Shown here piece by piece: positions 1 to 64,000 of a DNA stretch of 64,000 nucleotides; positions within the stretch are counted from its first letter, which is position 1, and every line of letters begins with the position of its first letter. Source of the DNA: Leucoraja erinacea (taxonomy: Eukaryota). Made by a program: the position numbers and the translations under genes. The notes under the pieces were generated by a model that had not been told where the DNA came from, did no database searches, and saw only the letters and a program-made list of their open reading frames with translations. Location: assembly GCF_028641065.1 (NCBI RefSeq), contig NC_073383.1:23870001-23934000 (forward strand), given 5' to 3'.

Positions 1-499
1 AAGCCCGTCCCAGGACGCGTTGCGGCATACTTCAAAGCAGCGGTGTGGAATCACAGATAGACACAAGTATTTGAAGTAACATAGTAAAGAACAAAGAGAC
101 ATCAATTATCAGTTTGATCCATGTAATGAGGGTGGGAGCGGAGGGCACGTAAACCCTCATCGTAACTCCTCATAAAATACAGATCAAACTTCAAACTGGT
201 AAGTTCTCGTTTAATCTTACTATTTTACTTCGGAGTCACGTGAGTGATTCCGTGAAGATTTCAAAGCTCTGTGATTGCAAACCGTGTAACAGTTATACTA
301 CACTCACTGCCGAAGTCTTTGAGGGAGGAAGTGTGTATCGTAACCAACCAATGATTCTGTTATAGAAACCCCAATGGTATTTTACAATAGACACTGAAGA
401 AATTTAAATGCTCCCTTTGGCTAATTTGAATATTTGCAGATTGGAATCTTTCCTGCAAATGAAAAAACAGGTTTTGTCAACAGTTTATAATAAATTATT

Positions 500-2610
500 T
501 CTCTGAACGTTTTACCCCCACTATTCTGCTGGAGCCAGGATGTGGTTTATAGGTACGTCCATTCTTTTGCCGTTGACGTGGAAGCTTCTCCTGTGGGATG
601 ACAACTTTATACATGTTAGTTTTATCCCAGGAGCTTTAACCTGCTTGAGCCATTTCAAAAAGGCTTGTTACCCGACCACAAGGTTTTTTGTGACCAACCC
701 ACAAGGCTTTTCATCTCCCTCGCATAATTAGGTTGTGTCTGTAGGTTTACCTGTAAGGTAAAAAAGGGTCTTGGTACATTACCGTGTTTTCTGGCGGGTA
801 AGCCCGGATTTTATGACTGGATAAGGTATTCCTGGTCTGGTTTGACCATTCCCTGGACAAATGATAGAGATCTGGTCTGAAGCTGTGAGCATGGTGTCCA
901 GTTGAAATAGGAGTAGTGACTGGACCCTCTGTGCTGCTCAGTGTGCCTTCAACATATGTTTTTAGTGCATAGAAGGTTCAGGTTTAGGGCTCTGGCTGGT
1001 GAGTATCCCCTGAAGTATGGTTAACCATTGTGACATCCCAACATATGGGTGTACTTGGTCTAGGGCTTTAGAGTTTAATACCCTTCAAATTTACCCCCAG
1101 CCAGTAACCCATACCTGTTGTCCTGTAGCTGTTTTGAAAAGAACAGTCAGGGCAATTCTAGCTGTGTTGATGGTACTGTAGCCGAATCCTTCATCGTGAT
1201 GACGGTTCTCCAGGAATTCCAGTTTGTAGTACCTGTATCGGATGAGTAGGTTTTCCCTGTATCCTTGCAGCACTTCTGTTGATGCTGGACAAGTGTTGTA
1301 GTCCAGTGAATGTTCAAAAGGATGCTGACATGGTGTTGATTGTTCAGTATAACAATCCCAGTCCCAGAGGCTTGCGCAGAATCTGCAGCTCAGGAGCTTA
1401 TTTTCTCATGGCACAGTTGATTTGTGCCCGGCTCCGATTGTTAATAATCCTGGGTACTGGAAAAACTCCATGCAAGTTGATTGTTCAGTATAACAATCCC
1501 AGTCCCAGAGGCTTGCGCAGAATCTGCAGCTCAGGAGCTTATTTTCTCATGGCACAGTTGATTTGTGCCCGGCTCCGATTGTTAATAATCCTGGGTACTG
1601 GAAAAACTCCATGCAAGTTCCAACAATCATGTCATAGCGTAAGTTCTGAAACAGAATCCTTTTGTACTGTGCGTTGTTCTCGATTGGTGAGGCAGAAGGG
1701 AAAAAATACATAGAATTAATTTCACCAATGCAACATGAACGCATTTGTCTATCAATATTATAAATATATTGTTGAATGACAACATGACCTATAGGTCAGA
1801 AAAGTTAATATATATAGCTGACAAGCTTTCTGCTGGAACTATCTGTCCCAGAGAATTTTTTTTATATATATGAGGATTCCACTGCCCCAGGGTCTGGTTT
1901 CCCCCCGCGACATACATAGGACATCCCCGAACCTCTGGTGATATAGCATTGATGCAAATAATCGATATCAGATTCACATTCCATTTTAATTGTCATTGTC
2001 AGTGTGCAGTACAGAGACAATGAAATGCATCGTATAGCTTGATAGTTTTGTTAAACTTTATATGAAAACATCTACTTGATGTTGTCCTTAATTTTTTGTG
2101 ACCTGGTGTCTGTCACTGTATTTTGCTTACCAGGCAGGTAAGTTGTTGATAGTCCAATACCTCTATGGATATACCATTGCCAAATTGTTTTGACCAACTT
2201 GTCATATGATACCGACTTTATGCTGCCATATGGTTAATATAGGCCACCTCCATAGTGTAGTCTATTTATACCCATACATGCAAGTGCTTAAACTCATGAA
2301 TTTCACCCGAGCATTTTTAGATACTTAATGCCCAGTGTAAGTGGTAACCCCACCACTGTCTTTCTGATATTATTTCAGTCGGTAACTTCATGAGATGCTC
2401 AATGACAACCTATATGTTGTTCTTGATACTAACATCTGAATCATGTAGACAGAAAATGGTACCATTTTCCCCCAATTACTCTGTTATTTGTCGAGTAGTT
2501 GGTAGTTTGACCATTAATTTGTTCCTTGTTTGTGCCAATTCAACTATGTTGTCTCTTGGCAATATTATAGTTACGTGGACTGAATTAATATGAAAGCCAA
2601 GATAGTCCAA
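500..2610 (-). pseudogene. Decayed DIRS RT C-terminus/RNase H/methyltransferase/tyrosine recombinase
   Basis: Fragments such as DYLGF (~2595-2610), HHDEGFGYSTINTAR (ORF 1091-1273) and WDVTMV correspond to DIRS-C at 61239-63394. Many stops and frameshifts. Confidence 0.75.
1335..1619. repeat. Exact tandem duplication, 141-bp unit x2
   Basis: gttgattgttcagtataac...ccatgcaa occurs at 1335 and 1476. It is visible as a 47-aa repeat in ORF 1279-1713. Confidence 0.95.
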
Positions 2611-2658
2611 GAAAGCGCTCTATATGCTGGTAGGAACCAGACCCACCTACCTCCATGG

Positions 2659-3573
2659 TTATTGGCGGGGTTGTGATTTTTTCTTTCTGAGTGTTCTTCC
2701 CTGTCGATGTGCTGGCGATGTTGGGGGGAGGCGCATTTTCCAGGGGGTCCGCTGCAGGCCCTGACCTAAAAAAGGTCTCTGGGGATAGTGCGGCCCACAG
2801 CTTTGACCAGTCGGATGTTCGGGCCGCCGACTGGTAGATACAGTGGTGTGCTGCCGCCTGGGTGGAATGAAGAGCTTTGGTATGTTCACTGCCGGTGGTG
2901 CCCTCATGAGGCTAAAGGTCTTGGACGCCTCCTCCATCTCTTTGAGCTGTTTGTTCAAGTCCTTCCCAAATAAGAATGAGTCGGTCTCTACTGATGGAGT
3001 TTTGCATAAACCTGCAAATTTAGGATTGAGGGCCGGCTTGATGTTGTCTCTTCTTAGGTTATCCAACTCATATTGTGTCGTGCACATGAGTGCCAGGACA
3101 TCCTGTTGGTGAGTGGTCATCTCTACGGTCTCGACTCCCCGCGCATAGGCTTTTATAGCTGCCGTGAGGAGGCGAAGTATGCGCTGTAGTGTGACCTCCT
3201 CTCTCCGAATCTGTCCGTGCAGAGGTTTGTTGGAGAGATGATTTATGCTGGCAGCCATCCTTGGCTCCAGCGGTGCTCCAACCCGTGGGGTAGCGACAAA
3301 GCGGCTTACAACCCCTAGCAGCTCTTCCTGCACACCCTGCTCTCTTTCGGCTCCTTCCGCCTGCCCCATACTCAGACCAGCCTGCCCCTGGTCACCAATG
3401 CTAACCTCCCATTCCTGGTCCGAGGTCGCAAAGGGAGGTGCCGGACTCAGCACCATGGAGGGGGCGCCTGTCCTGTCTGTCCGAGAGCGCTGCTGCTCTC
3501 GGTAGACCATCCCCTCCAATAGCTGCTGGATGCAGCTTAGGCGGCTGTCTCTCCCCCGCTTTGGGGTGGACAT
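2659..3573 (-). CDS. DIRS ORF1 (gag-like) protein, 304 aa
   Basis: Open ORF in the ORF1 position of DIRS-A. Motif LDNLRRDNIKPALNPKFAGLCK...FLFGKDLNKQLKEMEE is typical of animal DIRS gag. Confidence 0.75.
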   Translation of the reverse strand: MSTPKRGRDSRLSCIQQLLEGMVYREQQRSRTDRTGAPSMVLSPAPPFATSDQEWEVSIGDQGQAGLSMGQAEGAEREQGVQEELLGVVSRFVATPRVGAPLEPRMAASINHLSNKPLHGQIRREEVTLQRILRLLTAAIKAYARGVETVEMTTHQQDVLALMCTTQYELDNLRRDNIKPALNPKFAGLCKTPSVETDSFLFGKDLNKQLKEMEEASKTFSLMRAPPAVNIPKLFIPPRRQHTTVSTSRRPEHPTGQSCGPHYPQRPFLGQGLQRTPWKMRLPPTSPAHRQGRTLRKKKSQPRQ

Positions 3574-4631
3574 TTCCCCCCTCCGACGAGTCGGAGACGA
3601 CCGGCCGTTTGGCTTCCTAGCCCCTTTCCCAGTCCGCCGTGTAGGCTCTGGCGAGACTGGCTTGGCTCGGTCTCAGGGATAGCGAAAAACGCTCTGCGAG
3701 CGACGCTGCCGCCGGTTGCTGCCCCGCTGGTATAGTTGGAGCGGGGCAGTACCTCTTTGCAAGTTTTGCGTTGTGTTCCTGAACTATGTAATAAAACCAC
3801 AACTGCAAACTTACCTTTGGAATGCCCAAGAGCTGCTCCTGTAGTTCAGGCGGCTGTCTCTCCTCCTCCTGGGTGGAGAGACTTCCCAGTCCGATGTTGG
3901 CTCCACCGCCGGGTTTTCCACACATCCAGCCCGTTGCTCAGGCGCTAGCGGGCTGGCTAGGTCCCGGTGTCGGGTTTGTGGATCGCCCCTAAGCGGTCCT
4001 ACCACCTGTCGCTGCCCAAAGACGCCGTTTCGTCGGGCAGGTGCAGCATTTCCCTCCCAGCCCGCAGCTGATGCTGACGGGCTTGGTACAGAGTCGGGAG
4101 CGGGGCGCTGATTAGCGGTCCTCCCCTCTCTCTCTCTCTCCTCGGGCTGCTGCACTCGGGCTGCAGCGCACTCCACGCCAGCACTGCTCCGTGGGTCCCC
4201 TTAACGGCTCCAGCAAAAGTCGGAAGCCTCCTCCCGCCCGCCTGCCTGCCTCACCTGGACAGTCCTTGAGGGCGAGGGAGGACTGAGGGGAACCCCAGCG
4301 CAGTGCTAGCCCCGCGCCGATGTCGCCCCTGAGGACAGCTTACCGGCACCCGCACCATGGTTCGCCGGTGAGTCCTAGTTGCGTCTTCCTCCCCTCCCGA
4401 CAACGGAAAAACTCCTCCCGGAGTCCAAGGGGCCGCTTGCATGCCCTGCAGGGAACAAGCAGACGCAAAGGCTGTAAAGTAAAGGTAAGTACTTACCTAA
4501 ACTTTAGCTTTTCTCGTTTCTGCGGGAGCCCTGTCTCCCGCGCTGCCGCTTGGCCTGCTGAAACGTAATGCCGCAACGCGTCCTGGGACGGGCTTCTTCA
4601 CGGAATCACTCACGTGACTCCGAAGTAAAAT

Positions 4632-5335
4632 CAGTTACAAACAGCCACTCAAAAAAGTGACAGTCCAGACCATCTCTAGATGGCTAAAACAGGTCCTAAT
4701 AAAGGCTGGAGTAGACACTAGGATTTTTAAATCTCACTCCACCAGGGCTGCAGCTACATCGGCAGCTATGAAGTTGGATGTTCCTATGGACCAAATCCTC
4801 AAGACAGCAGGATGGTCAACGGAGAAAACTTTCCAACGATTTTATAACAAACCAGTCATTGAACCTGGAACATTTGCAGAAACAATTTTAAGTTCTGTAA
4901 TATAATTTTACCCCATAAATAGGGGCTATAATTTGGTGTTAATATATTTATCATTGGGTTTTCAATATCGTATTGATGTCTAATGATGTTAACACTATTC
5001 TCCCCATAATCAAGGCAGATGTGATGCATGGACTCGTTTCCACGGCATGAAATCAGAGCTTTAAAATCTTCACGTAGTCACTCACGTGACTCCGAAGTAA
5101 AATAGTAAGATTAAACGAGAACTTACCAGTTTGAAGTTTGATCGTTATTTTATGAGGAGTAACGTTGAGGGATTACGTGCCCTCCGCTCCCACCCTTGAT
5201 CATATACTCAACTGGTATATCTTCTCTAATCTTACTATGTTTAGTCATTACAGTTATCTGTGATTTCACACCGCTGCTTTGAAGAATGACACGCATGCGT
5301 CCTGGCGGGGTTCTTCACGTAATCCCTTAACGTTT
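4632..5335 (+). mobile_element. 3' part of a second DIRS (DIRS-B): YR C-terminus, ICR, truncated right ITR
   Basis: ORF 4657-4905 has YR catalytic motifs HSTRAAATS, AGWS and TFQRFYNKP. ICR at ~5068-5178 (gtaaaatagtaagattaaacgagaac). Partial ITR at ~5270-5335. Confidence 0.9.
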
Positions 5336-5531
5336 GGAGGGCAGTGGAGGCTGGTGCTCTGGATGCTTTCAAGAATGAGCTAGACCCTCTTAAAGATAGC
5401 AGAGTCAAGCGATATGGGGAGAAGGCAGGAATGGGGTACTGATTGTGGATGATCAGCCATGATCACATTGAATGGCGGTGCTGCCTCGAGGGGCCGAATG
5501 GTCTATTCCTGCACCTATTGTCTATTGTCTA
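5336..5531 (+). mobile_element. CR1-clade LINE 3' end with (ctattgt)n tail
   Basis: Reverse complement of the 3' end of the CR1 copy at 42471-42680. Confidence 0.85.
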
Positions 5532-5739
5532 TATGCCTTTGCAGATTGTTTGTGTCCTCACAACTTACTTCCCAATATACCTTTGTCAGTAAATTTGGAT
5601 TAAATACACATAGCCCCTTCATCTACGTCATTAATATAAACTATAAACAGCTAAGTCCCTGGCAATGACGCCATGGCATTCCAATATATACAGCTTGCCA
5701 ACCTAAAATTAATTACCTTTCCCTCCCTCTCCATAGATG

Positions 5740-6115
5740 CTGGAATGGAAGGTTTTACTTACAAGGAGAGAATGGATAGGCTTGGTCTTTTCTCACTGGA
5801 ATGTAGAAAGCTGAGGGGTGACCTTATGGAAGTATATAAAATAATGTAAGACATAGAAAGGGGAAATAATCTTTGGTGGGGGATTCTGAAACAGTAGGGT
5901 ATAGGTTTAAGGTGAGAGGGAAGAAATTTAACGGAGATCAGAGGGGCGATTTTTATCGAGGGTGGTGGTTATATGGTCAGAGAAAGTGGTAGCGGTAGAA
6001 TGACAACATTTAAATGACAACATTTAAAAGGCATTGGATGTACTTGGATAGGAAAGGAACAGAAAGATGTGGGCCCAATGCAGGCGAATGGGACTAGTAT
6101 AGATAGACATCGCAG
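5740..6115 (+). mobile_element. Decayed CR1 LINE ORF2 C-terminal fragment
   Basis: Similar to the GLYSLE..RLRGDLIEVYK..GHRFKV region of other CR1 copies in the window. Confidence 0.7.
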
Positions 6116-6496
6116 TCAGATATAAATATTTGCTTCAGAAATCAACATCTCAAGCCATCAGAAAAAAAATATTTTACGACATCAGTGTTTTTCTTAAAAA
6201 TAACAGGCCAACACATCCTTCTATCGGAAGACAAACACTTCTCACTCCCCTAATTGAGGCTTATGGAAATTTTTCCTTTTGGCTGTCCAGTCATTATTTA
6301 ATGTAGTGTAAACATCCAGGCAAGTCGAGATTATTCCATCACAATCCAGACCTATACATTGTGGATAGTGGGCAGGCTTTGGGAGTCAGGAGATGAATCA
6401 CTCGCCACAGGACATCAGTCTCTGACCCACCCGTGTATTGAAGTGGCTGGTTCAACTGAGATCCCAGTCATTTGTTTCCTGCAAAATATTTATATA

Positions 6497-6772
6497 AGCG
6501 GTAGAGTTGCTGCCAGAGACCCGGATTCGATCCCGACTACGGGTACTGTCTGCGCAGAGTTTGTACATTCTCCCGTGATCGCATGGGTTTTCTCCGAGAT
6601 CTTGGGTTTCCTCCCACACTCCTAAGCCATACAGGTTTGTAGGTTAATTGGCTTGGTATAAGTACAAATTCTCCCTAGTGTGTGTAAGATTATGTTAATG
6701 AGCGGGGATCGCAGGTAGGTGCAGACTCGCTGGGCCGAAGGACCTGTTTCCACAATGTATCTCTAAAATAAA
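6497..6772 (+). mobile_element. tRNA-derived V-SINE (HE1-like)
   Basis: Head ggtagagttgctgcc...ggattcgatcc, V-domain gagtttgtacattctcccgtg...ggtttcctcccacac, and LINE-shared tail gggccgaaggacctgtttccac. Confidence 0.85.
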
Positions 6773-6809
6773 ACAGTTGAATAAATAAGGTAGAATCAGT
6801 GATCAGACC

Positions 6810-7086
6810 ACGACTTGTGTTCAGATGGCATTCGCTCCTCCCCATGGACCTCCTCTCCTGATCCAGAGACATCTCGAGGCCTTCTCCGCTTCCTCTGTGG
6901 TGTTCTTGATGGCCCTTCTCCTTGCCACTCCGTTGATGCCCAGTGCACTCAAGGCTTTGTAGAGCGATTGCCCTGCGAGACCTCTGCAGCCAACCTCGAT
7001 GGGCATACACCTTGCCTTGCAGCTTTGCTTGTGGCAGTCTATGACCAGTTCTTCATATTTGGCCATCTTCCTCTCATGGGCCTCTG
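6810..7086 (-). mobile_element. HERO-like (REL-endonuclease) non-LTR retrotransposon 3' fragment
   Basis: EAHERKMAKYEELV...PIEVGCRG...EAEKASRCLWIRR (ORF 6821-7066) resembles the C-terminus of REL-type HERO ORFs. Confidence 0.7.
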
Positions 7087-7089
7087 GTG

Positions 7090-7557
7090 GGGTTCAGGGG
7101 AAGGGGGGAGAAGAAAGTTGTGGGGGAGAAAGGGGAAGGGATAACAACTTCCCCCCTTTCTCCTCCACATCCTCCCTTTCTTTCCCCCTCATCCCCCTGT
7201 GCCCCACCTGGACTCTCATCTATTTCTCTCCCTCCCCACCTACACACCTTCCTCCAGCTTCACAATTTGCAAATTATTAATCCCTTTGTCTCACACCTTC
7301 TGCTTTTTCTTAATCTCTGGTCTTTGTCCAATCATCTGCCTACCAACCCCCCACCCCCTCGCCTGTGTTCACCTATTACCTACCACACGTTCCCCCCCAC
7401 CCCCCCCCCCCCACGCCATCAGTCTAAAGAAGGGTCCCAATCTGACCCGAAACATCATCTATCTCTGTTCTCCAGGGATGCTGCCTGACTAGCTGAGTTA
7501 TTCCTGCACTTTGTGTCTTTTTTTGTGAACCAGCATCTGCAGTTCCTTCTTTATACA
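7090..7557 (+). mobile_element. Penelope-like element terminal/UTR fragment with degenerate hammerhead core
   Basis: C/T-rich tract followed by ctaaagaagggtc...gacccgaaacatc and gatgctgcctgac..gctgagtta...cagcatctgcagttc. Confidence 0.7.
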
Positions 7558-9944
7558 ACTCATACTCAAGATTTCCTTTGCCAGTTTAATTTGCCGAATC
7601 TATGGCCTTTGTTATTTCTTGATTGATGTTACGTCTAATGTCATAGTCTACTTAACATGTCCTATAGATTACTCCCACCAATAATTTATTCAATTTTTGT
7701 TTTTTATCTGCCCCCCAGACTGATCCTCTGCTCCCCCAGGCCGATTTTTGCTTTTGGAACCTGCCCTTGAATAGTCCTCTGAAGCAGAACATCTGCGGCT
7801 CCCAATAATCTGCCTCAAGTGTTAGTTTTGCTTGCTGCTTTAGCTGTAATTGAAGTTGATTTGTCCCAGATGTATCACTGTGCCCTACGATTTTTAAAGT
7901 GACTGTAGCATCAGTGTTTCAGCTGGTAGCTATAAGTATGAAATTGGGGGAAAGAGTGCATCTTCATCATCATCATCTTCTTGTTATTCTGTTATTGGCT
8001 AGCAACACTTCCAGGTTTTTGAAAGGAGCAACAGACAAATTAATAAGCTGTGATTCAAGGGAAGTGAGTCAGTGTACAAGGTGAATGCTTACACCTTCTG
8101 TGACTTGAAACTCGGAGTGTGGATTGAAAATAAGGTGCAAGGTGAGAAAGGATTAGACACTTTTGATACAATTATTTTAAATTATTTCACCCCTGCTACT
8201 GGCTTCAACTCCTGGCTAGCCAAAAATCAATGGAATTTTTGCATATGTATCGGATTTACTGTCGTTAGGGAATGTTTGGGATTTGGAGAATTTAGCAGCA
8301 ATCTTTAGCACTTGGTCGTATTCATTGAACTAGGTCATTTGCCTGAGCTCACTGAACCTCCTGCAAGGCTGGATCCCAGTTTCCAAGGATCAATTCCTGG
8401 CAGCGCAGTCTTCGGTACCTTTTAACTGTATCTGTAGGACCTCTTTGTTCCCTATGGATATACCTTTTGTGTGTCCTTGCACCTTTCCACCAATACCACT
8501 AATAAAACACCTGTGAAATCTTAGAGCTTTTGATCTCTTGTTCTGTCATCATGAAATATCTTCCATATTATTCTTTAAGAGGTACAGACTCTAAGCAGAT
8601 GGGATAGCCATGTGACATTGGCCTTCTATCAAGTGATCAATTAATTGACAGTATATTTAGTGGTGACTGGAACCCAAATTCATTAAGTGAGCATGGAGCT
8701 TAATTTGGAGTGGTGTCTACATTCCAATCAATGACATATGATTTTATCACATATTGGGATCCTCATCTGCAGATTCTGAGGTGCAACCAAATCTAGTTCC
8801 TGGAATCTGTCTCCATTCCTTTTCACTTCTTTGTTCTTTATCTAGTCCAACATTGGCCAGACTAAGAGAGATGGGAGGCTATTGTTCTTCCACAGAAGAA
8901 TCGCACGAGACTTGTGTTAGCAATCTAAAGCAAGTTGAGCCAAAAGTGGAGACTGGTTACAGATTGAAATATTGAGATAGAGATGCACAAGTGAGGAGTA
9001 CAAAATGTAGCAAGTTGAAAATTAACCAGGGAAGGGATAAATTGAATAATTACAGGCCAGTTAGTTTAACGATAATGGTGGGCAAATTATAGTAATGTTT
9101 TGAGGGACGATGTACACCTTCAGTTAGAAAGACATAAATTAGTCAGAAACAGACAAATTGGATTTATTAAGGAATGTTTGTGTTGGACCAATTTGACAGA
9201 ATTATTTGAGATGGTATTAACAGGGGTTGTTAAGAGCATTATGTTTGTTGCAGTTTACAATAAGGCTTGCCATCATGTAGATAATGAGGTGTTTTGGTTT
9301 TATAAATCTTGAATACATATCCATACAAGGCATGAAGAAAAAATAAAGTTGGAGAGATGCAGTGAGAAAACAGAAGTCAGCATGGGTGGGCAGGAAAATA
9401 ATTATAAAATGAGCAGGTGCTGCAAGCAACAAAAGCATGAAGATGAAAAGTATGTTGTTAATAAATAAGGATATATCCTATAGTAGGCAAAAAAGGATCA
9501 AATATAAAAGATTTCCACAGAAAATATCAAGTTTCTGACTGCAAGCAGTACCACACAGTGGCCAATATCTGTAATTACATGTAAGCACAAAGTTTCTTTA
9601 AATTATTGCTGAAGATGATGACAGGTGTAACCGTGAATACACCAATTATATTTCCACTTGCAGAGAAATCAGTTATTGAAGGTAATTGTTTAAATTATCA
9701 TTGTTGGGAGTTTGACAGAAGGACTATTTGTTGGGGGTTTGACAGAAGGGCTTCAAATAGAATTTGTGCTTCATATAACAAATAAAGGACAGCCAAAGCA
9801 AAGCCAAAGCTTTTCCTTCATGTGAGCAATGGATAGCAGCTATTCCATGAGGTTTTAACATTTCTGCACAGCTACGGTAGTGGTGGTTATTAAGGGATCC
9901 CAGGGAGAGTGGCCATTGAATCCAAAACTGAATCAATAACAGGA

Positions 9945-10075
9945 AGCAAAGGGAACTGCTGATACTGAAATCTTGAACAAAACACGAAGTGCTGGAGGAA
10001 GTCAGTGATTCAGGCGGCATATGGGCAGGAAATGGACAGGCGATATTTTGGGTTCGGACCAGACTGATTGGAGTA
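9945..10075 (-). mobile_element. Degenerate Penelope-derived short repeat
   Basis: ggaactgctgatactg...gtgctggagg...ttttgggttcggacc resembles 51285-51413. Confidence 0.55.
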
Positions 10076-11413
10076 GGAGAGAGAAAGCTGGAAAAAAAGA
10101 TGTACGGGTGGGGAAAACGGTAATGATTGATCGGTGTTTTTGTGACAAGAAAGCTGTTGGTGATTTGCATGGATACAGGTGCTCCAGCCCACTGACTCTA
10201 TGCCAATCATGAAGCACCCATTTACACTAATCGTATACTAATCCTAAATTCCCAACATCTCCCCACTTCCTCCCTCCAGATTTTACCAGCCAAGTACAGA
10301 ATATATGCAACTTACAGTGGCCAATTAACCTACCAAATTGTAAATCTTTGGAAAGTGGGAGAAAATCAAAGCATCCTGGATGATTTGAGGAGGTGCAACA
10401 TGGCAAGTGAATAGATAATAAATAGCAGGCTATTAAGTATTCTGGAAGAAGGGTATCTAAAGTGCATATCCACAGGTATTTAAAGATAACTGGACACCAT
10501 TTCTTTATTAGCCATGTCATAGAATGTTGGAGCTGGGAGAAATTGTTAGAACTGTATACACCACGAAAGAAGAGACTGCGTAAGTACTGGATAAATGCCA
10601 GGTCACCACTTTACATGAAAGATGTGATTGCACTGGGCAGCATACTGAAGAGATTTACCAGGATGTTACAAGCACTGTAAAATTGTGCATAAGGAGAAGG
10701 GTTGCATAATCTAAGGGTAGAACAGAGGTGATGGAGAAATACTTTGGATGTGTAAAATTAAGAAGATCCTCGATAATAGGAATGTTTCCCTTAGCAGATG
10801 GGTTAGCACCCAGATAAAATATATTTAACATAATTGGTAGAATAAATAAAAGGAAAATGAGAAAAAACAAAAAATAGGGGCAAGAGAAGATATTTGAGCA
10901 TACTCCATTGTTGACCCCTAATTTCAATACTGTCCTCCTACATTGTCAACAAAATATGTAGTTGATTTTTCAAACATTTTCTCTCTTTCTCAAATCCATA
11001 TTAACTTTGATTATCCCATCAATAGTTCCTAAACGTTATGTAATCACATCCTTTATAATACATGTCAGTATTTTCCTCACTACTATTGATTGGCTAACCA
11101 GTTATCATTAAAGACTGTTTGATAATGTATAGATTACTGAAAGATGACAACTGATGTTCCACACAACACTATTTGCAAAACTGCCTCTTTTAGTACACTG
11201 GGATACAGGCTTGAGAATTAATCCGCTTTTAGTGTCATTAATTTCTGAGGCTCTTTTGTTAATATTAATTTACTTTATTTCCTCATTTTCCTTTGACTCT
11301 TGGTTCCCTTGCATTACTGGGACGTTATCCGTTTCTTCTAATGTGATGACAGATCCAAAGTTTTTGTTTAATTGCTCTGCCATTTCTTTAAGTTTCTGAT
11401 GGTAAGGTAATTA

Positions 11414-11533
11414 CATTTGACTTTAATAATCTTTTTATATACTTGTAGAACTTTATACAGTCCACGTGCATTCATTGAATATTTACACATACTCATTTCT
11501 ACAAGTATATAAAAAGAGTATTAAAGTCAAATG
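11414..11533. repeat. 37-bp inverted repeat (1 mismatch) with 46-bp spacer
   Basis: catttgactttaataatctttttatatacttgtagaa (11414-11450) versus ttctacaagtatataaaaagagtattaaagtcaaatg (11497-11533). Confidence 0.9.
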
Positions 11534-11743
11534 CAGGTACTTTAGAATCAGAAGTTTAATGAAAAGCACCCATTTTTCATCGCTTAATCAAAATCTTAGT
11601 CATTTTTTGCTGAATTCTAAAATGATCTCAATCCTCATGCCTGCTACATTTAGGGCTACTACCAATAGTACATTGCCTAAAAGAGTGGTGGAGACAGAAA
11701 CAATCAATTCATCTTAAATGTCCTAAAAGATTGAACACCTGCA

Positions 11744-12146
11744 GGCCCATTCTTTGGAAAGTGAACCAAAATGCCACACACATGACCTGATGTAATCGCA
11801 GTAATACATTAAAAATTTATTGTAAGAGATTAATCTTATTAATTGCAATTTTCCTACCTACATAACTATAATGCGTGTCTGCTAAAGATATGAACATTCT
11901 AGTTTAAAAAAAATTCAGTTTGTAAAATGCTTCTATGTGATGTCACACACGTGACCCGTCTTATTTGACCTCTGACACTAAACAAACATTGTCAGCGTAG
12001 CATATGAAAATTTCACGATATACCGAAAAAAATATGAATCATATGTGCAGAACAAAAAAAATGTACCTGTAATGCTTTCAGAATTAGAAGAGATGTACTC
12101 CACAATTTTTCATCTTTTTGGTCACACACGTGACTAAGAATGGGTC
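11744..12146. mobile_element. ~400-bp MITE, superfamily unassigned
   Basis: TIRs ggcccattctt / aagaatgggtc with tgca on both sides. Internal gtcacacacgtgac motif is repeated. It interrupts a decayed CR1 3' region. Confidence 0.6.
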
Positions 12147-14940
12147 TGCAGAGATTTGGATCCCGTGCTTGAAAGTAAAATTAGGCTGGGAACCTCCTTG
12201 TCAAATGGTAAATGCTCAATGATTATATAATATTTGCACGTGTAAGCTGTGGATAGTTGTACCTGAGAAGCTTGCAACAACCCAAATGTGCTTTCTTTCA
12301 AATAAAGGGAGGAAGGAATTTCTTATCTCCAAAGGAATACCCGACATGACATTTCAGAGGCCCCTTAATGATCATTTCAGTTCTGCTCAGCATGTTACAA
12401 ATTTTAACTACAGCTCTGGATGGGTAGAGATCAGCCTCTATTGGGAGCCCAGGGGAATTGTTGCATCAGAACATGGTTGCTGGGGGAGGAATAAATGACC
12501 AAGAAACAGACCACAGTGGATCAGAAAGTTCGGGTTTCAAAGGGGCAGAGGGAGTAACATGTATCAGAAAGGCTTTGGATTGTTGGGGAATCTTCCTGGA
12601 GCTGGGAACAAGATCAGGTAGTAGGGGGAGACCTTAGTACGTTATTACTGGGTAGGAAGTCAAGGAACATGGGGATAATGCAGGAAGATGGTAATGATGT
12701 AAACGATCATCTATGATACTATTGATGGACAGCAGAGCCAAATGACTTAATTCTGCTTTTATTTCTTGTGTTTTTCATCTAAATATTAAAAGCAAGCATT
12801 TCAGCAGAGAAATGATTTCCTGTAAATGTTTAACAATGGTCATTAAACGTAATCTTATTTCCAAAAGGAGCAGTGCACAGGTAATGACATAATTCTATCT
12901 GCCACTAACTTAGAAATCACATCAGTTACACAAAAGTGACCCACATCAGTTACACAAAAGTGACCCACACCAGTTGAACTTTTGCAGTGACGTAGAAATG
13001 ATTGTTATATTTCACTAAAATTGTTTTGTTATAGCAAAACATAGAAAGTATGTTATCTGATTAAATTACTGGGCAACGTTTAACCAAGACCCTGGACCTC
13101 AAGATCTTCTGAGATACTTTATATTAGAAATCTAATCTGTGATAGACAGATGATAAATAGCAATTAAATAATTTATACGTTTGCCACACAATTTCATTAC
13201 TAACATCATAATTACAGCACCAAACTAGCCTATTCAATCCATCCTTCCAATCCCAGTATGTGCTCCATGAAAACCTTTTCCCATTTGTCCTCATCTAACC
13301 TCACCGCTTCTTCAGCCTCAAATATTTTACCACCTTTGCTTAAATTAATCTCTACTATACTTGAAACTATGTATAATAGCAACTTCTTCATACTAACCAT
13401 TCTATTGATAAAGAGGTTTCTCCTGAATTCCCCATTGGACCTATTGGTGGACCTCTTGGGAGTATGGTCTCTGGTTCTGCTTCTCTCCATGTGGAAATAT
13501 CATTTCATCTACACTTTCAAACCATTCTAAAATCTTTTGTAGAAAGATCTGTTTCAAGTCATTTCCTAATCTTCACTTTCTACAAAAAGGAACATGCTAT
13601 ATGTTTGTACATTTGCATATAATTAATGTATTTAATGTATAAACTGGAATAAACAGATAAAGTATACAGTACACTGTAAACTATAGCACCAATTATATTA
13701 CTGGAAATGCTGTCTTGTTTATTCTAACCATCTGATTCTAATGTTACTTTATCGCTATACAATTACTCATGAAACATTATGTTTTATATCTCCAATGTGC
13801 CTTATCACATTCCTATTGTGATACCTATTTAAAGCTTTGTCAATCTGTTTCCTTCGTTCTACTGATTCTTGCTAAAAGAGCACCAGCAAAATATAACATC
13901 ATAGCAATTCCATTATTTTTGTGGAGTTTGCTAAGTTTATTGGGAGATGTAAAATCAGGCTATATTGAATATTGGTAAAAGATTGAAATGTTGGATTGAT
14001 GCCAGTGCATTTATAATATTGTCACTGTTGCTATGAATTGATAGCTGATTACATGTATTTGCATAAAGAAGCACATTCATATCAATTTGCTTCCGGGAGC
14101 AAATACAGGTACACTACAAAGAATGAGGTGAGGCTTGAAAAACGTTTATAGTAAATAAGGCCACAATATTTTTAATTATGGTGAAAAATGTTTGTTCCTA
14201 TTAGTTCTAAGATAGCAGACAAAGTGCAGAAATATATACTCGAAGAGCATAAACATAACCCATTGCATTAAATTTTACTATTGTCAGGGAAAGAAATGCA
14301 AGTCTTAATGAAGCGAATCACTAGTTGTCTATACTAGATAAATCGACCATCTTGGAATGTCTTCATTCCAGGAATCAGTATGCCTATTATGTAGCCAATT
14401 CATTTGTGATTTTCTTTTGTAAATTGCTGTCAATCAACTCACTCTCAACTGAAACTGCAGTAGAAACTATTCCACAATCTTTAAAAGCAGTTTGATTTAT
14501 TTCCGAAACAATGCCGGGAAAGGAATGTAATTTTTGTTAATGAGAAATTTCATAGATAAAGTAAACCTTCTCGCCCATTTAACCTGTGGGAGGCACCTGT
14601 GGAGTATATTTAATCCAGGATTAAATACAGGAATGCAATTTCAAGCAATCTGATTAAAAAAATAGCGTCAGAGCATTTTCAAATGAAATCAAAAAATACC
14701 AGAAAAATAATGAATCAATGCTGCTCTGGTCAACCATGAACAAACTGAATATTTGGAATAATCTGGGGGAATACAATCATCTATTACTTGGTTAAAACAA
14801 AATGCTGGTGAAAGATATAGAGAGATATAGATAAATGGATGTAATATTGATCATAGGAAATGATACCAGGAGAATGTTTAGATAAGATAATCATGGAGAG
14901 TGTAACGGAAGCGGGATGGAAGGAAACAAAAATGATATGG

Positions 14941-15153
14941 TGTAGTGGCCTGGTCAAGGTCAGGAAAAGACCGGACGCCAGGCGGATTCAAAAGAAGCTT
15001 TTTTTATTAACCCAGTTTTCGAACACCAACCGACACTCTTATATCTACCCCTGGGGAGTCGACCGGGAAACCCCGTGGCAGACCTACGCCCCTGTCCCTC
15101 AATCGTCGAGGGGAATGATCCAAGGAGTGGCCTACCCCCCAGGGACCGCCACA
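14941..15153 (-). repeat. 3' LTR (213 bp)
   Basis: Differs from the other LTR by one substitution (ggacgcc/ggacacc) and one T in a homopolymer. Confidence 0.97.
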
Positions 15154-15159
15154 GGACCC

Positions 15160-18100
15160 CCCCCAAGTACCCGAGGTACGAAACGGACAGGACGGCGTAC
15201 ACGACGGCCAGACCCGGTGCACACTACGCTCGGACCCGGAACAGGCGCCTGATTAACAAGTGCGGGGTACGAAGTAACCAAAGGAGGAGGTACCCTAGAC
15301 AGAGGTCGCCCCCGCTTACGGGGCAGCGCTACCAGCGCCGGCCGATCGATATCGATATGTGCTGGCTTCAACCGCGCAACTGAAACAGTCTCCCGCCGAC
15401 CCCCCATGTCCAGGACGAACGTCGACGAGCCCTGTTCCAAGACCCGGAAGGGGCCTTCATACGGCCGCTGTAGAGGTGTCCGATGTGCATCCCTGCGCAG
15501 AAAAAAACAAACTGGCAGTCCTCCAGAGCAGAGGGAATGTGCGGACGGAAGGACCCATGACGAGAAGTGGGCACCGGCGCCAGCTTGCCCACCGTCTGCC
15601 GAAGACGTTGCAGAGCTTCTGAAGGCTGCTCCACCTGGCCACGTGCCGGCGGGATGAACTCCCCAGGCACCGTTAACGGAGACCCATACACCAACTCAGC
15701 GGAGGAGGAGGCCAAGTCCTCCTTGGGTGCGGTGCGTATCCCCAGCAAAACCCACGGTAGAGCGTCTACCCAATCTGGGTCAGTGAGCCGCGCCCTTAGG
15801 GCACCCTTAAGCTGTCGGTGAAACCGTTCCACTAGGCCGTTCGACTGTGGGTGGTACGCTGTCGTGTGGTGCAGACGAACACCCAGGAGGCGTGCCATGG
15901 CCGACCACAGCTCTGACGTGAACTGAGGCCCCCGGTCGGATGTTATGTCCAGTGGAACCCCGAACCGGGCGATCCAGTGCGCCAACAATGCTCGAGCACA
16001 GGTAGTAGTGGTGGAATTCTGTAGCGGAATGGCTTCAGGCCACCGCGTGAAGCGGTCCACAACGGTAAATATATACGTCATGCCCTGGGACGACGGCAGC
16101 GGCCCCACGATGTCCACGTGAATGTGGTCGAAACGTTTATGAGGAATGGGGAACTCCTGCAATGGCGCGTGCACGTGTCGTTGCACCTTGGCGGTCTGGC
16201 ATCGGATGCAAGTGCGCGCCCAATGCCCAACCTCCTTCCGCAGCCCGTGCCACATAAAGCGGGAGGCTACCAGGGCCATTGTTGCCCTGATGGAGGGATG
16301 CGCAAGGCCATGGAGCACCTCAAACACCCTGCGCCGCCAGGCGATCGGGACGATGGGTCGCGGAACTCCAGAGGAGACATCGCACAACAGCGTGGTACCC
16401 CCAGGACCACAGACAACGTCCTCCAACTGCAGGCCCGAAACTGCTGTACGATAGGCAGCCATCTCCTCGTCGACCAGCTGAGCAGCTGCCAGGTCGGAAT
16501 AGTTAATCCCCTCACCGACTTGGAGAACCGCGTGGACTGCAGGTCTTGATAAGGCATCGGCCACCCTGTTAAATTTGCCCTCAATGAACCGGATGGAGGT
16601 GGTGTACTCGGACACATACGCCAACTGCCTCTGCTGCCGGGCAGACCACGGGTCTGATACCTTGGCGAACGCGAAGGTTAGCGGCTTGTGGTCCGTGAAT
16701 GCAGTAAATGGTCTCCCCTCCAGAAAATAGCGGAAATGGCGTACGGCGAGATATAGGGCAAGGAGCTCACGGTCGAAGGCGCTGTAACGACGCTGTGGTC
16801 CACTGAGATGCCTGCTGAAGAAGGCAAGTGGCCGCCAGCAACCCTCAATGAGCTGCTCTAACACTGCCCCAACCGCAATCTCCGAAGCATCCACCGTCAA
16901 GGCGGTCGTGGCATCCTCTCGTGGGTGGACGAGCATCGTGGCCTCAGCCAGTGCCTGCTTAGCCGTCTCAAATGCCGCTGTTGCTTCCATGGACCAATCA
17001 ACCTCCCTGCGATGACCAGCAATCAGGTTGAAAAGCGGACGCATGATCGCAGCCGCTGAGGGCAGGAAGCGGTGATAGAAAGTGACCATTCCCACGAATT
17101 CCTGCAGGCCCCTAACTGTGGTCGGACGGGGAAACCTGCGGATAGCGTCTACCCTGGTCGGCAGAGGCACCACCCCTTGTTCGGTCACGCGGTGGCCGAG
17201 GAAGGTGGCCGAGGAAGTCGTTTATAGTCAAACCGAAATCGCTGAGGCGCTGACACAGTTGACGGAGGTGGGAGCAGTGCTCCTGCCGCGTGCGACTGGC
17301 CACGAGTATGTCGTCCAGGTACACAAAAACAAAGTCCAATCCGCGGCACACGCAGTCCATAAGCCGCTGAAAGGCCTGCGCGGCGTTCTTCAACCCAAAC
17401 GGCATCCGCACAAATTCGAAAAGACCAAATGGTGTGATAATGGCCGTCTTCGGGATATCGTCGGGGCGGACTGGGATTTGATTGTACCCTCGCACGAGGT
17501 CCACCTTGGAAAATACGGATTGCCCCAGCCAGATGGGCATTGAAGTCCTGAATGTGCGGGACCGGATACCTGTCGGCGACGGTCGCATCATTCAGGCGCC
17601 GGTAATCGCCACACGGGCGCCAGCCCCCGTCCTTCTTAGGGACCATGTGGAGCGGTGAGGCCCATGGGCTATCGGATGGACGCACGATGCCCAACGCCTC
17701 CATCTGGCGGAACTCCTCCCGAGCTAGACGGAGCTTGTCTGGGGCGAGACGACGTGCCCGGGCGTGCACAGGTGGGCCAGTAGTCGGGATATGGTGCTCC
17801 ACCCCGTGCTTCGGGGTGGAGGAGTGGAAGTGGGGTTCGAGAATGCTAGGAAAATCTGCCAGGATACGCGCGAAAGTCGCATCCACGGATGACAGGGGGC
17901 CATCAGGGCGTACTACAGGATCACCTGTACGGAGGAAGACTGGCTCCAGCGTGGCTGAGTGCATCAGGCGCCGCCGCTTGACATCCACGAGCAGTGAATG
18001 GGCTCTAAGGAAGTCGGCGCCCAGCAGCGGCTGGGAAACGTCTGCAATGACGAACCTCCACGAAAACGAGTTGCGGCCAAAGTTGAGGGGAATGGTGCGA

Positions 18101-18312
18101 AACCCGTAGGTGCGAATAGCACTCCCGTTTGCCGCGGTGAGGAGGGGGCCTTGTTTGCCCGCCCGGATGTCAGTGATGGAGGGAGGCAGAACACTCACTT
18201 CCGCACCCGTGTCGACGAGGAAACGTCCCCCACTGCGGCGATCCCATGCGAAAACGCGATGAATCGTGCCGGCCGCCGAAGGAATCGCTGACGGCCGGCC
18301 CTTTAGTTTCCC
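15160..18312 (-). pseudogene. pol: Gypsy pol (protease-RT-RNase H-integrase), frameshifted
   Basis: FLVDTGAE protease, YLDD RT, TVDAS/AFDRELLA RNase H, HHCC zinc finger and D,D35E integrase (HVDIVG, SDRG, GLVER), split across ORFs 17185-18645, 17112-17591, 15368-17188 and 15132-15440. Confidence 0.92.
18265..18312 (-). promoter_or_regulatory. -1 programmed ribosomal frameshift signal (G GGA AAC + hairpin)
   Basis: Slippery heptamer at 18312-18306, 6-nt spacer, then a 10-bp stem GCCGGCCGTC/GGCGGCCGGC. Pol is in the -1 frame. Confidence 0.8.
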
Positions 18313-19115
18313 GAGAACGAACAGGGTGGGCGACAAAGCCTGGCTGCAGCTCCCCAGCGGCGATGATAATAACACCAACCAGCTTTGCTGGCGTCTGGTT
18401 GAACTGCAAGCCGATTTGGCTGGTTTGAACGCTAGCGACCTCTGCTGGCATTGGTTTGAACTGCAGGCTGGCCGTGCTGGAAGGACGTGCCTGCTGCTGA
18501 ATGCGTAATGGCCGCCGGATTTTGCCGCGGGGGCCGACCGGGAGCAGTGGAGACGCGGTGGATAGCGGTCCCGACCTGCTCTGAGTCTCCAAACGACTCG
18601 GGAAGGACGTCCACTGCTTCCAGGTTGCGATGGCGAGAATTCCACAGCTCGTCGGCATGTTCACCCAGCGCCAGCATGTCGGTAAACGGGTCCCTGGCGA
18701 GCTGCATGCGAATGTCGGGAGGCAGCTGCTGCAGGTAGGCATACTTAAAGAGAAAGCACGGCTCATGGTCCCCCATTAGGGTGAGCATGTCTTCCAGGAG
18801 GGCAGACGGCTGGCGGTCGCCCAGGCCGTCCATTCTGAAAATGCGAGCTGCCCGCTCGGCATCACCCAGGCCAAACCTCCTGATTAGAAATGCTTTAAGG
18901 CCAGCATATTTGTTTGTTACCGGGGGGGCCCTGAGGAAAGGCTTAACCCGCCTCGCGGTCAGTTGGTCAAGCGAGCCAACCACGTAATAGTACTTCGTCT
19001 CATCCTGCGTGATACCTCGCACAGCAAACTGGGCCTCTGCCTGCTGGAACCAGGTTTCGGGTTCTTCAGTCCATAGAGTTGGGAGCTTCAGCGCAACAGC
19101 GTTATTATTCATCAC
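18303..19115 (-). pseudogene. gag: Gypsy gag (CsRn1-type) with one in-frame TAG at 18432-18434
   Basis: N-terminus AVALKLPTLWTEEPETWFQQAEAQF. The same frame resumes after the TAG to [19 protein letters not shown] (CHCC motif) and ends at GGA AAC TAA. Confidence 0.85.
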
Positions 19116-19132
19116 GACGCGTGATGAACGAA

Positions 19133-19145
19133 GTCGGGGTCACCA
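19133..19145 (-). promoter_or_regulatory. Primer binding site complementary to tRNA-Trp 3' end
   Basis: Minus strand TGGTGACCCCGAC, one base after the LTR, complementary to ...GUCGGGGUCACCA. Confidence 0.85.
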
Positions 19146-19146
19146 G

Positions 19147-19358
19147 TGTAGTGGCCTGGTCAAGGTCAGGAAAAGACCGGACACCAGGCGGATTCAAAAG
19201 AAGCTTTTTTATTAACCCAGTTTTCGAACACCAACCGACACTCTTATATCTACCCCTGGGGAGTCGACCGGGAAACCCCGTGGCAGACCTACGCCCCTGT
19301 CCCTCAATCGTCGAGGGGAATGATCCAAGGAGTGGCCTACCCCCCAGGGACCGCCACA
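19147..19358 (-). repeat. 5' LTR (212 bp)
   Basis: Direct repeat of 14941-15153, followed on the minus strand by the PBS. Confidence 0.97.
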
Positions 19359-19715
19359 ATGGATTAATTTAACAGGATATTTGCTTGAAGATAGATTAGT
19401 TCATTTTATGGAAGTATTCAGGAGAAGAAATGTATTCTTGGCTGAGGAATTGAGGTTGTTGTGGTGGAGTGAAGACAATGGTTTCAATCATTCCAATGTA
19501 GAATTGAAGAACGTCGTGACTCACCCAAGGTGTAAACGGTAACAAACTTTGGAATTTCCATGCTAAATGGCCAGCATTTACCCATGCAGCAAAATGTTTG
19601 GGCCTCCAATACAAATTAAAAAATCCAAGTTTGCTGACTGAGCTCCATTGGCATTTTTATGGCTTAATTCTTCTTCATGGAGTCCAACATCAGTGCACCA
19701 ATCCTGGCAGGGTAA

Positions 19716-19952
19716 AGGGCCTGTCCCACTTTCACAACATAATTCACGACTCTTTTTACTCGTGGACATTTTTCATCATGTTGAAAAAAAGCCCCAACAT
19801 ACTTGATGCCACGAGTACCTACGACTATCATCACGACCTGCTACGACCTACCTACGACTTCCTACGACCTCGTGACGACCATGGTGCGAGTAAGCGTCAA
19901 GGGCAATCTCGGCAGAGGTCGTGAATTAGGTCATGAAAGTGGGGCAGACCCT
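19716..19952. mobile_element. PIF/Harbinger-type MITE
   Basis: TIR agggcctgtcccactt, TAA TSD, internal ctacgacc motif array. Confidence 0.8.
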
Positions 19953-20145
19953 TAACTTAGGAATCTGAGAGTTGAACCTGTGCCTGCAATCAGGTAAACA
20001 AAAGTTTTCACCAATTTCCATTTGGTTTAATATCTTAATTATTTTTTTGATTATTTTAGTTTCCTTTTAAAAAATTTTTCATTATTTTTATATTTTTAAA
20101 CAGATATTTCATTGATTTTTAATAATTTAATTTATTTTTAGTTAA

Positions 20146-20911
20146 CTAGACCAAGTGCAGAGCTGTTGGGTCTGCTCCACCAACGCACCCGTTCCCTACC
20201 CGTTGCCCCCATGGGAGACGTGGTCCTCCAACTCAAGCTGTTCCCGAACGTAAGATTCCAGCACTCCTCTTGCCTCCCTCAGCAGTGCTCTTTAAAAAAA
20301 AATTCCAATGGCACTTGCCCTGCGTGTTGCAATAGCAATTTGCCCTCCCCTGTTAGTCTATCCATTGTGACCATCAGTTGAAACTGCCATTGTGACATCA
20401 TCAGTTGAAGCTGGTCGGTTGGAAATTCAAGGTATTTTGATTTTTTTTTAACTTTAATCAGTAATGTTGAGAAATAAAGCATAAAATGTTCAGTGAAAGT
20501 GATCTATGCCTAGAGGGGAAAAATGTGAATCAGAATCTGTAAAAATCTTGTGAAAGTTGGCATTTTTAAAGCTTTAATCGTGAATAACGTGTCAAATATA
20601 GGATGAAATCTTCATTGAGGATGATCTCTGCTAGCTGAGCTATTGTGACGTCATCAGTTGAAGCTGGTGGTTTTAATTTCAAAGTCTTTTTACTTTTTTA
20701 GACTTTTAATCAGTAATGAGTCGAGAATAAGTCGAGAAATAAAGCATAAAATGTTCAGTTAAGGTGTTCTCGGCCTCGACGGGAAAAATGTCAACCAGAA
20801 TATTTCAAAATGTAATTGTTACCACGTAGTGCTTTTGCGAAGATGTAAAGACAACCACATATACACACACATATACACACGTACAAGATCAGACGTTTAA
20901 TAGGTATATGA
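20146..20911 (-). mobile_element. Non-autonomous Helitron
   Basis: Minus strand ends gcagacccaacagctctgc-acttggtCTAG|t (hairpin plus CTRR) and starts TCatatacctattaaa. Internal ~250-bp repeat. The 5' boundary is blurred by (tatga)n. Confidence 0.65.
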
Positions 20912-22727
20912 CATGATATGATATGATATGATATGATATGGATACTTCATTGATCTTTTTTTTCCTGCTGCTTTGTGGATATGGCTTGTCATTGCCTCTG
21001 CCCTTAGTTGGCTGTGTCATCCAGCAGATTCAGCTTCCTATATACAAATCAGGTTTGGCTTCTACATCAGTCATGATTGGGTCAATGTTGAACAGCTGGT
21101 TTAGCCACAGAGGCAGTGAGAGAAACAACAAAGACACTGAGGTGGTTCATGTGAAATCAAATCTCCCAATTTACGGTTTTACTGGAGGGCAGCGTTGCAG
21201 GGACAAAAATGTCAATGATTAGAATTTGTTGCCTCCAGGGATAATATTCCAGGGGAAAGCACAGGAGCCATTTCTGGAGTTGCAAGGGGTTATGTTATGA
21301 AAGGATGAAACAGTGCCAGAGCAATTTGATGCACCAAGAAAATTGAATGCAAGGTCAGCATGGTGAACCATGCTGAAATCTACATAAAAATCAAAGAGAA
21401 ATCAGTCACTGTCCAGGACCATAACATTATATTTTGGCTGGAATATTTTCTGGATTGGGAAAGAACTGAAAGCTGATCTAAAAGATTCAGGGGGTTTTGT
21501 CACAGAACTGGAAAAGATGACCTGTTGAATACCTCGAGAATTAACAAATATTTAAAATTGAACTTTAATCCGAAAGGAAAGGTGGTTCAGGGGTTGAATA
21601 TCGTGACCAAGGTTGTAACATTAGTTTTGACAGAAGATTAAATGATTCCAAGGAAAGAGAACCATGAACAAAATCAGCTGGAATTGAGGCTAAGAAAGAA
21701 ACTGTGAATAGGACCCAGAGAATACATGGAACACCTGGGAAAGTATTATCTTCAAGACAAATACTTTTTCCTTTAATAACTTAAATATTTCCTCTAAATG
21801 CAGTCTTATCGTTTCCTCAATCTCTTTCCTGAAAAGAGTTCCACCTTTTCAGAATTTCCTGTGAAACTCAGATTGTCCTGAATTCTGCATTGTATTTATT
21901 AGTAGCCTCTTGTTTTAACCTCCCCCACAAATGGAAACATCTTCACTACATCTACCCTTACATAATTTAAAAGGTTTCTGTCAATTCTTCTCCGCCTTTT
22001 CCCTTTTCTGGAATAAAAGAGTGCCAGCCAATTTTTTTTTCCTAATTGCATTCCGTCAGATTTTAAATCATCTTTGTAAATATGGTTTCTAGTTTCTGCA
22101 GTAAGTAAATATACTTTTTTATAATTTGGCTATAAGTAAGATAGAGAAGCAGTACAAACATTAAATAAGTCATCCACAAAATAAGTTTTAAATATCCTTG
22201 CACTTGGAGATAATTCTGGTTGAGGAGCAAATGCACCATAGAACTGATAAATATGTTTTTATTATGTGCAAAAAAAAAACTGCACACTACAATTCTGAAG
22301 AAACAGCAAAACTGACAAGATAAAATAATTGTTGTATCTTCGGACAGATTTTCTGATTTTAAATCAACATATATCCAAACAGCTAAACATTGACTTCTGA
22401 CCATCTTCTGTAAGTGTTAGGGTGAAAGATTGACCATGTTTAAAACAGCAGAACAAATACAAACATTGTAAAACACAAAACCAAGCTGCAATACCCTAAC
22501 AAACATTTGTGCATATACAGCCCCAAGTATCCAATGACAAGGTACCCAACCCAGTAATCAGTGGCAGGGATTGCCATTCATTCTTTCCATAAATTATTAC
22601 TTAAGCAATGCAGCATCGAATTTTGTAATTGAGATCTTATTTGGTGCTAAATTTTAATATATTTAGAATATAATCTAAAAGCAAATGTTTTCAATAGCAA
22701 TTAGTTATGTAATTGGATTTGTTACAA

Positions 22728-22740
22728 CCAGCAGAGGGCA
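22728..22740 (+). promoter_or_regulatory. Candidate CTCF site
   Basis: CCAGCAGAGGGCA matches the CCASYAGRKGGCR core in non-repeat AT-rich DNA. Motif only. Confidence 0.35.
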
Positions 22741-23534
22741 ACATTTTTGAATGGTCAGGTTCACAGCGATATATACATTATATCATATGATATATACATT
22801 ATATACATTATGCCTATGCACACATGCAAACATACATATATACAGTTTATAAACAATTATCCAAATTCTATGTACAACTGTGTCAATAAACTAAAACTCA
22901 ACCATCATCACAACCCTTCCTCATTCTTATACCTATGGAAAATATTTTTTTTGCACTTCTTAAACTGAGTAATGTTTGTGCTTTGTTTGAGTTCCATATC
23001 GAAATTATTCCACAATTTCAACCCACAGATTGAAATACACATACTCTTCATAGTTGTACGAACACAAAGTTTCTTTAAATTAAACTTTCCTCTTAAATTA
23101 TAACCACCCTCCCTGTTAAAGCAAATTTAAAAACAACACAAACCGGAAGTGGACAAGATGAGATTGAATCTTCCACTGTTTTCTCAGGAAGCGTGCCTTT
23201 CTGGCAATGTCTGCATTATGTTTTGTCAGATGTCCATTCAAGTAGACATCTGACATCCCTTCAGTTTTTTTCCTTGCCTTAGCAATGGTTTTATGCTTTC
23301 TGTTCGCAAACCTTTAATATTACGGCTGGTTTGTCACTTGTTTTTCCGAGGGAGAGGGTGACGTGCCTCAATGTTGTTAAAGCAGTCACCTGTTGCTCCA
23401 CAGAGTTTGAGTCCAACTCACTGAGTCCCCCACCATTAGGCCGAATGTCTAATTATGCTTCTATTGCTCCCATTCTTGCTTTATGTCTTATGGATGGCGT
23501 TTAGACCCTAAAGCACGGGATTTAGACCCTAAAG

Positions 23535-26326
23535 CACGGGCCCGCGGGATGAATTGAGGAAAAAATAAGTATTTTCACGACCATTTATTTTGTATCTGTA
23601 CGGCAGCTGCTCTCTCTCTCTCTCTCTCTCTCTCTCGCCTCTCTCTCTCTTCTCTCTCTCTCGCCGCTCTCTCTCTCTCGCCGCACTCCCTCCTTTGCCG
23701 CGCTCTCTCCCACCGCTGCCTGTGCCGCCTGCTGTGCCAGCAGCTTGTTGTGTGTACTTAGAAAATAATAACCAGAGGTTAACCACCCGATATGCATAAG
23801 CACTTACCACCCTGCACTGAAGACCACTAGGGCCCTACTTACGTCGTCAGGCACAGTATAAACACACAGAGTACTCGGGTAGGTAACACATGTAGCAAGG
23901 CTGAGACTGTTTGCTGCTGTGGTTCAAAATGCTTCCCAAGAAAATAAAAGTTGACATTGAAGGTCAGATATTCAACGATAATTGGAAAGATCTTTTTTTC
24001 TTCTGTGAGGTCAACGGCAAACCTGTGTGTCTGATATGTTCGCAACAAGTGGCTATGGCAAAAGAGCACAATATCAAACGACACTATGAGACACAGAAAA
24101 AAATATTACAAATACGCAGGACGAGTCAGAACGTAGAAGGTAAACGAGCTTGAAGCAGTTCTGAAAGAACAGCAATCAGTGTTCACCAAAAGGTGAGAGA
24201 CTCATGATGGAGCTGTCAAGGCCAATTATATTATGGCCAACAAAATAGCTGCTGTGTCAAAGCCATACTCAGAGGGGGAATTCATCAAAGCATGCATGCT
24301 GACGGTGGCTGAGCTGGTGTGCCCTGAGAAGAGACAGGCTTTTGGTAATATCAGCTTGTCAAGAAATACTGTGGCAGAGAGAATCAGGGACCTTGCAGGA
24401 GATTTGAACAGTCAACTAAAAGACAAAGTGAAATCATTTATTGCCTTCTCTATTACAATTAATGAGAGCACCGACGTGACTGATGTAGCTCAATTGGGAA
24501 TATTTATTCATGGTGTTGATGCATCTTTGACCGTTATCGAGGAGTTCGTGGAGATGGTGCCCATGACAAACACCACAACGGCAAACAACATTTTCTTCAG
24601 CCTCAACGAGGCCTTTAACAGACTGTCAGCGTGGCTACAGATGGCGCATTGTCCATGGTCGGGAAAAGGGCGGGTGTTGTTGCGAAACTCAGAAAGAAAG
24701 TTCAGACAGAGAATCCAGAGTAGGAATTCTGGAATTTTCATTGTATTATACACCAAGAGGCGTTATGTAGCAGGAGCCTGAAAATGGACAACGTCATGGA
24801 TGTACTAATCAAAACGATTAATTTCATTAGAGCCAAGGTACTCGCCCATCGGCAATTTGACACTCTTTTGTCCGAAAGTAATATTGGAAATGGCCTACCC
24901 TACCACACTGAAGTCCGCTGGTTGAGCAGAGGGTCTGTGCTCAAACGTTTTTTTCGATTACGTGCGGAAATTGAACTGTTCATGAACAAGAAAGGGAAGC
25001 CAGTGGCAGAGTTGGGTGACCCAGACTGGCTTCATGATCTTGCATTTTTGGTGGATATAACAGAGCACTTAAATGTGCTTAATGTTAACATGCAAGGCCG
25101 CAACAAGCATGTTACCCAATACTATGACAGCATTCGTGCCCATCAAATTAAATTAGGCCTGTGAGAGATGCAACTATCCCGGAGCAACCCAGCTCATTTC
25201 CCCTCTTTGCAGTCTGTGTGGGTCGTTCATGGGAATAATGACAATGTGGACAGGTACAAGGACAAAATATCACGACTGAAAAGTGAGGTTCAGAATCGTT
25301 TCAGCTCGAGAAGGAATTCTCACTATTTTGCTCGTTGTTTGCCGTCAACCTGCGTAGCATCAGATGTGCCGGAGGAACTCCAAATGGAACTAATCGAAGT
25401 TCAGTGTAACTCGCCTTTGAAATATAAATTTGAGACTGTGAGTGTGGACTCATTCTATCAATACCTGGGACCGATGTACCCCCCAGATGACAGACTTTGC
25501 CTCAAAGATCTTTTACATCTTCGGGACAACATATCTCTATGAGCAGGCGTTCTACAAAATGAACATTAACAAATCCAAACTGCGCTCGCAGCTGACACAC
25601 AGATATCTAAATGACATTATGAAAATCACAAATGCCCAGAAACTGGTCCCTGATGTTGACAAGCTGGTTAAAGCCAAGAGACGTCAGGTGTCTGGAAGCA
25701 GCAAGTGAAAAATGAGTGACTGTTTGATGCACTGCGACATGTAAGCAAAATGCATTATGAAATATTGAGTGTCATAACATTGTGATTCATTCATTTTCTG
25801 ACTATTCTATTATTGTAAATGTGATTACTTCAATAAAAATTAGAGGCTAACTATGTTCATTGTCTGAGTTTGATTGCTGGAAGCAGGCTAATAAAAATTA
25901 GGTGCAGTTGTGTAGCCAACACTTACAATTTGTTTCATTAGGTCTACATTTGTGTCTGCTAATGTTCGATTTCAAATGGTTTATTAATGGAAAGGGTTTG
26001 GCTCCCGAAACAATCTTAGCCAAAGTAGCATTGATTTGTCTCTCTCGCATCACAACTTTCTTGTAGCTTACGACTGTAAGTTAATACCAACTGTAAAAGT
26101 AATGCTTGCTAAGCAATCTTCTTCATAAGAAACAAAATTCGTAAAATGAAACAATTTGTAGTTATAGCAGACACTGAGACACATGAGAGCAAGTTGAAAA
26201 AACGAAGGCAACGAAAGCTGTGGGAGCACGCGCGCTTGCATTCGCCCGTGCCCAGCTGATCCGGCCCACATGAAGTCGCATTTTGCTCATTCCGGCCCAT
26301 GACCTAAAATGAGTTTGACACCCCTG
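23535..26326 (+). mobile_element. hAT DNA transposon, Buster/Charlie group
   Basis: Right TIR gagtttgacacccctg. 8-bp TSD ccctaaag (nnnTAnnn) at 23527-23534 and 26327-26334. Left TIR damaged. Confidence 0.9.
23929..25708 (+). pseudogene. hAT transposase (GTF2IRD2/SPIN-like), frameshifted
   Basis: BED finger PVCLIC...NIKRHYET, NESTDVTD, CIIHQE, YHTEVRWLSRG, DLAFLVDIT, and C-terminal FGTTYLYEQAF..M..NKSKLRSQL, spread over five ORF pieces. Confidence 0.9.
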
Positions 26327-27596
26327 CCCTAAAGGAAGTAATATATTTCCAAGCCAGCACACAGTGTCACTAGAAGAGAAACCTGCTGGTGGTGCTGTCC
26401 CCCTACATGTTCTGCTCTTTGTAGAAGAGGTTGTAAGGAAAAACAGCTTCTGTGAGCTGCTGCTGAACCTTTAGTATGATGGAGCGTATTACAGTCATGG
26501 TGTACTAGTGATGGAGGATTTGAATATCTAGGGCAGTCTAGATTGCTTTCTTCTGGAGCAATGCATTGAGAATGAGGACTGAAGTAAAACAGAAGGCCTT
26601 CATGAACTACAGCTTATTGAAAGAAGTGGCTATGGAGAGGTCGGATGTTTTACTCATCATCTTCCAAACGTCTATGTGTTTTGGAATTGTTCCTACAGAT
26701 TGGAGGCTGGCAAAAGAGATCCCATATATAAGAAAGAAGGAAGAGAGATAAAAACAGACTGCTGACTTGTAATGCTAACATCAGTAATAGGGAAAATATT
26801 GATGAAGGTTGTAATAAGAGAACAGCTGCAAAAGATTAATGGGATTGAACAGTTGACATAAATTTATGAAAAGGAGTTCATTTTCAACTACCATAATGTA
26901 CTGGAGTTCCTTAAGGATATGACTAGCAGAATAATTAGGGGGGACACGTGCATTTTAGACCCAAGGAACTGCAGATGTTGGTTTTCCAGAATTTATTTTA
27001 CTACATTTGGAGTACTATGTAAAGTTTTCGTCTGCTTACTTAAAAAAAGGATACCATTGTGACATAGATTCACAAGGTTAGCTTTGTCTGCCCTGGCACT
27101 CGCAACACACCTTTGTTGATGGACTTTGAAATTCCCCACCCAAAATACATACCAACTCTTTTACTGGAAGGAATAAAAATTCTTTACCTAGTCTCTTCAA
27201 GCGCACTCCATTTTCTTATCTGCTTCGACGTGTGTAAGTGTCAACATGAACCTTTTCTTTTTCAAAATCCATTAACTGCATCCATATTTCCTAAATGAAA
27301 TACATTTTAAAAATAATCAACTGAATTATGCACATCCACAGAAAGATGTTTGTTTTTCTAACTCACAAAGGAAACTACAATGAGCATTACTTTCCGCAAT
27401 CAAGCTATGTGAACATCATAGGAAGTACAGTTCATTGACATTTCTAATTAACCAGTCAATTATATTCTAATGAATGGCCTTCACTCAGTTATGCCTATCC
27501 TTTATTGACATTGGAATCTTTATTATTGTCACAAACAGTGAACATTTTTGTTTTCCATGTTATTCAGGCAACTCATACCATACACGAATGTTAACT

Positions 27597-27680
27597 ACAG
27601 ATAACCCTTGTTATAACGAACCATGGGGGGGCAAGAATGGTGTCCGTTATTGCCGATTGTCCGCTATAACCGAGTAAGGG
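27597..27680 (+). mobile_element. Left end of a pogo/Tigger-like element
   Basis: ta|cagataacccttgttataacg...tccgttat...tccgctataaccgag. No matching right TIR found. Confidence 0.45.
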
Positions 27681-28794
27681 ATTCGCTCCAACCACCTAGT
27701 GGTCAATCCGTGAAACAATGAGTTGTTTGCAAATACAAAGTTATTTTTAACAACTAAAAATATATTTTTGTTACTTCAAGCTAAAAATACTGAAGGCTGT
27801 TTGTTACATTGTTTAATGGAGTTTCATTGCCACGTGTCGATCGAAGCAATTGCTTGTCATTTTATCTGGCCACATGCAGTGTACCTAGCAGCCTGTGTTG
27901 TTAAAGAGACAATGGTGTCTGGTTATTGTTGTCAAATATGAAGATCAGATATCAGATATAATTGTGAAATTTAGTACTAAGCAATGACATCCATGGAATG
28001 AATGAATGAAAAACATTTTTCCTCCTACACAAAGGGTGTGGGAATCTTGGATTCTTTCCCTGAACAGGTGAGGATAATATAATTTTTTTACACTGAATTT
28101 GATTTATTTTAACTGGGTGAGTGCTATGGAAGTTGAGATGTGTTTCTTTTGTGATTCATCTAATTGAATGAGAAAATGAGCTAATGGGCTGAATGGTTTA
28201 CTCATATTCCCATGTTTTCTAAGTATATATTAAACAAGCCATGAAATTTTTCAGCCCATGCCCTTGACAGCTTATGTCAAGTGGAAAAGTTTGCAGGTTT
28301 GTAACTAACACTCAGAGGAAGATAGCAATAGGATGCCATTAGCTGAAGAAATCTTAATGTGCTACTGCTGATAAGCTCTTACTATTTTAATAATAGCCTG
28401 GCCTAATTTCACCATATTATACCCCCTGTCAAGTTTTCTTCTGAAGTCAGGTTAATGGCTGGTTCCCACTCAGTCACAAAGCTGAAGAACATGCAACAGC
28501 CAATTACCTTGGAATACGATGGGACAGTAAAGCAGAATGTCTCCAATAATTACTAACATGACAGAAATATTGCTTGAGTGGAGCCAAGGCACCAAACATC
28601 TTTGGATAAATCCTAAAATCCTCCAGAGATTCTGTAAGTTTTCTGCAGGAAGTTTACAGAGGAAGAAAAAGAGGTGAGGTGAAATCAGATCAGATCAGAT
28701 CAGAATGTAAGTCTGCAAAACGCAAAGATCAAAGAGCAGCAGAAGAAACAAGATGTATCCAAAGTACCTACAAATGGGAACAGTAAAAGCATTA

Positions 28795-28997
28795 AGGGCC
28801 TGTCCTACTTTCACGACCTAATTCACGACCTCTGCTGAGTTTGCCCTTGACTCATACTCGCAGCATGGTCGTCACAAGGTCGTAGAAGGTCGTAGGTAAG
28901 TCGTAGCAGGCCATAATGCTAGTCGTAGGTACTCGTAGGAAAAATGTCCATGAGTAAAAAAGGTCATGAATTAGGTCGTGAAGATGGGACAGGCCCT
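28795..28997. mobile_element. PIF/Harbinger-type MITE (same family as 19716-19952, opposite orientation)
   Basis: TIR agggcctgtcc, TTA TSD, ggtcgtag array. Confidence 0.8.
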
Positions 28998-29759
28998 TTA
29001 GCAGTAGCTGCCAGTTTGGGGCTGTGGAATAATCTGAGATTTTTTTATACTTTTTGCAAAGCCATTAACTATGCAAGATTTGCTGTTCTTTGAACTTCTA
29101 TTGACCTTCACAGTAACTGAATTCAGAGATTTGGCATGAGAAGATTAAACTGGCCAAATACTGCTAGTTTTTATACATTTGTTATAGATAAAACTGTACG
29201 TAGTTGAGACCCCAACCAAATATTTTACACAACACAACTACCTATCCTCTATCCCTTACTCAGTTAACTCCCACTCAGTATTTTCTATACAAAATGAATA
29301 ATTTGCTATTAATTAAATTACCTTTAGCTAAGAGACCCGATGTTAGATATTTTAGCTGCTTCAACTATTTTTCAAAAAAAGATTCATTTTATGTTCATTA
29401 GGAATGATCTACTTTTGCCAAATCAACACTGGCTTTCTCTGCTCAGCTGAAATTTTTCAAACTGCAGACAAATTCTATCTTTAATTTTAAATTCTTATAA
29501 TGTCCCTAACCACAGATATTAGTAGAACTAGTTGATTAATCCCTGGTTTACCTATCATTTTTCATAAATAATTGAACAGTGTGTGTGGATTTGGAATCTA
29601 AAGGAACCAATCCTAAATCAAGAGAGCTCCTGAAATTTGCAAATTAAGTTTCTGCCATCCTCTCTACCTGTTTCTGAGATGGAAACAATCAGATCTTGGA
29701 CCTTTCTCTCCCTTAATGCCATTCCTTTCATCATTGTTGCTGTTGTGCTTATAATAATT

Positions 29760-30370
29760 TAGAGTAATTGAGTCATAGAATCATATAGCGTGGAAACAGG
29801 CTCTTCGGCCCAACTTGCCCACGCCGACCAATATGCCCCATCTACACAAGTCCCACCAGCCCATGCTTGGCCCGTTTCCCTCTAAACCTATCCTATCCAT
29901 GTACCTGTTTAAATTTTTCTTAAACGTTGCGATAGTAACTGCCTCAATTACATCTTCAGGCAGCTTGTTCCATACACCCACCACCCTTTGTATAAATTGT
30001 TACCCCTCAGGTTCCTATTAAATCTTTCCCCCTTACCTTAAACCTATGCCCTCTGGTTTTTGATTCCCCTACTCTGGGCAAAACACTGTGCATTTATCCA
30101 ATATATTCTTCTCATGATTTTGTACACCTCCAAGGAATAAAGCCATAGCCTGCGCTCCAAGGAATAAAGCCATAGCCATAGCCTGCTCAACCTCTCCCTA
30201 TAGCTCAGGTACTTGAGTCCTGGCAGCATCCTCGTACATCTTCTCTGCACCATTTCCAGCTTGACAATATTTTCCTATAACATGGTGACCAAAACTGAAC
30301 ACAATATAAATGTGGCCTCACCATCATCTTATATAACTGTGACATAACCTTCCAAAATCTATACTCAAGT
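29760..30370 (-). mobile_element. CR1 (HER1-like) LINE 3' fragment
   Basis: VQRRCTRMLPGL, VGVWNKLPE, and a 3' tail shared with the V-SINE. Confidence 0.85.
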
Positions 30371-33069
30371 TCTTTCCTTTATTTAATAAGTTTCCTTGTG
30401 ACTTTCCTCTTACTTCGCTATAAACGGTGGTACAATTCTTCAATATGGCCACTTATTCCTTATTTTCACATTTTATAACTTTTTGTTTGAGGCCATCCAT
30501 CCATTTCACTAAACTAAAAAAAATGATATCCTTTGACAGTTTTTCATTATACACTGTTTTGAATTCTTATTATATCCTTTGTGTCTTTCCTATTTGCATG
30601 CTATTTCTTTTGGTTTTAGTTTGATGTCTCTTTCATTTTTCATGATTGTTTTAGCAACTGGATTGGATAGATAAAACTATCAGCATTTGCAATTTCTGTT
30701 CATGCCTGGCAAAATGTGTACATTTAGATGTTACTGTCATTATTTACACCTATCTAGGCAGATAGGTGATTTCCAGCTTACTCCATTATAATCAAATGAC
30801 ATTAGCTAATTGATGAAAATTCCAGGTTTTTATAATGCAATAAGACCCAAGTAAGACTTTATTGGACTATCAAGCCATAATTACCACGACAAATTCTGCT
30901 AAAAAAAAATTATTATGCGTGTGGATTTGACCTCGGATAAATTTTCAAAAATATTACAGTGCTTACATTATTTCAGTTTTACATTAACCTTATACAATAC
31001 AATATCTATTTTCCTCTTAATAACATATTTCAAAAATTGTGAGAAAATGTAAATTTTCATTCCCTATTTACTGTTTTTACTAATTTCCGGTTGCCAAGTC
31101 AGGTGAAGAGATCAATGTTGCTGGAAGCCAGGGATCCTTTCAAACTAAAAAAACATTCAGGGACTGATATTGGAACAGAAGTTGGTTAAAGTCAGCTCAT
31201 TAAATCATTTGGGCAGCTTTATTCAGAGGTAAATTTTGAGCTCCAGGTCTTTTCTTTCCTAAGTATTTATTTTTCTGTGCCTGATTTGACATTGAATTCC
31301 CCCTCTGTAAATTGCAATTCCTTCTCTGTCATCTCTTGATTTATTTCTCAATTCTTACATCTAACTCTTTAAAGGTAGTGTTCACTCATGACCTAAATAC
31401 AATGTGCTTGTGCTCCATGATCGCAAACTCTGTAAATCAATATGTTTTCTAATTAGATTAAAAATTAGAAACACTACATTGAATCAAGTATAAAAAACTT
31501 CAGTAAACTGAATCACAGTTGCTCTGGGGGAAAAAAAAGAATCCCGTATTGTTTTTTGTCTGCAAATAATTTATTCTTATTTAAAATACTTGCACATCTC
31601 CCTTCTACTTTTGCTGTTGGCTTCTACTGTCCATATCGGTAAAATCTTCCAGATCACAACACATGTTTGAATGAAAAAAACCCTTCCAGATCCTCAGTGA
31701 TGGATGGTAATTTATTCCTAAAACAAAAGATAGCCTCTCTCTATCTGATTTATCAGAATATATATCAGAACAACCTGATTTTCATTGTCCATGACCACCT
31801 GACAGCATTAAGTTAAAGGATAATGCATTCAGCAAACATTTAGTACATGCCGGCTGTAAATAAATTCCAATGTCTCTTCCCTGAGGGGGTTTACAGAGAA
31901 GATTGTCCAGCTTCTCAAAATATGATCCAAGTCAAAGATACCAAATATCAGAACATTTTAAGCAGAGTAGGAGTAAAAATCAGTAGATTGCCAGGCAGCT
32001 CTTTTTCTGTATGTTGGCGTTTCATCTTAAGTTGTCACGTTACTGTACAATGGTAACCGCTTTGCATGCTGTGCACTAAAGCTGCTGGTAATGATTGACT
32101 CAGAAATCTACCCTTTGATACTCAGTATGTTCTTTGTTTCACACAATCTCGAGGTTGAACTGCTGGTCAGGGTGAGTCGTGTTTACAAACAACAGCAGCG
32201 AGTGAAGTATTGTCAGGGAGAGGCTTGCAAGTCTGCATTGGTAAATAATGTCATATTTTTGGCTCTTCAGACCCTAAACAACTGAAGAGATACATCCAAT
32301 AACAACCTGTATTTCTGCTGGTATTGAAACTACTGTGTGTGTTTTGATTTTAGCTACCACCTTCAATAGCACAAAAGAGCATTATTTGCTGCTAACATTG
32401 GTGACGTCAATGGTAAATAAAAATTATTATGTGACCTTCACTTCTTTTTATTCCCCCTGAATTTGCTCATAAATTATTTCTAGCTCAACATTTTTGCTCC
32501 AATAGGATTTAAATATTCAAACAAACAAGTAGACGGGCTCAGGTCAGAAAAGTAATGAATTTCTTGAATGTGCTCAGATAATTTTCTGCAATGCTCTTAG
32601 ATTTATCATCAATAGTTGAAGCGGTTTGACCACAAACTGGTACACCGGTCTGAAACTGGTACATTTCTGATGGCATCTAAAGGTTGTTATGTGCCAGATG
32701 GAATATGAGACAATATTCCTCAAGATTACTTGCAGAGGCAGGAACTAATTAGGAGAAGTGAACATGGTATTGTGCAGGGAATTTTGGGGATAATTAATTA
32801 AAATAATTGATGTAGGCAGAGTGCTTGATGAGGTTTTACACAGTCTTAGGCTTTTGACAAGGTCCCGCATGGTAGACTGGTTCAGAAGGTTAAAGTGCAA
32901 ATGATCCAAGGCCTATTGGTAAAATGAATCCCAAACTAGCGAAGATAAAAGGCAGAGGATAATGATGAATAGGTATTTTTCTGACTGAATGTCTGCAACA
33001 GGTGGTGTACAATTTGGATTGGTTCTGGAACCTTTGCTGGCACTCACTGAAACAGTGCAGAATACCACA

Positions 33070-33396
33070 GTTTAGTTTAGTTTAGTTTAGAGATACAGCG
33101 CAGAAACAGGTCCTTCAGCCCACCATGTCCGCACTGACCAACGATCGCTGCATACTAACATTATCCTACACACATTAGGGACAATTTTACAATCATACCA
33201 AGCCATACCAAGCCAATTAGCCAACAAATATGTACGTTTTTGGAGTATGGGAGCAAACCGGAGCACCTGGGGAAAACCCACGAAGGTCACGGGGAGAACA
33301 TAGAAACTCCGTGCAGATAGTACCCATAGTCAGGATCGAACCCGGGTCTGTGGTGCTGTTAGGCAGCAGCTCTACTGCTGCACCACCGTGCTGCCT
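33070..33396 (-). mobile_element. V-SINE (HE1-like), full length
   Basis: (tttag)n tail, V-domain and tRNA-like head on the minus strand. Confidence 0.85.
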
Positions 33397-33429
33397 AATT
33401 AGGTCATTAATTAAGTCAGGCTGGCAATG

Positions 33430-33550
33430 GAAGGGAGAAATGGATCATTCAATCTACATTTAATTTCTCCAATATAGCGAAGACCATCTTGTGAGCACTG
33501 AATGCAATACATTAAGTTGGAAAAAGTGCACCTGGTATCTCTTCTCCATT
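33430..33550 (-). pseudogene. Penelope GIY-YIG endonuclease fragment
   Basis: CTFSNLMYCIQCSQDGLRYIGEIKCRLNDPF matches the PLE GIY-YIG pattern. Confidence 0.7.
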
Positions 33551-34450
33551 CTGGGTTTCTGGAAGGTGGAAAGGAACAAGGTAAAAAATCTGGTGGCAGT
33601 TCAGTTTTCCTTCTGTGCATGTTGCAGCCTTTGGGACTTTATAACAGATTTAATTTCAGGTAATTATTTGTATCTGATCTGGCCATTTTACTATAAGGTT
33701 ATCCATATGTAATAGTAACTAAAATTTTCTATCACCATTGAAACAATCTGTTCCGCTGGGCATTTTGAGCAATCTCCTTTCAGTTTACGGTTTTGTCAAG
33801 AGATCCTAAATTCCGCACCTTTAACAAGTCTTTTTGTTACATTTTATATTATTTTACAACATAAAGGAGGACATTTGTCCCATCAAGTCTCTGTTAATTC
33901 TCAAGGCATCCCCATCAATCCCATTTTTCCACAATTTCCTGTTACATTTTTTCTCCTATACATGACTCCATTCTGGTCTCCTACTAACTACCAGCGTTAT
34001 GGGTATTTTACAGTAATCACTTGCCAAAACAACCAGCATGACTTTGGGATGTGGGAAGAAACTAGAGCACATGAAGGAAACGTGGAATTGAAGGAATGAT
34101 GCTCACAGAAAGGCTGTGCAAACTCCACACAGACAGCAATCCAAGTCAGGATTGAATGTTGTGTGTCTTGTTACTTTATATTGGTATGACTGTATGGCAA
34201 ATCAAATTCCTTGTATGTTGCAAAACATACTTGGCTAATAAAGTATGATTATGATTATGATTTGGGTTGATGGAATATTGTGAAATTGTGTTGTGCACTC
34301 TGGGTACTCAGAAATGAACATGAAATGCAATGCAAATAAACATATCATCTCGATGGAAATCTGACTGCAATGCGGAGGTGTGGCCTAGATATCTGTGGCA
34401 TGGAAACTTGACTCGAGGCAGAGTAATTCACAAAATGCTGCAAATACTAA

Positions 34451-34695
34451 AGGGCTTGGCCCACTTGGGCGTCATTTGCACGTCACTTACGTGACATAAT
34501 TTACACGTCACGATGCACGATGCGCACATCGTGATGCGAGCATGGCGTGCATTACGCGCACATGGCGCGTGGTGAGGCGTGGTGGCGTAGGCAGTGACGT
34601 GTGCGTCACGATGCGCGCGTCGTGCATCATGGGTCATGTCGCGTAAATAACGTCCAAGTAGGACATGCAAATGACGCCCAAGTGGGACAGGCCCT
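34451..34695. mobile_element. PIF/Harbinger-type MITE with CpG-rich interior
   Basis: Right TIR aagtgggacaggccct, TAA TSD, cacg/gcgt arrays. Confidence 0.8.
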
Positions 34696-35042
34696 TAAAT
34701 ACACGTCAGCATCTGCAAAATGAGAAACCCTTACATCTTTGAGTTTTCAAGCATCTGTAGTTTTTTGAGTATTGTGTAATGTCACACTGTTCTAAATTAG
34801 GAGAATTGAAAACATAACAAGAGATAAATATTTTCATATCATACTGTAGTTTCTGAAACAGTTGTTTCGCTTGGTTGAAGATTCTGAAACTATTCTGAGT
34901 TGAGAAGATGAGAAATTCTTCACCCAGAGATGGTGACATTCTGGAGATTTTGATCTCCGAATTTTCTTAAGGAAGGCGTCTTCAAATTATTTGGCAATAA
35001 TTGCAGTGGGCAGACCCCTAACATGATTGCTAGGAGATAGCA

Positions 35043-36020
35043 AGAAACATAGAAACATAGAAATTAGGTGCAGGAGTAGGCCATTCGACCCTTCGAGCCT
35101 GCACCACCATTCAATATGATCATGGCTGATCATTCAACTCAGTATCCCGTACCTGCCTTCTCTTCATACCCTCTGATCCCCTTAGCCACAAGGGCCACAT
35201 CTAACTCCCTCTTAAATATAGCCAATGAACTAGCCTCAACTACCCTCTGTGGCAGAGAGTTCCAGAGATTCACCACTCTCTGTGTGAAAAAAAGTTTTTC
35301 TCATCTCGGTTTTAAAGGATTTCCCCCTTATCCTTAAGCTGTGACCCCTTGTCCTGGACTTCCCCAACATCGGGAACACTCTTCCTGCATCTAGCCTGTC
35401 CAGCCCCTTAAGAATTTTGTAAGTTTCTATAAGATCCCCTCTCAATCTCCTAAATTCTAGAGAGTATAAACCGTCTATCCAGTCTTTCTTCATAAGACAG
35501 TCCTGACATCCCAGGAATCAGTCAGGTGAACCTTCTCTGCACTCCCTCTATGGCAATAATGTCCTTCCTCAGATTTGGAGACCAAAACTGTACGCAATAC
35601 TCTAGGTGTGGTCTCACCAAGACCCTGTACAACTGCAGTAGAACCCCTCTGCTCCTACACTCAAATCCTTTTGCTATGAAAGCTAACATACCATTCGCTT
35701 TCTTCACTGCCTGCTGCACCTGCATGCCTACTTTCAATGACTGGTGTACCATGACACCCAGGTCTCGCTGCATCTCCCCTTTTCCTAATCGGCCACCATT
35801 TAGATAATAGTCTGCTTTCCTGTTTTTGCCACCAAAATGGATAACCTCACATTTATCCACATTATACTGCATCTGTCAAACTTTTGCCCACTCACCCAGC
35901 CTATCCAAGTCACCTTGCAGTCTCCTAGCATCCTCCTCACAGCTAACACTGCCCCCCAGCTTAGTGTCATCCGCAAACTTGGAGATATTGCCTTCAATTC
36001 CCTCATCCAGATCATTAATC
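35043..36020 (-). mobile_element. CR1 LINE 3' fragment with (aaacatag)n tail
   Basis: FADD region, RPHLEYCVQFWSP, RLRGDLIETYK. Confidence 0.9.
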
Positions 36021-36912
36021 TGGCCTTCCATGTATAGACGTCACAAAGAGTCCAATGTTGCAGTGCAGTTGGAATTCAAGCATACTGGTACGGATATGCT
36101 AGACTTCCTGACGGCCACAGAACCAAGTACCAACAGAAAACAAAAAAAGTCATTGGAGGACTAGAAAGGAAAAGCCAAAATAAGTATCCAAAATCAAAAT
36201 GTTCCTTGAGAGTTCAGGAAATTTTGTTCCATCGGACCTAAGTTCCTCCTTCAAACCAAAGGGCGACATTTGCATTAGTTCAATCTAATGGTCATAGTAC
36301 AGCTTATTCGGTGAACGTTCATATTACACAGCCATAGCAATGTATTTATTTTTTAATATAGATATAAAGTTTTTGAGGTTCAGATCGCACAAACCAGATT
36401 GTGGAATTTGAGCTGCAAAGCCAATAGAAATATTATCTAATACAAAAGGAATTTGGTCTATTCATTTACCTGAAGGTGGTGGCATTAGTTAGCAGCACCA
36501 CTTTTCAATGGTACACAGTTTCTGGACATCACTTTTCCGAGGCTGTGACAATTATTTGAAATTCAACCTTTCCAAAATTAGTTGTTTAACCTAGACAGTT
36601 AAACTACATTGTTTATTTTTTTTAACTTGCACAGTACATCTTGTCAAGGTCTCGGCTGTACCACCTATATTATTTTTAACACTAATTTGTCACATCTTAT
36701 TCTATTGTGAAAGTTCAAAGACTAATCTAGTTTTCAGTAGGAAATGCAAAATTATCTCAATCAATGTCATAGTCTGTACACTAAATGTTGAAATAGTCTT
36801 AGCATAACTTAGTAATCCATTACTCATTACTTTTTAGTAACTTTGTTCAGATGACCATCAGCACAAACAAACTTTTAATGTTCAAGTTGAGTGGCCAAAA
36901 TGAATATATTAT

Positions 36913-37130
36913 NNNNNNNNNNNNNNNNNNNNNNNNNNNNNNNNNNNNNNNNNNNNNNNNNNNNNNNNNNNNNNNNNNNNNNNNNNNNNNNNNNNNNNNN
37001 NNNNNNNNNNNNNNNNNNNNNNNNNNNNNNNNNNNNNNNNNNNNNNNNNNNNNNNNNNNNNNNNNNNNNNNNNNNNNNNNNNNNNNNNNNNNNNNNNNNN
37101 NNNNNNNNNNNNNNNNNNNNNNNNNNNNNN
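36913..37130. other. Assembly gap (218 N)
   Basis: Run of n. Confidence 1.
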
Positions 37131-37577
37131 CCTGGTCCACCAGCACCACACGCTGAATGTAGTCATGTTTTTCCATTTCGCTAGCTAATTCTCTTTTACT
37201 TTCACGGATTCACTCCTCAAAACATTTTGACTTTTTTATGTAGACATTTTTAATTAAATCCTTCCCCCCCCCCCCCCCCCCCCCCCCAACGCCTGCTGAC
37301 GCCCGGCGCTGCTCCAAAGACGCCGACATTTTTCCCTACCGCTGGTGCCCGGCCCGGCTCTGTCACGCTGCCTCAAGCCAAACATCGGATCTTCAATCTT
37401 CAGCGGGGGAACAGCCAGCGCGACAGAGCCGCCGTCTCAGAAGTGCCGAGGATGCGAGGCCTCACAGTCTCTAATCGCACCGCTTTCACTGACTTTTTAT
37501 TCCACAGTGAGTTCAGTTCGGTAACAACAATTTGGCTCAAATCCAAAGCATTGCTCAAGAAAGCCCAGTTAGGTAAA

Positions 37578-38935
37578 GTCATAAAGTGATACAGTGTGGA
37601 AACAGGCCCTTCGGCCCAACTTGCCCATACCGACCAACAATGTCCCAGCTACACTAGTCCCACTGGTCCATATCCCTTCAAACCTGTCCTATCCATGTAC
37701 CTGTCTAACTGTTTCTTAAACGATGGGATAGTCCCAGACTCAACTACCTTCTCTGGCAGCTTGTTCCACACATCCACCACCCTTTGTGTGAAAAAATTAC
37801 CCCTCGGATTCCTATTAAATCTTTTCCCCTTCACCTTGAACCTATGTCCTCTGGTCCTCGATTCCCCTACTCTGGGCAAAAGACTCTGTGCATCTACCCG
37901 ATCTATTCCTCTCATGATTTTGTACATCTCTATAAGATCACCCCTCATCCTCCTGCGCTCCATGGAATAGAGACCCAGCCTACTCAACCTCTTCCTAAAA
38001 CTCACACCCTCCAGTCCTGGCAACATCCTCGTTAATCTTTTCTGAACCCTTTCAAGCTTGAAAATATCTTTCCTATAACATAGTGCCCAGAACTGAACAC
38101 AATATTCTAAATGTGATCTCGCCAATGTCTTATACAACTACAACATGACTTCCCAACTTCTTTACTCAATACTCTGACTGATGAAGGCCAAAATGCCAAA
38201 AGCCTTTTTGACCACCTTATCCACCTGCGACTCGACCTTCAAGGAACCATGCACCTGTACTCCTAGATCCCTCTGCTCCACAACACTACCCAGAGGCCTA
38301 CCATCTACTGCGTAGGTCCTGCCCTTGTTCTACATCCCAAATTCCAACACCTTACACTTCTCTGTATTAAATTCCATCAACCATTCCTCCGCGCACCTGG
38401 CCAATCGATCCAGATCCTGCTGCAATCTTTCACAACCATCGTCACCATCTGCAAAACCATTCACTTTGGTATCATCAGCAAACTTGCTAATCTTGCCCTG
38501 TATGTTCCCATCCAAATCATTAATGAAGATAACAAACAGTAATGGGCCCAGCACCGAACCCTGAGGCACACCATTATTCACAGGCCTCCAGTCCGAGAAG
38601 CAACCTTCCACCATAACCCTCTGCTTCCTTCCATGAAGCCAATTTGCTATCCATTCAGGTATCTCTCCTTGGATCCCATGCGATCTAACCTTCCAGAGCA
38701 GCCTAACATGCGGACTGTGTCGAATGCCTTACTGAAATCCATGTACACAACATCTACAGCTCTGCCTTCATCGACCCTTTTGATTAAAAAAAATCAATCA
38801 GATTTGTGAGACATGACTTGCCAAGTACAAAACCATGCTGACTATTCCTAATCAGCCCTTGCCCAACCAAATGCCTGTATAACCTATCCCTCAGAATACT
38901 CTCTAGTAACTTTCCAACCACAGATGTTAAACTCA
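37578..38935 (-). mobile_element. CR1 (HER1-like) LINE, 5'-truncated
   Basis: QHGFVLGKSCLTNL, GVPQGSVLGP, KFADDTK, HLEYCVQFW. Confidence 0.92.
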
Positions 38936-39499
38936 GATAGTAACATTGGTTAATAAATTTCCTTGGGATCTCAGCAAATGCTAAATTTGATTTCTGTTTG
39001 AAGTCCATGATGTGTTTGCAGTTCTCTCATTTAAATATGTGAAATTCAAAACACAATAAACACGAAACCCAACCTACATTCACATTTAGGCTCTGAAATG
39101 ATATTTAATACTAAACCTATTGACCTAAATAATTTCCTTCTTTATTCATCTGCATACACAAACAAATTCCTGATTTTTTACATATTTTAAATCTCAAATG
39201 TTAGTCCTGTATGAAAATCCCACATCCTGATAAATCTACATGTGCAGAGCATCTTGCTTTCTATTCTAAATTTCTGGGTGTTGCATTGTGTAAAATGCTT
39301 TTCATTGTAGATGCTTTAACAATCGGACACTGTGTGTTGCGATTTACTCTATCCCACCCATTTATAATTTGACATACTCCTAGCCTGTTGACTTCTAATA
39401 AAAATATTGCTTTGATGGTTTTCTTTCTGAGATTTTGGATTCTCAGTGAATGCTATTTTTATTCCTTCCTCGTTCTAATCAACTTCTTCCCTGATTCTA

Positions 39500-39715
39500 G
39501 CACTCATCTACACACAGGGGACAATTTACAGCGGCCAATTAACATACACTCCACACGTCTCTGGGACGTGGGAGGAAACTAGAACACTCAGAGAAACCAA
39601 CAGCGTCATCGGGAGAACATTTAAAAACTCCACATGTACAGTATTTGAGGTTAGGATTAAACCTGGGTGTTTCGCTCTGTGAGGCTGAGGCTCTATTAGC
39701 TGTGTCACTGTGCTG
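39500..39715 (-). mobile_element. Decayed V-SINE
   Basis: ggacaatttaca...gtgggaggaaact...ggattaaacctggg. Confidence 0.6.
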
Positions 39716-40209
39716 TTCTCAAATTCTTTTCTAAATAGGAATAAACTTTATTACTTGTGATATCGGATGTTCTTAAGGCAAATTAAATGAATTCAATAAT
39801 TTCAGGTTTGGCATCCTCACGTGTACCAATGCACAGCAAAAGTCTTGTTTTGCATTCTTTCCGAAAAGATCAGATATAACATAATGCATAAAACCAAGTC
39901 AAACTCAAGTAAAATGGAACGAGCAAAGGGGAAGACGAGGAGTGCAGAATATTGTGGCACATTGTAGTGCATCTGTTCCATAGTCAAAGTCCAATGTCCT
40001 CACTAATGAATCGGAGAGCACCATAATTAATGGAAGTACTGTTCAGAAGCCTGATAACAGAAGTTGTTTCTATCTGATGGTGCACACTTTCAAGCTTCTG
40101 TATCTTCTACCAGAGAGAAGCAAATGGAAGGAATAACCAGGGTGGGAGGTCTCTTTGATTATGTTCGGAGTGTGTCACCAACCAGGTCAGCTCCCGATGT
40201 TACCATCCA

Positions 40210-40295
40210 ATTTAATCAATTTTAGAATAAGGCTGGAACGTAACAAAATGTGGAAAAAGTGAAGGGGTCTGTCTGAATACTTTCTGAATGCACTG
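40210..40295 (+). mobile_element. Right-end remnant of a Tc1 element
   Basis: acaaaatgtggaaaaagtgaaggggtct...gaatactttctgaatgcactg|ta. Confidence 0.7.
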
Positions 40296-42470
40296 TATAC
40301 TTGTAATAAATTAAGTTAAACACAGGAAAAAGTTGGATTGCACCCATTTTTGGTGTATAAAAACACAAATGATTTAAATGCCAAAGCACAGTTAGCTTTC
40401 TTGCAAAAAAATTGCAAAATTGCAAAATTAGTTAAAATCTAGTCTGAAGTGCCACAGGAGTGATTGACATAGGATCTGCATGTTCTCAAAGGCATCTCAA
40501 TTTCACAAATCTCACAACAATTTTCTGCAGACCAACCAGAATGCCTATCCTTAATGCGACTCTGCAACGACTTGTAATTCAAACAACCAAGATCAAAACA
40601 GGCTGCATAAAGTGATAGATATTGCCTAGTTGATAAGGGTGTTGACCTCACTACCATCAAAGCGATCTGAAGAGAGTGCTACTTCAAGATGGCAGCTAAT
40701 ATAATCAACGTCCCACACCATCCTTGCCAGGCTCTCATCTTGCTGCTACATCATGACAACGGTGCAGGAGCCTGGGAACCATTACCTCCAAGTCCAAGAA
40801 CAGCTTCATCTCAACGATAGACTTTGTATAAGGTTGTATTAGGTACTTTGGTTTGCACTATTATGGTCCGGTTTACTTACTGACAATTTATTGTATATTT
40901 ATTTGTTGAGTTGATATATTTAATGTGCCAGCAAAGTTGCAGAAATTAAGAATTTTATTGTTCCAGTCTCATTGCATATGACAAATAAGCACCCTTGATT
41001 CTTGACAGGTTTGTGGTAAATATGTACACTTGCATGGAATGTGGTTAATGAAGTTTGGTTGGTTTTGGCAATAGAACACAATGTGGAATTAAGATATCAC
41101 AAAACCCACGAAAATAATTAAAGTACATTTAGGGAGTTAAATTCATTAGTCCCCAAAAATAAAGCCAACTTTGAGATACCTGTAATGTATTCAATGTTCA
41201 GTAACTGCTCGTCACATCAGCATATGGACCAGTACTATACATGGCCTGGCCAATTCAGGTTAAAGCTTGTTTGCATTGCCACATTACTTAAAGGGGAGGT
41301 GCACTGTGCATAAAACAAATGCTGGCCATCATGCCATGTGAAACAGACCTGGAAAACATTAAAGCAAGATGCAATATGGATAAAATCAGAGTTCCAAGAT
41401 TTGTTAAGAATATTAAATAACCGTGTTCAGAATAATCTGATTGTTCTCTTGCAGAGATGTAATGAAGGAATCAAATGCAATGTTGATTTTCATTGTAATG
41501 GGGTTGGAAAGCAAGAATACAGATCCTTTTCTGCAACTGCATATGGCTTTTCTGTGACAGCATTTGGAGTATTGTGCCCTGTTTTGTTTACTCCAACCAC
41601 TGATTCCATTGAAGACAATACTGATTTACTAAATTGATTCCAGGGATGTGAAGTTATCTTATGAAGACAGACTGAGAAGACTGGGCCTACAATGTACAGA
41701 GAATAGATGAAAGAAAGATGATCCCATTGAATTATAAGGTTCTAAGGAAAATTAACTGGGAAGATTCTATGAGGATGTTTTGCCCAGTTGGTGAATCGAG
41801 AACTAAGGACATACTCTCCACATCAACAGTTGTCTATATATGACTGAAATTATGAAGTGTTTCTAATCTTGGAGGACTACAAATCCACCTCGGATGTTGT
41901 GGTTGGTGAGTCATTTGGAAATATTTAAGGTAGAGATGGATTTTAAGGCTGTCTGGGAATCATGTAGGAACATGCTGTTGGGGCCAAAGTCAGTTCAGCC
42001 ATGATACTAAACACCAGAACAAGACGAAAGGCCCATGCTTCCTGCTCCAGCTTGTTATTTCATATTTTATTTCAAGAGGCCCAAGGATTTTGGATGCTTG
42101 AACAGCAGAGAAATGTGTTGCATCTGCATCAGATGGGAAGTCAACCAGTTCTATGCTCAGATTGTAGTGAATGCCAAGAATTACACCACAAGAACCTTAA
42201 TGTAGTCTATATTACTAAAAGTAAGATCTTGACCACTTCATGTTTTTTGTTTCATGATTTAAAAAAATAAACGCTGCCACTTACAGCTGTGATTTTTGGC
42301 CAGCTTACTCAGTCCCCCTCCGCTGCGCAGGATAAGAGGATTTTTCCCATCGATGAAACATAAAAGAGTCATTAATGTTTAAAAAATGTTGACATTCTCT
42401 CTGCTGCCCTTGCTGGTGGGAGGAGGAGAGAAGTAAAATGCACTGCAAATGGCTGGTGGGATTTTGGGTT

Positions 42471-45245
42471 AGACAATAGACAATAGATAATAGGTGCAGG
42501 AGTAGGCCATTCGGCCCTTCGAACCAGCATCGCCATTCAATGTGATCACGGCTGATCATCCCCAATCAGTACCCCGTTTCTGCCTTCTCCCCATATCCCC
42601 TGACTCCGCTATTTTTAAGAGCCCTATCTAGCTCTCTCTTGAAACCATGCAGAGAACCCGCCTCCACCGCCTTCTGAGGCAAGAATTCCACAGATTCACC
42701 ACTCTCTGTGAGAAAAAGTGTTTCCTCATCTCCGTTCTAAATGGCTTACTCCTTATTCTTAAACTGTGGCCCCTGGTTCTGGACTCCCCCAGCATCGGGA
42801 ACATATTTCCTGCCTCTAGCGTGTCCAAACCCTTAACAATCTTATAGGTTTCAATGAGAATCCCTCTCATCCTTCTAAACTCCAGTGTACAAGCCCAGCT
42901 GCTCCATTCTCTCAGCATATGACAGTCCCGCCAGCCCGGGAATTGGCCTTGTAAACCTACGCTGCACTCCACAATAGCACGAATGTCCTTCCTCAAATTA
43001 GGGGACCAAAAATGAACACAATACTTCAGGTGTGGTCTCACTAGGGCTTGGTACAACTGCAGAAGGACCTCTATGCTCCTATATTCGATTCCTCTAGTTA
43101 TAAAGGCCAACATGCCATTCGCTTTCTTCACTGCCTGCTGTACCTGCATGCTTACTTTCATAGACTGATGTACAAGGACCCCCAGATCCCGTTGTACTTC
43201 CCCTTTTCCCAACTTGATGCCATTTAGATAGTAATCTGCCTTCCTGTTTTTGCTACCAAAGTGGATAACCTCACATTTATCCGCATTAAACTTAATCTGC
43301 CATGCATCCGCCCACTTTCCCAACCTGTCCAAGTCACCCTGCACTCTCATAGCATCCTCCTCACAGTTCACACTGCCACCCAGCTTTGTGTCATCTGCAT
43401 ATTTGCTAATGTTACTTTGAATCCCTTCATCGAAATCATTGATGTATATTGTAAATAGCTGCGGTCCTAGCACAGAGCCTTGCGGTACACCACTAGTCAC
43501 TGCCTGCCATTCAGAAAGGGACCCGTTAATCCCTACTCTTTGTTTCCTGTCTGCCAACCACTTCTCTATCCATGTAAGCACCCAACTCCCAATACCATGT
43601 GCCCTAATTTTGCCCACTAATCTCCTATGTGGGACCTTATCAAATGCTTTTTGAAAGTCCAGGTACACTACATCCACTGGCTCTCCCATGTCCATTTTCC
43701 TAGTTACCTCTTCAAAAATTCCAGAAGATTAGTCAAGCATGATTTCCCCTTCGTAAATCCATGCTGACTCGGACCGATCCAGTTACTGTTATCCAAATGT
43801 GCGGCTATCTCATCTTTTATAATTGACTCCAGCATCTTCCCCACCACCGATGTCAGGCTAACTGGTCTATAATTCCCGGTTTTCTCTCTCCCACCTTTCT
43901 TAAAAAGTGGGATAACATTAGCTAACCTCCAATCCACAGGAACTGATCCTAAGTCAATAGAACTTTGGAAAATTATCATCAACGCATCCACGATTTCTAG
44001 AGCCACTTCCTTAGGTACCCGGGGATGCAGGTCATCAAGTCCTCGGGGTTTATCAGCCTTCAGTCCCATCCGTCTATCCAACACCATTTCCTGCCTAATG
44101 TGGATTTCCTTCAGTTACTCCGTCACCCCAGATCCTCTGGCCACTACTATATCAGGAAGATTGTTTGTGGCCTCCTTAGTGAAGACAGATCCAAAGTATC
44201 TGTTCAACTCATCTGCCATTTCCTTGTTCCCCATAATAAATTCACCTTTTTTGGTCTTCAAGGGTCCAACTTTGGTCTTAACTATTTTTTTCCTCTTCAC
44301 ATACCTAAAGAAGCTTTTACTATCCTGTTTTATATTCTTGGCTAGCTTACCTTCATACCTCATCTTTTCTCCCCGTATTGTCTTTTTGGTTATCTTCTGT
44401 TGTTCTTTAAACATTACCCAATCCTCTTGCTTCCCGCTCATCTTTGCTACGTTGGACTTCTTCGCTTTAATTTTTATACTGTCCCTGACGTCCCTTGTCA
44501 GCCATGGTTGTCCCTTTCTCCCCTTGGAATCTCTCTTCCTCCTAGGAATGAACGGATCCTGCACCGTATTATTCCTAGAAACACCTGCCATTTTTGTTCC
44601 ACTGTCATTCCTGCTAGTGTATCTTTCCAGTCAACTTTGGCCAGCTCCTCCCTCATGGCTCCATAGTCCCCTTTATTCAACTGCAACACTGAGACCCCCA
44701 ATCTACCCTTCTGCCTCTCCAATTGTAGATTAAACCTGACCATGTTATGGTCACTGCCTCCTAATGGCCCATTAACCTCGAGGTCCTTGATCAAATCCGG
44801 TTCATTACATTACACTAAATCCAGAATTGCCTTCTCTCTGGTAGGCTCCAATACAAGCTGTTCTCAGAATCCATCACAAAGGCACTCTACAAAGTCCCTT
44901 TCTTGGGGTCCAGAACCTGATTTGCCCAGTCTACCTGTAAGTTGAAATCTCCCATAACAACCACAGCATTGCTTTCACTACATGCCAATTTTAACTCCTG
45001 ATTCAACTTGCACCCTATGTCTAGGCTACTGTTTGGGGGCCTGTAGATTAGTCCCATTAGGGTCTTTTCACCCTTACAATTTCTTTGTTCTATCCATACT
45101 GACTCCACATCTCCTGTTTCAATGTCACCCCTTGCAAGGGACTGAATTTCATTCCTCACCAACAGGGCAACCCCACCCCCTCTGCCCACCTGTCTGTCTT
45201 TTCGATAGGAGGTATCCCCTTGAATATTCAGTTCAGTTCAGTTCA
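42471..45245 (-). mobile_element. CR1 LINE, 2.8 kb, APE endonuclease through RT to 3' tail
   Basis: GGGVALL, IYRPPN, MGDFN, GSDHN, NYRPVSLTS, YLDFQKAFDKVPH, GVPQGS, YADD. (agacaat)n tail. gggtt duplicated at both junctions. Confidence 0.95.
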
Positions 45246-46010
45246 GGGTTGAAGTGTAAAGCACAGCAAATGGCTGGTGGGGTTTTGGGTTGAAGTGTAA
45301 AGCACTGCAAATGGCTGGTGGGGTTTTGGGTTGAAGTAAAAAGCACTGCACATGGCTGGTGGTCTAAACTTGACAGCTTCCTGTTTGCACTGTATATTGA
45401 TTTTAGATAAAATGCTACCACTTACGGCTGTGATGTTTGGCCATCTTACTCATCAGGTGCAGAGGATTCTTCCCATCAATGAAAAATAAAAGTGTTATTA
45501 GTGTTTAAAAAATGTTGAGAATCTCTCTCCTGTCAATCACGCCGTGAAGGCCACACCTTTTCTGCTGGGAGGGATTATAAAACCCGGAATTGTGGGTGTG
45601 GCTCAGGTTCTGCATGATGGGGGAGAGCGAGGTCACGACTGTCTGAGCTGTGAATCAACTGAACACACTGAATGTCTAGTGAACTGTTAGTGTGGTGTTT
45701 TGTGTGGTTTTATGGTGGTTTCACCTTGCTTGAAATGGTATGAAACTGCATTTGAATGTGGTGGCCTTGCACCCTGCTTGAAGTGGTATGAAACTGCACT
45801 TGAATTTGGTGGCCTTGCACCCTGCTTAAAGTGGTATGAAACTGCACTTGAATTCGGTGGACTTGCACCCTGCTTGAAGTGGTATGAAACTGCACTTGAA
45901 TTTGGTGGCCTTGCACCCTGCTTGAAGTGGTAGGAAACTGCACCTGAATTTGGTTGAAATGGTAGGAAAATGGATTTGAATTTGGTGGCCTTGCACCCGG
46001 TTTGAGATGG
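45246..46010. repeat. Minisatellites inside the Helitron: ~41-bp x3 (45246-45362) and 45-bp x~6 (45712-46010)
   Basis: gaagtgtaaagcactgcaaatggctggtgggggttttgggtt and ccttgcaccctgcttgaagtggtatgaaactgcacttgaatttggtgg units. Confidence 0.9.
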
Positions 46011-47758
46011 AATTTCAAGGAATAGCCGTGAGTGAACTGCCAGCCCGCCGGCCGTGAGTGAGCTGCCAGCACATCAGGCTTGAGGGACTGAGCTGCCACT
46101 CCAAGAATCCATTTGGTCCACAATGTCCATACTAGCCCTTTGGAGACCAGTCCCTTCAGCCCACAACACCCATACCAGCGCTCCGGAAAGCCCCCCCCCC
46201 TCCCCCACTGGCCACCAATATTGGAATTGGTGTAGCGGTGGAATATTGTGTTGGGGGACCAGCCCTCCCGTGTGAACATGGGACTCAACGGGTCCCACTT
46301 AGTCTAGTACTATAATAAATTGAAGGATACCACAAAAGAGGTTTCTTTGCATGTACCTGACGATCTCTACTAAAACCCTCAGATGCATCCCAATTTACCA
46401 CGTCTTTTCATGAACATAATCAATGACATCCATCCAACAGGACTCCGATTTAATCCTTGAATATATCTTTGTACCCTGAGCACAACTGCAAGCGTCTCTG
46501 CTACATTTTGCACACACGATTATCTTGACAACCACATTACTCAAACTGATTGCATGGCACACACTGCATAATTCCCTCTATCCGGCAGGAACTTGGTACT
46601 ATGTAACCATAAATAGCAGAAATTAAACAGAGGGGGGCATGCTTGTCGTCCTGTTCTAACTTTGCAGAGGAGATATGCTGGCCGTATCTAGGACAGCTGT
46701 TGAGTGAGGCTGATGCAACATAAAATTATGTTAACCTCTTACCTAATCCTCTTTTTTAAATTTAATTTAGAGACAAGATTGGCATGTGGCGAGATTTTGC
46801 ACATACTGTGTGTGCGCTTACCAGTAAAGAATGAAGGCTTGTATAACAGCAGATGGTGCCTTGCCAGAGGACAAGGTCACACACAAGTTCTGCTGCTGAT
46901 GATTCAGCTATTAAAGTCAACCTGGACTTTAAGTTAACGGCAACAGAAGATGTGCATAACTATTGGTACATTTTATTGCCTGCCTGATAGCCTGCAGTGT
47001 CAAAAAGCATGAAGAATCTGGCAGAAACTTTACACAAGGCTTTTCTAGAACTTAAAACTGACCCTTCCCAGTATGGAAATGGTTGCCAACTTTGTTTGTG
47101 CAGTGCAACACCTGATCGTTAGTATTTTCTTTGCAATATATCAACAGCTACATAATATATGAACGCTACAGTAGAAACTCAGGTTATTGCCATCACCTCT
47201 ATGATTGCAGCATGCAAAGAGACTTGTACGATGATGTGGTGCCATAGCAAGGGATGGCAGTGGTGCCATGGAACACATGTCTGTATTCTTCGCTCAGGAG
47301 GACAGTATTTGTCATTCCCTTAGTGCCACTGGATTTTTCGTTGCCAATAAGGCAGCAGCGTAGATTCCTATCACTGATACTGAGTTATAATAGTCCACAG
47401 ATCGGGCCAGGAAACTCAAGATCAAGGCCAGGAAACTCATGATCATTCTTCAAGGCCATTGACAATTTTTATTAGTGAAATGTGGCAGCCTACACAGATA
47501 GCCCAGCAGAAAATTGACAGTAATATTATATCGTCTAGCTTTCTTTCTCTTTTTTCCAGCTCTTCCACCTCGTTATAATCAGCAACTTGGGATATGATTA
47601 AAAGCAAATGCTATCCATTACGAAGGTGTCAATACAGCATAGAACAATCCATTATAAAACATGGACTCCCATTCAGACGAGAATTGCAAGGCTCCTGAAC
47701 TGTGGCATCATTGGAAACGTTCCTTGGACGCTCTTCTCCCCTCTCGTTGCATCTCGTT

Positions 47759-48052
47759 GGGCAGCACGGTGACGTAATGGTAGAGTTGCTGCCTTGCAGC
47801 ACCAGAGTCCCTGGATCGATCCCAATTACAGATGCTGTCTCTATGGAGTTTGTGCGTTCCCCCAGTGACCGTGTGGGTTTTCTCCGAGAACTTTGGTTTC
47901 CACCCACGCTCCAAAGATGTACAGGTTTGTAGGTTAATTGGCTCGGTATAAGTGTAAATTGTCCTTAGTGTGTGTAGGATAGCGTTAATGTGTGGGGACT
48001 CGGTGGCCTGAAGGGCCTTTTACTCTAAACTTACTGTTACTCTATCTCTAAA
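47759..48052 (+). mobile_element. V-SINE (HE1-like)
   Basis: gggcagcacggtg..ggtagagttgctgcc head, V-domain and tail. Confidence 0.85.
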
Positions 48053-48053
48053 C

Positions 48054-48385
48054 TCTCCCATCAGGCAAGAGGTACAGAAAATGTATTCTCCAGATTCAGA
48101 GACAATTTCTTCCCAACTGTTATCAGGCATCCTATCATGAACCATCCTATCACCAACTAGAGAACGGGCCTGAGCTACTATCTACTTCATTAAAGACCCT
48201 CGGACTATCTTCAATCAGACTTAACTGGACTTTATTGCACTAAACGTTATTCCCTTTATCCTGTATCTGTACACTGTGCACGGCTTGATTGTAATCATGT
48301 TCAGTCTTTCCGCTGACTGGATAGCAAGCAACAAAAAAGCTTTTCACTGTACCTCAGTCCATGTGACAATAAACTAAACTAAACT
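48054..48385 (+). mobile_element. Rex1/Babar-like LINE 3' end
   Basis: LPSGKRYR...SRFRDNFFPTVIR coding remnant, ending gtgacaat(aaact)n. Confidence 0.65.
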
Positions 48386-49509
48386 ATTTCCACGCTGTAT
48401 CTCGAAAACTAAAAATTAAAATTTAATATTTCTCCTCATTGGCATTTCCAATATCCCAAGAATCAGACGAACTTTTGCTGAACTTCATCCATGCCAAATG
48501 TAATCTTTCTCAAATAAGACAACTAAAACTGCACACCATACTCCAAGTGTAGTCTCGCCGAAGCCCAGTATAATTGTGGGAATATATCCTTGCCCCATTA
48601 TTCACAGGTCAATATATCATTTGCATTCTTAGCTGTTTGTTACATCAGCATTTTTTAATGATGACTGTGTAGGAATATTCAAGATGCTTTGTCATCAACA
48701 TGTCTCAATCTAGTACCGATTGCAAATACTGTGATTTTTATCCCAGAAGGTGGATAACCATATTTATTCACATTATACTGCAAATGTGATATTTTGCCCA
48801 TTTGAGCAATTAAGCACTTTGAAAGTTTCCTTACAATTCATAATCTCACCTATCTAATGTCATTAGAAAATGATGAAATATTTTGTCTGTTTCTCTAATT
48901 TAAATTATACATTTTTACTAATAGCTGAGGCCTATACTGACCTACTAGGTGCAACTTATCAGCCAGACAAGGTTCAATTCATTCCTATTCTTTCTTTCGA
49001 GCCTGTCAACCAATTTTCAATCCATGCTAATATATAGCCTCCTGGCTTATGCGCTTTAATTTTGCACAATAGTTTTTATGGGACATTGTTAAAAGCTGTT
49101 TGAAAATCTGCTTTATCTAATCTAACAGTTACCAGCACAAAAACAGCAGTAGGTTTGTCAATCATTTCCTCTTTCAGAAATCCGTGTTGACTTTGTCTAA
49201 TCCTGTTGTTTCATCTTTTATAATAGCCTCTAGCATTTCCCCCTGTGATCTATGTTAGACTAACAGTATAATTCTATCAAGATCAAAATTAAGTTCTGTT
49301 GTGTAGTCTCAGTGGACTATTATTATCTCTCTGTATTACTGATAGATATTGCAAATAAACTCAACTTCAGAAGAACAATATGATTACAACCTTGATGGTG
49401 CAGTATCTTTGACAGCAAGAGGTCAAGCTCTTAGTTGGGCCCACAACATATTCTCAATTTCAGTGAAGAAGCCCTAATTGAAGTTAAGTCTCACAAAATG
49501 ATGGAGATA

Positions 49510-49720
49510 AAACAAACTGCAAATGCTGATTTACAAAACAAAAGAACAAAGTGCTGGAGTAACTCAATAGGTCAGGATAGAACATGGATAGGTGATATTT
49601 TGGGTCAGGACCCTTCTTCAGAAAAAGGGTCTGCAGACAGTCCCGATATAAAACGTCACATATCCATGTTCTCCAGAGATGCTGCCTGACCACTGAGTTA
49701 CTCCAGTACTTTGATTTTGC
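49510..49720. mobile_element. Inverted (head-to-head) pair of Penelope-derived units
   Basis: gctggagtaactca...ggacccttcttcag followed by its mirror aagggtc...aaacgtcac...tgagttactccagt. Confidence 0.7.
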
Positions 49721-51284
49721 TTCTCACATAATGTTCCTTGTGGAGGTTTTGGCGACAGAATTTTCCTCTGTGGAATATCCATTGTGGGATCTTGAATCAT
49801 TTTAGTTGTGGGAGTTCTGAGAGCAACTGACGTGCAAAGGCTTTGAAAAGAGCCAGAAGTCCTTCACCATCTTCCATGCTTCCATGCAACCTGTATAATA
49901 TGCAACTTGAAACAACTGTCAAATGCACTGATGGAATCATACTAATGGTTAGAAGAAAGATTTAATGGTTAGAAGAAAATAGCCTATAAATAATCAGAAT
50001 CTCTTAAATAATACCAAAGTGGATCCTGAATATGTGTTTGGCTGTGAAATGGTATAGGAAATTATTAGGAAAACTGAGGTCCAAAGTAGAGATGTTGGCA
50101 TTATACCAGCATGCAAATATCATGCCTGTTCTACACGTTTCCAGTGGATATTCATTCTGCCATGCACAAATTCTCTAATCAATATGGCATCTCAAGTACC
50201 TACATATCTTTATGCATTTTGCAGACATCATTTTATAAGTCCAAGGGCACTCCTAAAATTAGGTTGCAATCTGTGACCAATGGTTCACAATCCATAACAA
50301 TGTTTTGATTGAGAAAATCAAATTTAATGTACCCAGATTTGCTTATGATACAGAACAGTCTGGTAAAGCGTATTGTGATGAGAAGAAAGGGGGTATAGAC
50401 AAGAAAATGAATGGGGTGAGGAATTGAAGAATGTAATATAATGTGGAAAAACTTGAGATCATTCACTCTTATAAAGGAAAAAAAGTATTTTTGAAATGGA
50501 GAGAAATTGAAAAGTGCTGGTGTTAGGAGAAACCAAGATTCCTTATATACAAATTGCAGAAAAATAATGTGCTGGTACACAAGCAATTAGGAAAGTAGAT
50601 GGTAAATCGGCCATTTTTGGAAGAGGATTTGAGTAAGGAGCAAAGAAATGTCTCTGCAATTACACTGGACTCTGGTGAGACTGCATATGTAGTATCATGT
50701 ACATTGGAGAAAGAGTGCAATAATGGTTCAACAAATAAATTCCTGGGATAGGGGTTTATCTTTTAAGCAGAATTTAACTGGGCTGAATCCTCCAGAAATT
50801 AGAAGAATGAGTGATGATCACATTGAAGCAGGCAAAATTCATACAGGGCTTGTCTAACCTGGGATGATCTTAATTCTGGCTGGTTGCCCAGAACCAGGAG
50901 GGACAGAGAGCAATGAACCTTTGGAATTCTCTAGGCCAGACGCCAGTGGTTACTCAGTTGCTCAGTACACTAAAGGCAGATATTGTTAATTGTTGAATAT
51001 TAAAAGAATCAAGTGATAGGGTCATGGTGCAGGAAAGTGACACTGAGGTAAAAGATAAGCCATGATCTTTCTAAATGGCAGGCCAGGCTAAGAAGACCAA
51101 GTGGCCTGTTTTTTTCTATTTCTTTTATAAATGTGGGAAGATTAGGAGAAACTGATTAAATGTACTTTGGTACTGATATGGATTTATTATTGTCATGTGT
51201 GTTGAGGTATGGTGAAAAACATTGTTTGTGTTCTATCAAATCATACTGTAATGAGTATAATCAAACCATCACACAAGTATAATA

Positions 51285-51413
51285 TGTAAGAAGGAACTGC
51301 AGATGCTGGTTTAAACCGAAGATAGACACAAAAAGCTGGAGTAACTCAGCAGGTCTGGCAGCATCCCTGGAGAGAAGGAATGGGTGACATTTCGGGTCGA
51401 GACCCTTCTTCAG
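51285..51413 (-). mobile_element. 129-bp Penelope-derived unit with hammerhead-like core and 12-bp TSD
   Basis: Minus strand CTGAAGA-a-gggtctcgaccc-GAAA-tgtc. acaagtataata flanks both sides (51273-51284 and 51414-51425). Confidence 0.75.
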
Positions 51414-52451
51414 ACAAGTATAATAGGTAGTCCAAAGAGAAAAATACTAGTGTATAGAATCACTATAATAGTGTATAGAAATAGTTACCGTTCTGCTATA
51501 CAGTCATAGCTATCGGATAGTTCTTTCAGAGATCCACAGCAGACCTGAACAGCTAAATAGCCTCATGGGTTGTGCACTTTGATTCTAGAATAATTTAACA
51601 CCTTTAACAACTAGCAAATGCCTAACTTTAATTTATTGCTATGAATATGAATAATATAGTATTCACTCGAAAAATTGTAATATCTATAACTATCTCACAA
51701 TCCCATGAGCATATTGTAATATAATTTATTATCAACTTGTAGTCAATATTGCCAGCAATCAGATCTCCTGATATTTTGCAAAATTAAGCAGAATAATTGT
51801 ACTCATTTATTTGGAGAAAATCAAATGTTTACATTAAAAACATGATTACTACACAAATTTTATGCCTGGCTCATTTTCAATTATTTATTTTAAAAATGCA
51901 GTGGTCTGTTTTCACTGTCTGCATTCCTGACATAAAATAAACATATTACTGTAGTACTGATATTAAATTATATCACCAAATGACATAAAAATTCCCTTCA
52001 GGAAAACACATGCAATTTATATTTCTCCCTGTCACTTGAAAGATGAGTATATGGCTGAAATCCTGCTCCAGGATATATTACCAAATGATAGGGTTAACTC
52101 CTCTTTGTGAAATCAGTTTCTTTGGGCACCCAACTGGTATACATACTTTTGTGAAAGTAATGGATATACACTAAAAGTACTTCCACAATTTCTATGTGTC
52201 ACATTAATTTTCTTATGCTTTAACTGTTGACAAACCCATTCATATTTCAGACCACTTGTGTTGAATGACTAGCTTCTCTCCAGCACCCAATAATAATACC
52301 TAATTGTAATAACACCAATCTACTCATAACTGCAATTGTAAAACTCCTCCATTTCAAGCTCTTTCCTGACAATCAGCTTCAGTCTTTTGGAAGTGAGTGT
52401 CTGTTGATACTATAAGCATTTAACACCATATTCAGTGTGACATCTATGGTA

Positions 52452-55400
52452 CAGGTGCACAACCTTTTATCCGACAGCCTTGGGACCAGACACTTTTCGT
52501 AATTCAGAATTTGTCGGTCGTCGGAATGGAAATTTTTTAGCGTAGATTTTAATGGCTGGCTCAGTGGTAGAGTGCTCGGCTCATATCCGCAAGGTCGCGA
52601 GTTTGCGCCTTGATCCCGGCAGTTACTCGGTCGCGAGTTTGAGTCTTCAATGTAGGTTTTTTTTTGCAGAATAAATGTTTGTATGAAATGCAGTGTGTTG
52701 AATGAATTCCTCAATTTGTAAATGTGCCCGCAGCGTTGAATCACCTCCCGCACTCATGTCACCCTAGCGGGGCTACATGCCCTTAGGCGATCTAAGGTCG
52801 CGAGTTTGCGCCTCGATCCCGGCCTTTACTCGGTCCTCTATCCATTCCGAGTTTGAGTCTTCAATGTAGAATTTTTTTCTTGCAGAATAAATGTTTGTAT
52901 GAAATGCAGTGTTGGAGAGGTGTACTGACTGTGTGGGCAGAAACTTTGGAAGTGATTGCCCGCCAGTCTAAAAAGCCGCTGTGTCTCCCTGTCCCTGGGA
53001 TAGCAGGGGGCGATCAAACAGCACAATACCCCCCTCCCCCTCCAACTCCAGAGGAATCTGCTCCCTGATGGGCCGCTACGGCGACAAGTGGCAGTTTACC
53101 CACAGCCCGAGCTGTCGCCTCCTTCCGCCACCCCAAGACTTACCTTTGCACACCATCAGGTTCTGCCCCTAATAATTCCTCTAGGAGTTGGAGCGGGGCT
53201 GGGCTGGAGTTGCTGCTGGCTGTGGGTTCTGTTGGATCTCCGTCCTTGCAGTGGGCCTGGGGGTTCCTGTTGGTCCTGATAAACGTCACCGGCCAACCCA
53301 TGGACACCTTGAGCTGAGACTGGGACAGCTGTACCGCCCTAGCCCCCTCCCTCTGAAGAACTGCAAACAACCCAAACTCTCCTGCAAGGGCGGTACAAAC
53401 AAAAGTTGCTGGAGGATAGCAGGTAGAACATGGATAGGTGACGTCAGGACCCTTCCAGAACAGGGTCTGCCGCTCCCCCGATGGGCCCCTACGACGCCCC
53501 GAGCTGCGCCCCCTGAGTTACCGCAACCCAGATTTTCCTAAGTAGTTGGAGTGGGGCTGGGCTGCTGTTGGCTGTGGGTCTCTGTGGGTTCTCATTTGCT
53601 TGCGGTGGGCCTGGTGCTCGACGTCCAATTGGTCCTGACGTCTCCAGTGACTCGCACCGATCTGCTGCCATCGCCGACGTGAAGACAGTACAAAGCCCCC
53701 GCGCCGGTGCAATGACTGGGGAGCTACTAATGGGAAGAAAGATTTAAGGGGTCACACACATGGCCGGGAAGCAGAGGGGTGTAGATGGGGGTGGTGACAG
53801 ATGGTGGCCAATTAATGAGAGGAGAGAGAGACAGCAAATACCGACGTGCAAAGGAGACCTACAACAGTGCATGATATTCTCTCCCGTGGCAGGTGACTGT
53901 CAATATGGAAACTCAGGTAGCGACAATCTGCATTTTGCTGCCTCCCTGAGTTAAAGAGTTCCCAAATTAGACTCACGATACATAGGCGGCCTAGCTCGTT
54001 TTGGGATTCTTGAATCCCCCAAATAAATAATAAAGACGAGATAAACGTATTAAGTAGAAACTTTAAACAGAAAAACTGGTGAGCTTTGGTGTGCAGAAAA
54101 ACTTGAGACATCCTGGAAAAAATGTCCGGTTTCTTCATGGTAGGCGATATACCCTCCCGGGCAATATACCCTCCATAATTCTCTTTTACAAGCAATTAGG
54201 GGATTTAAATCCCCTTTTTTCGAGGACCGATTTGAGTAACCGGAGTTCCGCTGTCACCTCTGCGGGCCGCCCTCTGGTGAACGTCCTGTCTCCCTGTCCC
54301 TGGGATAGCAGGGGGCGATCAAACAGCACAATCCCCCATTCCCCCTCCAACTCCAGAGGAATCCGCTCCCCGATGGGCCGCTACGGCGACGTGGCAGTGC
54401 GCCCACAGCCCGAGCTGCGCCCCCTCATCCGCAACCCTGGCGGTTCCTCTGGAGTTGGAGCGGGGCTGGGCCTTTTTTGCTGGCTGTGAGTCTCTGGGAT
54501 CTCCGTGCTTGCAGTGGGCCTGGGGGTCGGTGTCCCGATTGGGGGCGCAGCTCGGGCTGTGGGCGAACTGCCACTTGTCGCTGTAGCGGCGAATCGGGGA
54601 GCGGCTTCTGGTGGTCCTGACATCTCTCAGCTCCTGCCCAGGGGGATGGCCGGATACGTCAGGACCAACAGGAACCCGCTCCCCGATGCGCCGCTACAGC
54701 GACAAGTGGCAGTTCATCCATACAGCCCGAGCTGCACATCCCAATTATAATATGTCCGAAGGAACCCGGGTTCCCCTGCAGTTGGAGCGGGGCTGGGCTA
54801 GAGTTGCTGCTGGCTGTGAGTCTCCGGGATCTCCGTGCTTGCAGTCAGTGTCCCGTTGGTCCTGACGTCTCCGGTGACCCCTCTGGACTGGAGCTGAGAC
54901 TGGGAACTGTACCGCCCTTGCCCCCTCCCTCTGCAACTGCAAACAACCCCACAGTTCCCAGTCTCAGCTCCTGTACAGGGGGGTGGCCGGAGACGTCACA
55001 GCCCGAGCCATCACCTGCTGCCCCTACGGGGACAGCGGAGAGCGTGTTCCTCTGGAATTGGAACGGGGCTGGGCTACTGCTGGCTGTGGGTCTCTGGGTT
55101 CTCTGTGCTTGCAGTGGGCCTGGGGGTCGGTGTCCCGTTGGTCCTGACGTCTCCGGTGACTGGCACTGGCTCCGGCGTGAAGACAGTGCAAAACCCCCGT
55201 GCCGGTGCAATGCGCGGGGAGCTGGAGAGGGGAGGGAAGGGGTCACACACATGGCCGGGAAGCAGAGGGGTGGGTGTAGGTGGGGTGAAACTGAAGGGAG
55301 CGACAATCTACTGCTGCCTGCACGCTGAGTTCAAAAAGTTCCCACGCAAGACTCACGATACACTGAGTCTACCGTGGGAACTTTATAACTCAGCGGGCAG

Positions 55401-55631
55401 GCAGCAGCATATTGTAAATTATTAACCCTCCCGCGCAATATACCCTCACCTTCTCTTTTATGAATGGGGATTTAGTTCCCCTTTCTTCGAGGACCAACCG
55501 GAGGTTCCGCTGTCACCTCTGCGGGCCGCCCTCCGTGAACGTTTTCAAGGACCTTTATTCAAGGACTGAAAAAATGTCGCTATTCGGAGGTTTTCGTTAT
55601 TTGGATCGTCGGATAAAAGGTTGTGCACCTG
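52452..55631. mobile_element. Non-autonomous pogo/Tigger-like DNA transposon with 3.1-kb GC-rich cargo
   Basis: Perfect 24-bp TIR caggtgcacaaccttttatccgac, TA TSD, MER46/Tigger4-like subterminal cttgggaccaga. No transposase ORF. Confidence 0.85.
52553..52665 (+). ncRNA. tRNA-Met(CAT)-like Pol III head with oligo-T terminator (SINE-like, not a true tRNA)
   Basis: A-box tggctcagtgg, cgg-ctCATat-ccg arm, aaggtcgcgagtt with a degenerate B-box, and a T-run at ~52657. Confidence 0.4.
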
Positions 55632-55791
55632 TACTAAACTAAATTATTTATAACTCTCGCTGATAGTTCTGTAGAATACTGCACTGATGTCCTCTTTGTG
55701 ATTTAGCTTGTTTCCAACTTCCCCACCTAGAGATGAAACAGACAAATCATAATACAAGTTGCAAGTCAGATAACAACATATCTGGACTGAT

Positions 55792-55890
55792 GTGTAAGAA
55801 AGAACAGATGTTGGTTTAAATCGAAGGTAGACACAAAATGCTGGAGTAACTCAGCGGGACAGGCAGCATATCTGGAGAGAAGGAATGGGA
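55792..55890 (-). mobile_element. Penelope-derived short repeat (truncated)
   Basis: Homologous to 51285-51385. Confidence 0.75.
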
Positions 55891-57756
55891 GCACATAAAT
55901 GTTAAGCTGTGGCACCAAATGTACTTTGCATCCAGCCTGCCAGTTGTATAGAGGTCCGAGCCTTTATATAGAGCTAGCCCATTTGTTTGAATTAGATTGC
56001 TGCATCTGAATCAGCTTCAGAATCAAGACCTACATGCAATGAATCCCATGAAGCCTTATATAAGCAAGTGTTGCCACAGGAAAACAGTAGATGGCAATTC
56101 AGATTCAGCCTATTTATACGTGAGTAGCCAAAACATTTGAGAAATTTGCTGCAATGTGAAATTAGTTGATGGAAAACAAATGTTCACTCATTTTCTACAT
56201 TTTATTGTTAATAATTGATCAAATTATCTTTTAAACCTTGTTAAAGTGATTGGATATAGCATGGAAGAAGGCTGTTCAGCCATTTATGTTCCTACTCTTT
56301 GAAGAGCATTCCCACGTCATTCCCAATAGTTAACCAATTCCTTCTGAAAGTCCTGATTTTAACTTTCATCCACTTTACAGGTAATATTCATTCTATCTGT
56401 GAATTAGACTTAGCCTTACATGGCTTTATCTTCCCATTTAAATATGTTTGCCCTGGTCACTGCAAGAACCACTAATTTACATTATCTAAATTCTTCATGA
56501 TCATGTAAACCTCTATCAAATCCCAACAAGCTTCTTTGTTTTAAAAGTAACAACTCTTATCTTGTCTCTTATCTTTTGTTAATGTGCCATTGTAACAACA
56601 TATCAAATAGATCAGGGATATTAGTTTTTTTCATGTGTAGAAGGATGCAGGTGATGTTTTGGAACCCTTCTACAGACTGAGAGTCAGGGGAGAGGGAAAC
56701 TAGAGATATGAAAAGTTACAGAACATGTCATAGCCTTTCTTCATTCCATAAATCATGTAAAAAGGTGAACTATATATTCATCATTTAAAATTATAAACAT
56801 GCTAACTTTTGCAGATCTTCTGAGATAATGAAGTGCTTAAAAAAAACACAAGTTATTGGATTCATCTTTTTTCTTTTGTTCATGCAGGCAAATCCGCTGG
56901 CTTTCAACTGAAATAGTGCAGATTTTGTGACCGATTGCAACACAAGGTTGCAAATAAAAAACAATCTTGGATTTCAATTCTTTCTGTTGCAAATGATACA
57001 ACAGCAGTTATGTGTTTGCCATCCGCATTGACTGGGGACAAGCTTAGAAAAGACTAGTGGGTGTTTGAATAATCTTGATCTGAATGATGTCTGCAGAATA
57101 CATAACCATTATTTACACACTATACTATATATCAAGACAACTAAACATTTCATTTCACATTTCTTTCCTTTCTAAACTGGAAGTAATAATTAAGCAGTTT
57201 AATAAAGCTACTACGTAGTGCCAGGGATGAAGTTTCCATCCTAACTTCGGATGTTGTCTGTGTGGAGCCTTCTCCCTGTGGCCACACCAGTTTCCTCTGG
57301 TGCAGCGTCTTTCCCCAACATCCCATAGATGTGGGTTGCTATGTTAATTGTCTACTATGAATTGCATCAAGCATCTTGGTGACTGGTAGAATCTGGACAG
57401 GGTATTGAAAATGTCATAGATAGAGTCGTACAGCATGGAAACAGGCCCTTTAGCCCAACTTGCCCACACCGACCAAAATTTTATCCATCAATACTAGTCC
57501 CACCTGCCTGTTTTTGGTCCATAGACCGCCAAACCTGTTCTATCCATGTACCTGTCTAATTGTCTCTTAAACAATCTTGGATTTCAATTCCTTTTGTTAC
57601 AAAGGATACAACAACAGTTATGTGTTTGCCATTTGCATTGACTGTGGACAGGCTTAAAGACAGTCCCTGTCTCAACTACCTCCTTTGGTAGCTCATACCA
57701 TACACCCAGCACCCTTTTAATTCCTATTAAATCTTTCCCCCTTCACTTTAAACATA

Positions 57757-59543
57757 CAGTGCCCTCCATAATGTTTGGGACAAAGACCCATCATTTATTT
57801 ATTTGCCTCTGTACTCCACAATTTGAGATTTGTAATAGAAAAAAATCACATGTGGTTAAAGTGCACATTGTCAGATTTTAATAAAGGCCATTTTTATACA
57901 TTTTGGTTTCACCATGTAAAAAATACAGCCTTGTTTATATGTAGTCCCCCCATTTCAGGGCACCATAATGTTTGGGACACATGGTTTCACGGGTGTTTGT
58001 AATTGCTCAGGTATGTTTAATTGCCTCCTTCATGCAGGTATAAGAGAGCTCTCAGCCCTTAGTCTTTCCTCCAGTCTATCCATCACCTTTGGAAACTTTT
58101 ATTGCTGTTTATCAACATGAAGACCGGGGTCAAGGAAAGAGTGTTCACGTCGCGGCCCTGTTTCTACCATGACACAGAAGAAACACAAGAAGCGACAAGA
58201 CAGACACCATCATTTACAGATGCCGAGAAGTGTGTTCCGCTCTGGCTGAACAACTTATAATCTTGTGTGCGGACTCGAGAAGAAGAACATGAGGACCAAA
58301 GTTGTGCCAATGAAGTCAAAGAAGCCATTATGTGACTGAGAAACAATAATAAAACTGTTAGAGACATCAGCCAAACCTTACGCTTACCAAAATCATCTGT
58401 TTGGATCATCATTAAGAAGAAAGAGAGCACTGATGAGCTTACTAATCGCAAAGGGACTGGCAGACCAAGGAAGACCTCCACAGCTGATGACAGAAGATTT
58501 TGCTTTATAATAAAGAAAAATCCCCAATCACCTGTCCGACAGATCAGGAACACTCTTCAGGTGTGGATTTATCAATGACCGCTGTCCGCAGCAGACTTCA
58601 TGAACAGAAATAGAGGATACACTGCAAGATGCAAACCACAGGTTAGCCGCAAAAATAGGATGGCCAGGTTGCAGTTTGCCAAGAAGTAATTAAAAGAGCA
58701 ACCACAGTTCTGGAAAAAGGTCTTGTGGACAGATGAGACGAAGATTAACTTATATCAGAGTGATGGCAAGAACAAAGTATGGAGGAGAGAAGGAACTGCC
58801 CAAGATCCAAAGCATACCACCTCATCTGTGAAACACGGTGGTGGGGGTGTTATGGCCTGGGCACGTATGGCTGCTGAAGGTACTGGCTCACTTATCTTCA
58901 TTGATGATAGCATAATGAATTCTAAAGTGTATTGACAGATCCTATCTACTCAAGTTCAAACAAATGCCTCAAAACTCATTGGCTGGCGGTTCATTCTACA
59001 GCAAGACAATGATCCTAAACATACTGCTAAAGCAACAAAGGAGTTTTTCAAAGCTAAAAAATGGTCAATTCTTGAGTGGCCAAGTCAATCACCCGATCTG
59101 AACCCGATTTGAGCATGCCTTTTATATGCTGAAGAGAAAACTGAAGGGGGCCAGCCCCCAAAACAAGCATAAGCTAAAGATGGCGACAATACAGGCCTGG
59201 CAGAGCATCACCAGAGAACTGGTGATGTCCATGAATCGCAGACTTCAAGCAGTCATTGCATGCAAAGGAAATGCAACAAAATACTAAGCATTATTGCTTT
59301 CATTTACAAGACATTGCTGTGTCTCAAACATTATGGTGCCCTGAATTGGGGGGACTATGTATAAACACTGCTGTAATTTCTACACGGTGAAACCAAATTG
59401 TATAAAAATGACCTTTATTAAAATCTGACAATGTGCACTTTAACCACGTGTGATTTTTTTTCTATTACAAATCTCAAATTGTGGAGTACAGAGGCAAATA
59501 AATAAATGATGGGTCTTTCTCCCAAACATTATGGAGGGCACTC
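57757..59543 (+). mobile_element. Tc1 transposon, IR/DR type, full length, decayed DD34E transposase
   Basis: ~225-bp TIRs, each with two ccataatgtttgggaca repeats. [32 protein letters not shown] and [11 protein letters not shown] motifs with stops and frameshifts. Confidence 0.95.
58126..58285 (+). mobile_element. 160-bp retroposed insertion (possibly RTE-clade 3' end)
   Basis: 12-bp TSD aacatga(a/g)gacc and a (gaa)3 tail. Confidence 0.6.
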
Positions 59544-60653
59544 TATGTCCTCTGGTTCTCGATTCTCCTACTCTGGGCAAGAGACTCTGTGTGTCTACCC
59601 GAACTATTCCTCTCATGATTTTATACATGATTTTATACACCTCTATAGAATCACCCCTCACCCTCCTGCACACCCCAGGGCCCTACCATTCACTGTGTAG
59701 TTTCTGCCCATGTTAGACTTTCCAAAATACAACACCTCACATTTCTCTGTATTGAATTCCATCAACCATTCCGCAGCCCACCTGCCACTTGATCAAGATC
59801 CTGTTGCAATTTTTGAGGTTCATCTTGAGTATCTTCAATACCACCCACTTTTGTATCATCTGCAAACTTGCTAGTCTTGCCATGTACATTCTCATGCAAA
59901 TCATGGATACAGATGACAAACAGTAATGGGTCCAGCACCAAACCCTGAGGCAAATCGCTAGTCACAGATCTCCAGTTCGAGAAGTAACCTTCCACCATCA
60001 CCCTCTGCTTTCTTCCATGAAGCCAATTTTCTATACATTCAGCTACCTCTCCTTGGTTCCCATCTAACCTTCCAGAGCAATCTACCATGTGGAACCTTGT
60101 CAAATGCTTTGCTGAAGTCCATATATACATCTACAACTTTGCTCTCATCAACCTTCTTGGTCACATCTTAAAAAACTCAATCAGATTTGTGAGACTCCCA
60201 TGTACAATACCATGTGGACTGTCCCTAATCAGCCATTGTCAATTTAAATGCATGTATATCCTATCCCTCAGAATACCATCTGGTAACTTTCCAACTAAAG
60301 ATGTTAAGCTCCATGGCCTATAGTTTCTAGCCTTTTCCCTGCAGCCCATCTTGAATGGAAGCACAACATTTGCCACCCTCCGGTCTTCTTGTATTTAATG
60401 ACGACTTGTAAATTTCATTCAGGGCTTCCGCAATTTCCTCTCTAGCTTCCCACGGATATATCGGATCTGGCCCAGGAGATTTGTCTACCTTCATGCGCGT
60501 CAGGATCTTCAGCACCTCTTCGACCGTAATACTGACAATGGCCTCATTTGAAGGAATTAAAATAAGGATTAGTGTAGAATTAGTGTAAACAGCTGGTTGA
60601 TGATCAATGTAGATTTGGTGGGCTGAGGGTGTGTTGTATATGTCTCCATTAGT

Positions 60654-60756
60654 GTATTTAGTTTGGAGATAAAGCGCGGAAACAGGCCATTCAGCCCACA
60701 GAATCTGTGCCGACCAGCAATCCCCGCACACTAACACAGCTACACATTGTATGGAC
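60654..60756 (-). mobile_element. V-SINE 3' part, interrupted by DIRS-C
   Basis: tttagtttggagataaagcgcggaaacaggcc...cactaacac...ggacaat. Confidence 0.75.
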
Positions 60757-61238
60757 AATAGTAAGCTTAAACGAGAACTTACCAGTTTGAAGTTTGATCT
60801 TTATTTTATGAGGAGTTACGATGAGGGATTACGTGAAGACCCCGCCAGCACGCATGCGCGACATTCTTCAAAGCAGTGGTGTGGAATCACAGAACACAGT
60901 AATTCAAATAAACATAGTAAAGATAAGAAGAACTAGGATACCAGTTGACCTTTATAATTGAGGGTGGGAACAGAGGGCACGTAATCCCTCATCGTAATCC
61001 CTCATGAAACTGGTAAGTTCTCGTTTAATCTTACTATTTTACTTTGGAGTCACGTGAGTGACTACGTGAAGATTTTAAAGCTCTGTGATTTGAAGCCGTG
61101 TAACAGTGCCGAGTCATCCAAGGGAAGAAGTATGTTATCGTAATTAAACATGAATCAGTTTTTTTTAAACTATAACAATATTTATTTTAAACAAAGAAAA
61201 TAACGCTCCCCTGGGCTTAAATTATATATTTGCAGAAT

Positions 61239-62208
61239 TTAAAATCCTTTCTGCAACAATGCAGGTTTGGCAATCGGCTTATTATTATAACGTTTGGAAA
61301 GTTCTTTCCGTGGACCACCCCGCTGTTGCCAGGATATGGTCCATTGGTACGTCCATATTCCTAGCCGCCGATGTTGCTGCTGCCCTGGTGGAGTGAGATT
61401 TAAAAATGTCAGTATCCACCCAGCAGCTCCCAATACCTGTCTGAGCCATCTTGAGATGGTTTGTACCGACACCCGACCATGTGGCTTTTTGAAGCTGACC
61501 CACAGTGCCTTTTCTCCCATCTCGGGATGCTTTGGTTGTGCTAAGATATAGCAGTAGATGTGGCATGACACATAAACGGGGGTCAGGTGGGTACGCCCGG
61601 AATTCCATTGTTAGGCCTGAAGTTCCCGGTCTGCTCTGCTTGACCAGCTCCCAGATTGTGAATGTAATTTGGTCAGCTGATATGACCATATTGTCCAGTC
61701 TTAGATGGTGTAGGGACTGGACCCTTTGGGCTGAGACTAAAGCCATCAGCATTACCGTTTTCAGGGTGAGCTGTTCCAGAGTCAGGGATCTGGCTGGTGA
61801 CCATCCCCTTAGAAATGACAGGACGACACTGACGTCCCAGATCTGGGTGTACCTTGGTCTAGGGGGGTTGGTATTAAAAATACCTTTCATTAGTTTGGCC
61901 ACCAGCGGATGTGATCGCATGGACTGTTGTCCTGGTGCCTGCCATAGATAGGCTGACAGAGCACTCCTAGCACAATTAATTGTGCTGTAACTCAGACCTT
62001 CATCGTAGTGAAGGCTGGACAGGAACTCCAATACGTTCGTTATTGTCGCTGTTCTATATGTCGCCCCAGTCCTCGAGCAGTATGCTTCCCACTTTCTGAT
62101 GCTGGAGAGGTACTGTTTCTTGGTGGACTGTCGGTAAGATGCCGTCATCATGTCCATGGACCTGTTTGATAGTCCCAGATCCAATAGTGGTCTTTTTAAA
62201 TTCTGCAA
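61239..62208 (-). pseudogene. DIRS tyrosine recombinase (frameshifted near the C-terminus)
   Basis: YSTINCARSALS, ALVSAQRVQ (catalytic R), HSTRAAATS and AGWSTERTF. Confidence 0.92.
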
Positions 62209-64000
62209 CCCAACAGATTTATTCTGTCATGGCACAGATGACTCTCGCCCGTAACAAGGTGGACCAACAGATCTGGTCTTCTGAGAATGGTCATGGGTGG
62301 TTCAGTGACCATGGCAAGGACCACAGGGAAGGCCAGCCGGGTACTACCAAAATACCTGAAGCTGAGTCCATTTGTATTTTGCGTAGGACCCGACTGATGA
62401 GGCAGAAAGGGGGAAAGGCATAGAAAAACAATTTTCCCCAATTCAGCGAGAAAGCGTCCATCGCTGCTGCCTCAGGGTCTGGTTCCCAAGCGAAATATGT
62501 TGGTAACTGGTGATTCAGTCGGGATGTGAAGAGATCGATATCTGGTGTTCCATATCGCTTTGTAATATCAGCAAATACTTTGGGGTTCAACATCCATTCG
62601 GTGTTGTCGTTGAATTTTCGTGACCTGGTGTCTGCCACTGTATTAAGCTTACCTGGTTGGTAAGTTGCTGATAGCCAAATATGTCTGTCGACACACCATT
62701 GACAGATTGTGTTGACCAGATTGTCACATGATATCGATTTTATTCCGCCCATATGGTTAATATAGGCCACCACTGTGGTATTGTCAATTTGTAGGCGGAC
62801 ATGCAAATGGTGCATAGCTGAACAGCAAGCTTTTAGCACATAAAACGCACCCAACATTTCTAAATAATTTATACCCAGTGTCTGTAGTAATGATGATTCT
62901 TGTATCTTCCATCTGCCATCAGTACTAGATATAGTGTTAGTTGCTCCCCAGCCTTGAGCACTAGTATCCGTTTGTATCGTGATTATTGGGTTATTGATAA
63001 TGATGGGGCTGGAACTATGCCAAATGTGTACTTTCCACCATTGTAATTCTGATATTGCTTTGGCTGGTAATTTCATGAGTCGATCGAAATGAACCGTATG
63101 TTGTTTTAGCGCTTGCACCTATGCTCTTTGTAAGTTTTGGTAATGCAAAGGTCCAAGCTGGGTAGCTGGAAATGCTGCTACTAATTTCCCAATTACTCTT
63201 GCCACCTGTCGAATAGTTGGTTGATTGGTAACCATCAATTTGTTGCAGGCTTGTACCAATTCTGCTGCTTTCTCTTTTGGCAATGTTACAGACATGTGGA
63301 CTGAGTTAATTGTGAATCCCAGATAGTCCATAGTTGTGGATGGTGTCCACTTAGATTTACCTGGATGGATAACAAACCCCAGAGTTTCAAACAATTGTTT
63401 AGTAGCTTATACTGTTGATTTAGCTAATTCCAGGGTTTTGCCCACTATTAAAATGTCATCAAGATACGCCATGACAATATGTTTTTGTTTTCTTAGTATT
63501 GCCAAGGCCGGTTTTAATATCTCGGTAAATAATCTTGGGGCTGATGTTAGGCCATTTGGCAATGCTTTATACTGCCATAGTTGCCTCATCCAGTTAAATT
63601 TTAGGTATCTACGATGATCCTTATGAATGGGTACTGAATAATATGCATCTTTGATATTGATGCATGCCATGAAGTATCCTCTAGAAATCAATTGTTTGGC
63701 AGTAACAAATGTTTCCATTTTGAAATGTATATACAGGACAAAAGTACTCAGTGTCGTCAAGTCAATGATGATGCGACATCCACCATCTTTCGTGGTTTTT
63801 GTAAAGATATTTGCTATAAATTCCAAGGGGTCATGTTCCGTTTTTTCTATGACTCCTTTTGTATGTAATCTCACCAGTTCAGCCTGTCCCTCGCATTTTT
63901 CTTTTCGTGAGAGGGTAAACTCCCTGTGGGGTGCATGCTGAACTGATGGCATATTTTTTTGAATGAATTCAATTTTGTATCCCTGAATACTTTGTAGTAT
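62196..64000 (-). pseudogene. DIRS RT-RNase H-methyltransferase polyprotein with a few stops/frameshifts
   Basis: CRIIIDL, KDAYYSVPI, LPNGLTSAPRLF, MAYLDD, QTDTS..GWG, INYLE, IDNTT, DIDLF and YAFPPF motifs. Confidence 0.92.

What the first reader, a model, noticed from the sequence alone, without database searches (positions are those of the whole stretch)
1..4631. DIRS with pristine termini and open gag but deleted RT and decayed recombinase: candidate gag-only non-autonomous DIRS family
Seen: the ITR (28/28) and the ICR-to-5'-end match (37/37) are perfect. They include a private variant (gattcc versus gactac in DIRS-B/C) present in both places. The 915-bp gag is open. The RT core appears deleted, since the start of pol joins DYLGF at ~2610-2630, and RH/MT/YR are heavily decayed. 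Known: DIRS replication copies the termini via the ICR, so matching termini date the last replication cycle. Inference: the element kept moving in trans after losing pol/YR while gag stayed intact, analogous to gag-only non-autonomous LTR elements.
Basis: partly seen in the sequence, partly recalled or inferred. Interest (0 to 1): 0.7.

Follow-up and report, generated by a model that had tools for sequence, protein, structure and literature searches.

The report
Non-autonomous DIRS with borrowed gag
This is one of hundreds of copies of a crippled jumping gene in a skate genome that likely moves on the enzymes of an intact relative, and its open gag gene is a shortened piece swapped in from that relative which has since decayed like a passenger, not a gene kept working by selection.

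Summary
In detail: termini match perfectly, the 915-bp frame is open, RT is deleted. The element runs 82 nt beyond the window start. It belongs to a real non-autonomous DIRS1-like family: 269 exact hits to the RT-deletion junction against 148 for the autonomous counterpart, with clean ATT-bounded ends. The gag-only reading fails. 24 of the first 50 junction copies carry an old gag, killed by shared lesions (23 stop after 11 codons), yet they spread. The other copies carry a 0.9-1.0 kb gag piece recombined in from the autonomous family (dS 0.004-0.09, backbone 0.65-0.98) and re-exchanged with at least three donor groups (one clade rejected, p-AU 7e-34). The window's frame lacks the native start, 74 N-terminal codons and 34 conserved core codons. 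Shared changes absent from autonomous copies are neutral-like (28 N:13 S; autonomous 55:112), and shared frameshifts spread in six- and four-copy groups. What stays matched to the helper is the 3' ICR module (mostly 95-100%). Value: genomic evidence that a whole DIRS cycle works in trans and that DIRS copies recombine. A sequence look-up found no earlier scan note on this DNA.

The parts
4568..4631 (-). 5' terminus: ATT (4631-4629), 37-nt end matching the left ICR (4595-4631) and 28-nt ITR core (4568-4595)
3734..4567 (-). Long 5' leader, about 650 nt longer than in the autonomous family, holding a decayed duplicate of the gag N-terminal region (3826-3877 is 78% like 3516-3570); four upstream ATGs out of frame with the gag frame
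3596..3733 (-). Remnant of the old gag N-terminus, about 80% like the autonomous gag, frameshifted, native ATG absent
3568..3596 (-). 5' crossover interval between old backbone and imported segment (one search prints coordinates 2 too high; corrected here)
2659..3573 (-). Open 304-codon frame: imported autonomous gag codons 75-412, with a 102-bp in-frame deletion at 3217/3218 that removes the conserved APxNC..L.V..N.QIW block
2642..2669 (-). 3' crossover interval, at the gag stop and pol start (coordinates corrected as above)
2610..2658 (-). pol start and RT deletion junction (net -737 nt, most of the RVT_1 domain); family marker with 269 exact genome hits
1480..2609 (-). Decayed RT C-terminus, RNase H and methyltransferase remnant (limits approximate), 71-75% like the autonomous family, lesions shared family-wide
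1968..2030 (-). 63-nt foreign insert (likely 3' tail of a high-copy retroposon) carried by 85 of 85 family copies and 0 of 52 autonomous copies
1335..1616 (.). 141-bp perfect tandem duplication shared by 19 of 85 family copies
415..1630 (-). Decayed tyrosine recombinase remnant (limits approximate), about 70% like the autonomous YR, many shared indels and stops
146..258 (.). ICR, 113 nt: 222-258 matches the 5' end, 146-224 matches the 3' extension, 222-224 is the ATT circular junction
1..300 (-). Part of the 3' cis module inside the window (ICR, spacer, right ITR 1-28); mostly 95-100% like the autonomous family except the ITR core (83-94%); it continues 82 nt left of the window (G000:C7:23869919-23870000)
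4632..5330 (+). Not part of the element: 3' part of another DIRS whose YR gene this copy interrupted at an AAT; the YR frame continues on the far flank

Best explanation
This is a young copy of a large, fully non-autonomous DIRS1-like retrotransposon family that is likely mobilised in trans by a co-resident autonomous DIRS family, and its open frame is a truncated gag segment recombined in from that family and now evolving neutrally. Shown: the family, its shared dead pol/YR and clean ends; the dead ancestral gag in about half the copies; the mosaic with sharp crossover intervals; repeated re-exchange with different donor groups; neutral-like change after import. Inferred: an old sister lineage lost RT and decayed, kept only its 3' ICR/ITR module matched to the active family, and has its RNA packaged, reverse-transcribed, circularised through the ICR and integrated at ATT by the helper's Gag, RT and YR. 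A double crossover in short homology patches at the two ends of gag replaced about 1 kb, likely by RT template switching between co-packaged RNAs; DNA-level gene conversion is not excluded. Once refreshed, the segment was similar enough to keep exchanging with autonomous copies, which repeatedly resets its decay.
For: Family: 269 exact junction hits vs 148 autonomous-counterpart hits, controls 0; both termini found in 57 of 60 and 35 of 40 loci, with differing flanks and ATT-type ends. Helper exists: 4.84-kb copies with gag 412 aa, pol and YR open. Dead ancestral gag: 24 of 40 position-ordered new loci (24 of the first 50 hits) have gag 24-28% from the window's while the first backbone kilobase is 3-7% away; 23 of 24 share a frameshift at codon 6 and stop after 11 codons; 142 exact hits to an old-gag marker. 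Mosaic: dS to autonomous L143 is 0.004-0.09 in gag vs 0.65-0.98 in pol/YR; all 61 refreshed copies switch state in the same two intervals; outside gag and the 3' module no 24-nt near-perfect patch exists. Re-exchange: refreshed gags as one clade rejected, p-AU 7e-34; vertical descent from the old gag rejected, p-AU 1e-4 (29 of 137 rows). Neutrality: shared changes absent from 52 autonomous copies 28 N:13 S, expected 70-76% N, p=0.6; autonomous 55:112, Fisher p=6e-5; window's clade 11:4. Shared frameshifts in the fresh gag: codon 75 in 6 copies, codon 184 in 4. 3' module mostly 95-100% like the helper vs 73-78% in the spacer for two other DIRS in the window. DIRS-1 RT acts in trans and the ICR is required (PMC7192593).
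Against: Pairwise dN/dS between sub-lineages is mostly 0.1-0.6; I attribute this to imported variants (29 N:50 S shared with autonomous copies), which is an inference. In the window's clade (38 copies) only 1 shared frameshift lies in codons 1-325 vs 4-5 in 900 nt of backbone; by hand about 1.6 are expected from the gag singleton rate, so the test is weak either way. The big shared deletion is in frame, and the imported piece begins at an ATG and ends at the stop. By my count, 32 of 61 refreshed copies have no frameshift or stop before codon 325 (sample biased to young copies). Only 52 of at least 148 autonomous copies were sampled, so some 'absent' variants may be unsampled imports. Recombination violates the tree model. 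No experiment shows trans mobilisation or identifies the helper.
Confidence: 0.85

Rival explanations
1. Semi-autonomous, gag-only family: the truncated Gag is made and helps the element in cis, at least in the window's clade, so the frame is held open by selection.
For: Frame open in many clade A copies, deletion in frame, only 1 shared frameshift in codons 1-325; import spans ATG to stop; pairwise dN/dS mostly 0.1-0.6; gag-only LTR families exist (PMC9744471, PMC13570524).
Against: Dead gag in 24 of the first 50 copies; clade A changes 11 N:4 S, several clustered in the conserved core; conserved 34-aa block and 74 N-terminal codons missing; shared frameshifts in clade B; ATG at nt 1057 behind four out-of-frame ATGs; breakpoints coincide with some of the few homology patches.
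Confidence: 0.07
2. The imported stretch is favoured as RNA, not protein: it holds a packaging or dimerisation signal matched to the current helper, so refreshed copies out-compete old-gag copies.
For: One refreshed lineage gave at least 112 copies; re-exchange with at least three donor groups; fewer terminal mismatches than old-gag copies, 1.18 vs 1.94 per 132 nt; the 3' 180 nt of gag is only 6-14% from the helper even in old-gag copies.
Against: Old-gag copies are as numerous (142) and include clusters 0.3% apart; deletions of 102, 96 and 79 nt are tolerated; the refreshed sample is biased to young copies; the conserved 3' stretch lies in the open gag/pol overlap, which may explain its slow change.
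Confidence: 0.2
3. Copies spread by segmental duplication or assembly artefact, or the window copy is a one-off decayed element.
For: One pair (L093, L094) shares flanks 49 kb apart.
Against: Copies lie on many contigs with different flanks and precise ATT-type ends; ITR core variants co-vary at both ends of each copy; contigs of independent runs under other organism labels span the RT junction.
Confidence: 0.01

Closest known systems
DIRS1-like tyrosine-recombinase retrotransposons (Piednoel et al. 2011, PMC3266345; passages read)
   Same: ITRs, two overlapping ICRs with a 3-nt circular junction, right extension, ATT ends; gag, RT/RH/MT, YR layout as remnants.
   Different: RT deleted and all enzyme genes dead in every copy examined; gag dead or truncated and imported.
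TOC1 of Chlamydomonas, a non-autonomous DIRS-order element (one passage in PMC9940879)
   Same: Non-autonomous YR retrotransposon that varies in copy number.
   Different: TOC1 is recalled as a split-direct-repeat (PAT-like) type, not tested here; this family is ITR/ICR type, full length, in a vertebrate, and mosaic.
Non-autonomous RLC_Angela of wheat (PMC9744471; passages read)
   Same: Full-length elements with wholly degenerate coding sequence that co-evolve with autonomous sub-families; the best functional analogue.
   Different: Copia LTR element using integrase; the passages seen describe no gag re-import.
TR-GAG and semi-autonomous gag-only LTR elements (Sabrina_SA, WHAM; PMC9744471, PMC13570524; passages read)
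   Same: An open gag-derived frame without RT or integrase in part of the family.
   Different: Here the frame is truncated, absent from half the family and neutral-like after import.
Non-autonomous pararetroviruses homogenised with partners by region-specific recombination (PMC5491270; abstract read)
   Same: Dependent element kept similar to its helper in defined regions by recombination.
   Different: There the shared part is a non-coding regulatory region in plant viruses; here a gag coding stretch and the 3' ICR module of a retrotransposon.

Membership tests
DIRS1-like retrotransposon | Inverted terminal repeats | tested here: met
   28/28 core, longer with the overlap into the ends
DIRS1-like retrotransposon | ICR complementary to both ends, overlapping on a 3-nt junction | tested here: met
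   37/37 and 79/79, overlap ATT at 222-224
DIRS1-like retrotransposon | Insertion at a trinucleotide equal to the junction, no target duplication | tested here: met
   ATT-type ends with differing flanks; window copy splits a YR frame at AAT
DIRS1-like retrotransposon | gag, RT/RH/MT and YR genes | tested here: met
   As remnants aligning to relatives whose ORFs hit RVT_1 (1e-16), Phage_integrase (6e-7) and Dam (weak, 0.004); the gag has no Pfam hit
Non-autonomous family | Many dispersed insertions sharing inactivating lesions | tested here: met
   269 junction hits; shared indels
Non-autonomous family | Intact partner in the same genome sharing cis ends | tested here: met
Non-autonomous family | Mobilisation in trans shown by experiment | not testable with these tools
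   inferred from copy number, lesions and ends
Gag-only (TR-GAG-like, semi-autonomous) element | Complete gag ORF | tested here: not met
   74 N-terminal and 34 core codons missing; native ATG motif in none of 85 family copies
Gag-only (TR-GAG-like, semi-autonomous) element | gag kept open across the family | tested here: not met
   11 of the first 50 junction copies have 290 or more open codons, vs 28 of 40 autonomous copies with 400 or more
Gag-only (TR-GAG-like, semi-autonomous) element | Purifying selection on gag within the family | tested here: not met
   28 N:13 S vs 55:112; 11:4 in the window's clade
Gag-only (TR-GAG-like, semi-autonomous) element | Gag protein expressed | not testable with these tools
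   no ribosome or peptide data; RNA reads could not be assigned to this genome's copies

The most novel reading that the evidence does not exclude
DIRS particles co-package two RNAs and their RT switches templates, as retroviruses do, and this parasite uses that to track its helper: it keeps the 3' ICR module matched and repeatedly re-imports the gag-region RNA because that stretch holds a packaging signal. The family would then map the cis signals of DIRS replication and show parasite-helper co-evolution by recombination in YR retrotransposons.
Probability: 0.2. Interest if true: 0.65.

Novelty: new variant of a known kind. Interest (0 to 1): 0.4.

Why it matters
DIRS replication is poorly understood. 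The one experimental paper read showed RT acting in trans but states that its assay could not tell whether the other proteins do (PMC7192593, section 21). A natural family with no working gene, at least as numerous as its helper and inserted cleanly at ATT, is genomic evidence that packaging, reverse transcription and YR integration all work in trans. What it keeps conserved (about 400 nt at the 3' end, ITR core free to drift if both ends agree) outlines the cis requirement. The sharp, repeated gag exchanges show that DIRS copies recombine. It is also a caution: an open gag with low pairwise dN/dS in a defective element can be a recent import, not selection.

Tried and rejected
Pairwise dN/dS as a test of selection: rejected, confounded by imports. 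The first 40 copies were picked by likeness to a query that includes the gag end and contain no old-gag copy; I therefore drew position-ordered samples. Rfam scan of 5 loci for snRNA cargo, prompted by earlier notes: one chance-level hit outside the element. Pfam on window frames: nothing significant inside the element. Back-transfer to autonomous copy L131: only 2 alleles shared widely with family copies, dropped. Nearest-neighbour age contrast (0.4% vs 0.9%): not used as evidence, because the refreshed group was sampled more densely. RNA: no RNA holder listed; raw RNA reads laid (X17, X21, X18) were from another organism label or other copies, many only 90-95% alike and on both strands, so no verdict on expression. 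Literature searches: no listed title or passage that I read described a vertebrate ITR/ICR non-autonomous DIRS family or gag exchange with a helper; most subscription papers and Repbase are outside the library, and I recall that Repbase may hold non-autonomous DIRS entries (not checked). No structure prediction was run.
Full report
Observation. On the minus strand the element starts at the ATT at 4631-4629. The ITR core 1-28 matches 4568-4595 at 28/28 and the left ICR 222-258 matches 4595-4631 at 37/37. The window begins inside the element: 82 more bases lie to the left, and this right extension matches ICR 146-224 at 79/79, so the element is 4,713 nt with both ATT. It split the YR gene of another DIRS at an AAT, and that frame continues across both flanks. 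The frame 3573-2659 is open for 304 codons. Named gag relatives are skate proteins.

A family, and its likely helper. A 401-nt query across the RT junction gave 40 of 40 scored matches at 96-100% over its full length. An exact 29-nt junction pattern has 269 hits and the matching undeleted pattern 148, controls 0; both are lower bounds. Both termini were found in 57 of 60 loci and in 35 of 40 further family loci, with differing flanks. The undeleted relatives are 4.84 kb with open gag (412 aa from its own ATG), pol and YR frames that hit RVT_1 and Phage_integrase. Against them the family has lost a net 737 nt of RT and carries dozens of indels in RH/MT/YR, many identical in all six copies aligned. 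All 85 family copies, and none of 52 autonomous ones, carry a 63-nt foreign insert.

The gag is not intact. The open frame is codons 75-412 of the autonomous gag. The native ATG motif is absent from all 85 family copies and the 140 nt upstream are frameshifted. A 102-bp in-frame deletion, seen in 31 copies, removes a block conserved in the five homologues aligned.

The gag is an import. My first sample was biased, so I took the next 40 junction hits in order of position. In 24 of them the gag region is 24-28% different from the window's while the first kilobase of backbone differs by 3-7%; with the 10 hits already fetched this is 24 of the first 50. These old gags are dead by shared lesions: 23 of 24 have a frameshift at codon 6 and stop after 11 codons, and the 24th is partly deleted. 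An old-gag marker has 142 exact hits. Old gag, pol and YR are all about equally far from the autonomous copy L143 (dS 0.58-0.98, dN 0.18-0.33), whereas refreshed gags are at dS 0.004-0.09. At diagnostic sites all 61 refreshed copies switch from old to autonomous state between 3596 and 3568 and back between 2669 and 2642, with 0-2 of 86 old alleles between (coordinates corrected by 2). In three old-gag copies, near-perfect patches of 24 nt or more occur only in gag and in the 3' module, so a double crossover could hardly land elsewhere. The 'gattcc' variant marks all 61 refreshed copies and no scored old-gag or autonomous copy, which points to one founding capture; 112 5' ends carry it. The segment was then exchanged again: groups of copies are nearest to different autonomous sub-groups, and a tree of 29 chosen rows rejects the refreshed gags as one clade (p-AU 7e-34) and rejects their descent with the old gag (p-AU 1e-4). 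Recombination strains that model, so I read it as support, not proof.

No sign of selection after import. Splitting variants resolves it: shared variants also found in autonomous copies are 29 N:50 S, while shared variants absent from all 52 are 28 N:13 S, matching the 70-76% N expected without selection (p=0.6) and unlike the autonomous 55:112 (Fisher p=6e-5). The window's clade gives 11:4 and clade B 9:4. Frameshifts in the fresh gag spread: codon 75 in six copies, codon 184 in four; shared indels in autonomous gags are all in frame. Only 11 of the first 50 junction copies have 290 or more open codons, against 28 of 40 autonomous copies with 400 or more. Against my reading: the window's clade shows just one shared frameshift before codon 325 (about 1.6 expected by hand), its deletion is in frame, and the import runs from an ATG to the stop. 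Weak selection in that clade is not excluded.

What is kept. The last 400 nt or so are mostly 95-100% like the autonomous family in old-gag and refreshed copies alike, except around the ITR core (83-94%), while two other DIRS in the window are 73-78% in the spacer. The ITR core differs between groups but agrees at both ends within a copy. This fits end restoration through the ICR, which is required for DIRS-1 transposition (PMC7192593, passages and section 21 read), and names the autonomous family as the likely helper. Perfect ends are usual in young copies; the window copy is 0.43% from its nearest relative.

Mechanism. Shown: shared dead enzymes, clean ends, mosaic structure, repeated exchange, neutral-like decay. 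Inferred: trans use of the helper's Gag, RT and YR, and template switching between co-packaged RNAs as the route of exchange; gene conversion between genomic copies is the alternative. Earlier scan notes on this genome report DIRS elements capturing snRNA pieces; I did not check them, and found no such cargo here. Contigs from runs under three organism labels span the RT junction, and one spans the 102-bp deletion with no difference, so the family may predate a species split; labels were not verified.

Known and new. Non-autonomous DIRS-order elements are known (TOC1; one passage in PMC9940879). Degenerate full-length partners and gag-only elements are known among LTR elements (PMC9744471, PMC13570524; passages), and recombination with a helper among pararetroviruses (PMC5491270; abstract). 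Seven searches showed me no report of this for ITR/ICR-type DIRS; PMC9210276 and PMC3266345 were read as passages only, and no supplements were read. Verdict: a real non-autonomous DIRS1-like family, not a gag-only one; moderate interest for DIRS mechanism.

Noticed in passing
window 1968-2030: 63-nt piece with AATTAAA and a degenerate microsatellite tail, very deep in reads: likely the 3' end of a LINE or SINE, carried as cargo by all 85 family copies.
   Followed up: partly
window 4632-5330 and the left flank of the element (L031): Host DIRS whose YR gene is split by the element; DIRS inserted in DIRS, opposite orientation.
   Followed up: partly
window 60757-64000: Another DIRS, 74% like the autonomous family over 3.3 kb, with ICR 95% alike; ICRs are conserved across otherwise distant families.
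   Followed up: partly
window 15000-19358: 154-bp perfect direct repeats around a GC-rich 4.3-kb stretch: looks like a young LTR or split-repeat element.
   Followed up: no
window 57752-59548: Inverted arms of 94 nt (98%) and 143 nt (92%) around 1.3-1.6 kb: possible non-autonomous DNA transposon.
   Followed up: no
window 4475-4506: Self-complementary stretch centred on ggtaagtacttacc, which reads as a splice-donor-like motif on both strands in the leader.
   Followed up: no
L039, L045-L047, L052, L055, L058, L060, L061, L068, L086; L049: Further mosaics within the family: clade A 5' half with a B-like YR region, and L049 with a B leader on an A backbone.
   Followed up: partly
L032, L074, L084, L121: Elements followed directly by the 5' end of another DIRS copy (tandem or nested at the junction sequence).
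   Followed up: no
P0002: A 659-aa annotated skate protein joins this gag core (89%) to other Pfam domains; possibly a gene-model artefact or an exonised gag.
   Followed up: no
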